Part shown: positions 1 through 32,717 of the stretch, one piece after another | Layout of the letters: the number at the start of each line of letters is the position of its first letter | Position numbering within the stretch: position 1 is the stretch's first letter | From: Candidatus Omnitrophota bacterium | GTDB taxonomy: Bacteria > Omnitrophota > Gorgyraeia > Zapsychrales > Fredricksoniimonadaceae | Reading direction: 5' to 3' | Length of the DNA: 32,717 bases | Assembly: GCA_023247575.1 (NCBI GenBank) | Contig: JAHFGE010000005.1 | Coordinates: forward strand, 1 to 32,717 | Made by a program: the position numbers and the translations under genes | The notes under the pieces: model-generated | What the model saw: only the letters and a program-made list of their open reading frames with translations | What the model was told of the DNA's origin: nothing | Databases searched by the model: none

Positions 1-855
1 CCGGACCTGGTAGCGCATTATAAGAAATTGAAAGAAATGGCGGAGGTATTGAAAAAGCTAGCGGATGATACGTTGGCTTTTTCATCCCGGGCGGCCGCCA
101 ATGCCCCCGACGCGGCGATGTCCGCCAGCAACAAAGTTTCTGGCGAGATCTTGCCAATTGGTCAAAGACCAATTGGCGGAACGGCGACGAAGGGTACTGG
201 TGAGGAAAAAATTTTTAACCTTAGGGATCTGCCAAGCAGGGAGACTCCTCAATTTACAGAGGCGCAAGAGGCAGTCAGGCAATCTTTAGGGGATCTCCCC
301 CGGTTGGGAATGACTGTTCGCTTGGAGCAAGCCCTTAACAACTTGGGTTGGGAACTAAATCCGAGGAACCCAGGAAGAAAGGCAAGTATTGAGGCCCTGC
401 AAAGCGCTAGGCCAGGGGATGTTATTTTATCTTCTACAACAAGTGAAGGAACATTAAGTAAGGGTGATGCTGAAGATAGGGTAACGGACACCTCTATTGT
501 TTATGTGGCATCTTCAGCGGTCACGGAGAGACGCATTTTTGTTTTAGTTGAGAGCCCCAAAAATCCTACAGCGGCGCCGATGCCATGGGAGCGTGGTAAT
601 CGTGCCCCGGCGAGTGATAAGATTATGAAAGGTGGTATCGACTTCAATAGCCGCAACATGCAGATGGATGTTAATCCTTCGATCACACTCAGGATTAACC
701 CTGAGCGAAGTCGAAGGGTTAATGGCGAGAAGATTGATATCCGTTTTGACCCAGCCATGGTTGAGCAGTTCAAACGCGGCGATTTCACCGGCGTGCGGCC
801 GGTGATCCTCAACATCACGCCGATTCCAAGCCTATATTTTTTATTTGACATTTAA
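1..855 (+). CDS. Hypothetical protein, 5'-partial; C-terminal GGIDFN...FDPAM...PVILNITP domain
   Basis: Frame 1 is open from base 1 (PDLVAHYKKL...) through the TTG at 28 to TAA at 853-855, so the gene probably starts upstream of the window. GGIDFN is at 631-648. No enzyme motif recognised. Confidence 0.75.
   Translation, partial: PDLVAHYKKLKEMAEVLKKLADDTLAFSSRAAANAPDAAMSASNKVSGEILPIGQRPIGGTATKGTGEEKIFNLRDLPSRETPQFTEAQEAVRQSLGDLPRLGMTVRLEQALNNLGWELNPRNPGRKASIEALQSARPGDVILSSTTSEGTLSKGDAEDRVTDTSIVYVASSAVTERRIFVLVESPKNPTAAPMPWERGNRAPASDKIMKGGIDFNSRNMQMDVNPSITLRINPERSRRVNGEKIDIRFDPAMVEQFKRGDFTGVRPVILNITPIPSLYFLFDI
151..179. repeat. Intragenic palindrome (CCGCC/GGCGG-like family)
   Basis: gccaattggtc (153-163) - aaa - gaccaattggc (167-177), a perfect 11-bp inverted repeat extendable by two G.T pairs; encodes LPIGQRPIG. 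Confidence 0.7.
670..723. repeat. Double-hairpin element, copy 1 (in-frame intragenic insertion)
   Basis: gttaat-cct-tcgatcacactc-agg-attaac-cct-gagcgaagtcga-agg-gttaat; gttaat direct repeat at 670-675 and 718-723 (48 bp apart), its reverse complement attaac at 694-699. Confidence 0.85.
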
Positions 856-872
856 CCCTTTTTTGCCATAAT
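845..872 (+). promoter_or_regulatory. Sigma70-like promoter for rpsA-tyrS
   Basis: TTGACA 845-850, 16-bp spacer, TGn plus CATAAT 867-872; 80 bp upstream of rpsA ATG; overlaps the last codons of the upstream ORF. Confidence 0.6.
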
Positions 873-893
873 GGCCGCTTATCCCTACCGCTT

Positions 894-913
894 TGCCCCG
901 CCCTGGCGGGGCA
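894..913. repeat. GC-rich hairpin in rpsA leader (CCGCC/GGCGG family)
   Basis: tgccccgcc-ct-ggcggggca, 9-bp inverted repeat, no U-tract. Confidence 0.6.
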
Positions 914-952
914 GTGGGGAAATTCCAATCGAAAGAAAAGAGGATTAAATAA

Positions 953-2497
953 ATGAGTACTGAAAAATCAATGATGGAGGAGCTCTATGAGAGCACCCTT
1001 AAAGATATTAAGGAAGGAGAGATTATCAAAGGCACGATCGCCGCGGTGACCCCTAAAGAAGTCATCGTTGACATCGGGTTTAAGTCCGAAGGTTTTGTTC
1101 CCATTGAGGAATTCCGCAATCCTGTCGAACTGACCGTCGGCAGTCAGATCGAAGTTCTCATTGAAAATATTGAAGATGACAATGGCCGCCTGATTCTTTC
1201 TTATGGCAAGGCTGAGCGCCTGAAAGGCTGGCAGAAAATTTCCGATGATATCAATGAAGGTGATGTTGTCGATGGCCGCGTGGTGCGCTCCGTCAAAGGC
1301 GGCTATATTGTCGATGTATTTGGCATTGAAGCTTTCCTGCCCATGTCCCTTTCCGCCTTTAAGGGCGTTTCCAACCACGATATGACCACCAAGACTTTTA
1401 AGTTTGTCGTTGCCAAGATGAACAAGCAAAGACGCAACATCATCCTTTCCCGTCGGGAAATGGTGCAGAAAGAACGTGAAGAGGTGCGCGAAAAGCTTTG
1501 GAGCGAAATCAAGAAAGGCCAGAAGCGTAAAGGCATTGTCAAAGGCATTACCGATTTCGGTGTCTTTATTGATTTAGGCGGTATCGACGGTCTTTTGCAT
1601 ATTACGGACATGAGCTGGAGCCGCATTAACCATCCTTCCGAAATCGTCTCCGTCGGCCAAAAGCTTGAAGTGTTGATCCTGGATTTTGACAAAGAGAATT
1701 CCAAAGTTTCTTTGGGGTTAAAACAGATTGTGGCCAATCCCTGGGATGAGGCCGCCACCAAATATCCGGCCGGAAGCCGCATCCAGGGCAAGATCGTCAA
1801 CATCATGCCTTATGGTGTATTTGTGGAGATTGACAAAGGCATTGAAGGCCTTTTGCATGCCTCGGAAATCAGCTGGCAAAAAAAGATGGTTAATCCCCAG
1901 GAAATGTTTGAATTAGGCGATATGATTGAAGTGCAAATTATCAATGTGGACAAGGATGCCAAGCGCATTTCATTGAGCATGAAACAGCTGGAAGAGAACC
2001 CCTGGCGTACAGCCGCCCAAAAATTTAATGTAGGCGATAAAGTCAAAGGGATTGTGCGTGGCTTTACCGATTACGGTGCTTTCGTCGAACTAGAAGGCGG
2101 TTTAGAGGGCATGATCCATGTTTCCGATATATCCTGGACCAGGAAAATCAACCATCCTCAGGAAGTCTTGCATAAAGGCCAAGGGGTGGAGGTGATGGTC
2201 CAGGGGGTCGATGTAGAAAACCGTAAAATTACATTGGGCTTAAAGCAATTGCAGCCAAATCCATGGAATGACATTGCCCAGAAATTTCCGATAGGTTCCC
2301 TCGTCACTGCGGAAGTTGTGATGAATTCCAACTTTGGCGTATTTGTCAAATTAGAAGGGGATATTGAAGCCCTGGTCTATTCTTCCGAAATCGACAAACA
2401 ACAGGCTGCTGCTTTAAAACCTGGCGATCAACTGCAGGTGAAAGTCATTAAAGTTGACGTCGAAGGTATGAAAATCGGCGTTTCGGCGAGGTTGTAG
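953..2497 (+). CDS. rpsA: 30S ribosomal protein S1
   Basis: 514 aa; repeated S1 domains (VDIGFKSEG, DFGVFIDLGGIDGLLHITDMSW, IEGLLHASEISW, LEGMIHVSDISW); GAGGA SD upstream. Confidence 0.97.
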   Translation: MSTEKSMMEELYESTLKDIKEGEIIKGTIAAVTPKEVIVDIGFKSEGFVPIEEFRNPVELTVGSQIEVLIENIEDDNGRLILSYGKAERLKGWQKISDDINEGDVVDGRVVRSVKGGYIVDVFGIEAFLPMSLSAFKGVSNHDMTTKTFKFVVAKMNKQRRNIILSRREMVQKEREEVREKLWSEIKKGQKRKGIVKGITDFGVFIDLGGIDGLLHITDMSWSRINHPSEIVSVGQKLEVLILDFDKENSKVSLGLKQIVANPWDEAATKYPAGSRIQGKIVNIMPYGVFVEIDKGIEGLLHASEISWQKKMVNPQEMFELGDMIEVQIINVDKDAKRISLSMKQLEENPWRTAAQKFNVGDKVKGIVRGFTDYGAFVELEGGLEGMIHVSDISWTRKINHPQEVLHKGQGVEVMVQGVDVENRKITLGLKQLQPNPWNDIAQKFPIGSLVTAEVVMNSNFGVFVKLEGDIEALVYSSEIDKQQAAALKPGDQLQVKVIKVDVEGMKIGVSARL

Positions 2498-2506
2498 TTT
2501 TAAATC

Positions 2507-3655
2507 ATGTCCATCCCGGAAATGATCCAAAAACTGTCCTGTGGTGCCACCGAAATCATTCATAGCGATGATTTAGCCAAAAAGCTGGCTCTTAAGCGTC
2601 CGTTGGTTGTTAAGGCTGGTTTCGATCCCACCGCACCGGATATTCACTTAGGGCATGTGGTTTTGCTTAAGAAAATGCGGCAATTTCAAGACTTTGGTCA
2701 CAAAGTTGTCTTTTTAATTGGAGACTTTACGGCCCAGGTCGGAGACCCCTCCGGCCGCAATGAATTACGCAAGAGAATGTCGCCCCAGGAGATTGAACAA
2801 AACGCCAAAACCTATAAGGCCCAAGTTTTTAAAATTTTAGATTCCCAAAAAATCGAAGTCGTTTTCAACAGCCATTGGTTAAATAAGCTTAGCCCTCAGG
2901 ACCTGCTCGAGCTAAGCGCTCATTTGACCGTAGCCCAAATGCTGGCCCGCGCCGATTTCAAGAAACGTTTTGAATCCGGACGGGAAATTAGTTTATTGGA
3001 ATTCATTTATCCGCTTTTGCAGGGGTATGATTCCGTGCACTTGAAAGCCGACGTGGAATTAGGCGGCACTGATCAGAAGTTTAATTTACTGATGGGCCGT
3101 CAATTGCAGGAAAGTTATGGACAGCCGCCACAGGTGGTTGTGATGACACCGTTACTGGAAGGTACTGACGGAGTGCAGAAGATGAGCAAGTCGCTGGGCA
3201 ATGATATCGGCATTAATGAAGCGCCCAATGAGATCTTTGGCAAGGTCATGTCCATCAGCGATGAATTGATGTTTCGTTATTATGAACTTTTGACTGATAT
3301 GGATTTGGCCGTAGTGAAAAAGCTCCATCCTAAAGAAGCAAAGCTGCAGTTAGCCCAGGCTATGGTGGAAATGTTCCACACAAAAGCCCAAGGGCCAAAG
3401 GCACGCGAACATTTTGAACACACCTTCAGCCAGCATCAACTGCCGCAGGACATTCCTGAATATCAAATCCATCCCGGCCAAAAATTGCCGGACATTCTCA
3501 TGGCAGCCAAAGTGGTGCTTTCCAAGAATGATGCCCGCCGCTTGCTTCAAGAGAAGGCCATCACCTTTCAGGATACAGTCCTTATGGATGAACACTGGTT
3601 TCCTCAGCCAGGCATCCTCAAAATCGGCAAACGCCGTTTTTTGCGATTAAAATAA
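2507..3655 (+). CDS. tyrS: Tyrosine--tRNA ligase
   Basis: GFDPTAPDIHLGH (HIGH), YPLLQGYD, ELGGTDQKFN, KMSKS and a C-terminal S4-like tail ending IGKRRF. Confidence 0.97.
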   Translation: MSIPEMIQKLSCGATEIIHSDDLAKKLALKRPLVVKAGFDPTAPDIHLGHVVLLKKMRQFQDFGHKVVFLIGDFTAQVGDPSGRNELRKRMSPQEIEQNAKTYKAQVFKILDSQKIEVVFNSHWLNKLSPQDLLELSAHLTVAQMLARADFKKRFESGREISLLEFIYPLLQGYDSVHLKADVELGGTDQKFNLLMGRQLQESYGQPPQVVVMTPLLEGTDGVQKMSKSLGNDIGINEAPNEIFGKVMSISDELMFRYYELLTDMDLAVVKKLHPKEAKLQLAQAMVEMFHTKAQGPKAREHFEHTFSQHQLPQDIPEYQIHPGQKLPDILMAAKVVLSKNDARRLLQEKAITFQDTVLMDEHWFPQPGILKIGKRRFLRLK

Positions 3656-3677
3656 AATTAAAAGTTAAAATTATTTC

Positions 3678-3706
3678 TTGACATTATTTTTGGTGACGCA
3701 TATACT
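3678..3706 (+). promoter_or_regulatory. Strong sigma70 promoter for the tRNA-Thr-rpmG-secE-nusG cluster
   Basis: TTGACA 3678-3683, 17-bp spacer, TATACT 3701-3706; A/T-rich UP-like tract immediately upstream. Confidence 0.8.
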
Positions 3707-3759
3707 TCTGGTTCATTTAAAAAGGCTGCAGGCGGCCTAAAGCTTGTGGGAAAGCAAAA

Positions 3760-3814
3760 TTGAATACATTCATTACACTCAGTATTCAACCCTGAGTGTA
3801 ATCGAAGGGTTGAA
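3760..3814. repeat. Double-hairpin element, copy 2 (tRNA-Thr leader)
   Basis: ttgaa-tac-attcattacactca-gta-ttcaa-ccct-gagtgtaatcga-aggg-ttgaa; ttgaa at 3760-3764 and 3810-3814, ttcaa at 3785-3789. Confidence 0.85.
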
Positions 3815-3819
3815 CCACT

Positions 3820-3892
3820 GCCCCTGTAGCTCAGTTGGTAGAGCACGTCCTTGGTAAGGACGAGGCCAGCGGTTCAATCCCGCTCGGGGGCT
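3820..3892 (+). tRNA. tRNA-Thr(GGT)
   Basis: Cloverleaf: acceptor gcccctg/cgggggc, D arm gctc/gagc, anticodon arm cgtcc-ttGGTaa-ggacg, T arm agcgg-ttcaatc-ccgct; CCA not encoded. Confidence 0.96.
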
Positions 3893-3918
3893 TAAGGCTT
3901 AAAAAATCTCTTCTGTGA

Positions 3919-3941
3919 CTCCGCCACGATGTATGGCGGAG
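3919..3941. repeat. Hairpin between tRNA-Thr and rpmG (CCGCC/GGCGG family)
   Basis: ctccgcca-cgatgta-tggcggag, 8-bp stem, followed by gagcgcgaa rather than a U-tract. Confidence 0.6.
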
Positions 3942-3964
3942 GAGCGCGAAAGTTAAGAAACGTT

Positions 3965-4117
3965 ATGCGCGAGACAATTCATTTTCAGTGCACCGAGTGT
4001 CATCGTATCAATTATAACAGTACTAAAGATAAAAGAAAAAATCCGGAACGTCTGGAATTAAAAAAATTCTGTCCGTTTTGCCGTAAACACACCATCCACA
4101 AAGAGACGAAGAAGTGA
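3965..4117 (+). CDS. rpmG: 50S ribosomal protein L33 (Zn-ribbon, C+ type)
   Basis: [12 protein letters not shown]...NY...[19 protein letters not shown]; start moved from 3929 to ATG 3965 to match family length (50 aa). Confidence 0.95.
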
Positions 4118-4144
4118 AGGCCTTAAAATAACGCAGGAGTTCAT

Positions 4145-4218
4145 AGGCCTGTAGCTCCAATTGGTAGAGCGACGGTCTCCAAAACCGTGCGTTGCAGGTT
4201 CGAGTCCTGCCAGGCCTG
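4145..4218 (+). tRNA. tRNA-Trp(CCA)
   Basis: Acceptor aggcctg/caggcct, anticodon arm acggt-ctCCAaa-accgt, T arm gcagg-ttcgagt-cctgc; usual position between rpmG and secE; 3' CCA not encoded. Confidence 0.96.
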
Positions 4219-4275
4219 TTAATGAGATCCAAACTTATGGAGCGAAACGAACATAAGTTTGGAGAGCGAATTAAC
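4218..4275. repeat. Nested hairpin with GAGCGAA loop directly after tRNA-Trp
   Basis: Inner 12-bp stem tccaaacttatg (4228-4239)/cataagtttgga (4252-4263), loop gagcgaaacgaa; outer stem gttaat (4218-4223)/attaac (4270-4275). Confidence 0.75.
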
Positions 4276-4301
4276 CCCGCCAACTGCGGGATATTCATTA
4301 C

Positions 4302-4487
4302 ATGATTACTAAAGTTCAAAATTTTATTGGAGAAGTGCTAGCGGAGATGAAAAAAGTCTCCTGGGTCACCCGTCAAGACCTGATTGATTCGGCATTAATT
4401 GTGGTGGTCAGTTCTCTATTATTAGGTTTGTTTTTAGCCGTCGTCGACTTTGTTCTTTCCAAAGGTATCGCCCATTTAATAAGGTAA
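4302..4487 (+). CDS. secE: Preprotein translocase subunit SecE
   Basis: 61 aa, EMKKVSW motif followed by one hydrophobic segment; upstream of nusG. Confidence 0.95.
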   Translation: MITKVQNFIGEVLAEMKKVSWVTRQDLIDSALIVVVSSLLLGLFLAVVDFVLSKGIAHLIR

Positions 4488-4494
4488 AGAATTT

Positions 4495-4568
4495 ATGACC
4501 CATTCGACTTCGCTCAGGGTCATCCTGAGCGAACAACGAATAAATTAAGGAAGTGAGTCGAAGGATGA
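4495..4568. repeat. Double-hairpin element, copy 3 (overlaps nusG start)
   Basis: atgaccc-attcgacttcgctca-gggtcat (4495-4523), then tcatcct (4520-4526) pairing with aggatga (4562-4568) around an expanded loop gagcgaa...gagtcga. Confidence 0.8.
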
Positions 4569-5089
4569 AATGGTATGTTGTGCATACACAAACAGGTGCG
4601 GAGGAAAGGGCCAGGGCAGGCTTGGAAAGTCGTATGGCTACAACGCCCTTAAAGCAATACGTGCAAGAAGTTGTTGTCCCAACGGAGCAGGTTTCTGAGG
4701 TGCGCGGTGGGAAAAAACGGATCACCACCCGTAAGTTTTTTCCGGGGTATCTTTTAATTAAGATGGAGATGAATAAAGAAAGCTGGTATCTGGTCAAGAC
4801 CACTCCGGGGATTACTGGTTTTATCGGTCCAGGGCGTCAGCCTCAACCCCTGACGGATGCAGAGGTCGACAATATCTTGAAGCGTACGGAAGAGACGGGT
4901 ACAAAGCCTTCTCCTAAGATTGTGTTCGAAGTAGGAGAGGCTGTTCGTATCGCGCAAGGGCCATTTGCGAATTTTAGCGGTTCGGTCATGGAAGTGTATC
5001 CTGAACGTGGAAAATTAAAGGTTAGCGTATCGATTTTCGGTCGTTCGACGCTGGTTGAACTGGAGTATTGGCAGGTAGAAAAAATTTAA
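4565..5089 (+). CDS. nusG: Transcription termination/antitermination factor NusG
   Basis: KWYVVHT, FFPGYLL, TPGITGF, KOW domain GPFANFSG, IFGRST. ATG 4565 preferred; in-frame GTG 4553 is the alternative. Confidence 0.96.
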   Translation: MKWYVVHTQTGAEERARAGLESRMATTPLKQYVQEVVVPTEQVSEVRGGKKRITTRKFFPGYLLIKMEMNKESWYLVKTTPGITGFIGPGRQPQPLTDAEVDNILKRTEETGTKPSPKIVFEVGEAVRIAQGPFANFSGSVMEVYPERGKLKVSVSIFGRSTLVELEYWQVEKI

Positions 5090-5101
5090 GGAAGAATTAA
5101 T

Positions 5102-5527
5102 ATGGCTAAAGAAGTTGTCGCTCAAATCAAACTTTATGTTCCTGCTGGTCAAGCAAATCCAGCTCCTCCGGTTGGCCCTGCTTTAGGTCAACATGGGGTG
5201 AATATCATGATGTTCTGCAAAGCTTTTAATGATAAAACCAAAGGCAAAGAGGCTCTACCTTTACCGGTTATTATCTCCGTTTACAAGGACAAATCTTTTG
5301 ATTTTGTGATTAAAACTCCGCCGAGTTCAGCTCTTATCAAGAAGGCAGCCAAACTGGCCAAAGCCTCTGGTACTGCGGGTAAGGAAGTTATTGGATCATT
5401 GACGATGAAACAGGTGGAAGAAATTGCCAAAATGAAAATGGATGATTTAAACACGGTTGATAGGCAGCAGGCGATAGCCACTATTGCTGGAACAGCCCGT
5501 AGTATGGGAATTGAAATAAAGGGATAA
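5102..5527 (+). CDS. rplK: 50S ribosomal protein L11
   Basis: [27 protein letters not shown]. Confidence 0.98.
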
Positions 5528-5537
5528 GGATTAGAAT

Positions 5538-6221
5538 ATGTCACGAATAAGCAAACGGATGAAACAAGTTAACCGTCTGGTGGAAGAAATCAAAAGCCCA
5601 CTTCCTTTAAGTGAAGCTATTTTCTATTTGTCCAAAGCCCCCAAAGTCAAATTCGATGAGACAGTAGAAATGCATTTTAATCTCAATGTGGATTTAAATG
5701 CTTCTGATCAGGGTGTACGCGGAACCGTTATCCTGCCCCATGGGACTGGTAAATCGGTGAGAGTAGCCGTATTTTGTAAGGGGGATGCCGTTGCCAAAGC
5801 TCAAGCTGCTGGTGCCGATTACATCGGTAGTAATGATTTAATTGACAAAGTTGTCGGTGGTTTTATGGATTTTGATGTGGTTGTTGCCACCCCTGACATG
5901 ATGCGTGATATTAGCAAGTTGGGTAAGGTTTTAGGCCCCCGCGGGCTTATGCCTACTCCCAAAGCGGGTACCGTCACCATGGAGGTGGATCGTGCTATTA
6001 AGGAAGTCAAAGCTGGTCGCATCGAATTTAAATCCGATAAACAAGGTGGAATTCATTTAGGTATTGGTAAAATATCTTTTACAGAAAATAAATTAGTAGA
6101 AAATGCCCAACAGGTGATCGAAGCGGTCAATCATGCCAAGCCATCGACGGTCAAGGGTAATCTGATTAAAAGTTTGTCTGTGGCAACTACCATGGGCCCA
6201 GGAGTCAAGGTGTCTATATGA
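5538..6221 (+). CDS. rplA: 50S ribosomal protein L1
   Basis: KFDETVE, LPHGTGK, LGPRGLMP, TTMGPG. Confidence 0.98.
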   Translation: MSRISKRMKQVNRLVEEIKSPLPLSEAIFYLSKAPKVKFDETVEMHFNLNVDLNASDQGVRGTVILPHGTGKSVRVAVFCKGDAVAKAQAAGADYIGSNDLIDKVVGGFMDFDVVVATPDMMRDISKLGKVLGPRGLMPTPKAGTVTMEVDRAIKEVKAGRIEFKSDKQGGIHLGIGKISFTENKLVENAQQVIEAVNHAKPSTVKGNLIKSLSVATTMGPGVKVSI

Positions 6222-6739
6222 AAGTGGGACAACTCTATCGCAAGCGCATAGCCGGTACCGTTCAGGACGGTGTTACCAAAAGAAGTAATACTTTTCTTGT
6301 GACTTGGAAGGCGATTTCTTCTTCTCAAATGGACTCTTTGCGCAAAAATTTGAAACGCAAGAAAGCCGATGTACTGGTTTCCAAAACTTCTATTGCCCGC
6401 CTGGCGCTTAAAAATTCTCAGTATGAAGAGTTAGCTAATCGTATTAACGGCCAAATGGCTTTTGTGTTCACTGAGGCCGATGCCTCTGAAATTTGCAAAG
6501 TTTTGGTTAAATTTGCCAAAGATTACGAAGGTTTTGTGGTGCAGGGAGGGTTGCTCAACGGAAGCCTTTTGACTCCTGAGCAAGTCAAGACTTTGTCTGA
6601 GTTACCATCGAGAGAAGTATTGTTAGCCACACTTCTTGGTACGTTCCTGGCGCCTATGTCTAATTTGGTGGGCGTTTTAAGCGCCACACCTCGTAATTTT
6701 TTATCAATTTTAAAACAGAAAAGTGAAAAGGGAGGGTAA
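6218..6739 (+). CDS. rplJ: 50S ribosomal protein L10
   Basis: 173 aa between rplA and rplL; [14 protein letters not shown] (KNTL-like), [14 protein letters not shown]; ATGA overlap with rplA. Confidence 0.92.
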
Positions 6740-6743
6740 TGAG

Positions 6744-7142
6744 ATGTCTACAGCCGTTAAAGAAATCAGTAAGGAACAAGTAATCGAGTGGCTCTCCACC
6801 CAGCCGGTCCTTGAAATTGCCGGCCTTGTGAAGGATCTCGAAACCAAATGGGGCGTATCCGCAGCTGCTCCTGTGGCCGTGGCTGCCGCTGGTGGTGCCG
6901 CAGCAGGCGCTGCTCCTGCCGAGGAAAAAACCTCATTTGACGTCATCTTAAAAGAAGTGGATGCCGCTAAAAAAATCGCTGTGATCAAAGAGGTTCGCTC
7001 AGTCACGAATTTAGGTTTAGCTGAAGCCAAAACATTAGTCGAATCAGCTCCTAAAACCATCAAAGAAGCTGTTCCTAAGGCCGAAGCTGAAGAACTCAAA
7101 AAGAAAATTGAAGCTGCCGGCGCTAAAGTAGAATTGAAATAA
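6744..7142 (+). CDS. rplL: 50S ribosomal protein L7/L12
   Basis: Ala-rich hinge, [24 protein letters not shown]; ATG 6744 follows SD GGAGG (6731-6735). Confidence 0.97.
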
Positions 7143-7161
7143 CCTTTGGTTATTTCAATTC
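7131..7161. promoter_or_regulatory. Perfect 14-bp inverted repeat over the rplL stop codon
   Basis: gaattgaaataacc-ttt-ggttatttcaattc; function (attenuation or processing) is inferred only from position. Confidence 0.55.
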
Positions 7162-7233
7162 CATCCTATCCCGCCTTGGCGTGAGAAGGATCCTTTGTCT
7201 TTAAGATTCTTCGCCCTTTGGGTTCAGAATGAC
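7162..7233. repeat. Degenerate inverted doublet of REP-like units in the rplL-rpoB spacer
   Basis: Left unit catcct...gaaggatcc (7162-7193); right unit agattcttcgccctttgggttcagaatgac (7204-7233), whose reverse complement reads gtcattct-gaacccaaagggcga-agaatct. Confidence 0.6.
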
Positions 7234-7279
7234 GAAAATTTTTTCGACCATTAACTTTAAGGAATATGGAATATAATAT

Positions 7280-10200
7280 ATGGAAAAACTAAAAATTAGA
7301 AATTTTAGTAAGTTCCAGGATAATTTTGAATTACCACAATTATTAGATATTCAAACTATTTCTTACGAAGAGTTCCTGCAAAGAGACGTCCTTTCCGATA
7401 AACGCAAAGATCGGGGATTGGAGGAAGTTTTTCGGGAAGTTTTTCCTCTGGAAAGCTATGATGCGCAGATTCGTCTGGAATATATTAGTTATAGTATCGG
7501 CAAAGAAAAGTATTCTCGCTTTGAATGTCAGCGTCGCGGGATGACTTATGCCGCTCCTTTAAAAGTAAAGCTACGCCTGATCACACCGGTTGACATCAAA
7601 GAACAAGAAGTCTATTTTGGTGATTTTCCATTAATGACAGATACGGGTACTTTTATTATCAACGGTGATGAACGGGTAGTAGTTTCTCAAATTCAGCGCC
7701 CCCCCGGCGTATCCTTTGAGGAAGAAACCCACCCAACGGGTAAAAGCATCTATCATGGCCGTATCATTCCATCTCGTGGGGCCTGGTTTGAAATCAAATA
7801 TGACCTTAACGATGTATTGATCGCCTATGTGGATCGTCGCCGTAATTTTCCGGCTACTCAAATCTTACGTATCATGGGGTTAGCTACCACCGATGATATG
7901 AAGAAAATGTTGGGCGATCATTTCGATAAACTTAAAAATACTTTAGAAAAAGATCACACCACCAATAAGGAAGAAGCCTTATTAGATTTCTATCGAAAAA
8001 TGCGTCCCACTGAACCGGCCACCATCGAAGTGGCAGAGACGTTATTTTTCCGTTTATTTTTTGATCCTAAACGTTATGACTTAAGCAAGGTCGGCCGTCA
8101 CATTGTTAACCGCAAATTAGGGACCAACGTCCCTATGGATAACCGGGTCCTCGATATTGAGACGGTGGTAGCGGTGATTAAGTATTTAATTGGTTTACGT
8201 GAGGGAACTGGAGAATGCGATGATATTGACCACCTTGGTAATCGCCGCATTAAATCAGTTGGAGAACTGGTTCAAAACCAGGTCCGCATCGGCTTAGCTA
8301 GACTAGAACGTTCGATTAAGGAACGTTTGGTGGTGATGAGCTCTTTTGAGAATTTAACCGTTCATCATTTGATTAACTCTCGGCTTTTTTCCAATCAGAT
8401 CCAGGATTTTTTTGCCCGCAGCCAGTTGTCGCAGTTTATGGATCAAGTCAATCCCTTATCGGAAATGACCCATAAACGCCGTATGTCCGCCTTAGGGCCA
8501 GGAGGACTTTCTCGTGAACGAGCTGGTTTCGAAGTGCGTGATGTTCACCCGACTCACTATGGCCGTGTCTGTCCTATTGAGACGCCTGAAGGTCCCAACA
8601 TCGGTTTGATTGCTTCTTTGACCACTTGTGCCAGGGTCAATGAACTGGGCTTTATTGAAACCCCTTACCGTAAAGTTGTCGACGGTAAACTTAGCAAGAA
8701 AATTGAATATTTAACGGCTGATGTCGATCAAAACAAACACATTGCGCAGGCGAATACACCCGTGGATAAAGACGGTAATTTCACAGAAAGCCTAGTGTCG
8801 TGTCGTTATAAAGGGGATTTCCCTCACATTAAACCTCAAAAAGTGGAGTATATGGATGTGTCGCCTAAACAATTAGTATCTGTGGCGGCTGCTTTAATTC
8901 CTTTCCTTGAACACGATGATGCTAACCGTGCGCTGATGGGGTCTAATATGCAGCGTCAATCGGTGCCTTTAATGGTTTCGGAAGTTCCTCTGGTCGGAAC
9001 TGGTATGGAGGCCAAGGTGGCTCGGGATTCAGGTGTCGTTGTCATAGCCCATGAAGATGGTACTGTAACCAAGGTCGATGGCCGTGAAATTGTGATTGGA
9101 AAAACGCTTTATCCTTTAAAGAATTTTCAGCGTTCTAATGCCAATACTTGTGTGCATCAGCGTCCATTGGTTAAATCTGGGCAAAAGGTAGAGGCTGGAG
9201 AGGTCGTTGCCGACGGTATCGGTACTAAATATGGCCGTTTGGCCTTGGGCCGCAATGTGCTGGTAGCCTTCATGCCGTGGCGTGGATATAACTTTGAGGA
9301 CGCCATTTTGATCAATGAACGCATTGTACGTGAAGATGTTTTTACCTCTATTCACATCGAGCGTTTTGAATGCGAATGTCGCGAGACCCGCCTAGGCAAT
9401 GAAGAAGTCACCCGTGATATTCCCAATGTCGGCGATGAAGCTCTCAAGGATCTCACCGAAGAAGGTATCATCCGCGTGGGGGCAGAAGTTAAAGCCGGCG
9501 ATATTTTGGTCGGTAAAGTTACTCCCAAAAGCGAAAAGGAACTTTCCCCTGAAGAACGCCTTTTGCGTGCCATTTTCGGTGAGAAAGCCGCAGATGTTCG
9601 GGATACTTCCTTGACTTTGCCTCCGGGCATTGAAGGAGTTATTGTGAATGTGGAAGTCTTTGCCCGCAATGAGCGCGGTCGCAAATCCAAACAAGACAAA
9701 ACAAAAGAAAACGCAGCCGTTCATAAAATTAAAGAATACTACAGGCAAGAAATAGAAATTATTAACCAAGAGAAAGATGCGAAGTTAAGCAAAATCTTGG
9801 GCATTGATAAGAAGCGCGTAGCTAAACTAACCATCGAGGATATTGATGAAAGTTCCGAGGCTCGCGAAGTGATGGGTTTTTATATGGACAAAATCGCTCA
9901 ATTGATGGAGGAGCAAGAGAGAGAGTTGGATTTGATCCGTCGTGGCGATGAGCTACCCGCGGGTGTATTAAAGCGTGTCGTGGTGTATGTAGCTACCAAA
10001 CGTAAGATTTCCGTCGGGGATAAAATGGCTGGCCGTCATGGTAACAAAGGTATTGTTTCCCGTATTATGCCGGAAGAAGATATGCCATTTTTAGAGGATG
10101 GCCGATCAGTCGATATCGTGCTTAATCCTTTGGGCGTGCCTTCCCGTATGAATGTGGGACAACTTTTGGAGACTCATTTAGGCTGGGCGGCGCAGGCCCT

Positions 10201-10732
10201 GGGTTTTTATACGGAAAGCCCAGTATTTAACGGTGCTACCGAGGAGGAGATTCGCGAGCTTCTTAAAACGGCTGATTTACCTTCCGACGGTAAAGCCATG
10301 GTTTTCGATGGACATACTGGGCTTCTCTTTGAGCAGAAGGTAACCGTCGGTTACATTTATATGCTTAAACTTAATCACTTAGTGGATGAAAAGATACATG
10401 CCCGTTCCATTGGACCTTATTCGTTGGTTACTCAACAGCCTTTGGGTGGTAAAGCACAATTTGGTGGTCAGCGTTTTGGAGAAATGGAAGTTTGGGCTTT
10501 GGAAGCCTATGGGGCGGCTTATACGTTGCAGGAAATATTGACCGTCAAATCCGATGATGTCAACGGACGTAGCCGTATTTATGAGGCTATTGTCAAGGGT
10601 GAACAGGCGCTCGCTCCTGGAACGCCGGAATCCTTCAACGTTTTAGTTAAAGAGTTGCAAGGTCTTTGCCTTGACATTCGCATGGAAAAAGCTGAATTCG
10701 AACAACCTCAAAAGGAAGAAGCCAAACGATGA
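7280..10732 (+). CDS. rpoB: DNA-directed RNA polymerase subunit beta
   Basis: [47 protein letters not shown]. Confidence 0.99.
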
Positions 10733-13700
10733 GCAAAATAGATATTACCAAACAAGATCGCATTACGATTAAAATAGCTTCTCCAGAAATTATCTCTTCC
10801 TGGTCTAACGGTGCCGTAAAGAAAGCTGAAACGCTTAATTACCGCACCTTGAAACCGGAAAAGGATGGTCTTTTCTGTGAGAAGATTTTTGGTCCGATTC
10901 GTGACTGGGAGTGCAACTGCGGTAAATATAAAGGCATTAAATTTAAGGGGATCACCTGTGACCGTTGTGGTGTTTTGGTGACTCGTTCTTCAGTGCGTCG
11001 TGAGCGCATGGGACATATTGATTTGGCCTGCCCTGTAACGCATATTTGGTTTTACAAGGCTATCCCATCTCGTTTGGCGGCCTTATTACAAGTGGGCTTA
11101 CGTGATTTGGAGAAGCTCATTTACTACGAAGAATATGTGGTCATCGATCCTGGGACTACACCTTTAAAGAAAAAACAGTTCCTCTCCGAGGATGAGTATC
11201 AAGATGTCATGGTCAAACACGGTGGAGCTTTCAAAGCTAAAATCGGTGCTGAAGCTATCCAGGATCTTCTTAAGGAGCTTGACCTAAATAGTCTATGCAA
11301 AAAATTACGTAAAGATTTGACTGAAGCTAACCCCAACGGAACGAACTTTAAAAAATTAGCGAAGACTTTAAAGATCGTTGAAGATTTCAAAGCTTCTGGC
11401 AATAAACCTGAATGGATGGTTTTAGATGTTTTGCCGGTGATTCCCCCGGATCTTCGTCCCTTAGTGCCTTTGGAAGGGGGACGCTTTGCTACTTCCGATT
11501 TGAATGATCTTTATCGTAGGGTGATTAACCGTAATAACCGTTTAAAGAAACTGATTGATTTGAATGCTCCAGAAATCATTATCCGTAATGAAAAACGCAT
11601 GCTTCAGGAGGCAGTAGATGCGCTTTTGGATAATGGTCGTCATGGACGTCCAGTGTTAGGTAGCGGCAACCGTCCTTTGAAGTCTCTATCCGATATGCTT
11701 AAAGGCAAACAAGGTCGTTTTCGTATGAACCTTTTGGGTAAGCGTGTTGATTATTCTGGTCGTTCCGTTATTGTGGTTGGTCCTGAATTGAAATTGCATC
11801 AATGCGGTTTACCGAAGAAAATGGCCTTGGAATTATTTGAGCCTTTTATCATTCGCAAATTGCGCGAAAAAGGTTTTGTGCACACGATCAAGGGTGCCAA
11901 ACGCATGGTTGAACGTGCCAAAATTGAAGTTTGGGATATCTTAGATGAAGTGATTCAAGATCATCCGGTTATGCTTAACCGTGCACCAACTCTGCACCGC
12001 CTGTCCATTCAGGCTTTTCAACCGGTTTTGATTGAAGGTAAGGCCATCAAACTACATCCATTAGTTTGTACAGCATTTAACGCTGACTTCGATGGTGACC
12101 AAATGGCTGTGCATATACCATTGAGCTTGGAGGCTCAAATTGAATGTCGTTTACAGTTATTGTCCGTTAATAATTTGTTTTCGCCAGCCGATGGTCGCCC
12201 GGTAGTTTCTCCCACTCAGGATATTGTTCTTGGGCTTTATTATTTGACCAAGGAGAGGCCTGGAGCCAAAGGAGAAGGGCATTTATTTGCCAGCCGCGAA
12301 GAAATTAAAATCGCTTACTATGATGGCTATCTCGATCTTCATACCCGTATAAAATTGCGTTTGAATGTTCCGGTCTGGGGTCAAGAAAAACCATCATTGA
12401 TTATTCAGCCGGAAGTCAAAGGAGGCAAGAAAGAAGAAGCTAAAACCAAGACCACTACGATTATTGAAACTACCGTCGGAAGAGTATTTTTTAACGACAT
12501 TTTGCCTGTTGATTACGGCTTTGTTAATGAGTTGTTAGACAAAAAACGCATTGGAGCCGTCATTGCGGATTGTTACAAGCGTTTTGGGCAACATCGTACT
12601 GTTCAACTGCTCGATGATGCTAAACAATTAGGGTTTGCCAAGTCTACGGAAGCTGGGATATCCATTGGCATGACAGATTTAACCATCCCCGAAGATAAAG
12701 CTAAAATCATTGCCGTCGCTAAAGCGGAGGTGGCTAAAGTTGATGATCAGTACCGCAAAGGTATTATCACTGGTCGCGAACGTTATAATAAAGTCATTGA
12801 CGTATGGACACATACGACGGAAACACTTTCCGATATGGTGTTTAAGAAAATGGACCCATTTAATCCTGTTTACATCATGGCTGACTCTGGGGCTCGAGGT
12901 TCTAAGCTTCAGATTCGTCAGCTTTCTGGTATGCGGGGGCTTATGGCTAAACCATCGGGGGAAATTATTGAAAATCCTATCACTGCTTCGTTCCGCGAGG
13001 GGTTAACGGTGCTCGAGTATTTCATCTCGACCCATGGTGCCCGTAAGGGTTTGGCGGATACCGCTTTAAAGACCGCTGATGCTGGCTACCTGACTCGCCG
13101 TCTAGTTGATGTGGCCCAGGAAGTGGTTGTTACCGAACCGGATTGTGGAACGGTCAATGGAATTACTGTTGCTGCTATTACCGAAGGTGATGAAGTGGTG
13201 GTTTCCTTGAAAGAGCGCATTGTTGGGCGCGTGGCCTTAGACAATATTGTGGATATCGTTACCGATACTCAAGTAGTGGCTGCGGGGGAAGTCATTACGG
13301 AAGAAAAAGCGGATATGATCGAACAGTTAGGTATTGAAAAAGTTCGTATCCGTTCCGTGTTGACTTGTGAGGCGGAATATGGTATTTGCGTTAAATGCTA
13401 TGGCCGCAACTTGGCTACCCAACGACTAGTGGAAATCGGGGAGGCTGTTGGTACCATTGCGGCTCAAAGTATCGGCGAGCCTGGTACCCAGTTGACCATG
13501 CGTACCTTTCACATAGGCGGTACAGCTTCTCGTACTATTGAACAATCCTTCATTAAAGTTAAACAAGATGGTATTGTTAAATATCATCAGTTGCGAGTGG
13601 TCCAGCGTGGTAAAGAATACATCGTCTTAAATCGTAATGGCGCGGTCAGTATCAATAATGAGTTTGGACGTGAGTTCGAGCGTCATCCGCTTCCTCAAGG

Positions 13701-14832
13701 TGCGGCTTTAACTTTTGCTGATGGGAAAAATATTAGCAAAGGGGCAGTGGTAGCCACTTGGGATCCCTACACGATTCCCATTATTACAGAAGCCAAAGGT
13801 AAAGTGTCTTTCGAAGATTTAATTGAAGGCATGACCTATCAGCGTGAAGAAAATCCTGTAACCGGTATTGTGGAGCGCGTAGTAGTTGAACACAAACAGG
13901 AACATCATCCGCAGATTATTATTAAGGATGATAAGGGTGAAATTGTGGGGATTTATTCAATCCCCGTCGGAGCTCACATTTTAGTTAATGATAAAGATGT
14001 GGTTTCCGCTGGTGAATTAATTGCTAAAATTCCTCGTGGTGCCAGCAAGACTCGTGATATTACCGGTGGTCTTCCTCGTGTAGCTGAACTCTTTGAAGCT
14101 CGTCGTCCTAAAGATCCAGCTGTCATTTCTGAAATTGACGGCATCGTAGAGTTTGGTGAAGACAAGCGCGGTCTGCGGACGATTATTGTCAGAAGCAGCA
14201 CTGGTATGGTCAAGGAGTATACCATTCCTCATGGTAAACATCCCAATGTCTATAAAGGTGACCATGTTTACGCTGGTCAGCAATTGACGGATGGTCCAGT
14301 GGTACCGCATGATATTTTACGTGTCAGTGGAGATAAAGCATTACAAGAATATCTTCTTAATGAAGTTCAGGAAGTTTATCGTCTACAAGGGGTGCGCATC
14401 AATGATAAGCACATTGAAATTATTATTTCTCAAATGCTTAAGAAAGTGCGCATTGATAATATTGGAGATACCGATTTTCTCATTGGTGATCAAGTGAACC
14501 GTATGACCTTTAAAAAAGCCAACGAAGTTGTTCTTAAAAAGAAGGGTAAGCCAGCGCAAGCTACTCCTTTGCTGCTGGGAATTACTAAGGTATCTTTGAC
14601 GACGGAAAGTTTTATTTCTGCTGCTAGTTTCCAAGAGACAACAAGAGTCTTGACAGAGGCAGCAGCGTCAGGTAAAATCGACCTTTTACGTGGATTGAAA
14701 GAAAACGTCATCGTCGGGCATTTAATCCCGGCTGGGACAGGAATCGGTGAATACAAGCAAATAGAAAGTGTCAAGTATGCCAACGATAGCACAACTCATC
14801 AGACACCGCAGACGGTTGAAAATCAGGCATAG
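10729..14832 (+). CDS. rpoC: DNA-directed RNA polymerase subunit beta'
   Basis: Zn finger (CNCGKY...CDRC), catalytic [30 protein letters not shown]. Confidence 0.99.
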
Positions 14833-15148
14833 TAAATCTCCTGCGCTAACAGGTTGCCCTCAACGTCGCGGCGTTTGTCTGCAGGTTAAAACTATGACAC
14901 CGAAAAAACCGAACTCAGCTCTTCGTAAAATTGCTCGTGTACGTTTGTCAAATAAAATCGAAGTTACCTCTTACATTCCCGGAGAGGGCCATAATTTGCA
15001 GGAACACTCGATTGTGTTGGTGCGAGGGGGGCGTGTTAAGGATCTACCGGGTGTACGTTATCATATTGTGCGGGGGACAATGGATACAGCGGGTGTGGCT
15101 AACCGTAAAAAGAGCCGTTCTAAATATGGGGCTAAAAAGGGTAAGTAA
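14777..15148 (+). CDS. rpsL: 30S ribosomal protein S12
   Basis: MPTIAQL start (ATG 14777), [21 protein letters not shown]. Confidence 0.98.
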
Positions 15149-15151
15149 TTC

Positions 15152-15622
15152 ATGAGAAGACGTCGTGCAGAAAAAAGAAAAGTCACAGGTGATCCTAAAT
15201 ATAACAGTGAATCAGTGACCCGTTTTATTTCCATTATTATGACAAGGGGTAAAAGAACTATTGCCGAACGAATAGTTTATAGTGCTTTGGATATCTTGAA
15301 GGAAAAAACTCAGGAAGAAAATCCTATCAAAGCTCTTAATAAAGCTATTGATAATGTACGTCCGCGTTTGGAAGTCAAATCTCGTCGGGTGGGTGGGGCC
15401 ACTTATCAGGTTCCCACCGATGTATTGCCAGTACGTGGAATGTCTTTGGCCATGCGTTGGATTCGTGATTTTGCTAGAAATAAAAAAGGTAAACCAATGG
15501 AAATTAAACTCGCCGAAGAATTAGTATCCGCATACAAATCCGAAGGTCCGGCGATTAAGAGACGTGATGAAACACATAAAATGGCGGAAGCCAACCGTGC
15601 TTTCAGCCATTTAAGGTGGTAA
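15152..15622 (+). CDS. rpsG: 30S ribosomal protein S7
   Basis: EVKSRRVGGATYQVP, HKMAEANRAF. Confidence 0.98.
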   Translation: MRRRRAEKRKVTGDPKYNSESVTRFISIIMTRGKRTIAERIVYSALDILKEKTQEENPIKALNKAIDNVRPRLEVKSRRVGGATYQVPTDVLPVRGMSLAMRWIRDFARNKKGKPMEIKLAEELVSAYKSEGPAIKRRDETHKMAEANRAFSHLRW

Positions 15623-15641
15623 AGAAAAAAATATTGAGGGA

Positions 15642-15667
15642 AAAGGGGGCACCAAAGTGCCCCCTTT
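15642..15667. terminator. Terminator-like hairpin between rpsG and fusA
   Basis: aaagggggcac-caaa-gtgcccccttt; 8-bp GC-rich core with only short T runs on either strand. Confidence 0.45.
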
Positions 15668-15676
15668 CGTATAAAT

Positions 15677-17791
15677 ATGCCAAGTAATGCTATACCTTTA
15701 AATAAATTTCGTAATTTTGGAATTATCGCCCATATTGATGCTGGTAAAACTACCACTACTGAACGTATCCTTTATTACACCGGTGTTATTCATAAAATGG
15801 GAGATATTGACGAGGGTAATACCACTATGGACTGGATGCCACAAGAACAGGAACGCGGTATTACTATCACAGCTGCAGCCACGACTTGCTTTTGGCGTGA
15901 TCACCGTTTAAACATTATTGATACTCCTGGTCACGTAGATTTTACTATCGAAGTTGAGCGTTCTTTGAAGGTCCTGGATGGTTGCGTGATTGTTTTATGC
16001 GGATGTTCCGGTGTTCAGCCTCAAACCGAGACAGTTTATCGTCAGGCCGATAAATACAATGTTCCGCGCATCGCCTTTGTCAACAAAATTGATCGTTTGG
16101 GTGCTGATTTTGATCGCGTCGTTGGTGAAGTGCATGAACGTCTGGGCGCTAATGCCGCTGGAATCGAGTTTCCCGATGGCACAGAAGATAATTTTAAAGG
16201 CATTGTGGATGTTATCAATGAGCAATACATTCAGTATAAAGACAAAGATGGTATGGAATATGAGCGATTGACTTTGCCCGAACAATTTAAGAATAAAGTC
16301 AAGAAATACCGTCATGACTTGATTGAACGCTTGGCGGAAGTTGATGATGAAATGGCGGACTTATTTCTTAACGGCAAGGAACCTACCAAAGAACAAATTA
16401 TGACTGCGATTCGTCGCACTGTCATCACATGTAAATTCATTCCTGTTTTGGTAGGTACCTCTTTAAGAAATAGAGGGGTCCAAATGGTCCTTGATGCCAT
16501 TGTGGATTTTCTCCCATCCCCGCTTGATATCCCTCCTATGAAAGGTCATGACCCTGATAACAAAGAAGAAATGATCCAGTTAAAAGCTGATGATATCCAA
16601 CCACCGGTAGGTTTGGTTTTTAAAATTGCTTCTGATCCTTATGTTGGTAAAATTTTCTTTACTCGTATTTATTCCGGTAAATTCGTTCCCGGTCAACCTT
16701 ATTTGAATTCTTCCAATGGCAAAAGAGAAAAAATTTCTAAGATTGTGTTGATGCATGCCAATAAGCAGGAAATTGTTAGTTCTGCTTCGGCCGGTGAAAT
16801 TGTTGCCTTGGTGGGCCTCAAAGAGTCCAAATCAGGTGATACTTTATGCTCGGAAGACAAACCCATTTTATTGGAAGGATTGAGACCGCCAGAACCGGTT
16901 GTTTCCCTAGCGATTGAACCTAAAACTAAAGCTGCCCAAGACAAGATGGGAATTGTTTTACGTAAATTTTTGGATGAGGACCCTTCCTTGCGTGTGAAAT
17001 TCGATCAAGAAACTTCTCAAACAATTATTTCCGGTATGGGGGAATTACATTTGGAAATCATTGTAGACCGCATGAAGCGGGAAAATAATTTGGAGGCTAA
17101 TGTTGGGCGCCCTGAAGTTGCTTATAAGGAAGCTATTATCAAAAAAGTTACAGGTATTGTAGGTAAATATATTTCTCAAACCGGTGGTCGAGGTAAATAT
17201 GGTCATTGCGTGATTGATGTTGAGCCAGCTGAGCATGGTAAAGGGATTGTGTTTATTGATAAAATTAGAAGCGGGGCCATTCCTCGCGAATTTATTAAGC
17301 CAACTTTCGAAGGTATTGAAATAGGCGCACAAAATGGTATACTAGCTGGTTATCCAGTAACCGATTTTATCGTTACCTTGGTAGATGGTTCTTACCATGA
17401 CGTTGATTCAGATGAAATGTCGTTTCAGCTAGCTGGTAAACGAGCGGTTCAAGAAGCCTTTCGGCAAATCCACAAAATTGGAGGATATGTTTTTCAAGAA
17501 CCGATTATGAAATTGGAGATTACGGTTCCTGAAGATTATTGGGGGAATGTTATTGGTGATTTAATGACCCGTCGGGCTCAAATCAAGGAAACCGGCAACC
17601 GTGGTAAATTAAAAACTGCTATTGCCAATGTTCCCTTGGCTGAAATGTTTGGCTACGCGAATGCGCTGCGGTCTCTGACACAGGGGCGCGCATCATTCTC
17701 TATGGAACCTTCGTTTTACGCGCAGGTTCCTAATCAAATCGCTGAAAAAATCATCGGCGCTCGTCAAGAGATCGCCGCAAAAAGGAGTTGA
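15677..17791 (+). CDS. fusA: Elongation factor G
   Basis: AHIDAGKTT, ERGITI, DTPGHVDF, NKID, GMGELHL; str operon position. Confidence 0.97.
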   Translation: MPSNAIPLNKFRNFGIIAHIDAGKTTTTERILYYTGVIHKMGDIDEGNTTMDWMPQEQERGITITAAATTCFWRDHRLNIIDTPGHVDFTIEVERSLKVLDGCVIVLCGCSGVQPQTETVYRQADKYNVPRIAFVNKIDRLGADFDRVVGEVHERLGANAAGIEFPDGTEDNFKGIVDVINEQYIQYKDKDGMEYERLTLPEQFKNKVKKYRHDLIERLAEVDDEMADLFLNGKEPTKEQIMTAIRRTVITCKFIPVLVGTSLRNRGVQMVLDAIVDFLPSPLDIPPMKGHDPDNKEEMIQLKADDIQPPVGLVFKIASDPYVGKIFFTRIYSGKFVPGQPYLNSSNGKREKISKIVLMHANKQEIVSSASAGEIVALVGLKESKSGDTLCSEDKPILLEGLRPPEPVVSLAIEPKTKAAQDKMGIVLRKFLDEDPSLRVKFDQETSQTIISGMGELHLEIIVDRMKRENNLEANVGRPEVAYKEAIIKKVTGIVGKYISQTGGRGKYGHCVIDVEPAEHGKGIVFIDKIRSGAIPREFIKPTFEGIEIGAQNGILAGYPVTDFIVTLVDGSYHDVDSDEMSFQLAGKRAVQEAFRQIHKIGGYVFQEPIMKLEITVPEDYWGNVIGDLMTRRAQIKETGNRGKLKTAIANVPLAEMFGYANALRSLTQGRASFSMEPSFYAQVPNQIAEKIIGARQEIAAKRS

Positions 17792-17842
17792 GTCTATACA
17801 CTTAATATAATAGAAAAGAACAATAAAACGGAGGATTAGGCA

Positions 17843-19039
17843 ATGGCAAAAGGAAAATTCGAACGTAAAAAACCACACTTGAATATCGGTACAATTGGCC
17901 ACGTAGATCATGGTAAGACGACTCTGTCGGCGGCTATTACGACAGTTTTAAGTAAAAAAGGTTTGGCTGAAGCGCGTCCCTATGATTCCATTGACAATGC
18001 GCCAGAAGAAAAGGAACGGGGTGTTACTATTAACATTTCCCACTTGGAATATGAGACAGAAGCTCGTCACTACGCTCACATCGATTGTCCGGGACACGCC
18101 GACTATATTAAAAACATGATCACCGGTGCCGCTCAAATGGATGGAGCCATTCTAGTCGTTTCCGCTGCCGATGGCCCTATGCCTCAAACTCGTGAGCACA
18201 TCCTTTTAGCCCGTCAAGTTAACGTTCCTCGCATTGTTGTGTTCATGAATAAATGTGATCAGGTTTCTGATAAAGAACTGTTGGATTTAGTCGAATTGGA
18301 AGTTCGTGATTTGTTAACGAAGTACAAATTCGATGGCGATAAAACTCCTATCATTCGTGGTTCAGCTCTGGATGCTTTAAATAATTCTAGTGATTTTGGA
18401 GGTAAAGCCAAACCGATTCTTGATCTCATGAAAGCCGTTGATGAGTATGTCCCTACACCAGTACGTGAATTGGATAAACCTTTCCTATTGGCTGTTGAAG
18501 ACGTCTTTACTATCTCCGGTCGTGGAACAGTGGCTACCGGTCGTGTAGAACGTGGCCGTGTCAAAGTGGGCGAAGAGATCCAGCTTGTCGGTTTGCGTCC
18601 AGAATCGAAAAATGTGGTTGTGACCGGTGTAGAGATGTTTCGAAAGGAATTGGATGAAGGTCAAGCTGGTGACAACGTTGGTTTGCTTTTACGCGGTGTT
18701 AATAAGGAAGATGTGGAACGTGGTATGGTCTTAGCGGCGAAGGGTTCCATCACACCGCACACCAAATTCAAGGCTTCTGTCTATATTTTGACTAAAGAAG
18801 AAGGTGGCCGTCATACACCATTCTTTAAAGGTTATCGTCCTCAGTTTTATTTTAGAACGACCGACGTGACCGGTACCGCTCAATTGCCTGCTGGTGTCGA
18901 AATGTGCATGCCTGGCGATAATGTGCAATTGGAAGTGGAATTGATTTCACCAGTGGCCATGGAAAAAGAATTACGTTTCGCTATTCGTGAAGGCGGCCAT
19001 ACGGTCGGAGCAGGGGTCATTTCCGAAGTGTTAAAATAA
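17843..19039 (+). CDS. tuf: Elongation factor Tu
   Basis: [29 protein letters not shown]; GGAGG SD. Confidence 0.99.
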
Positions 19040-19040
19040 T

Positions 19041-19084
19041 GTAGGGGCGGGTTAGACGGTCTAGCACGGGCAAACCCGCCCGTC
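19041..19084. repeat. GTAG-type REP-like hairpin between tuf and rpsJ
   Basis: gtag-gggcgggtt (19041-19053) ... aacccgccc (19073-19081), 9-bp stem. Confidence 0.6.
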
Positions 19085-19099
19085 CATTTTAAGAATATT

Positions 19100-19402
19100 A
19101 TGCAAAAAATTCGTATCAAACTAAAAGCATTTGACCATCGGTTGATTGACCAATCAACCCAGGAGATTGTGGATACAGCCATTCGTACTGGCGCTCAAGT
19201 GTTGGGGCCGGTACCTTTGCCGACCAAAAAGGAACTGTACACCGTGCTGCGTTCACCGGTGATCGACAAAAAAAGCCGTGAACAGTTCCAATTGGCCACG
19301 CATAAACGCTTGATTGATTTAGTTAATCCAACATCCAAAACGGTGGATGCTTTGCGTAAGCTCAATTTGCCAGCCGGCGTAGATGTAGAAATTAAACAGT
19401 AG
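19100..19402 (+). CDS. rpsJ: 30S ribosomal protein S10
   Basis: [37 protein letters not shown]. Confidence 0.98.
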
Positions 19403-19446
19403 GGACAAGGCAAAAGGGTCTTGTTTGTATTAATAAGGAGTTTATC

Positions 19447-20154
19447 GTGATTAGAGGTCTAATGGGCAAAAAAGTGGGCATGACTCAGATTTTCGACAAT
19501 GAGGGGAATATTATTCCTGTGACTATTGTGGAAGCTGGTCCTTGCACGGTACTCGGATTAAAAGAAAATCCAACCAAAGTGGTTTTGGGTTACGAGCCGG
19601 TTAAAGAAAACCGTTTAAACAAACCCACGGGTGGTTTTTTTAAGAAAATCGGTGTGAGTCCCTTAAAACGGATTCGGGAATTTGCCAGTAGCGACAATAA
19701 AGAATATAAAATTGGCCAGGAAATCAGAGCCGATTTCTTTAAGCCGGGAGATTTCGTCGATGTAATGGGGACATCCATCGGTAAGGGATTTCAGGGTGGG
19801 ATGGTGCGTTGGCATTGGAGTGGTGGTCCTGCAGCTCATGGTTCTATGCATCATCGTCGTATTGGATCCAATAGCTCTTCGTCAGATCCGTCGCGGACTT
19901 TTAAGGGGCACCACATGCCAGGCCACATGGGTATGGATACGGTTACTATTCAAGGCCTGCGTGTCATGCGTGTAGAACCAGAATATAATTTGATTCTGGT
20001 TAAAGGATCTGTACCAGGATCAAAAGATGGATTTTTAGTGATTAATAAATCTAGAAAAAAACTTTCTCGTTCACTAGAAGAGAAAAAGGAAATCGTGGCC
20101 ATTAAGCGTAATCCTATGAAGCAGAGCAAGGTTAAGGCCACTGGTAAAAAATAA
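19447..20154 (+). CDS. rplC: 50S ribosomal protein L3
   Basis: GKKVGMTQIF, GKGFQG, MPGHMG, VKGSVPG; GTG start after AAGGAG. Confidence 0.97.
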   Translation: MIRGLMGKKVGMTQIFDNEGNIIPVTIVEAGPCTVLGLKENPTKVVLGYEPVKENRLNKPTGGFFKKIGVSPLKRIREFASSDNKEYKIGQEIRADFFKPGDFVDVMGTSIGKGFQGGMVRWHWSGGPAAHGSMHHRRIGSNSSSSDPSRTFKGHHMPGHMGMDTVTIQGLRVMRVEPEYNLILVKGSVPGSKDGFLVINKSRKKLSRSLEEKKEIVAIKRNPMKQSKVKATGKK

Positions 20155-20163
20155 GGATTTTGT

Positions 20164-20787
20164 ATGCCGGAATTAAGCATTCTCGATAGCCAAGGTAAAA
20201 AAACGAGTAGCGTGGATCTTCCCAAAAAGCCATTTGGAGTACGTGCACATGATGCAGTGGTTCATCAAGCCGTTGTTATGTATCAGAGTAACGCTCGTCA
20301 AGGGACTGTTTGTACTAAAGATCGTTCATTAGTTTCCGGTGGCGGTAAAAAACCATGGCGGCAAAAGGGAACGGGCCGTGCTCGGGCGGGTTCGATCCGT
20401 TCTCCGTTATGGAAAAAAGGGGGTATTATCTTTGGACCAAAGCCCCGTGATTTTTCCATGCGAGTACCCCATAAAGTACGTATCGCTGCCTTACGGGAAT
20501 CTTTGAATGCCAAATTTTTAAGCAATGAGCTTATTTGTGTGGATCCAATGGATATTATTTCGGGGAAAACCAAAGATTTTGCTCAAGTATTAGAAAATTT
20601 AAAAATGAGAGGTCGTATTTTGGCGTTACTGGATGGATCTGATGCCAAAACATTTTTGGCTTCCCGTAATATTGCTGGTCTGACATTAAACCGTGCTAGC
20701 GATGTCAACGCGCTTGACATTTTAAGCAATAAAAATTTGTTGGTGACTAAAACAGCCTTAAACACATTACTGAAAAGAATTCAATGA
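20164..20787 (+). CDS. rplD: 50S ribosomal protein L4
   Basis: GGGKKPWRQKGTGRARAGSIRSP. Confidence 0.98.
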   Translation: MPELSILDSQGKKTSSVDLPKKPFGVRAHDAVVHQAVVMYQSNARQGTVCTKDRSLVSGGGKKPWRQKGTGRARAGSIRSPLWKKGGIIFGPKPRDFSMRVPHKVRIAALRESLNAKFLSNELICVDPMDIISGKTKDFAQVLENLKMRGRILALLDGSDAKTFLASRNIAGLTLNRASDVNALDILSNKNLLVTKTALNTLLKRIQ

Positions 20788-20797
20788 CAGAGGTAAC

Positions 20798-21076
20798 ATG
20801 CGTACATCTTATGATGTGATTAAAAGTTTGATTCGTACCGAAAAGAGTACTTCTCAGGAAAAACAGCGCCAATATTCCTTTAGGGTGGCTCCAGTAGCGA
20901 CAAAGATTGATATTAAGCGTGCGATTGAGGACATTTATAAAGTCAAGGTTCAGGATGTCAATACTATCCATGTTCTTGGGAAATTAAAGCGCGTGCGCTT
21001 TAAGGCTGGTTATAGTTCTTCTTGGAAAAAAGCCGTTGTCTCTTTGCAAGAGGGACAGAAAATTGAGGTAGCCTAA
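20798..21076 (+). CDS. rplW: 50S ribosomal protein L23
   Basis: [23 protein letters not shown]. Confidence 0.96.
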
Positions 21077-21078
21077 GT

Positions 21079-21918
21079 ATGGGTATTCGTCGTTTTAAAC
21101 CTACAACAAGCGGTCTTCGTCATACGGCTCTGGCGGATTTTGTGGAAATTACCAAAAGTAGACCGGAAAAATCTTTACTTCGCCCGTTGAAAAGCTCTGG
21201 TGGACGTAATTCTTATGGTCGTATTACCTCTCGTCACCGCGGTGGCGGCCATAAGCGTATGTATCGTCTAATTGATTTTAAACGTAATCGTATAGATGAT
21301 CCGGCAACAGTTTTGGCGATTGAATACGATCCCAATCGCACGGCTCGTATTGCCCTTCTCCAGTACCAAAGCGATAAATCTAAATCTTACATTTTAGCTC
21401 CGCTAGATTTGAAAGTAGGAGATAAAGTTATCAGTACTAATAATGCGGATGTAGAAATTAAACCAGGTAACTGCCTGCCATTATCCAAAATTCCTTTAGG
21501 AACAGGCATTCATAACATTGAACTTAAAAGCGGCAAAGGCGGTCAAATTGTCCGTTCAGCCGGTGCTACGGCTCAGATGATTGCACGTGAAGGAGCTTTT
21601 GCCCATGTGCGTCTTCCATCCAGCGAAGTGCGTAAAATTCCGATTGAATGTCGGGCTACCATTGGCCAGTTAAGCAATGTAGAAAATGAAACCATTTCTA
21701 TTGGAAAAGCTGGTCGCAGCCGTTGGTTAGGCCGTCGTGGTCAATCTCGTGGGGTTGTTATGAATCCTGTGGATCATCCTCATGGCGGAGGTGAAGGCAA
21801 GGCTCCTCAGGGGAACCCTCATCCGGTGACACCATGGGGTAAACCGACCAAGGGTTACAAAACCCGTCGTCCCCATAAATATTCGGACTATTTAATTGTG
21901 AGAAGAAGGGCTAAATAA
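21079..21918 (+). CDS. rplB: 50S ribosomal protein L2
   Basis: [30 protein letters not shown]. Confidence 0.98.
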
Positions 21919-21921
21919 AAC

Positions 21922-22209
21922 ATGTCTCGTTCGATTAAAAAAGGTGCATACGTAGAGGAATCTTTAAGACATCGATTTGATAGGATTGTTTCCAGTGGAC
22001 AGCGTCAGCCAATTAAGACATGGTCCCGGCGTTCCACGATCATTCCTGATTTTGTAGGGTATACTTTTGCCATCCATGATGGCCGTAAACATGTTCCCAT
22101 CTTTGTGACGGAAAACATGGTCGGTATGAAATTGGGAGATTTTGTGACCACCCGTACATTCAAGGCGCATGGTGGTGTTAAGGCCAAGAAGGCCATGCAG
22201 AAAAAATAG
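21922..22209 (+). CDS. rpsS: 30S ribosomal protein S19
   Basis: [26 protein letters not shown]. Confidence 0.97.
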
Positions 22210-22264
22210 CCGTGAGGGCATTAGCTACCTGTTGGCAGGTTAGGCCTATACAGAAGGATTTGAA

Positions 22265-22600
22265 ATGATTGCATCGGCTCAAGGAAGATTTTTAAGAGTA
22301 TCATCGATGAAAGTTCGTCAGGTTATTGATGTGATTCGTGGTAAAGATGTCCTGACTTCTCAAGTTCTTTTGGCTCAAATTAATAAAGGCTCTAGTGCTT
22401 TTGTTAAAAAAGTTTTGGATTCAGCCGTTAGCAATGCGAAGCAAAAGGGTATTATGGAAGAGCAATTGTTTATTTCGCGTATCAGCGCAAATCATGGCGG
22501 TGCCTGGAAACGTTATCGGGCGGCTTCTTTTGGACGAGCCACTCCGATTTTACGCCGTACTACTCATTTAAACGTGGAATTGGATCTTAAAACCAAGTAG
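22265..22600 (+). CDS. rplV: 50S ribosomal protein L22
   Basis: KVRQVIDVIRG, SAVSNA, GRA...RTTH; synteny. Confidence 0.95.
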   Translation: MIASAQGRFLRVSSMKVRQVIDVIRGKDVLTSQVLLAQINKGSSAFVKKVLDSAVSNAKQKGIMEEQLFISRISANHGGAWKRYRAASFGRATPILRRTTHLNVELDLKTK

Positions 22601-22611
22601 GAGAAAAAAAC

Positions 22612-23367
22612 GTGGGACAAAAAGTTCATCCCTTAGTATTAAGGATTGGTTATACGAAAAATTGGCGTAGCCTTTGGTATGCCGAGCGCCGTGAATTCGC
22701 TAAGAATGTTCAGGAAGATTTTAAGGTTCGCAAATATATCAATAAGCAATTTAAACAGGCTGCTGTTTCCTTGATTGTTATTGAACGTTTGGCCGAACAG
22801 ATCAAAATTCGTATCCATTCCGCCCGTCCTGGAGTGATTATCGGTCGCCGTGGTGCTGATATTGATCGTTTACGTGCAGATTTAGGCACGATTACAAAAA
22901 AAGAGATTCAGGTTGATATTCAGGAAATTAAAAATCCATCCATCGAGGCTCAGTTGATAGCTCAAAGCGTTGCGTTTCAATTGGAAAAACGCGTGGCTTT
23001 TCGACGGGCCATGAAACGCGCCATGGAACAAGCGCGGGCTGCTGGTGCTAAGGGTATTAAAATTCGCTGTTCAGGACGTTTAGGCGGAACGGAAATGGCA
23101 CGCAGCGAAAAATATTATGAAGGAAAGGTCCCTTTGCAAACCTTACGTGCCGATATCGACTATGGATTTGCGGAAGCCTTGACAACTTATGGGCTTTTGG
23201 GCATAAAGGTTTGGGTTTACAAAGGGGATGTTATCAAAGATCAGGAAGAGATTGAAGCCCTAGCTGTTCAGGCGCAACAAGGGCAACAGCCTGTCTTGGC
23301 CAATAAACCAGAACCTCAAACTCAAACAGCAATGCCAGCGTCCGAAGCACAAGAGCTAAAAACTTAG
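22612..23367 (+). CDS. rpsC: 30S ribosomal protein S3
   Basis: MGQKVHP, RPGVIIG, SGRLGG, PLQTLRADID; GTG start; Gln/Pro-rich C-terminal tail. Confidence 0.98.
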   Translation: MGQKVHPLVLRIGYTKNWRSLWYAERREFAKNVQEDFKVRKYINKQFKQAAVSLIVIERLAEQIKIRIHSARPGVIIGRRGADIDRLRADLGTITKKEIQVDIQEIKNPSIEAQLIAQSVAFQLEKRVAFRRAMKRAMEQARAAGAKGIKIRCSGRLGGTEMARSEKYYEGKVPLQTLRADIDYGFAEALTTYGLLGIKVWVYKGDVIKDQEEIEALAVQAQQGQQPVLANKPEPQTQTAMPASEAQELKT

Positions 23368-23386
23368 ACCCGGGGAGATTGATTGT

Positions 23387-23800
23387 ATGTTGTTAATGCC
23401 CAAAAGAGTTAAGTATCGTAAAACCCAGAAAGGGAAGTCCCGCGGTCTTGCTATGACCGGCAACCAAATGAAATTTGGAGAATACGGGTTAAAAGCTTTA
23501 GAGAATGGTTTTATCCCAGCTCGCCAATTGGAGGCTTCCCGTGTCGTGGTAGCCCGTAAATTGCGCGGTTCCGGTAAACTTTGGATTAATGCATTTCCCT
23601 ATAAATCCATCACCAAAAAACCAGCGGAAACTCGTATGGGAAAAGGTAAAGGTGATTTGGATCATTGGGTAGCGGTCGTTAAACGAGGCAAGGTTGTTTT
23701 TGAGTTGGGTGGTGTTCCGGAAGATTTTGCCAGACAAATCTTACGCCTGGTGGCATTTAAATTGTCGGTAAGAACTAAATTTATCACCCGTCAGGAGTAG
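23387..23800 (+). CDS. rplP: 50S ribosomal protein L16
   Basis: MPKRVKYRK, TKKPAETRMGKGKG. Confidence 0.98.
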   Translation: MLLMPKRVKYRKTQKGKSRGLAMTGNQMKFGEYGLKALENGFIPARQLEASRVVVARKLRGSGKLWINAFPYKSITKKPAETRMGKGKGDLDHWVAVVKRGKVVFELGGVPEDFARQILRLVAFKLSVRTKFITRQE

Positions 23801-23818
23801 TGTTTAAGGAATCGAGTC

Positions 23819-24022
23819 ATGAAAGTTGAGGATTTAAGAGAATTTACTGATGATGAATTGGCCAATAAAGAAAAACAGTTGAAAAAAGAACTGTTTGAAC
23901 TTAATAGCCAACGTCAACTTGGCCGGGTGGAAAAACCGGCCAGTTTTTGCAATATCAAAAGAGATATAGCCCGTATTTTAACTGTTTTAAGTGAAAGAAA
24001 AATACATGGGAACAAGAGTTAA
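23819..24022 (+). CDS. rpmC: 50S ribosomal protein L29
   Basis: KKELFEL, KRDIARILTV. Confidence 0.95.
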   Translation: MKVEDLREFTDDELANKEKQLKKELFELNSQRQLGRVEKPASFCNIKRDIARILTVLSERKIHGNKS

Positions 24023-24275
24023 TCGTCGTCGTTTTTTGACCGCCACGGTTGTTAGCGATAAGATGGATAAAACACGTGTCGTTCAAATCCAGAAGACAAA
24101 CAAACATCCTAAATATGTAAAACCGGTGCGCCGTTTCGTCCGATACAAAGCCCATGATGAGAAGAATGCGGCTAAGATCGGCGATGTTGTTCGTATTATG
24201 GAAACCCGTCCTTTATCTAAAGATAAACGATGGATTATTCAGGAAATACTTGGTTCCACAGCTTTAAGGGCGTAA
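24006..24275 (+). CDS. rpsQ: 30S ribosomal protein S17
   Basis: VVSDKMDKT, HPKY, AHDE, ETRPLSKDKRW; ATG 24006 preferred to GTG 23991. Confidence 0.95.
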   Translation: MGTRVNRRRFLTATVVSDKMDKTRVVQIQKTNKHPKYVKPVRRFVRYKAHDEKNAAKIGDVVRIMETRPLSKDKRWIIQEILGSTALRA

Positions 24276-24283
24276 GGATTTGT

Positions 24284-24652
24284 ATGATTCAACTAAAAAC
24301 TGTTTTAGATGTGGCAGATAACACAGGGGCACGTAAAGCTTCTTTAATCGGTGTTTTAAAAAGTAAGGGTAAGCGTTGGGCCCAGATAGGCGATATCGTT
24401 AAGGTCAACATCAAGGAAAGTACACCTGATGCCGCCGTTAAAAAAGGTTCCATGGCCACAGGTATTATCGTGCGTACCAAAAAACCGATTCGTCGCCCGG
24501 ATGGTACGTATGTACGTTTTGATACAAATGCCGTTGTTATTATTGATGAGACGGGTAATCCTAGAGGAACTCGTGTTTTTGGCCCTATAGCCCGAGAACT
24601 TCGAAATATGGAATACATGAAAATAATTTCTTTAGCTCCTGAGGTGGTTTAA
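24284..24652 (+). CDS. rplN: 50S ribosomal protein L14
   Basis: MIQ...VADNTGA, GTRVFGP, KIISLAPEV; 122 aa from ATG 24284. Confidence 0.98.
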   Translation: MIQLKTVLDVADNTGARKASLIGVLKSKGKRWAQIGDIVKVNIKESTPDAAVKKGSMATGIIVRTKKPIRRPDGTYVRFDTNAVVIIDETGNPRGTRVFGPIARELRNMEYMKIISLAPEVV

Positions 24653-24653
24653 C

Positions 24654-24965
24654 ATGTTACGTATAAAAAAAGATGATCAAGTTATGGTTATGGTTGGTAG
24701 AGAAAAAGGAAAAACTGGTAAAGTCGTTCGGGTGTTTCCCGAAGAGAATACCGCCGTTATCGAGAACCTTAATATAGTCAAAAGAGCTGTTAAAAAAAGC
24801 GATACCTTTCCTCAAGGCGGTTTTGTAGAGAAAGAAAAGTCTATCGCCTTAGCTAATTTAATGCTATTGGATAAAAAAGATAATACGCCTACACGTTTTC
24901 AGACTAAAGTTTTAAAAGACGGGGCTAAAGTTCGCATCTCTAAGAAGAACGGTGAAACAATTTAG
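24654..24965 (+). CDS. rplX: 50S ribosomal protein L24
   Basis: IKKDDQV..GREKGKTGKV KOW motif. Confidence 0.96.
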   Translation: MLRIKKDDQVMVMVGREKGKTGKVVRVFPEENTAVIENLNIVKRAVKKSDTFPQGGFVEKEKSIALANLMLLDKKDNTPTRFQTKVLKDGAKVRISKKNGETI

Positions 24966-24973
24966 GGAATAAT

Positions 24974-25534
24974 ATGGCCGCTCGATTATTAGAAAAATAT
25001 CGTAAAGAAGTCATCCCTCAGATGCAGCAGAAATTCGGTATTAAGAATCCGATGGCTGTCCCACGTTTAGATAAAGTGGTCATCAATATGGGCGTTGGGG
25101 AAGCCATCAGCGATGTAAAAATTTTGGACCATGCCGCGCATGATTTAGCCATGATCACCGGTCAAAAACCAATTACCCGTCGGGCTAAAAAGGCAATTTC
25201 TAATTTTAAATTACGTGAGAATTCACCGATTGGTTGCAAAGCAACATTGCGTCGGGTCCGTATGTATGAGTTCATTGATCGCTTAGTCAATATATCTTTG
25301 CCTCGTATTCGTGACTTTAACGGGACTTCCCGTAAATCTTTCGATCGAGAAGGCAACTACTCTTTAGGCATCTCCGATCAGTCAATTTTTCCAGAAATCG
25401 ATGCTGGCTCCAGAGACCACCGTATGCAAGGGATGGACATCACCTTTGTTTTTAAGGATGGCAATAAAGAGCAGAACCTCGAGGTTTTACGGCTATTAGG
25501 TATGCCGTTTTCCAAAGAACCTACTAAATCTTAA
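24974..25534 (+). CDS. rplE: 50S ribosomal protein L5
   Basis: [31 protein letters not shown]. Confidence 0.98.
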
Positions 25535-25548
25535 AGAAGAAAGAATGT

Positions 25549-25734
25549 ATGGCCAAAAAAGCATTAGTTAACAAAGCACTAGCAGAACCAAAATTTTCAG
25601 TTCGTCAACATAATCGTTGCGGACTTTGCGGCCGTCCCCGCGGCTATCTACGCCGTTTTGGAATTTGCCGTATCTGTTTTAGAGAACTTGCCTGGAAAGG
25701 TGAAATCCCGGGAATTAAGAAAGCGAGCTGGTAA
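25549..25734 (+). CDS. rpsN: 30S ribosomal protein S14, type Z (Zn-binding)
   Basis: 61 aa, RCGLCGRPR...[19 protein letters not shown]. Confidence 0.97.
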
Positions 25735-25736
25735 AG

Positions 25737-26132
25737 ATGTCAGTCTCAGATCCCATTGCCGACACATTAACTGTTATTCGTAATGCTTTACATGCACGTA
25801 AGGAAACCGTGGAATTTTCGGCTTCCAAGTTACTCGAGCGCATTTTAGACATTTTTAAAAATGATGGGTATATTGAAGATTTCCGCCTTTTAAAAGATGA
25901 TAAACAGGGTCTACTTAAAGTTTATTTGAAATATGAAAATAATAAACCTGTGATTATGGGTTTAAGGCGCATTTCCCGTCCAGGATTAAGGGTTTACACT
26001 GATAAGATGAAAATTCCACGGGTTCTTAATGGCCTTGGCACAGCAATCCTATCTACCTCTAGAGGGGTTATTACTAACCGTGAGGCCAGAAAGTTAAAGG
26101 TTGGGGGAGAAGTGATTTGTACCATTTGGTAA
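25737..26132 (+). CDS. rpsH: 30S ribosomal protein S8
   Basis: DPIAD.LT.IRNA, SRPGLRVY, STSRG, GGEVIC. Confidence 0.98.
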   Translation: MSVSDPIADTLTVIRNALHARKETVEFSASKLLERILDIFKNDGYIEDFRLLKDDKQGLLKVYLKYENNKPVIMGLRRISRPGLRVYTDKMKIPRVLNGLGTAILSTSRGVITNREARKLKVGGEVICTIW

Positions 26133-26144
26133 GGAAAGAGCTCG

Positions 26145-26684
26145 ATGTCTAGAATTGCTAAAACTCCGGTGTTTGTACCAAAAAATGTAAAGATTGCTTT
26201 CGATGATACCAAAATCAATGTGGAAGGCCCCAAGGGGAAATTGTCTGTGAATTTGCCGGTGGGCATCAAGCTTGAGCAAAAAAATGATCAGCTTTTTGTC
26301 AATCGATTGGATGATACAAAACAATCGAAAGCGAATCATGGCACCACCAAAAGGTTGATAATCCATATGTGCGAGGGAGTTAGTAATGGACATCGCAGAA
26401 GTTTAGAAATTCAAGGTGTAGGTTTTCGTGCGTCTGTTCATGGGCAAAAATTGGTAATGAATCTAGGTTTTTCCCATACGGTGGAATATGAGTTCCCTAA
26501 GGACATTAAAGTGGTTGCTCCTAAACCGACGGAAATTTCAGTTGAGGGTGCTGATAAGATTTTGGTTGGTTTGGTCGCGGCTAAAATTCGTCAATTCAAA
26601 CCGCCAGAACCTTATAAAGGTAAAGGCATTCGTTACGTCGGTGAAATAGTAAAACGCAAGCAAGGTAAGCAAGTAACAAAATGA
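26145..26684 (+). CDS. rplF: 50S ribosomal protein L6
   Basis: MSRI, GPKGKL, GVGFRA, LGFSH, PPEPYKGKGIRY. Confidence 0.98.
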   Translation: MSRIAKTPVFVPKNVKIAFDDTKINVEGPKGKLSVNLPVGIKLEQKNDQLFVNRLDDTKQSKANHGTTKRLIIHMCEGVSNGHRRSLEIQGVGFRASVHGQKLVMNLGFSHTVEYEFPKDIKVVAPKPTEISVEGADKILVGLVAAKIRQFKPPEPYKGKGIRYVGEIVKRKQGKQVTK

Positions 26685-26686
26685 TT

Positions 26687-26713
26687 GTAGGGGCGATTAA
26701 TAATCGCCCCTAC
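26687..26713. repeat. GTAG-type REP-like palindrome between rplF and rplR
   Basis: gtaggggcgatta-a-taatcgcccctac, perfect 13-bp inverted repeat. Confidence 0.75.
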
Positions 26714-26730
26714 TTAGGGAATTAAGATAT

Positions 26731-27093
26731 ATGTTAGATATTAAAGAACAACAAAGAGTTTTTCGTCATAATCGTATACGTCAAAGAGTGGTTGGGACAT
26801 CCCAACGACCACGTTTATGTGTGCATAAAAGTCTCAATAATTTTCAGGCCCAAATTATTGATGATATCTCTGGCAAAGTCTTGTTAGGTAAATCCACCTT
26901 GGCTAAAAATATCCGCTCTAAAATTAAAACGGGCGGAAATGTCCGTGCGGCAGAAATTTTAGGTGAGGTTTTCGCGGTCGAAGCCATCCAGCAAGGTGTC
27001 AAGAAAGTATGTTTTGACCGAGGCGGTTACTTGTACCATGGACGCATTAAAGCTTTCGTAGAGGCTGCACGCAAAGCCGGATTAAAATTTTAG
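26731..27093 (+). CDS. rplR: 50S ribosomal protein L18
   Basis: RPRLCV, AQIIDD, FDRGGYLYHGRIKA. Confidence 0.97.
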   Translation: MLDIKEQQRVFRHNRIRQRVVGTSQRPRLCVHKSLNNFQAQIIDDISGKVLLGKSTLAKNIRSKIKTGGNVRAAEILGEVFAVEAIQQGVKKVCFDRGGYLYHGRIKAFVEAARKAGLKF

Positions 27094-27135
27094 ACAAACG
27101 AGTCGAAGGACAATTTAAGGAACAATGATTACATT

Positions 27136-27786
27136 ATGAAAGATCCAAAGAAAAGTGAAGAGATTGGTGAACAAATAGTTAAAAGCGTTGCTCAAGCCGA
27201 ACAAATTCTTGAGCAGGAAGAAGCATTAAAAACTGTTGCTCCAGAAGAGCCTCTTGCCGAAGAACAGTCAGCTGCTCCTGTTAAAGGCCGCCGTCGCCCA
27301 GCGAACAAGGAACGCAAAGGTTCATTTAAAAAATCTTCTTTGACTGACAGCGGTATGGTAGAAAAAGTTGTTTCCATTAACCGTGTGTCGAAGACGACTA
27401 AAGGCGGTACCCGTCTAGCGTTCTCAGCTTTAGTGGTGGTAGGAGATGCCAAAGGTAAAGTGGGTTATGCTTTAGGCAAAGCCTCGGAAGTGGCCACGGC
27501 CATCAAAAAAGGCCTTAGTGCCGCTCGCAAGAGTATGATCGTTGTCCATCGTCGGGGGACAACCATTACTCATGAAATTTTGGGCGAATGTGGATCCGCT
27601 AGCGTTCTTTTAAAACCTGCTTCGGAAGGTACCGGTGTTATCGCCTCTGGTGCTGTCAGGGCTGTTTGCGATGGAGCAGGTATTTCTAATATTTTGACAA
27701 AGTGCCATCGTTCTAATAATCCGATTAATGTAGTGAAGGCGACATTCGATGGTTTATCACGATTAAAGGCTCTTAGGGAAAATTAG
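27136..27786 (+). CDS. rpsE: 30S ribosomal protein S5 with long N-terminal extension
   Basis: INRVSKTTKGG, FSALVVVGD, PASEGTGVIA, NPINVVKAT. Confidence 0.96.
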   Translation: MKDPKKSEEIGEQIVKSVAQAEQILEQEEALKTVAPEEPLAEEQSAAPVKGRRRPANKERKGSFKKSSLTDSGMVEKVVSINRVSKTTKGGTRLAFSALVVVGDAKGKVGYALGKASEVATAIKKGLSAARKSMIVVHRRGTTITHEILGECGSASVLLKPASEGTGVIASGAVRAVCDGAGISNILTKCHRSNNPINVVKATFDGLSRLKALREN

Positions 27787-27800
27787 TTTAAGGACACCCT

Positions 27801-28250
27801 ATGCAATTGCATCAGATTAGATCACCTTTTGGTTCTCGTAAACGCAAAAAGATTGTCGGCCGCGGCCGCGGTTCTGGTCACGGTAAGCGTTCTGGTAAAG
27901 GTCAAAAAGGCCAAAACGCTCGCGCTGGCCGTGCGGTCATGGCAGCTTATGAAGGAGGACAAATGCGCCTGTTGCGTCGTCTGCCTAAGGTTGGCTTTCA
28001 TAGCAGGTGGCCTCACGAATACCAAATCGTTAACGTTGAATCGTTGAATCGGTTCAATGATGGAACGACGGTCAATCCCGAGCTACTCAAAACTCAAAAA
28101 TTGATTAAGACGCTTGGTCGTCCAGTCAAGATTTTAAGTGATGGTTCTATAACCAAGAAATTGACGGTGATAGCGCACCGTTTTTCCAAAACAGCACAGG
28201 AAGCAATCACCAAGGCCGGTGGTAAGGTCCAAGTGATTGGCAACGAATGA
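27801..28250 (+). CDS. rplO: 50S ribosomal protein L15
   Basis: GRGRGSGHGK, YEGGQM, RRLPKVGF. Confidence 0.97.
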   Translation: MQLHQIRSPFGSRKRKKIVGRGRGSGHGKRSGKGQKGQNARAGRAVMAAYEGGQMRLLRRLPKVGFHSRWPHEYQIVNVESLNRFNDGTTVNPELLKTQKLIKTLGRPVKILSDGSITKKLTVIAHRFSKTAQEAITKAGGKVQVIGNE

Positions 28251-29605
28251 TCTCACAGTTTGTCAAAGGCTTTGCGAACTGTTTTAGAATTGAGGAATTG
28301 CGTCGTAAGATACTTTTTACGATTGGCATCATTGCGGTTTATCGTATCGGTTGCTATATCCCAACCCCTGGGATTAATGGGGCTGCTTTAAATGAGTTCT
28401 TTCAAAGGATGAACAATACGACCGGTGGTGGTAACGTATTCGGCATCATGAATATGTTTTCCGGAGGAGCTTTGGGGAAAATGACCATTTTTTCTTTAGG
28501 GGTCATGCCCTATATTTCCAGTTCCATTATTATGCAGTTATTGACAGCGGTCGTGCCGATGCTAGAGAAGTTATCTAAAGAAGGCCAGGCGGGATATAAA
28601 AAGATCAATCAATACACCCGTTATGGGACAGTGCTTTTAGGTGCTGTCCAATCTTTTTTTATTGCTCTTTGGCTTGAAAGTCCATCCACTTTTGGCGGTT
28701 TACAAATTGTTAATGAACCTGGTTGGGCCTTTCGTTTGACAACTATGATCACTTTAACCACAGGAACGCTGTTTTTAATGTGGTTGGGTGAACGAATTCA
28801 GGAACGGGGCGTAGGTAATGGGACATCGCTTATTATCACGGCAGGTATCTTAGCGTCAGCACCGACTGCTTTACATTATCTGCGATTGCTTTTATCGCCG
28901 ACAACTGGTGGGGGGCAATTACAACCTATAGCCATTGTCCTGATGGTGTTTTTTTTGATTCTCGTTATCTTTGGTGTTACGCTTATTTCGCAGGGCCAGC
29001 GTCGAATTCCTGTACAGTATGCTCGGCGTACGGTGGGGACTCAAACTTATGGAGGGCAAGGAACGTTTATTCCTTTAAAAGTAGATACAGCAGGTATTAT
29101 TGCCATTATTTTTGCCCAGTCGATCATTTTGTTTCCAGCCACCATTGCGAGTTTTATTCCCACCGGCCATTTGCAGTATTTTGCCAACTGGATTTCGCGC
29201 GGGCATGTGTTCTATTATTTGATTTATGCAGTGTTGATTTTGTTCTTTTGCTACTTTTATACGGCGATTGTATTTAATCCTGTAGACGTGGGGGAAAATT
29301 TGAAGAAGCACGGCGGTTTCGTACCTGGAATTAGGCCAGGCAAAGAGACCGCAGATTATTTGGATTACGTTTTGACCCGGATCACGTTAGTTGGAGCTTT
29401 GTTTATCTGTGTGATTGCGGTTATGCCGGATGCCATCATGGCTTCCTTTAAGGTGCCTTATCTGGTTGCCTCATTTTTTGGCGGTACGGGTGTTCTTATT
29501 ACCGTCGGTGTTATGTTGGATACCATGAAGCAAGTGGAATCTCATCTGCAGATGCATCATTATGAAGGCTTTATGAAAACTGGTCACCTAAGAGGTCGTC
29601 AATGA
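28247..29605 (+). CDS. secY: Preprotein translocase subunit SecY
   Basis: LGVMPYISSSIIMQLL, WLGERI..RGVGNG, PGIRPG, GGTGVLI; multiple hydrophobic segments. Confidence 0.98.
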   Translation: MISQFVKGFANCFRIEELRRKILFTIGIIAVYRIGCYIPTPGINGAALNEFFQRMNNTTGGGNVFGIMNMFSGGALGKMTIFSLGVMPYISSSIIMQLLTAVVPMLEKLSKEGQAGYKKINQYTRYGTVLLGAVQSFFIALWLESPSTFGGLQIVNEPGWAFRLTTMITLTTGTLFLMWLGERIQERGVGNGTSLIITAGILASAPTALHYLRLLLSPTTGGGQLQPIAIVLMVFFLILVIFGVTLISQGQRRIPVQYARRTVGTQTYGGQGTFIPLKVDTAGIIAIIFAQSIILFPATIASFIPTGHLQYFANWISRGHVFYYLIYAVLILFFCYFYTAIVFNPVDVGENLKKHGGFVPGIRPGKETADYLDYVLTRITLVGALFICVIAVMPDAIMASFKVPYLVASFFGGTGVLITVGVMLDTMKQVESHLQMHHYEGFMKTGHLRGRQ

Positions 29606-30282
29606 GGATTGTCCTTTTAGGGCCACCGGGTGCTGGTAAAGGTTCTTTGGCAGCATTGATTAAAGAGAGAACGGGTATTGTACACATTTCCACCGGCGAT
29701 ATGTTACGGGAAGAAATGAAAAAAAGCTCACAGATCGGTCTTCAAATAAAAGCTCTGGTTGCCAAAGGAGCCTTAGTCTCCGATGAGATTGTAACCAGAC
29801 TCGTTGAATACAAAGTTACTCATGACCCACAGATGGCTAAAGGGTATCTGTTTGACGGTTTTCCTCGCACTACCCAGCAAGCTCAAGATTTAGACCGTAT
29901 ATTGGCTAAAGTGGGGAAACCTTTAGATTTTGCTCTTTTTATGGAAACTAATGTAGAAATGATTTTAAGCCGATTAATGGGCCGCTGGGTTTGTCGTCAA
30001 TGCGGAGCACTGTTTCACATTAAAAACAGACCACCTAAGAAACCAGGTGTTTGTGATGTGTGCGGCACAGAATTATATCAACGTAGTGATGACAATAAGG
30101 GAATCATTCGCAAGCGTATACAAGTTTATGAAATCAGTACAAAGCCGATCATTGATTATTACGAGGCGCAAGGTAAGCTAAGGAGAATTAGCGGAGATAA
30201 AGAAACGGTCGACGTGCACGATGATTTGGTAAAAATGATCAATGAAGAATCATATCAGAATCAAAAGTCCTCAGGAAGTTGA
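29602..30282 (+). CDS. adk: Adenylate kinase (Zn-LID type)
   Basis: GPPGAGKG, HISTGDMLR, DGFPRT, LID CRQC...CDVC, QRSDD. Confidence 0.97.
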   Translation: MRIVLLGPPGAGKGSLAALIKERTGIVHISTGDMLREEMKKSSQIGLQIKALVAKGALVSDEIVTRLVEYKVTHDPQMAKGYLFDGFPRTTQQAQDLDRILAKVGKPLDFALFMETNVEMILSRLMGRWVCRQCGALFHIKNRPPKKPGVCDVCGTELYQRSDDNKGIIRKRIQVYEISTKPIIDYYEAQGKLRRISGDKETVDVHDDLVKMINEESYQNQKSSGS

Positions 30283-30994
30283 CATTTTAAGAAAAGCTGG
30301 TAAGATTCTCTCTTTAATTATGGGGCACTTAAAGAGCTCTTTAACAGCAGGAATGACGACGAAAGACATTGAGGCGCAAGCCCAAGTCCTGATGCAAAAA
30401 TATGGGGTCAAAGCAGCCTTTAAAGGTTATCGAGGATTTCCCGGTAGTATTTGTATCTCTGTCAATGAAGGGGTTGTTCATGGGATTCCTGGTCCACGGA
30501 TACTCCGTAAGGGTGATATTGTTAGCATTGATGTTGGCATTATCTGCGATGATTATTATTCTGATACTGCGGTCACAGTTGGCATTGATCCCGTTAATCC
30601 TGAGGTACAGAAACTTTTAGACGTTACCCAAGCTGTTCTTTATAAAGGTATTGAGCAAGCCCGTTGTGGGCGAAATTTGTCGGATATTTCGCATGCCGTG
30701 CAAACCTATGTAGAGTTGCAAGGGTTTTCTGTGGTACGTGATTTTGTAGGGCATGGTATAGGGCGTCAACTGCATGAAGATCCGGAAATTCCCAATTATG
30801 GTCCACCTCATGAGGGACCTATTTTGAAAGAAGGAATGGTTTTGGCTATTGAACCCATGGTTAATATGGGAGGTTGGCGGACGAGAGTTTTAAGTGATGG
30901 GTGGACGGTAGTTACGGAAGATGGAAAACCATCAGCGCACTTTGAGCATTGTATTTTAATTACATCTCATGCAGCAGAGATACTCACGATCTAA
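30242..30994 (+). CDS. map: Methionine aminopeptidase type I
   Basis: [39 protein letters not shown]. Confidence 0.97.
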
Positions 30995-30996
30995 AT

Positions 30997-31215
30997 ATGG
31001 CTAAAGAAGATCTTATTGAAGTCGAAGGGACGGTCGAAGAGGCGTTACCTAACGCTATGTTTAGAGTTGTGTTGGACAATAACCATAAAGTATTAGCCCA
31101 TGTTTCTGGTAAAATCCGTATGAATTTTATCCGGATTCTACCAGGAGATAAAGTAAAATTAGAATTGTCTCCTTATGATTTATCGCGTGGTCGCATAACA
31201 TTTCGATTGAAATAA
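30997..31215 (+). CDS. infA: Translation initiation factor IF-1
   Basis: [11 protein letters not shown]...LPNAMFRV...[10 protein letters not shown]; 72 aa from ATG 30997. Confidence 0.98.
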
Positions 31216-31231
31216 GGTTAAGGAATTAAAT

Positions 31232-31345
31232 ATGAAAGTTAAATCGTCGGTAAAAAGAATTTGTGGTCATTGTAAAATTGTGCGTCGTTTTGGGGTCGTG
31301 CGTGTCATTTGCAGCAACCCTAAACATAAACAAAGGCAAGGATAA
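31232..31345 (+). CDS. rpmJ: 50S ribosomal protein L36 (not in ORF track)
   Basis: Manual translation: [37 protein letters not shown]; 37 aa, CxxC..C..H. Confidence 0.97.
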
Positions 31346-31351
31346 TTTATT

Positions 31352-31756
31352 ATGCCCAGAATTTTAGCTATCGATTTACCAAAAGAAAAACGTATTGAGG
31401 CGGCCCTTCCTTATATCTATGGGATTGGTTTGAGCCGCTCTAGGCTTATTTTGGCTCAAGCTCAAGTGAGCGGTGACAAACGAGCCAAGGATTTATCTGA
31501 AGAAGAGATTTCCCGCATTACGAGCATTATTCAAAAGAATTTTGTAACGGAAGGGGATCTGCGCCGGGAAGTTAACGAAAATATCCGTCGTCATATGGAA
31601 ATGGGCACCTACCGTGGTTTGCGCCATCGTAAGGGACTTCCCGTACGTGGTCAAGGGACAAGGACCAATGCCAGAACGCGCAAAGGCAAGAAACCAGTTG
31701 TAGGACATATTATAAAGAAGGAAACACCACCAGCAACTAAACCAGCCACTAAGTAG
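31352..31756 (+). CDS. rpsM: 30S ribosomal protein S13
   Basis: [34 protein letters not shown]. Confidence 0.98.
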
Positions 31757-31786
31757 GGAGGGTTCTTACAAAAGGGATATTGAATT

Positions 31787-32203
31787 ATGGCAACAAAATC
31801 AGCGGAAACAGTTATCAATAAGAAACCAGCGAAAGCCAGAAAAAAAACGTTTAAAGGAGTCACCTCAGGTGTTGCTACCGTTCAGGCTTCCTTTAATAAT
31901 ACAATTGTGACGATTGCCGATAAGCAAGGTAATACCATTGTCTGGTCCACTCCCGGATTGGTTGGTTTTAGTGGTTCCAAAAAATCAACGCCTTTTGCCG
32001 CTCAAGTGGCCGCGACTGATGCTGCCCGTCGTGCCAAAGAATCGGGATTAGTGAGTGTAGATGTTTTAGTTAAAGGTCCTGGATCTGGTCGTGAGTCAGC
32101 CATCCGTGCTATTGCCGCAGCAGGTTTAGCTGTGACTTCTATTAGAGACGTTACGCCTATTCCGCATAACGGTTGCCGTTCAAGGAAAAAGCGGAGAGTT
32201 TAG
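31787..32203 (+). CDS. rpsK: 30S ribosomal protein S11
   Basis: [40 protein letters not shown]. Confidence 0.98.
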
Positions 32204-32221
32204 AAAGGAAAATTATAAAGT

Positions 32222-32717
32222 ATGGGACGGATGATTTGTCCAGATTGCCGTTTATGCCGCCGTGAAGGCGAAAAGCTTTTTTTAAAAGGTCTACGTTGCT
32301 ATACACATAAGTGCGCTATAGCCCGTCGAGAGTATGCCCCTGGACAGCATGGTATTAGGAAAACCAAGCTGTCGAACTTCGGTATTCAATTGCGTGAGAA
32401 ACAAAAAGTAAAGCGTATCTATGGTATTATGGAACGCCAGTTTCGTAATTATTTCTTAAAAGCATCTTCTACTAAAGGCGTTACGGGTACTATTTTGCTT
32501 CAACAATTGGAGCGCCGTTTAGATAGTGTTATCTTTAACTTAGGATTTGCTAAATCCAGACAGGATGCTCGTCAAATTGTCAGCCATAATCATGTAGCTG
32601 TCAACAATCGACGTGTCAATATTGCTTCTTTTTTGGTTAAACCCAATGATGTGATAGAAATCAAGACGGATGCTAAAACTCTCAATGCCATAAAAGAGAA
32701 TATTGAACTCACGAAAG
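32222..32717 (+). CDS. rpsD: 30S ribosomal protein S4, 3'-partial (not in ORF track)
   Basis: Manual translation: [26 protein letters not shown]...PGQHG...QLREKQK...LERRLD...; runs off the window end. Confidence 0.97.

What the first reader, a model, noticed from the sequence alone, without database searches (positions are those of the whole stretch)
670..723. Copy 1 is a 48-bp in-frame insertion inside a protein domain
Seen: the gttaat repeats are exactly 48 bp apart, adding PSITLRINPERSRRVN. Removing it gives ...NMQMDVN-GEKIDIRFDPAM... with the frame intact. Established: palindromic elements inserted in frame in coding genes are known from Rickettsia (RPEs). Inference: this element contributes new peptide sequence to proteins, and xPERSRR-type peptides would be its proteome footprint.
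Basis: partly seen in the sequence, partly recalled or inferred. Interest (0 to 1): 0.75.

Follow-up and report, generated by a model that had tools for sequence, protein, structure and literature searches.

The report
Tiny hairpin element inserted inside gene
A 48-base hairpin-forming mobile DNA element has landed exactly in frame inside a gene of an uncultured Omnitrophota bacterium, adding 16 amino acids, and its flanks and central loop match each other in a way that hints the element chooses its own landing sites.

Summary
GTTAAT stands at 670-675 and 718-723, 48 bases apart, inside an ORF open over 1-855. The 11 closest homologous C-terminal domains from related genomes all lack this segment: 10 show a gap of exactly 16 residues and 1 a gap of 14.

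The insert belongs to a repeat family. With up to 2 mismatches there are 9 two-arm copies in this genome (reversed-pattern control 0) and matches in 4 of 61 family genomes. Other copies sit in frame in RuvB, TatD, a TolC-like gene and a membrane protein, and homologues of each lack about 16 residues.

At the RuvB and TolC-like sites the flanking tetranucleotide is present once in orthologues. In 38 copies from at least six phyla the central 6-base loop covaries with both flanks (0 of 500 shuffles).

I read it as a non-autonomous hairpin element, tolerated as a translated passenger, that probably inserts where the target matches its loop.

No mobilising enzyme was identified. A Y1 transposase and Ssn nucleases were tested and neither is supported.

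The scan had already noted this family on another contig of the same genome (e1-3366751).

The parts
1..855 (+). Host ORF, cut at its 5' end by the contig start (284 aa plus stop). It is the C-terminal part of a large Omnitrophota protein that ends in a conserved GGIDxN...FDPAM...PVILNITPI domain.
   Evidence: The domain recurs at the C-terminus of open frames of up to 3,907 aa in 25 of 41 related genomes, this genome included. No Pfam or NCBIfam model matches.
631..852 (+). Conserved C-terminal domain, from GGIDFN to the end, that carries the insert.
   Evidence: Alignment A1: invariant residues on both sides of the insert include GGID, G58, F73, G76, F78, G80, P83 and I85.
670..675 (+). Left flank repeat L1 (GTTAAT). 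Its TTAA core is the probable pre-existing target tetranucleotide.
   Evidence: Homologous sites read GTT-NAT-GG or ATT-AAT-GG.
676..693 (+). Left arm, CCTTCGA-tcaca-CTCAGG.
694..699 (+). Central loop L2 (ATTAAC), the reverse complement of both flanks.
700..717 (+). Right arm, CCTGAG-cgaag-TCGAAGG. This is the most conserved 18-mer of the family.
   Evidence: 8 exact copies in the genome and 35 with up to 3 mismatches, against 0 and 1 in the reversed control.
718..723 (+). Right flank repeat L3 (GTTAAT).
3767..3814 (+). Second, decayed copy, intergenic and just upstream of tRNA-Thr (3820-3892). The left arm has a 1-nt deletion and mismatches. The right arm is CCTGAGTGTAATCGAAGG at 3791-3808.
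4495..4569 (-). Third copy, lying before an ORF that starts MKWYVVHTQTG, which I take from recall to be nusG. One arm is interrupted by about 23 nt. The flanks and loop are ATGAC / GTCAT / ATGAA, and the ATG at 4565-4567 lies in the right flank.

Best explanation
Bases 676-723 (equally 670-717; the flank repeat makes the boundary ambiguous) are a copy of a 48-nt non-autonomous palindromic mobile element. It inserted at a TTAA-type tetranucleotide in a variable loop of the C-terminal GGIDxN domain.

It survives for three reasons: it is 16 codons long, it is free of stops in four of six frames, and the loop tolerates extra residues. The 16 aa (PSITLRINPERSRRVN) are a translated passenger, not an evolved part of the domain.

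Shown here:
- the exact 16-aa excess over homologues;
- the same module in frame in at least four other genes, with homologues lacking it;
- the flank tetranucleotide present once at two orthologous empty sites;
- covariation of the central loop with both flanks.

Inferred, at about 40% confidence for this step: the element moves as a folded single strand, and its 6-nt loop or the matching 3' end pairs with, or must equal, the target tetranucleotide. This would resemble IS200/IS605 elements, which insert 3' of a tetranucleotide read by an internal guide, so the apparent target duplication would really be target plus the element's own matching end. The enzyme is unidentified.
For: Insertion:
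- 10 of 11 homologous domains have a 16-aa gap and 1 of 11 a 14-aa gap.
- Sequence on both sides stays conserved and in frame. FDPAMVEQFKRGDFTGVRPVILN is identical in L002.

Family:
- 9 two-arm copies in this genome with up to 2 mismatches; reversed control 0.
- Four copies (C164, C15, C58, C158) differ by at most 1 of 36 arm positions, so spread was recent.

Other in-frame copies:
- RuvB: 6 of 6 orthologues found are 16 aa shorter.
- TatD: 6 of 6.
- TolC-like: 5 of 5 examined.
- C131 membrane protein: 3 of 3 paralogues.
- All four open frames are used.

Empty sites:
- RuvB orthologues read CAA GTC AA[AG] once (3 of 6 have GTCAA). The filled site reads GTCAAT...GTCAAG with loop ATTGAC.
- TolC-like orthologues read CTGA once in 3 of 5. 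The filled site reads CTGAT...ACTGA with loop ATCAGT.

Covariation on 38 copies whose linker columns were not part of the search pattern:
- flank 1 with loop: 83.8% of cells paired against 66.8% in shuffles; score 0.485 against 0.202; 0 of 500 shuffles reach it.
- loop with flank 2: 85.0% against 67.1%; 0.527 against 0.196; 0 of 500.
- slid controls score at most 0.193.
- C15 and C158 have identical arms (36 of 36) but three coordinated linker changes.

The IS608 rule (insertion 3' of TTAC, read by the guide AAAG) comes from passages of PMC5027513.
Against: - No true orthologue of this gene was found, so the empty site for this copy is inferred from paralogous or diverged domains only.
- No mobilising enzyme is linked. 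The genome's only Y1_Tnp gene (C126) has none of the arm motifs next to it; the nearest arm hexamer is about 630 nt from the gene.
- Y1_Tnp is present in 48 of 61 family genomes but the element in only 4 of 61. G002 (94% complete) has 3 copies and no Y1 match.
- Some of the 38 copies, for example the Dehalococcoidia ones, do not follow the flank-loop rule. There the flanks pair with each other instead.
- Related sequences can beat column shuffles without any constraint (caveat stated by the tool).
- A 4-bp target duplication by a classical transposase followed by one compensating loop change would also give the C158 pattern.
- Translation of the insert is not shown.
- The structure model is poor (pLDDT 56), so 'surface loop' rests on alignment variability alone.
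Confidence: 0.8

Rival explanations
1. It is a classical miniature inverted-repeat element (MITE). A DDE-type transposase recognises the terminal inverted repeats CCTTCGA/TCGAAGG, cuts the target with a 4-nt stagger at a preferred TYAR site, and duplicates it. The loop's match to the flanks then arises afterwards by selection or hairpin repair.
For: Terminal inverted repeats and a 4-nt flank repeat that is present once at empty sites. Flank identity beyond the central 4 nt is at chance level: by my reading of the table, 5 of 17 linker-rule copies match at each outer position. Target tetramers are similar to one another (TTAA, TTAG, TCAA, TCAG).
Against: It gives no reason for the loop to covary with the flanks (0 of 500 shuffles). 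In particular it does not explain a copy with 0 of 36 arm changes whose loop is already matched to a new flank (C158). No full-length parent with these ends appears in the genome's list of arm matches, though the genome is 87% complete and fragmented.
Confidence: 0.25
2. The module is a co-opted functional unit. Either the mRNA hairpin tunes translation or stability of the host gene, or the 16-aa peptide has a role in the protein.
For: Strong predicted hairpin. The cores are conserved across phyla. 31-mers of the right arm, with 2 differences, are present at high depth in an RNA library of the same sample.
Against: The same module sits in unrelated genes in all four open frames and both orientations, giving unrelated peptides. 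It is absent from the orthologues found for RuvB, TatD and the TolC-like gene. Its distribution is patchy, 4 of 61 family genomes. The RNA 31-mers cannot be assigned to this organism or to this locus.
Confidence: 0.07
3. The 16 aa are an old lineage-specific loop that happens to be palindromic, or the join is an assembly chimera made through a repeat.
For: The Logan contig that covers 300-714 ends inside the element, and no listed piece spans it. No orthologue is available for this gene.
Against: The two halves of one conserved domain continue exactly across the insert. Near-identical 48-nt copies exist elsewhere in the genome. Contig breaks at repeated 31-mers are expected in such contigs.
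Confidence: 0.03

Closest known systems
Rickettsia palindromic elements (RPE), as summarised in the MITE review PMC10969869 (passages read)
   Same: Palindromic repeats inserted in frame into unrelated, working protein-coding genes, where they are read through as extra peptide.
   Different: RPEs are about 150 bp and are described in Rickettsia. This element is 48 bp (16 aa) and sits in Omnitrophota, with relatives of the same architecture in at least five other phyla. Its flanks are matched to an internal loop. Sequence likeness to RPEs was not tested.
IS200/IS605 single-strand transposons (IS608) and their miniature derivatives
   Same: Hairpin-based. Insertion occurs next to a specific tetranucleotide that an internal guide sequence reads and that is needed for the next round (PMC5027513, passages). 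Here the flank tetranucleotide pre-exists at the target and is complementary to the element's loop.
   Different: No Y1 transposase is linked to this element. It is only 48 nt. One loop would have to serve both ends. In IS608 the guide lies 5' of the hairpin foot, not in a loop. That miniature derivatives of this family exist under the name PATE is recalled, not read here.
REP / REPIN doublets with RAYT (TnpA-REP) transposases (PMC8266576 and PMC3479197, search listing and abstracts only)
   Same: Short palindromic repeats. Two inverted units form one long hairpin.
   Different: REPs are extragenic, whereas 6 of the 9 two-arm copies here lie in open stretches of 284 aa or more. The RAYT-like gene of this genome scores 64 bits against a cut-off of 80 for NF047646 and the element does not flank it.
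Ssn-related motifs (SRM / NTS) cut by SsnA-family GIY-YIG single-strand nucleases (PMC11893778, abstract and passages)
   Same: Hairpin repeats of 20-50 nt spread over many phyla. This genome does hold SRM-type repeats (19 matches against 0 in the control) and five small GIY-YIG ORFs.
   Different: None of the three window copies fits the published SRM search motif. None of the five GIY-YIG genes has an element arm within 700 nt.

Membership tests
Rickettsia palindromic elements (RPE) | Palindromic repeat inserted in frame in protein-coding genes and read through | tested here: met
Rickettsia palindromic elements (RPE) | About 150 bp, Rickettsia lineage (per PMC10969869) | tested here: not met
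   48 bp. The host is an Omnitrophota MAG by its neighbours' record titles.
Rickettsia palindromic elements (RPE) | Sequence similarity to an RPE family | not tested
   No RPE sequence was fetched. Rfam gave no match at the element.
IS200/IS605-type single-strand element | Inserts next to a specific tetra- or pentanucleotide that is present once before insertion | tested here: met
   RuvB GTCAA and TolC-like CTGA occur once in orthologues. That is two sites only. The TatD site is ambiguous.
IS200/IS605-type single-strand element | Internal guide complementary to the flanking target | tested here: inconclusive
   The loop covaries with both flanks, but function as a guide is not shown and the position differs from IS608.
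IS200/IS605-type single-strand element | Y1 (HUH) transposase partner | tested here: not met
   One Y1 gene, not flanked by the element. No co-occurrence: 48 of 61 genomes against 4 of 61, and G002 has copies but no Y1 match.
REP / REPIN-RAYT | Extragenic location | tested here: not met
   6 of 9 two-arm copies lie in open stretches of 284 aa or more. Four of these, and this one, are confirmed by gaps in homologues.
REP / REPIN-RAYT | RAYT gene flanked by its REPs | tested here: not met
Classical MITE (terminal inverted repeats plus target duplication) | Terminal inverted repeats and a short flank duplication | tested here: met
   CCTTCGA/TCGAAGG ends and a 4-nt flank repeat
Classical MITE (terminal inverted repeats plus target duplication) | Full-length parent insertion sequence with the same ends | tested here: inconclusive
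   No inverted arm pair spaced at gene length appears in the arm list of this 87%-complete genome. Other genomes were not searched for one.
Ssn-related motif (SRM) | Fits the degenerate SRM search motif of PMC11893778 | tested here: not met
   0 matches on either strand in all three window copies
Ssn-related motif (SRM) | Flanks an ssnA-type GIY-YIG gene | tested here: not met
   0 of 5 small GIY-YIG genes have an element arm within 700 nt

The most novel reading that the evidence does not exclude
The element is a self-guided mini-transposon. It is a 44-48-nt DNA hairpin whose 6-nt loop, by base pairing with single-stranded target DNA, programmes where it lands. A change in the loop would then retarget it, and the apparent target duplication would be the target plus the element's own matching 3' end. 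It would be the smallest known mobile DNA with a programmable target. It would be spread over several phyla, moved by an enzyme not yet identified, and able to write 8- or 16-residue segments into essential proteins.
Probability: 0.3. Interest if true: 0.85.

Novelty: new variant of a known kind. Interest (0 to 1): 0.62.

Why it matters
In-frame selfish DNA in genes is textbook only for Rickettsia. Here a much smaller element does the same in a free-living candidate phylum, and it sits in RuvB and TatD as well as in this lineage-specific protein. Repeat insertion is therefore a live source of new loop peptides in these genomes.

The three-way match of flank, loop and flank can be tested at the bench. 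If the loop sets the target, the element is a minimal programmable DNA insertion system.

For annotation, such inserts create spurious 'PERSRR / LSEVEG / PSTSLR' peptides. They also break contigs at repeats.

Tried and rejected
- **Rfam**, E up to 1, over 1-5000: only the two tRNAs matched.
- **Pfam and NCBIfam** on the host ORF: nothing.
- **Exact 35-nt search** of genome contigs: 0 loci.
- **Orthologue hunt** for this gene. Among relatives only the C-terminal domain matched, plus one own paralogue at the N-terminus. The metagenome scan gave 3 loci, all domain-only. The empty site of this copy could not be seen directly.
- **Reads.** One DNA holder (possibly the source sample), kept as contigs only. 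No contig joins across the element, no joint was listed, and the contig covering 300-714 stops inside it. No RNA holder was listed. Three 31-nt RNA contigs match 691-719 with 2 differences each and cannot be assigned. This gives no evidence on polymorphism or expression.
- **Structure.** AlphaFold2 on a 12-row alignment gave mean pLDDT 56.3 and pTM 0.27, with residues 38-57 (which include the insert) below 50. That is too poor for a fold search, so none was run.
- **Y1 transposase link:** rejected.
- **Ssn / SRM link**, a lead from note e1-1084023: rejected for this element.
- **Integron attC reading:** the flanks are direct repeats, not inverted, and vary freely, so I dropped it by inspection without a formal test.
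- **Long-hairpin pairing of flank 1 with flank 2:** no covariation above controls (score 0.135 against 0.115; 13 of 500 shuffles).
- **Literature.** A search for the arm sequences and the peptides LSEVEG, PELVEG and LSLSKG listed only primer-type hits among the 20 papers shown, none of them with the peptides. A search on palindromic elements, in-frame, protein-coding genes and Omnitrophota found no paper on this element among the 15 listed. I did not see supplements of any paper.
- **C163 giant ORF:** no homologue found in the genus, so that in-gene copy is unconfirmed.
- **Copies in other phyla:** only 2 of 27 loci have 60 aa or more open on both sides. This test would also miss a copy as near a gene end as this one. 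In-gene location is not the family's rule outside this lineage.

Full report
**Observation.** The window is contig C164 of a 1.50-Mb, 166-contig genome. Its neighbours in public collections are labelled Candidatus Omnitrophota. GTTAAT stands at 670-675 and again at 718-723. Between the two lie CCTTCGAtcacaCTCAGG, ATTAAC and CCTGAGcgaagTCGAAGG. The ORF in frame 1 is open from base 1 to the stop at 853-855 and reads NMQMDVN-PSITLRINPERSRRVN-GEKIDIRFDPAM. The 42-nt core occurs once in the window, and none of 100 shuffles gave a match. It folds as a long hairpin of -29.7 kcal/mol, z = -4.96.

**It is an insertion.** The ORF's last ~75 residues form a conserved C-terminal domain (GGIDxN ... FDPAM ... 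PVILNITPI). That domain ends open frames of up to 3,907 aa in 25 of 41 related genomes, this one included. Some homologues carry UDPGP, hexokinase, phosphoglucomutase or receiver domains. No Pfam or NCBIfam model covers the domain. I aligned the 11 best domains from relatives. Ten have a gap of exactly 16 residues at the insert, for example NMKIDVD-GQKIDIRFDPAM, and one has a gap of 14. Own-genome paralogues show gaps of 14-16. Residues on both sides remain conserved and in frame. Three paralogues hold a short unrelated segment there and two hold another repeat-like insert, so the position is a variable loop. No true orthologue of the gene was found, so the empty site of this copy is inferred. 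Homologous sites read GTT-NAT-GG or ATT-AAT-GG, which is compatible with a pre-existing TTAA.

**The family in this genome.** The right arm CCTGAGCGAAGTCGAAGG occurs 8 times exactly and 35 times with up to 3 mismatches, against 0 and 1 in the reversed genome. The two-arm form, with up to 2 mismatches, occurs 9 times; the reversed-pattern control gave 0. Four copies (C164, C15, C58, C158) differ at no more than 1 of 36 arm positions. Six of the nine lie in open stretches of 284 aa or more. Homologues confirm the following:
- RuvB (C90): all 6 orthologues found in 7 genus genomes are 16 aa shorter.
- TatD (C158): 6 of 6.
- A TolC-like gene (C26): 5 of 5 examined.
- A membrane protein (C131): 3 of 3 paralogues lack 15-16 aa.
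- The giant ORF on C163: no homologue found.

All four stop-free frames are used, in both orientations. This fits random insertion followed by loss of copies that break a frame.

**Empty sites.** RuvB orthologues read CAA GTC AA[AG] GCN. This genome reads CAA GTCAAT-[arm]-ATTGAC-[arm]-GTCAAG GCC. TolC-like orthologues read CCN CTG A[CG]N. This genome reads CCG CTGAT-[arm]-ATCAGT-[arm]-ACTGAC C. The flank tetranucleotide was therefore there once before insertion, and the net gain is exactly 48 nt. The TatD site is too variable to read.

**Flank-loop rule.** I aligned 38 distinct two-arm copies without gaps: 15 from the family search and 23 from the public scan. They had been picked by arm motifs only. 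Flank 1 pairs with the loop in 83.8% of cells, against 66.8% in shuffles. The covariation score is 0.485 against 0.202, and 0 of 500 shuffles reach it. The loop pairs with flank 2 in 85.0% of cells against 67.1%, with score 0.527 against 0.196 and again 0 of 500. Slid controls stay at or below 0.193. At least eight linker alleles occur: TTAAT, TTGAT, TCAAT, TCAGT, TTAGT, TTGGC, CCAGT and CAAAT. Pairing of flank 1 with flank 2 shows nothing above controls. Identity of the two flanks outside the central 4 nt is at chance level: by my reading, 5 of 17 linker-rule copies match at each outer position. C15 and C158 have identical arms but three coordinated linker changes. A plain target duplication does not predict a matching loop. 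Not all copies obey the rule: in the Dehalococcoidia copies the flanks pair with each other. Relatedness can also inflate such tests, a caveat the tool itself states.

**Distribution.** The two-arm form was found in 4 of 61 family genomes: G000 with 9 copies, G002 with 3, G076 with 2 and G043 with 1. The exact two-arm pattern has 26 fixed bases. By my own arithmetic about 0.0003 chance matches are expected in 596 Gb. It hit 27 loci: 13 Omnitrophota, 5 in one Dehalococcoidia chromosome, 3 Anaerolineae/Anaerolinea, 3 Planctomycetia, 2 Gloeobacterales, 1 Thermodesulfovibrionia and 1 Patescibacteria. The 18-nt arm alone hit at least 125 loci in many phyla, mostly as single units in other contexts. 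Chance alone would give about 17, so I lean only on the two-arm hits. Outside this lineage few copies are deep inside ORFs (2 of 27).

**What moves it.**
- Rfam has nothing at the element.
- The one Y1_Tnp gene matches the RAYT model below its cut-off (64 bits against 80) and is not flanked by the element.
- Y1_Tnp is in 48 of 61 family genomes, and G002 has copies but no Y1 match.
- A lead from note e1-1084023 took me to the Ssn nuclease paper. The genome does hold SRM-type repeats (19 against 0 in the control) and five small GIY-YIG ORFs. The element fits neither the SRM motif nor their flanks.

The enzyme is unknown.

**Reading.** The insertion is shown. So are its exact length, its recurrence in other genes, the prior presence of the flank tetranucleotide, and the loop's match to it. 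It is inferred that the element travels as a folded single strand and lands where the target matches its loop or 3' end. This would be analogous to IS608, which inserts 3' of TTAC read by an internal guide (PMC5027513, passages). The main rival is a classical MITE with a 4-bp duplication and later loop repair. A co-opted function is unlikely, because the frames, orientations and hosts differ and the orthologues found lack the insert.

**Comparison.** Functionally it is closest to the Rickettsia RPEs (PMC10969869, passages), but it is not a member: size, host and anatomy all differ. The scan had already noted the same module on another contig of this genome (e1-3366751). I confirm its main claims independently and add the empty-site and covariation evidence.

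**Limits.**
- No orthologous empty site for this copy.
- No raw reads; only contigs were laid, and they break in the repeat.
- No usable structure model.
- No proof of translation.

Noticed in passing
G000 contigs C17, C34, C62, C64, C98, C101, C102 and others; GIY-YIG ORFs at C92:6639, C57:737, C136:5951, C39:4144, C142:1413: A separate repeat family (TGTCATTCCCGC...GCGGGAATCYAG) fits the published Ssn-related motif: 19 matches against 0 in the reversed control. The genome also holds five small single-domain GIY-YIG ORFs. An Ssn/SRM-type system may therefore exist in this Omnitrophota genome.
   Followed up: partly
G000:C102 about 10450-12700: A cluster of Flp-type pilin genes. Three carry element-like units inside the leader peptide, just before the G/xxxxEY cleavage motif. 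One is a 48-nt variant, KRGQ[ALRRCSGFVTQLNKGQ]STLEY, with flank repeat GGACAA and loop TTTGTC.
   Followed up: partly
G000:C58 39735-39828: A four-unit compound copy between an ORF I take to be kdpA and one I take to be kdpB (names by eye and recall, no family scan run). It replaces the upstream gene's stop and adds about 33 residues to its C-terminus. The downstream gene starts right after the element.
   Followed up: no
window 1-855 and homologues P0001-P0008: The GGIDxN C-terminal domain has no Pfam or NCBIfam model. It ends Omnitrophota proteins of 598-1,827 aa in the protein search (open frames of up to 3,907 aa), some with UDP-glucose pyrophosphorylase, hexokinase, phosphoglucomutase or receiver domains. 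This ORF lacks the tail of about 10-29 residues, often acidic, that all 11 aligned homologues have after LLGL.
   Followed up: partly
G000:C58 42973-43215 and C84 6234-6470: Two paralogous GGIDxN domains carry a different repeat-like insert (PSTRPDGLAQGEP...) in the same loop. The loop looks like a hot spot for such DNA.
   Followed up: no
window 4495-4569: In the third window copy, the ATG at 4565-4567, start of an ORF beginning MKWYVVHTQTG that I take from recall to be nusG, lies inside the right flank repeat (ATGA). One arm is split by about 23 nt.
   Followed up: no
G000:C126 1423-2118 and downstream: The genome's only Y1_Tnp (RAYT-like) gene is followed by several GTCCCCGGAAAC-type direct repeats. 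These may be its own cognate repeat.
   Followed up: no
G000:C60 2196-2792: A second RuvB fragment, 81% identical to the C90 RuvB. The bin may mix two strains or hold a duplicate.
   Followed up: no
window 691-719 (run X2): Three 31-nt contigs of a metatranscriptome library from the same sample match the right arm with 2 differences, at word depths of 25-175. The source organism and locus are unknown.
   Followed up: no

Follow-up and report, generated by a model that had tools for sequence, protein, structure and literature searches.

Hairpin dimers with a central tetranucleotide complementary to the flanking 4-nt target word: a possible self-guided mobile element

The window, a 32,717-nt stretch of DNA from a Candidatus Omnitrophota bacterium, contains three copies of a small element in which two inverted hairpin units surround a central tetranucleotide (~44 nt plus one 4-nt target word, X). 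The insertions of this element are discrete and recent, and X was already present at the target before insertion. We tentatively favour, at somewhat less than even confidence, the view that it is a small non-autonomous mobile DNA whose centre would act as a built-in guide to the target.

Architecture of the window copies

Direct reading of the sequence gives the layout X, unit (−), revcomp(X), unit (+), X in all three window copies, in agreement with the initial annotation, which had described direct X flanks around a reverse-complemented centre. That annotation gave X a length of 4–6 nt; the repeat stands, and its length is exactly 4 nt family-wide. The fifth and sixth matching bases in copies 1 and 2 represent either the closing pair of the unit itself or chance. 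Copy 1 runs in the order GTTAAT-CCT-12-nt loop (minus sense)-AGG-ATTAAC-CCT-GAGCGAAGTCGA-AGG-GTTAAT. The features are listed below; the expanded loop of copy 3 is likewise a direct reading.

1..855, plus strand: host ORF of copy 1, with its 5´ end beyond the window edge
670..723, unstranded: copy 1, full dimer with both flanking words, within ORF 1-855
671..674, unstranded: copy 1 left target word TTAA, 4 nt (register from the family-wide dimer comparison)
675-722, equivalently 671-718: copy 1 inserted piece, 48 nt (from gaps in homologous loci)
679..690, minus strand: copy 1 left-unit conserved 12-nt loop, T-type, minus strand GAGTGTGATCGA
695..698, unstranded: copy 1 central word, complementary to the target word (from sequence and ssDNA fold)
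703..714, plus strand: copy 1 right-unit conserved 12-nt loop, C-type, GAGCGAAGTCGA
719..722, unstranded: copy 1 right target word
3760..3814, unstranded: copy 2 dimer, between tyrS (2507-3655) and a tRNA (3820-3892)
3760-3764 and 3810-3814: copy 2 flanks, TTGA(A)
3785-3789: copy 2 centre, TTCAA
3794-3805: copy 2 right loop
4495..4568, unstranded: copy 3 dimer, between secE (4302-4487) and nusG (ATG at 4565)
4495-4498 and 4565-4568: copy 3 flanks, ATGA
4504-4515: copy 3 left loop
4520-4523: copy 3 centre, TCAT
4527..4561, plus strand: copy 3 right loop, expanded by ~23 nt to 35 nt

Each unit is composed of a closing pair, CCT, a conserved 12-nt loop (GAG-Y-NNN-R-TCGA) and AGG. The loops are conserved as initially described, and their internal pair at positions 4 and 8 also covaries, being Watson-Crick (C-G, T-A or G-C) in 51/55 units of the source MAG of the window (G000, 87% complete) and in 70/84 units from other genomes. 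The middle strand can pair with either flank to form two overlapping 8–9-bp hairpins. In an alternative fold, the two units pair together and the centre is exposed in the apical loop; this single long hairpin, which the initial annotation had mentioned, is the minimum-energy ssDNA fold of 3/3 copies, with z-scores of −3.9 to −5.4. The centre word of copy 1 (695..698) is common to both stems in the first fold and apical in the second. The standard insert of 48 nt equals 16 codons, and the reading frame is free of stops at the six copies within ORFs. The C-terminal domain of ORF 1..855 occurs in many large proteins of the genus. The left unit of copy 2 has diverged, and the extra loop piece of copy 3 holds AAGGA, a Shine-Dalgarno-like word 5´ of the nusG ATG and a putative ribosome-binding site for this gene. 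Stems of the ATYAAC/GTTRAT type may show a partial resemblance to integron attC core sites.

Empty sites and spread of the family

Empty sites carrying a single X, as the initial annotation had predicted, were found for 3/3 window copies, and sites with X or a close variant for three further dimers of the source MAG. Copy 1 is an exact in-frame 16-codon insert, with an exact 16-residue gap in 6/9 homologous loci and gaps of 14, 14 and 7+2 in the three more distant ones. Copy 3 is absent from 5/5 same-genus genomes, each of which has a single ATGA; in these empty loci the secE stop is followed by 7–9 nt and then ATGAAATGG. Copies 2 and 3 are also cleanly missing in contigs of run X2, which comes from a different study and another groundwater sample and represents a near-identical strain (about 95–97% identity). 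At copy 2, position 3759 is followed directly by 3810 in the X2 contig, 50 nt being absent and 5 letters fitting either side, and at copy 3 a 13,757-nt contig joins 4493 to 4565. These near-isogenic empty sites cover copies 2 and 3, run X2 having no usable cover at copy 1.

Among the other dimers of the source MAG, the one in a 583-codon ORF of contig C26 is a 16-residue insert, with CTGA at two of the three clean-gap empty loci and TTGA at the third. The ruvB dimer, likewise of 16 codons, is an insert in 4/4 loci, with GTCAA at three empty sites and GTTAA at one, and the dimer in a TatD-like gene corresponds to a single 16-residue gap in 3/4 loci, the fourth being split 5+11. For the dimers of C131 and C163, the five same-genus genomes contain no orthologue of the host protein and hence gave no empty site. 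In the reverse direction, one dimer of another genome (G002) is missing from the source MAG. The empty sites bear out the non-autonomous mobile element that had been proposed, and no candidate enzyme is encoded alongside, as had also been noted.

A structured RNA or DNA motif under selection, or local replication slippage, would account for the conserved loops, the covarying stems and the strong folding with no mobility at all. However, presence and absence at orthologous sites are discrete even between near-identical strains, and copies, many of them intragenic, lie within unrelated genes in either orientation. An Rfam search of window positions 1–8000 returned two tRNAs only and no family matching the hairpin elements. 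A non-mobile origin, already disfavoured by the empty sites, is extremely improbable.

A whole-genome scan with a structural pattern, as the initial annotation had suggested, places the family well above background: the source MAG contains 60 hairpin units with a stem of at least 4 bp, against a mean of 1.35 (maximum 3) in 20 shuffled genomes, and 20 units with a stem of at least 7 bp, against none. Bare loop motifs number 245, of which 63 have a perfect stem of at least 3 bp. Copy number is high, with mosaic and nested arrangements involving other hairpin modules. The distribution across phyla is broad and patchy, dimers being present in roughly 55 species-representative records, and a complete 2.6-Mb Dehalococcoidia chromosome carries five dimers. 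Loop identity was rejected as an age clock, the loops being too conserved between phyla. A metagenome scan with both exact loops yielded one contig, too few for a within-subfamily comparison.

The matched centre and its possible origin

A centre equal to revcomp(X) is confirmed in 37 of the 57 non-redundant dimers, which come from many phyla. In these 37 dimers the direct repeat is exactly 4 nt, with an identity of 0.95–0.97 inside and 0.24–0.30 just outside. The identities per position are as follows.

Left flank versus centre complement: 0.22, 0.97, 0.92, 0.97, 1.0, 0.97
Right flank versus centre complement: 0.92, 1.0, 0.92, 0.95, 0.97, 0.27
Left versus right flank: 0.30, 0.97, 0.95, 0.97, 0.97, 0.24

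Both arms match at 5/6 positions or more in 31/61 dimers, compared with a mean of 0.43 (maximum 3) in 500 permutations. No dimer with a direct repeat but no matching centre was found among the 57.

The proposed guide has a precedent. Excerpts of PMC5934647 describe that, in the IS200/IS605 elements (IS608, ISDra2), a 4–5-nt target pairs with an internal tetranucleotide beside the hairpins, that the target word is retained on the flank and excision is precise, and that target recognition by IS608 relies on base pairing and is open to reprogramming. By analogy with IS608, where a guide tetranucleotide recognises the target TTAC, the centre of the present element, as single-stranded DNA, would base-pair with a target tetranucleotide complementary to it, and a trans-acting enzyme would cut and join beside this word. 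The right-hand X may then belong to the element and not be a repair-made duplication. As in IS200/IS605, target and centre are complementary tetranucleotides, the use of the centre as a guide being our inference. The long-hairpin fold, which exposes the centre, and the covariation of loop positions 4 and 8 support this reading. The X spectrum is biased, with TTAA-like words dominating and recurring within and between genomes, so that the centre may choose the target instead of being a copy of it. The centres cluster around ATTAAC, and one sub-type, whose centre is TCGA/TCAA, has landed at TCGA on two occasions, both times within a loop of another unit, which makes the centre look inherited.

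Several observations count against the guide. In contrast to IS608, the units are inverted and not parallel, the pairing is plain antiparallel Watson-Crick, and the same word stands on both sides. X shows no strand asymmetry relative to the orientation of the element. With one shared guide, a changed centre needs a second change at the right-hand X. Twenty of the 57 dimers are off the rule, among them five Dehalococcoidia copies in which the outer flanks pair together. Insertion of one unit by itself also occurs (21 nt, 5/5 comparisons), which is very small for a transposon. The fuller form of the guide reading is a self-addressed miniature transposon whose apical tetranucleotide sets the 4-nt site by base pairing; moved in trans by some enzyme and transferred across eight or more bacterial lineages, CPR genomes of less than 1 Mb among them, it could write 16-residue peptides into essential genes and be re-aimed by four base changes. 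We hold this combined claim to be rather doubtful.

Alternatively, the centre could be copied from the target at insertion, when a 4-nt staggered break or the fold-back of a unit hairpin would template the inverted X; any 4-mer would be usable, and the stems would be built anew at each site. Repeat and matched centre invariably go together at a length of exactly 4 nt, as templating from a 4-nt overhang would give. From one genome to another, dimers whose loops are identical differ in their centres, and among source-MAG copies with the same two loops, some have TTAA and another has TTAG, changed on all three strands. However, the strong bias and recurrence of X, the double use of TCGA by one sub-type, five copies in one MAG with identical X and outer flank, and one dimer (L056) with a mismatched centre despite a perfect direct repeat argue against such copying. 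We know of no established bacterial mechanism that yields X-unit-revcomp(X)-unit-X, and the literature search found none. The initial annotation had proposed that insertion copies the target both directly and inverted; the presence of X at the target and the complementarity of the centre stand, but fold-back or template-switch copying into the centre is unsupported. It had also named two outcomes as contrary to its proposal: a few fixed stems, towards which the recurring TTAA-like words lean, and empty sites lacking X, whereas the empty sites do carry it. Target copying appears unlikely, and the data are fitted no worse by an inherited centre that picks out a target complementary to itself. 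A 21-nt monomer within a coding sequence was set aside as a test of inverted copying, its only candidate flank word, GC, being self-complementary.

Were the element a conventional MITE mobilised by a DDE transposase with 4-bp duplications at TTAA-like sites, the units would be its terminal inverted repeats and the centre a TTAA-like spacer; the match of this spacer to the flanks would arise from a common preference together with selection, or quasi-palindrome correction, for stable hairpins. Excerpts of PMC3733652 give Correia/NEMIS, RUP and Nezha as bacterial examples. The present element shares with them terminal inverted repeats (the ~20-nt units) and a fixed-length target repeat (4 nt), which together are the MITE signature, and also the non-autonomous state; the palindrome TTAA lies within the consensus centre ATTAAC, and in a degenerate source-MAG copy (C26:14663-14716) the loops have decayed but both stems persist. 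Unlike them, it is only ~44 nt long and has a centre complementary to the duplication. Moreover, the non-palindromic words CTGA, GTCAA, ATGA, TTAG and TTGA are matched on all three strands and present at empty sites, and the intermediate class with a repeat but an unmatched centre is absent. No parent IS with these ends was found in the 87%-complete source MAG, and DDE_Tnp_1_7 (piggyBac type) has no match there or in the control genomes, a search that had no positive control. An ordinary MITE is improbable as the full explanation.

Comparison with known elements and the search for an enzyme

We infer that the family is a new variant of REPIN/MITE-like elements with the mechanism proposed above. 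A search of the literature, excluding supplements, retrieved work on REP, RAYT and IS608 and nothing describing this hairpin family; exact loop strings retrieved nothing relevant. As in REPINs and BIMEs, two inverted short hairpin units form one long hairpin at high copy number, with mosaic and nested arrangements. The source MAG has RAYT-like Y1_Tnp genes and a separate GTAG...CTAC REP family (11 copies), in whose apical loop sits one of the present hairpin units. These features would suit the known REPIN-RAYT system, in which RAYT, a domesticated Y1 transposase, serves a REP/REPIN family. However, at the start of the dimers stand the target word and CCT, with no GTAG or CGTC tag, the Y1 genes examined have no flanking units, many copies are intragenic, the patchy spread over many phyla does not resemble vertical retention, and the exact 4-nt repeat with its complementary centre sets the dimers apart. 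Membership in this system is very unlikely.

Y1_Tnp genes occur in the source MAG and in 7/10 other dimer-bearing genomes tested. The initial annotation had suggested looking for HUH/RAYT, IS200/605 TnpA or GIY-YIG genes flanked by the same hairpins; no unit adjoins either of the two source-MAG Y1 genes examined (C126 and C42), and none lies within 1.5 kb of 17 Y1_Tnp loci in the seven other genomes. That Y1 genes never adjoin units counts against the enzyme link in the guide reading. So do dimer-bearing genomes with no Y1_Tnp match, namely the complete 2.6-Mb Dehalococcoidia chromosome with its five dimers and two of five CPR genomes. No Y1 transposase IS with ends matching the element was found in the genomes tested, and TnpB was not found in the source MAG. 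The dimers also depart from IS200/IS605 in lacking same-orientation hairpins, distinct left and right cleavage words and the absence of a duplication. As for an autonomous parent, 0/23 inverted unit pairs 60–6000 nt apart have a 4-nt repeat, and the source MAG has no repeat longer than 379 nt, an absence that is weak evidence in an 87%-complete MAG.

In-frame palindromic inserts in working genes are described, in excerpts of PMC3733652, for Rickettsia palindromic elements (RPEs) and intragenic REPs; its Additional file 3, a list of REPs located within ORFs, may be relevant to the intragenic copies. The 16-codon inserts in ruvB, the TatD-like gene and others are alike in this respect, but they belong to a different sequence family. 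RPEs are longer than the ~44-nt element and are not known to obey a target-complementary rule.

Were the centre a guide, no smaller DNA with a built-in address would be known, and the element would also open a way to a new enzyme acting on single-stranded DNA; were the centre instead a copy of the target, the chemistry of insertion would be one not yet described. The family also matters for the annotation of uncultured bacteria, where conserved proteins (RuvB, a TatD-like protein and large proteins of surface type) carry 16-residue inserts derived from it. The copies differ between near-identical strains and are possible strain markers. One contig of run X1 stops at window position 714, within a loop of copy 1, and contig ends can thus fall inside the elements.

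Layout, fold and empty sites of the window elements

The three elements of the window share one layout, in which a short target word flanks the element as a direct repeat and its reverse complement lies at the center, between two inverted hairpin units (word, minus-strand unit, complemented word, plus-strand unit, word). Each unit has a CCT/AGG stem and a conserved 12-nt loop of C-type or T-type. This layout, proposed in the initial annotation, is borne out by direct reading of all three sites:

Copy 1, 670-723: GTTAAT-CCT-loop(-)-AGG-ATTAAC-CCT-loop(+)-AGG-GTTAAT, inside the ORF 1-855
Copy 2, 3760-3814: words TTGAA/TTCAA/TTGAA, between tyrS and a tRNA
Copy 3, 4495-4568: words ATGA/TCAT/ATGA, right loop expanded to 35 nt, between secE and the nusG start codon

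The best ssDNA fold of every copy is one long hairpin, as had been anticipated (z -3.9 to -5.4, no shuffle equal), in which one unit pairs with the other and the apical loop contains the center word; the alternative fold comprises two overlapping short hairpins.

The annotation also predicted a single word at empty orthologous sites, which is what copies 2 and 3 display. Copy 3 is absent from all five same-genus loci, in which 7-9 nt lie between the secE stop and ATGAAATGG, and ATGA occurs once. It is also absent from a close relative in a separate groundwater metagenome (run X2), in which a contig of 13,757 nt joins 4493 to 4565 (shorter side 192 nt). In the same run, a contig joins 3759 to 3810 at copy 2, and five letters fit both sides, equivalent to a single TTGAA. 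For copy 1, exactly 16 residues are missing from 6/9 homologous loci, whose empty site is GTN-NAT; the three remaining, more distant loci have shorter gaps.

Other dimers of the MAG holding the window (G000) behave similarly. The dimer in a C26 ORF corresponds to a 16-residue gap in 3/5 loci (empty sites CTGA, CTGA and TTGA), and the ruvB dimer to the same gap in 4/4 loci (GTCAA three times, GTTAA once). The dimer in a TatD-like gene corresponds to a single 16-residue gap in 3/4 loci, with the 16 missing residues split 5+11 in the fourth; the site is TTAA in two relatives versus CTAA in G000. Conversely, a dimer of the same-genus genome G002 is absent from the orthologous G000 site. One hydrolase-like gene contains a lone unit, which is a 7-residue insert in 5/5 comparisons. 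Insertion, or precise loss, of the elements is therefore discrete and recent, and the word is already in the target before insertion.

In relatives, 7-9 nt separate the secE stop from the nusG start. The expanded loop of copy 3 (4527-4561) carries an AAGGA word that precedes the nusG ATG by ~15 nt, and this extra piece may substitute for a ribosome-binding site displaced by the insertion. At the copy 2 spot, before the orthologous tRNA, the same-genus genome G007 (L005) carries a unit of this superfamily unlike that of G000, which suggests a hot spot there. A C-terminal domain, GGID.N...DPAM...PVI.NITPI (window 1-855; G000 C116:~2500-2870), ends many very large proteins of the genus, in open frames of up to 3907 residues; two G000 paralogues have received hairpin inserts at almost identical positions in it.

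The target word and the center

The arms of 61 strict dimers with flanks were scored against the complement of the center over six positions. Both arms match at 5/6 or more in 31 dimers, compared with 0.43 (maximum 3) for permuted flanks, and at 4/6 or more in 40. After removal of duplicates, 37/57 dimers have the three-strand layout. In these, the direct repeat spans exactly four positions (identity 0.95-0.97 inside, 0.30 and 0.24 just outside), and each flank pairs with the center over those four bases and the unit's own closing pair. The other 20 fall outside this layout, including five Dehalococcoidia copies that pair their outer flanks with each other; none of the 57 has a direct repeat without a matching center. 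By inspection, the template fits 14 of the 15 head-to-head dimers listed in G000, including a degenerate copy at C26:14663; only a decayed copy on C46 deviates.

To our knowledge, the only established system that can be cited for a 4-nt target read by an element's own DNA is IS608. The initial annotation instead envisaged inverted copying of the target, in which the center is templated at insertion. Repeat and center are indeed of equal length and always together, and copies with identical loops have different words. However, the words are far from random (TCAA/TTGA 9, TTAA 4, CGAA/TTCG 4, CCAA/TTGG 4, TGAA/TTCA 4, few others), the oriented center has the consensus ATTAAC, and one sub-type with the center TCGA/TCAA lies at TCGA twice. 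In addition, five copies in one MAG share the word and the outer flank, and the dimer there is therefore part of a larger repeat, and in the L056 dimer the flanks repeat perfectly over 6 nt although the center is imperfect. These observations slightly favor choosing of the target over copying, which we consider rather unlikely. Passages of PMC5934647 describe the reading of the IS608 target as pairing with the element's DNA. Because of the word bias, the recurrences, the L056 mismatch and this precedent, we tentatively rank guide-like target choice by the center first, ahead of copying and of an ordinary MITE making 4-bp duplications, for which we see a similarly small chance.

Y1 transposase genes and published elements

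G000 has Y1_Tnp genes, including partial paralogues:

C126:1736-2431: Y1 gene, 231 residues, bracketed by its own 16-nt inverted repeats
C42:2636-3187: Y1 gene, 183 residues, whose first 120 nt also end contigs C152 (1-120) and C88 (1-120)

Parts of PMC3733652 describe the arrangement of the former, RAYT genes flanked by long TIRs. Junctions with at least two different upstream flanks mark the latter as multi-copy. Y1_Tnp genes occur in 4/5 and 3/5 of other dimer-bearing genomes (two sets) and are absent from a complete Dehalococcoidia chromosome with dimers. The suggested search for HUH/RAYT or IS200/605 TnpA genes flanked by units returned no such case, since no unit adjoins a Y1_Tnp gene at the loci examined in G000 or other genomes. 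TnpB was not found in G000, nor was an autonomous parent element. These results thus give no support for assigning the dimers to the REPIN-RAYT or IS200/IS605 families; a working likeness to them is possible.

Palindromic inserts within genes and REP dimers are already published (portions of PMC3733652). A literature search, supplements excluded, turned up neither this loop family nor a center complementary to the duplication. We place the dimers with REPIN/MITE-like hairpin elements, as a variant form.

The hairpin family within and beyond the genome

A genome-wide stem-loop-stem scan, as the annotation had proposed, was run on G000 (1.50 Mb, 166 contigs, 87% complete). Among 245 bare loop motifs, 63 have a perfect stem of at least 3 bp. 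Stems of at least 4 bp number 60, versus 1.35 (maximum 3) in 20 shuffles, and stems of at least 7 bp number 20 versus 0. Positions 4 and 8 of the loop covary as a pair in 51/55 G000 units and 70/84 units elsewhere, so that the hairpin of the unit is a real nucleic-acid structure. An intragenic loop-like motif with a 4-bp stem at window 7039-7050 is probably chance, because a shuffled genome is expected to yield ~1.35 units of this kind.

Of 41 related genomes, 8 contain the 16-mer that surrounds the C-type loop, with 13 matches in G000 and 0 for the reversed control. The strict dimer core is found in 3/401 genomes sampled from the phylum and in 55 stretches of a species-representative collection, with lineages comprising Omnitrophota, Planctomycetia MAGs, Dehalococcoidia, Anaerolineae, a Gloeobacterales cyanobacterium, Saccharibacteria, Roizmanbacteria, Jorgensenbacteria, Thermodesulfovibrionia, Vicinamibacteria and a gammaproteobacterium. 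The same two dimers are present in G002 and an Omnitrophota groundwater record (L041, L056), which makes G000, of the same genus as G002, a groundwater Omnitrophota genome. The patchy occurrence of the family is what transfer or fast turnover would be expected to produce.

Units are arranged as head-to-head dimers, singles, chains, and dimers nested in another unit's loop; they also form the apex of a GTAG...CTAC REP. In further combinations, a second hairpin module, CCTGCCTCGCACCGAGTGC ... GCTCGGCACGAGGT (28 pattern matches across G000), separates a unit's stem from its loop or is unit-flanked; six copies of the module lie inside a ~200-nt element with 'ctaaa'-rich inverted arms. Units, second module and ~200-nt element together make up a mosaic in which hairpin modules are nested. 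The REP is classical, with a 14-bp stem, and its 11 G000 copies contain one unit in the apical loop.

Second module, examples: C36:8496-8767, C59:2078-2349, C125:883-1154
REP with unit: C48:1585, 3238 and 5222; C61:11909; C98:2488; C109:9293; others

On C109, a plain, unit-free version of the REP lies ~100 nt downstream. At C58:39725-39828, a four-unit chain with one dimer nested in another extends a KdpA-like ORF at its C-terminus and stops 3 nt short of the KdpB-like gene's ATG.

Follow-up and report, generated by a model that had tools for sequence, protein, structure and literature searches.

The secE–nusG junction of this Candidatus Omnitrophota genome carries a real and recent 70-nt insertion at the ATGA that begins nusG. 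We regard the inserted DNA as probably a small, gene-less palindromic mobile element, which is composed of two inverted TGAGCGA...GTCGAA superfamily modules, belongs to a low-copy subfamily located almost only on start codons, and carries an in-frame stop, an SD-like motif, and a regenerated ATG that keep the host gene translatable. It is best read as a MIRU-like, selfish insertion that nests on a start codon and is tolerated there, and not as a switch built by the host.

Insertion at the secE–nusG junction

The window (i.e., the whole 32,717-nt stretch of DNA analyzed here) is contig C164 of a draft genome (1.50 Mb, 166 contigs, 44% G+C, 87% complete). The features around the junction are as follows.

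2507–3655: tyrS
3820–3892: tRNA-Thr
3929–4117: rpmG
4144–4219: tRNA-Trp
4302–4487, plus strand: secE coding sequence from the ORF list, with stop TAA at 4485–4487 (TIGR00964 SecE in NCBIfam, 61.5 bits)
4481–4484, plus strand: ancestral SD-like AAGG in the last secE codons, 14 nt before the old start ATG 4495
Between secE and nusG: spacer of 77 nt
4495–4564, plus strand: inserted DNA, 70 nt (the spacer is 6–8 nt in the same genus, and the run X2 contig skips 71 nt)
4495–4498, plus strand: 5' ATGA direct-repeat copy, formed by the original start codon of nusG and the following A (ATGA occurs once here in relatives)
4565–5089, plus strand: nusG coding sequence, with start ATG 4565 inside the 3' ATGA copy (4565–4568)
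Downstream of nusG: rplK, rplA, rplJ, and rplL

The protein encoded from ATG 4565 was identified as NusG (TIGR00922 in NCBIfam, 216.5 bits, residues 3–174 on profile positions 1–172). Thirty related genomes were compared, among which NusG was found in 27, and both secE and nusG in 26. The NusG of 24 of these 27 relatives aligns from residue 1 (MKWYVVHT...); in two more the alignment starts at residue 2, and the last match is partial. Together with the profile alignment, this identifies ATG 4565 as the start codon, and not GTG 4553, the other candidate named in a preliminary description of this DNA.

The spacer between the secE stop and the nusG ATG is 1–14 nt long in 24 of the 26 relatives with both genes, and the two remaining spacers (84 and 114 nt) have unrelated sequences. 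Five genomes of the same genus have spacers of 6–8 nt followed by ATGAAATGG; the same-genus junctions read TAA, TAG, or TGA, then AACATTT, AAATGTT, AAATTT, AATTTAT, or GAAATTTT, then ATGAAATGG. The ancestral junction that had been predicted from the window alone (TAA AGAATTT ATGAAATGG) agrees with this pattern, and the window itself reads TAA AGAATTT ATGA (66 nt) ATGA AATGG. None of the 26 relatives with both genes has the insertion; in the set of relatives searched, this genome alone carries it. The same AGG-TAA/TGA order precedes nusG in the same-genus relatives, and the -14 spacing of the ancestral AAGG lies in the tail of the genome-wide distribution of SD-like motifs.

An empty site was found in the metagenome of another study (run X2), in which a 13.7-kb contig joins 4493 directly to 4565, skipping 4494–4564. 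This contig differs from the window at nine positions over 4302–4493 (192 nt) and at 12 positions over 4565–4850 (286 nt), therefore a population ~95% identical at the locus has an empty site. Accordingly, the short spacers of the relatives and the X2 contig bear out the earlier proposal that a 70-nt insertion duplicated ATGA. Because the 4-nt repeat blurs the boundary, the insert can equally be written as 4499–4568. A metatranscriptome (run X3) showed no match to the stretch, which has no bearing on expression either way.

The element, its superfamily, and its subfamily

The element at nusG, a single unit by inspection, contains the following parts.

4495–4523, minus strand: left module, a short hairpin unit with core TGAGCGAAGTCGAA (4503–4516) and flanks ATGACCC and GGGTCAT
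4520–4568, plus strand: right module, a long unit TCATCC-TGAGCGAA...GAGTCGAA-GGATGA with the stop, SD-like motif, and regenerated ATG
4510–4532, plus strand: central hairpin with perfect 10-nt arms, 4510–4518 pairing with 4524–4532 around loop GUCAU, the dominant RNA and DNA fold
4495–4548, plus strand: mini-ORF of 17 codons (MTHSTSLRVILSEQRIN) with stop TAA at 4546–4548, which uses the ancestral SD and ATG and is out of frame with nusG
4546–4554, plus strand: SD-like TAAGGAAGT, overlapping the mini-ORF stop and inside a 23-nt internal loop
4556–4564, plus strand: 3' arm of the outer helix in the MFE structure, pairing with 4500–4509 and ending directly before the ATG

Its arms, CCATTCGACTTCGCTCAGG and CCTGAGCGAA...GTCGAAGG, are mutually inverted, ATGA is duplicated, and the 17-codon mini-ORF is the sole ORF of the 70 nt. 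A promoter and terminator scan of 4495–4568 revealed no sigma-70-like site (consensus scan) and no terminator-like T run. All sequence statements of the preliminary description were correct: TCATCCT (4520–4526) is complementary to AGGATGA (4562–4568), with ATG 4565 inside, and the enclosed segment starts with GAGCGAA (4527–4533), contains TAAGGA (4546–4551), and ends with GAGTCGA (4555–4561). Translation from ATG 4495 likewise yields the out-of-frame ORF that had been described, and the alternative complement of ATGACCC (4495–4501) with GGGTCAT (4517–4523) is present.

The plain heptamer GAGCGAA is not enriched in the genome (160 observed vs. 156 expected) and is no mark of the family; longer motifs are enriched, with 19 occurrences of GAGCGAAGTCGAA and 18 of CCTGAGCGAA (vs. 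about two expected). In the superfamily unit, a short stem that varies between copies encloses a conserved 'loop' (TGAGCGAAGTCGAA, or the long TGAGCGA...GAGTCGAA). The genome contains 56 short and 54 long modules (TGAGCGA..GAGTCGAA), and the exact 14-mer core of the left module has 19 copies. In 80–89% of copies, the three base pairs adjoining the core are of Watson-Crick type, compared to 36–49% when partners are permuted, with two alternating pair types per position. Modules occur singly, as inverted dimers, nested within each other, and inside GTAG-headed palindromes. Allowing up to one mismatch, the 14-mer core has 34 copies in this genome vs. 0–12 in each of the 30 relatives. Beyond this group, an estimated 32,000 stretches in the species-representative collection contain the 18-mer CCTGAGCGAAGTCGAAGG (~17 by chance, assuming uniform base composition), and the 125 matches listed for it include Acidobacteriota, Bacteroidota, Alphaproteobacteria, Patescibacteria, Chloroflexota, Verrucomicrobiota, cyanobacteria, Planctomycetota, and others. 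As a side observation, modules lie ≤30 nt from a plausible start in 13 of 134 sense vs. 6 of 156 antisense cases, a weak bias that depends on crude ORF calls and is not used as evidence.

The genome contains only one copy of the nusG-type subfamily. A search of 150 same-order genomes returned six full-length matches (query 1–74, 85–91% identity) in four genomes of the genus g33, which belongs to another family, and one further match (positions 13–74) in a third family. Within the family of g33, the subfamily is present in 4 of 45 genomes, with 1–3 copies each. Using a pattern of the element's center alone, 12 loci were found in a metagenome collection. Duplicates were dropped (L186, L188, and L192 of L175; L191 and L197 of L179; L196 of L178), as were the fragment L200 and L202, a second handle of locus L199. 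This left 15 loci at 13 different genes, which are not fully independent, given that they include two orthologous gene pairs and that a single genus and similar habitats account for most copies.

At the 5' end, ATGA directly precedes the conserved left arm in all 15 loci. The 3' end reads ...GTCGAA(G/C)G ATGA in 14 of the 15 loci, and the 3' ATG begins an ORF of ≥113 aa (113–501 aa, or running off the locus) in 14 of the 15 as well, the exception being L193, which has AGG where its orthologue L194 has ATG. In NCBIfam comparisons, RfbB (dTDP-glucose dehydratase), HemL, a LeuB-type dehydrogenase, GyrB, GatA, and TrpS align from model positions 1–4 at residues 1–13. Because the alignments of these six proteins and of NusG begin at the model start, the rebuilt ATGs are natural N-termini. 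As a baseline, this genome has 16,691 ATGA sites, of which just 17% lead into an ORF ≥100 aa and 3.2% represent the earliest start in their frame. At the generous 17% rate, the binomial probability of 14 out of 15 is 2e-10, although the loci are not fully independent. The subfamily is thus associated with start codons, an association that could result from purifying selection on random ATGA insertions instead of targeting.

A second series of empty and filled sites was found at gatC-gatA, where the stop/start overlap is empty in five relatives of genome G099, and G099 itself reads ...TAATGA (element) ATGAAATTG. By sequence comparison, this series confirms the mobility of the element. The AT-rich middle of the right module at nusG differs at 10 of 15 bases (by eye) from the four long copies in this genome, and no other copy here shares it. 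Local adaptation of this middle at nusG was rejected because near-identical middles occur at other genes in other genomes.

RNA folding and translation of nusG

The minimum free energy (MFE) fold of 4480–4600 (-29.9 kcal/mol, z -2.5) was more stable than any of 200 shuffled sequences. It forms one long interrupted hairpin with a central stem (4510–4518/4524–4532) and an outer stem (4500–4509/4556–4564), in which the SD-like motif lies within the 23-nt internal loop and ATG 4565 is immediately 3' of the helix. In ensembles calculated with four flank lengths, the central stem has a probability of ~1 (pair probabilities 0.73–1.0) and the outer helix (4503–4508/4557–4562) of 0.80–0.99; the SD-like motif is 84–88% unpaired and ATG 4565 67–97% unpaired. 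Both 7-bp helices (4520–4526/4562–4568 and 4495–4501/4517–4523) have a probability of 0.0, and forcing either of them yields -20.0 instead of -29.9 kcal/mol, at a cost of ~10 kcal/mol. Eight other copies of the element fold into the same central hairpin, with both 7-bp helices again near 0. Given these probabilities here and in the eight other copies, RNA folding does not support the earlier proposal of a start codon within a stem. Only when 4483–4512 was blocked in the model, mimicking a ribosome positioned at the first ATG, was the right-hand helix (4520–4526/4562–4568) predicted to become the best fold.

Taken alone, the 7-bp complement is not beyond chance level: an inverted-pair listing with a 6-nt seed contains 52 pairs in 1.6 kb, and the TCATCCT/AGGATGA pair is outside the 25 longest. 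The complement derives its weight from the recurrence of the TCATCC...GGATGA closure in 13 of the 15 element copies. An Rfam search of 3500–5300 (E up to 10) returned only two tRNAs and chance-level matches.

All 10 simple copies (69–74 nt, including that at nusG) encode a 17-codon mini-ORF (MTHSTTLRVILSKRRIK or close) from the 5' ATG. Its stop is TGA in eight and TAA in two of them, thus the base differs, yet the stop is kept. In simple copies, the stop overlaps GAGGAG, AAGGAG, or AAGGAAG, and it is typically 15 nt from the rebuilt ATG (16 nt at nusG, 11 nt in L178). The four composite copies have extra modules nested inside, and their ORF still stops 35–96 nt upstream of the gene start. Both the SD-like motif and the ATG belong to the repeat in 14 of the 15 copies. 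Because 70 is not a multiple of three, ribosomes from the old ATG would cross the gene start out of frame if the mini-ORF stop were missing. The TAAGGAAG of the element is also the motif before rplK (5088–5095). At nusG, the SD-like AAGG starts at -18 from the ATG, compared to a peak at -11/-10 for SD-like tetramers of the genome; given this long spacing, direct initiation at the SD-like motif may be weak.

Because the element brings its own stop, a ribosome-binding-like motif, and a new ATG, nusG is probably still translated, and we infer that the insertion is nearly neutral for this gene. The most likely route in our model is termination-reinitiation after the mini-ORF, which would take over the coupling to secE that existed before the insertion: ribosomes arriving from secE, or recruited by the old SD, would translate the 17 codons, melting the hairpin of the element, terminate at TAA 4546–4548, and start again 16 nt further on, at ATG 4565. 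Ribosome entry directly at the exposed SD-like loop would be the second-ranked route. Efficient coupling at small positive spacings is described in a review, as are both unfolding and scanning models (PMC12548453).

The preliminary description had interpreted the insertion as an initiation region domesticated by the host, possibly a two-state switch, in which the middle strand would pair either to the left (ATG free) or to the right (ATG hidden), depending on translation of secE or the mini-ORF. Both 7-bp pairings exist in the sequence, and with 4483–4512 blocked, the right-hand hairpin that covers the ATG is the best fold, a property of the model and not evidence for switching. Against this stand the near-zero probabilities of both helices here and in eight other copies, as well as the absence of the insertion from 26 relatives and from the ~95% identical strain, because of which it was not kept over time. 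In addition, every feature that looks designed, including the stop, the SD-like motif, and the ATG, is a property of the subfamily wherever it is located and is common to copies before unrelated genes, and the locus has no Rfam match. We therefore consider a host-domesticated switch decidedly unlikely, and the earlier interpretation as a whole is partly supported.

That the element acts mainly at the RNA level is also unlikely. It would then be a processing or stability site (e.g., a long hairpin providing an RNase III cut or 3'-end protection) that uncouples the fates of secE and nusG mRNA, with a secondary effect on translation. The strength of the hairpin fits such a role, and paired REP units are discussed as endoribonuclease targets in portions of PMC3733652; however, 4495–4568 has no terminator-like T run or promoter-like site, and the conserved in-frame stop and the exact ATG placement in 14 of 15 copies would be left unexplained. 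That a repeat-induced chimera placed 70 nt of dispersed repeat between secE and nusG during assembly is highly improbable. The genome is a draft of 166 contigs, and the Logan contigs of the best-matching run (X1, the likely source) break inside the repeat, none of them spanning the element; the filled junction of the window thus rests on assembly. On the other hand, run X1 contains 0.81 of the sampled words of a 601-nt stretch, the insert is base-exact between two ATGA copies with both genes intact, and independent assemblies show the same architecture before 12 other genes.

The reading as a tolerated selfish insertion implies that selfish DNA can enter the most sensitive bases of essential genes without killing the cell, with the insert itself supplying the protective parts: a rebuilt start codon, a stop for the stray frame, and a ribosome-binding motif. 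Such inserts also affect annotation because they give rise to apparent 'long spacers', artefactual mini-ORFs, and misassigned start codons in metagenome-assembled genomes. The copies of the subfamily provide a natural test set for termination-reinitiation.

Known repeat systems and mobilization

Motif-string and keyword searches of open-access literature returned no description of this element, and the nearest concepts were MIRU and REP2. As summarized in PMC12548453, MIRU (Supply et al. 1997) are apparently mobile units of 40–100 bp at start codons and operon junctions with a coupled internal ORF; tetranucleotide direct repeats flank filled sites, and empty sites are noted (Delihas 2011, PMC3184786). 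The small ORF is thought to hand ribosomes on, sparing host-gene expression, according to the accounts excerpted from both sources (PMC12548453, PMC3184786). The likeness to our element is one of described features: it sits exactly at a start codon and operon junction (nusG and 14 of the 15 subfamily loci), has the ATGA tetranucleotide on both sides, and has empty sites (in relatives, the X2 contig, and the gatC-gatA series). In MIRU as described there, the ORF stop overlaps the host start (-4), whereas the mini-ORF of the element stops 11–16 nt upstream, where it has an SD-like motif. Unlike MIRU, the element pairs two hairpin modules of a superfamily spread over many phyla, appears to be single-copy per site and not a tandem array, and resides in an uncultured groundwater bacterium. 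The MIRU strategy of mycobacteria extends to a distant uncultured lineage in a different layout, with a stop 11–16 nt upstream and an SD-like motif.

Neisseria REP2 and the Borrelia IR are described as dispersed repeats just upstream of genes that contribute a promoter, an RBS, and a start ATG joined to the ORF and that contain internal inverted repeats (in the portions of Delihas 2011 consulted, PMC3184786). The element likewise supplies a ribosome-binding-like motif and an ATG, a likeness by description. Unlike REP2, which those portions describe with a promoter, it has no promoter-like site (consensus scan), and a duplicated start codon with a mini-ORF is not part of the REP2 descriptions given there. 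The Rickettsia palindromic elements (RPEs) are likewise tolerated in or at essential genes through a product-sparing design, as outlined in PMC10969869, but an RPE inserts in frame and adds a peptide, whereas the nusG copy lies outside the reading frame and adds nothing to NusG. With classical MITEs, the element shares terminal inverted repeats, a target-site duplication, small size, and the lack of coding capacity beyond 17 codons.

REP/REPIN sequences associated with RAYT are small palindromes; many form inverted dimers, whose two units can fold each on its own or together into a single long hairpin. Accounts of them report that some REPs abut or enter coding regions, that REP termini give stop codons to adjoining ORFs, and that CGTC REPs have 8–9 bp stems and 4–5 nt loops (PMC3733652, PMC3116915). 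The element is similarly an inverted dimer of palindromic modules; unlike REP/REPIN, its ends have no GTAG or CGTC tag, and its conserved part is a long loop. A RAYT link was rejected, given that the single Y1_Tnp gene of the genome (C126) is flanked by unrelated TTCCGGGGA-type repeats and not by these modules. Passages of Di Nocera et al. 2013 (PMC3733652) and of the MITE review PMC10969869 make no mention of start-codon nesting beyond REPs near the N-termini of ORFs.

The hairpin repeats NTS/SRM, which are associated with Ssn GIY-YIG ssDNA nucleases, are 20–50 nt long and occur in many phyla; in the sections of that study consulted, SsnA cleaves ssDNA a few nucleotides 5' of its hairpin and no transposition is reported (Chenal et al. 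2025, PMC11893778). Pan-bacterial variants of the element's family share the outline GTCAT-stem-loop-stem-AT with these repeats, and some small GIY-YIG genes have related modules in their 5' leader. Unlike NTS/SRM, the element family has conserved loops of 14–37 nt and short, variable stems. Identity with SRM was rejected because the degenerate pattern, as published in the excerpted part of PMC11893778, matches neither strand of 4441–4620. The pattern has 19 matches in the genome, all elsewhere (vs. 1–6 in five Markov simulations); the genome also contains true NTS-like SRMs.

How the element moves can be suggested only tentatively. We offer as a speculation, itself rather doubtful, that the subfamily is a 'translational hitch-hiker' that homes to ATGA starts and evolved its stop-SD-ATG cassette to colonize essential single-copy genes (nusG, gyrB, trpS, and gatA) almost cost-free. 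Its origin would lie in tRNA-invading mini GIY-YIG nuclease elements with 5' leaders of the same modules, which would also mobilize it in trans, and start-codon nesting would be a recurrent, convergent niche of selfish DNA across phyla and no mycobacterial oddity. A confirmed nuclease partner would point to a start-codon-directed DNA integration activity.

None of the 15 loci is a gene-carrying copy of the subfamily. The small GIY-YIG genes of this genome, five in number, all neighbor tRNA genes, and one of the five has family-like modules upstream. In five other genomes with the subfamily, 4 of the 21 small GIY-YIG genes have modules ≤250 nt upstream, whereas none of the 21 has modules downstream, thus the modules do not appear to bracket these genes. 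The module superfamily, and not the nusG subfamily, is thus loosely tied to a clade of GIY-YIG elements. Six same-genus relatives have 5–11 nt between a tRNA gene and glmU. In G061 this gap contains modules and an intact 92-aa GIY-YIG gene, and in this genome it contains ~110 nt of modules ending in GGATG, which is the start of glmU.

Start codons supplied by hairpin modules

A second start-codon case in the Omnitrophota draft genome that contains the window (G000) lies outside the window, on contig C6 at about 2660-2776, where the interval runs from a tRNA gene to glmU. The tRNA-glmU gap is filled by about 110 nt of modules of the TGAGCGA...GTCGAA superfamily, which end at the 3' side in GGATG, and the ATG within this terminal motif is the glmU start. 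The same gap measures just 5-11 nt in six relatives of the same genus, and in another genome, G061, it holds similar modules together with an intact GIY-YIG gene of 92 aa (for the loci compared, see L161-L166 and L214). The element of the nusG subfamily is also found at the start of one and the same gene in two metagenome contigs (L193 and L194); the start codon that the insertion should rebuild is AGG rather than ATG in L193, so that this gene may be losing its start codon after element insertion.

Modules beside tRNA genes

Small GIY-YIG genes (MWFLYILRC...) with family modules upstream of the gene were found at two loci, L212 (genome G146, contig C64) and L213 (genome G099, contig C56). At both, the modules and the GIY-YIG gene come after a partial tRNA gene duplicate comprising the 5' half, and a complete copy of the tRNA gene lies downstream; this arrangement looks like that of an element that invaded a tRNA gene. 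Within the window, two more family copies are present, and a separate hairpin occupies the spacer between tRNA-Trp and secE.

Features of the window
about 660-720: two-module copy, exact core at 702-715
3770-3815: module directly upstream of tRNA-Thr, 8-bp stem, core TGAGTGTAATCGAA at 3793
4228-4263: perfect 12-bp hairpin between tRNA-Trp and secE, arms TCCAAACTTATG / CATAAGTTTGGA, loop GAGCGAAACGAA

The tRNA-Trp to secE spacer is 82 nt long (4220-4301). Because the secE start, ATGATT, directly follows the tRNA-Trp 3' end in the ~95% identical contig of metagenome run X2, this spacer is also expanded in the window.

Other dispersed repeats in G000

A GTAG-headed palindrome (GTAGAGACGAGGCA ... 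TGCCTCGTCTCTAC) has 31 matches dispersed in G000 (e.g., C48:1584, C59:7060, and C98:2500). In the 15 copies where the whole element is seen, a family module (TGG-TGAGCGTAGTCGAA-CCA) forms the loop, an arrangement of one repeat nested inside another. The genome also encodes a Y1-transposase-like gene.

Feature outside the window
Contig C126, about 1770-2430: Y1-transposase-like gene (PF01797, E 2.4e-15)

The repeats flanking this gene on both sides are short direct repeats of the TTCCGGGGA type; hairpin modules are not its flanking repeats on either side. A separate dispersed family in G000 (TGTCATTCCCGCGAAAGCGGGAATCCAG and variants) is near-identical to the Neisseria NTS consensus as presented in PMC11893778, and its 12-mer TGTCATTCCCGC has 18 matches. 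The SRM search pattern, in the form taken from PMC11893778, matched G000 19 times, compared to 1-6 times in simulations.
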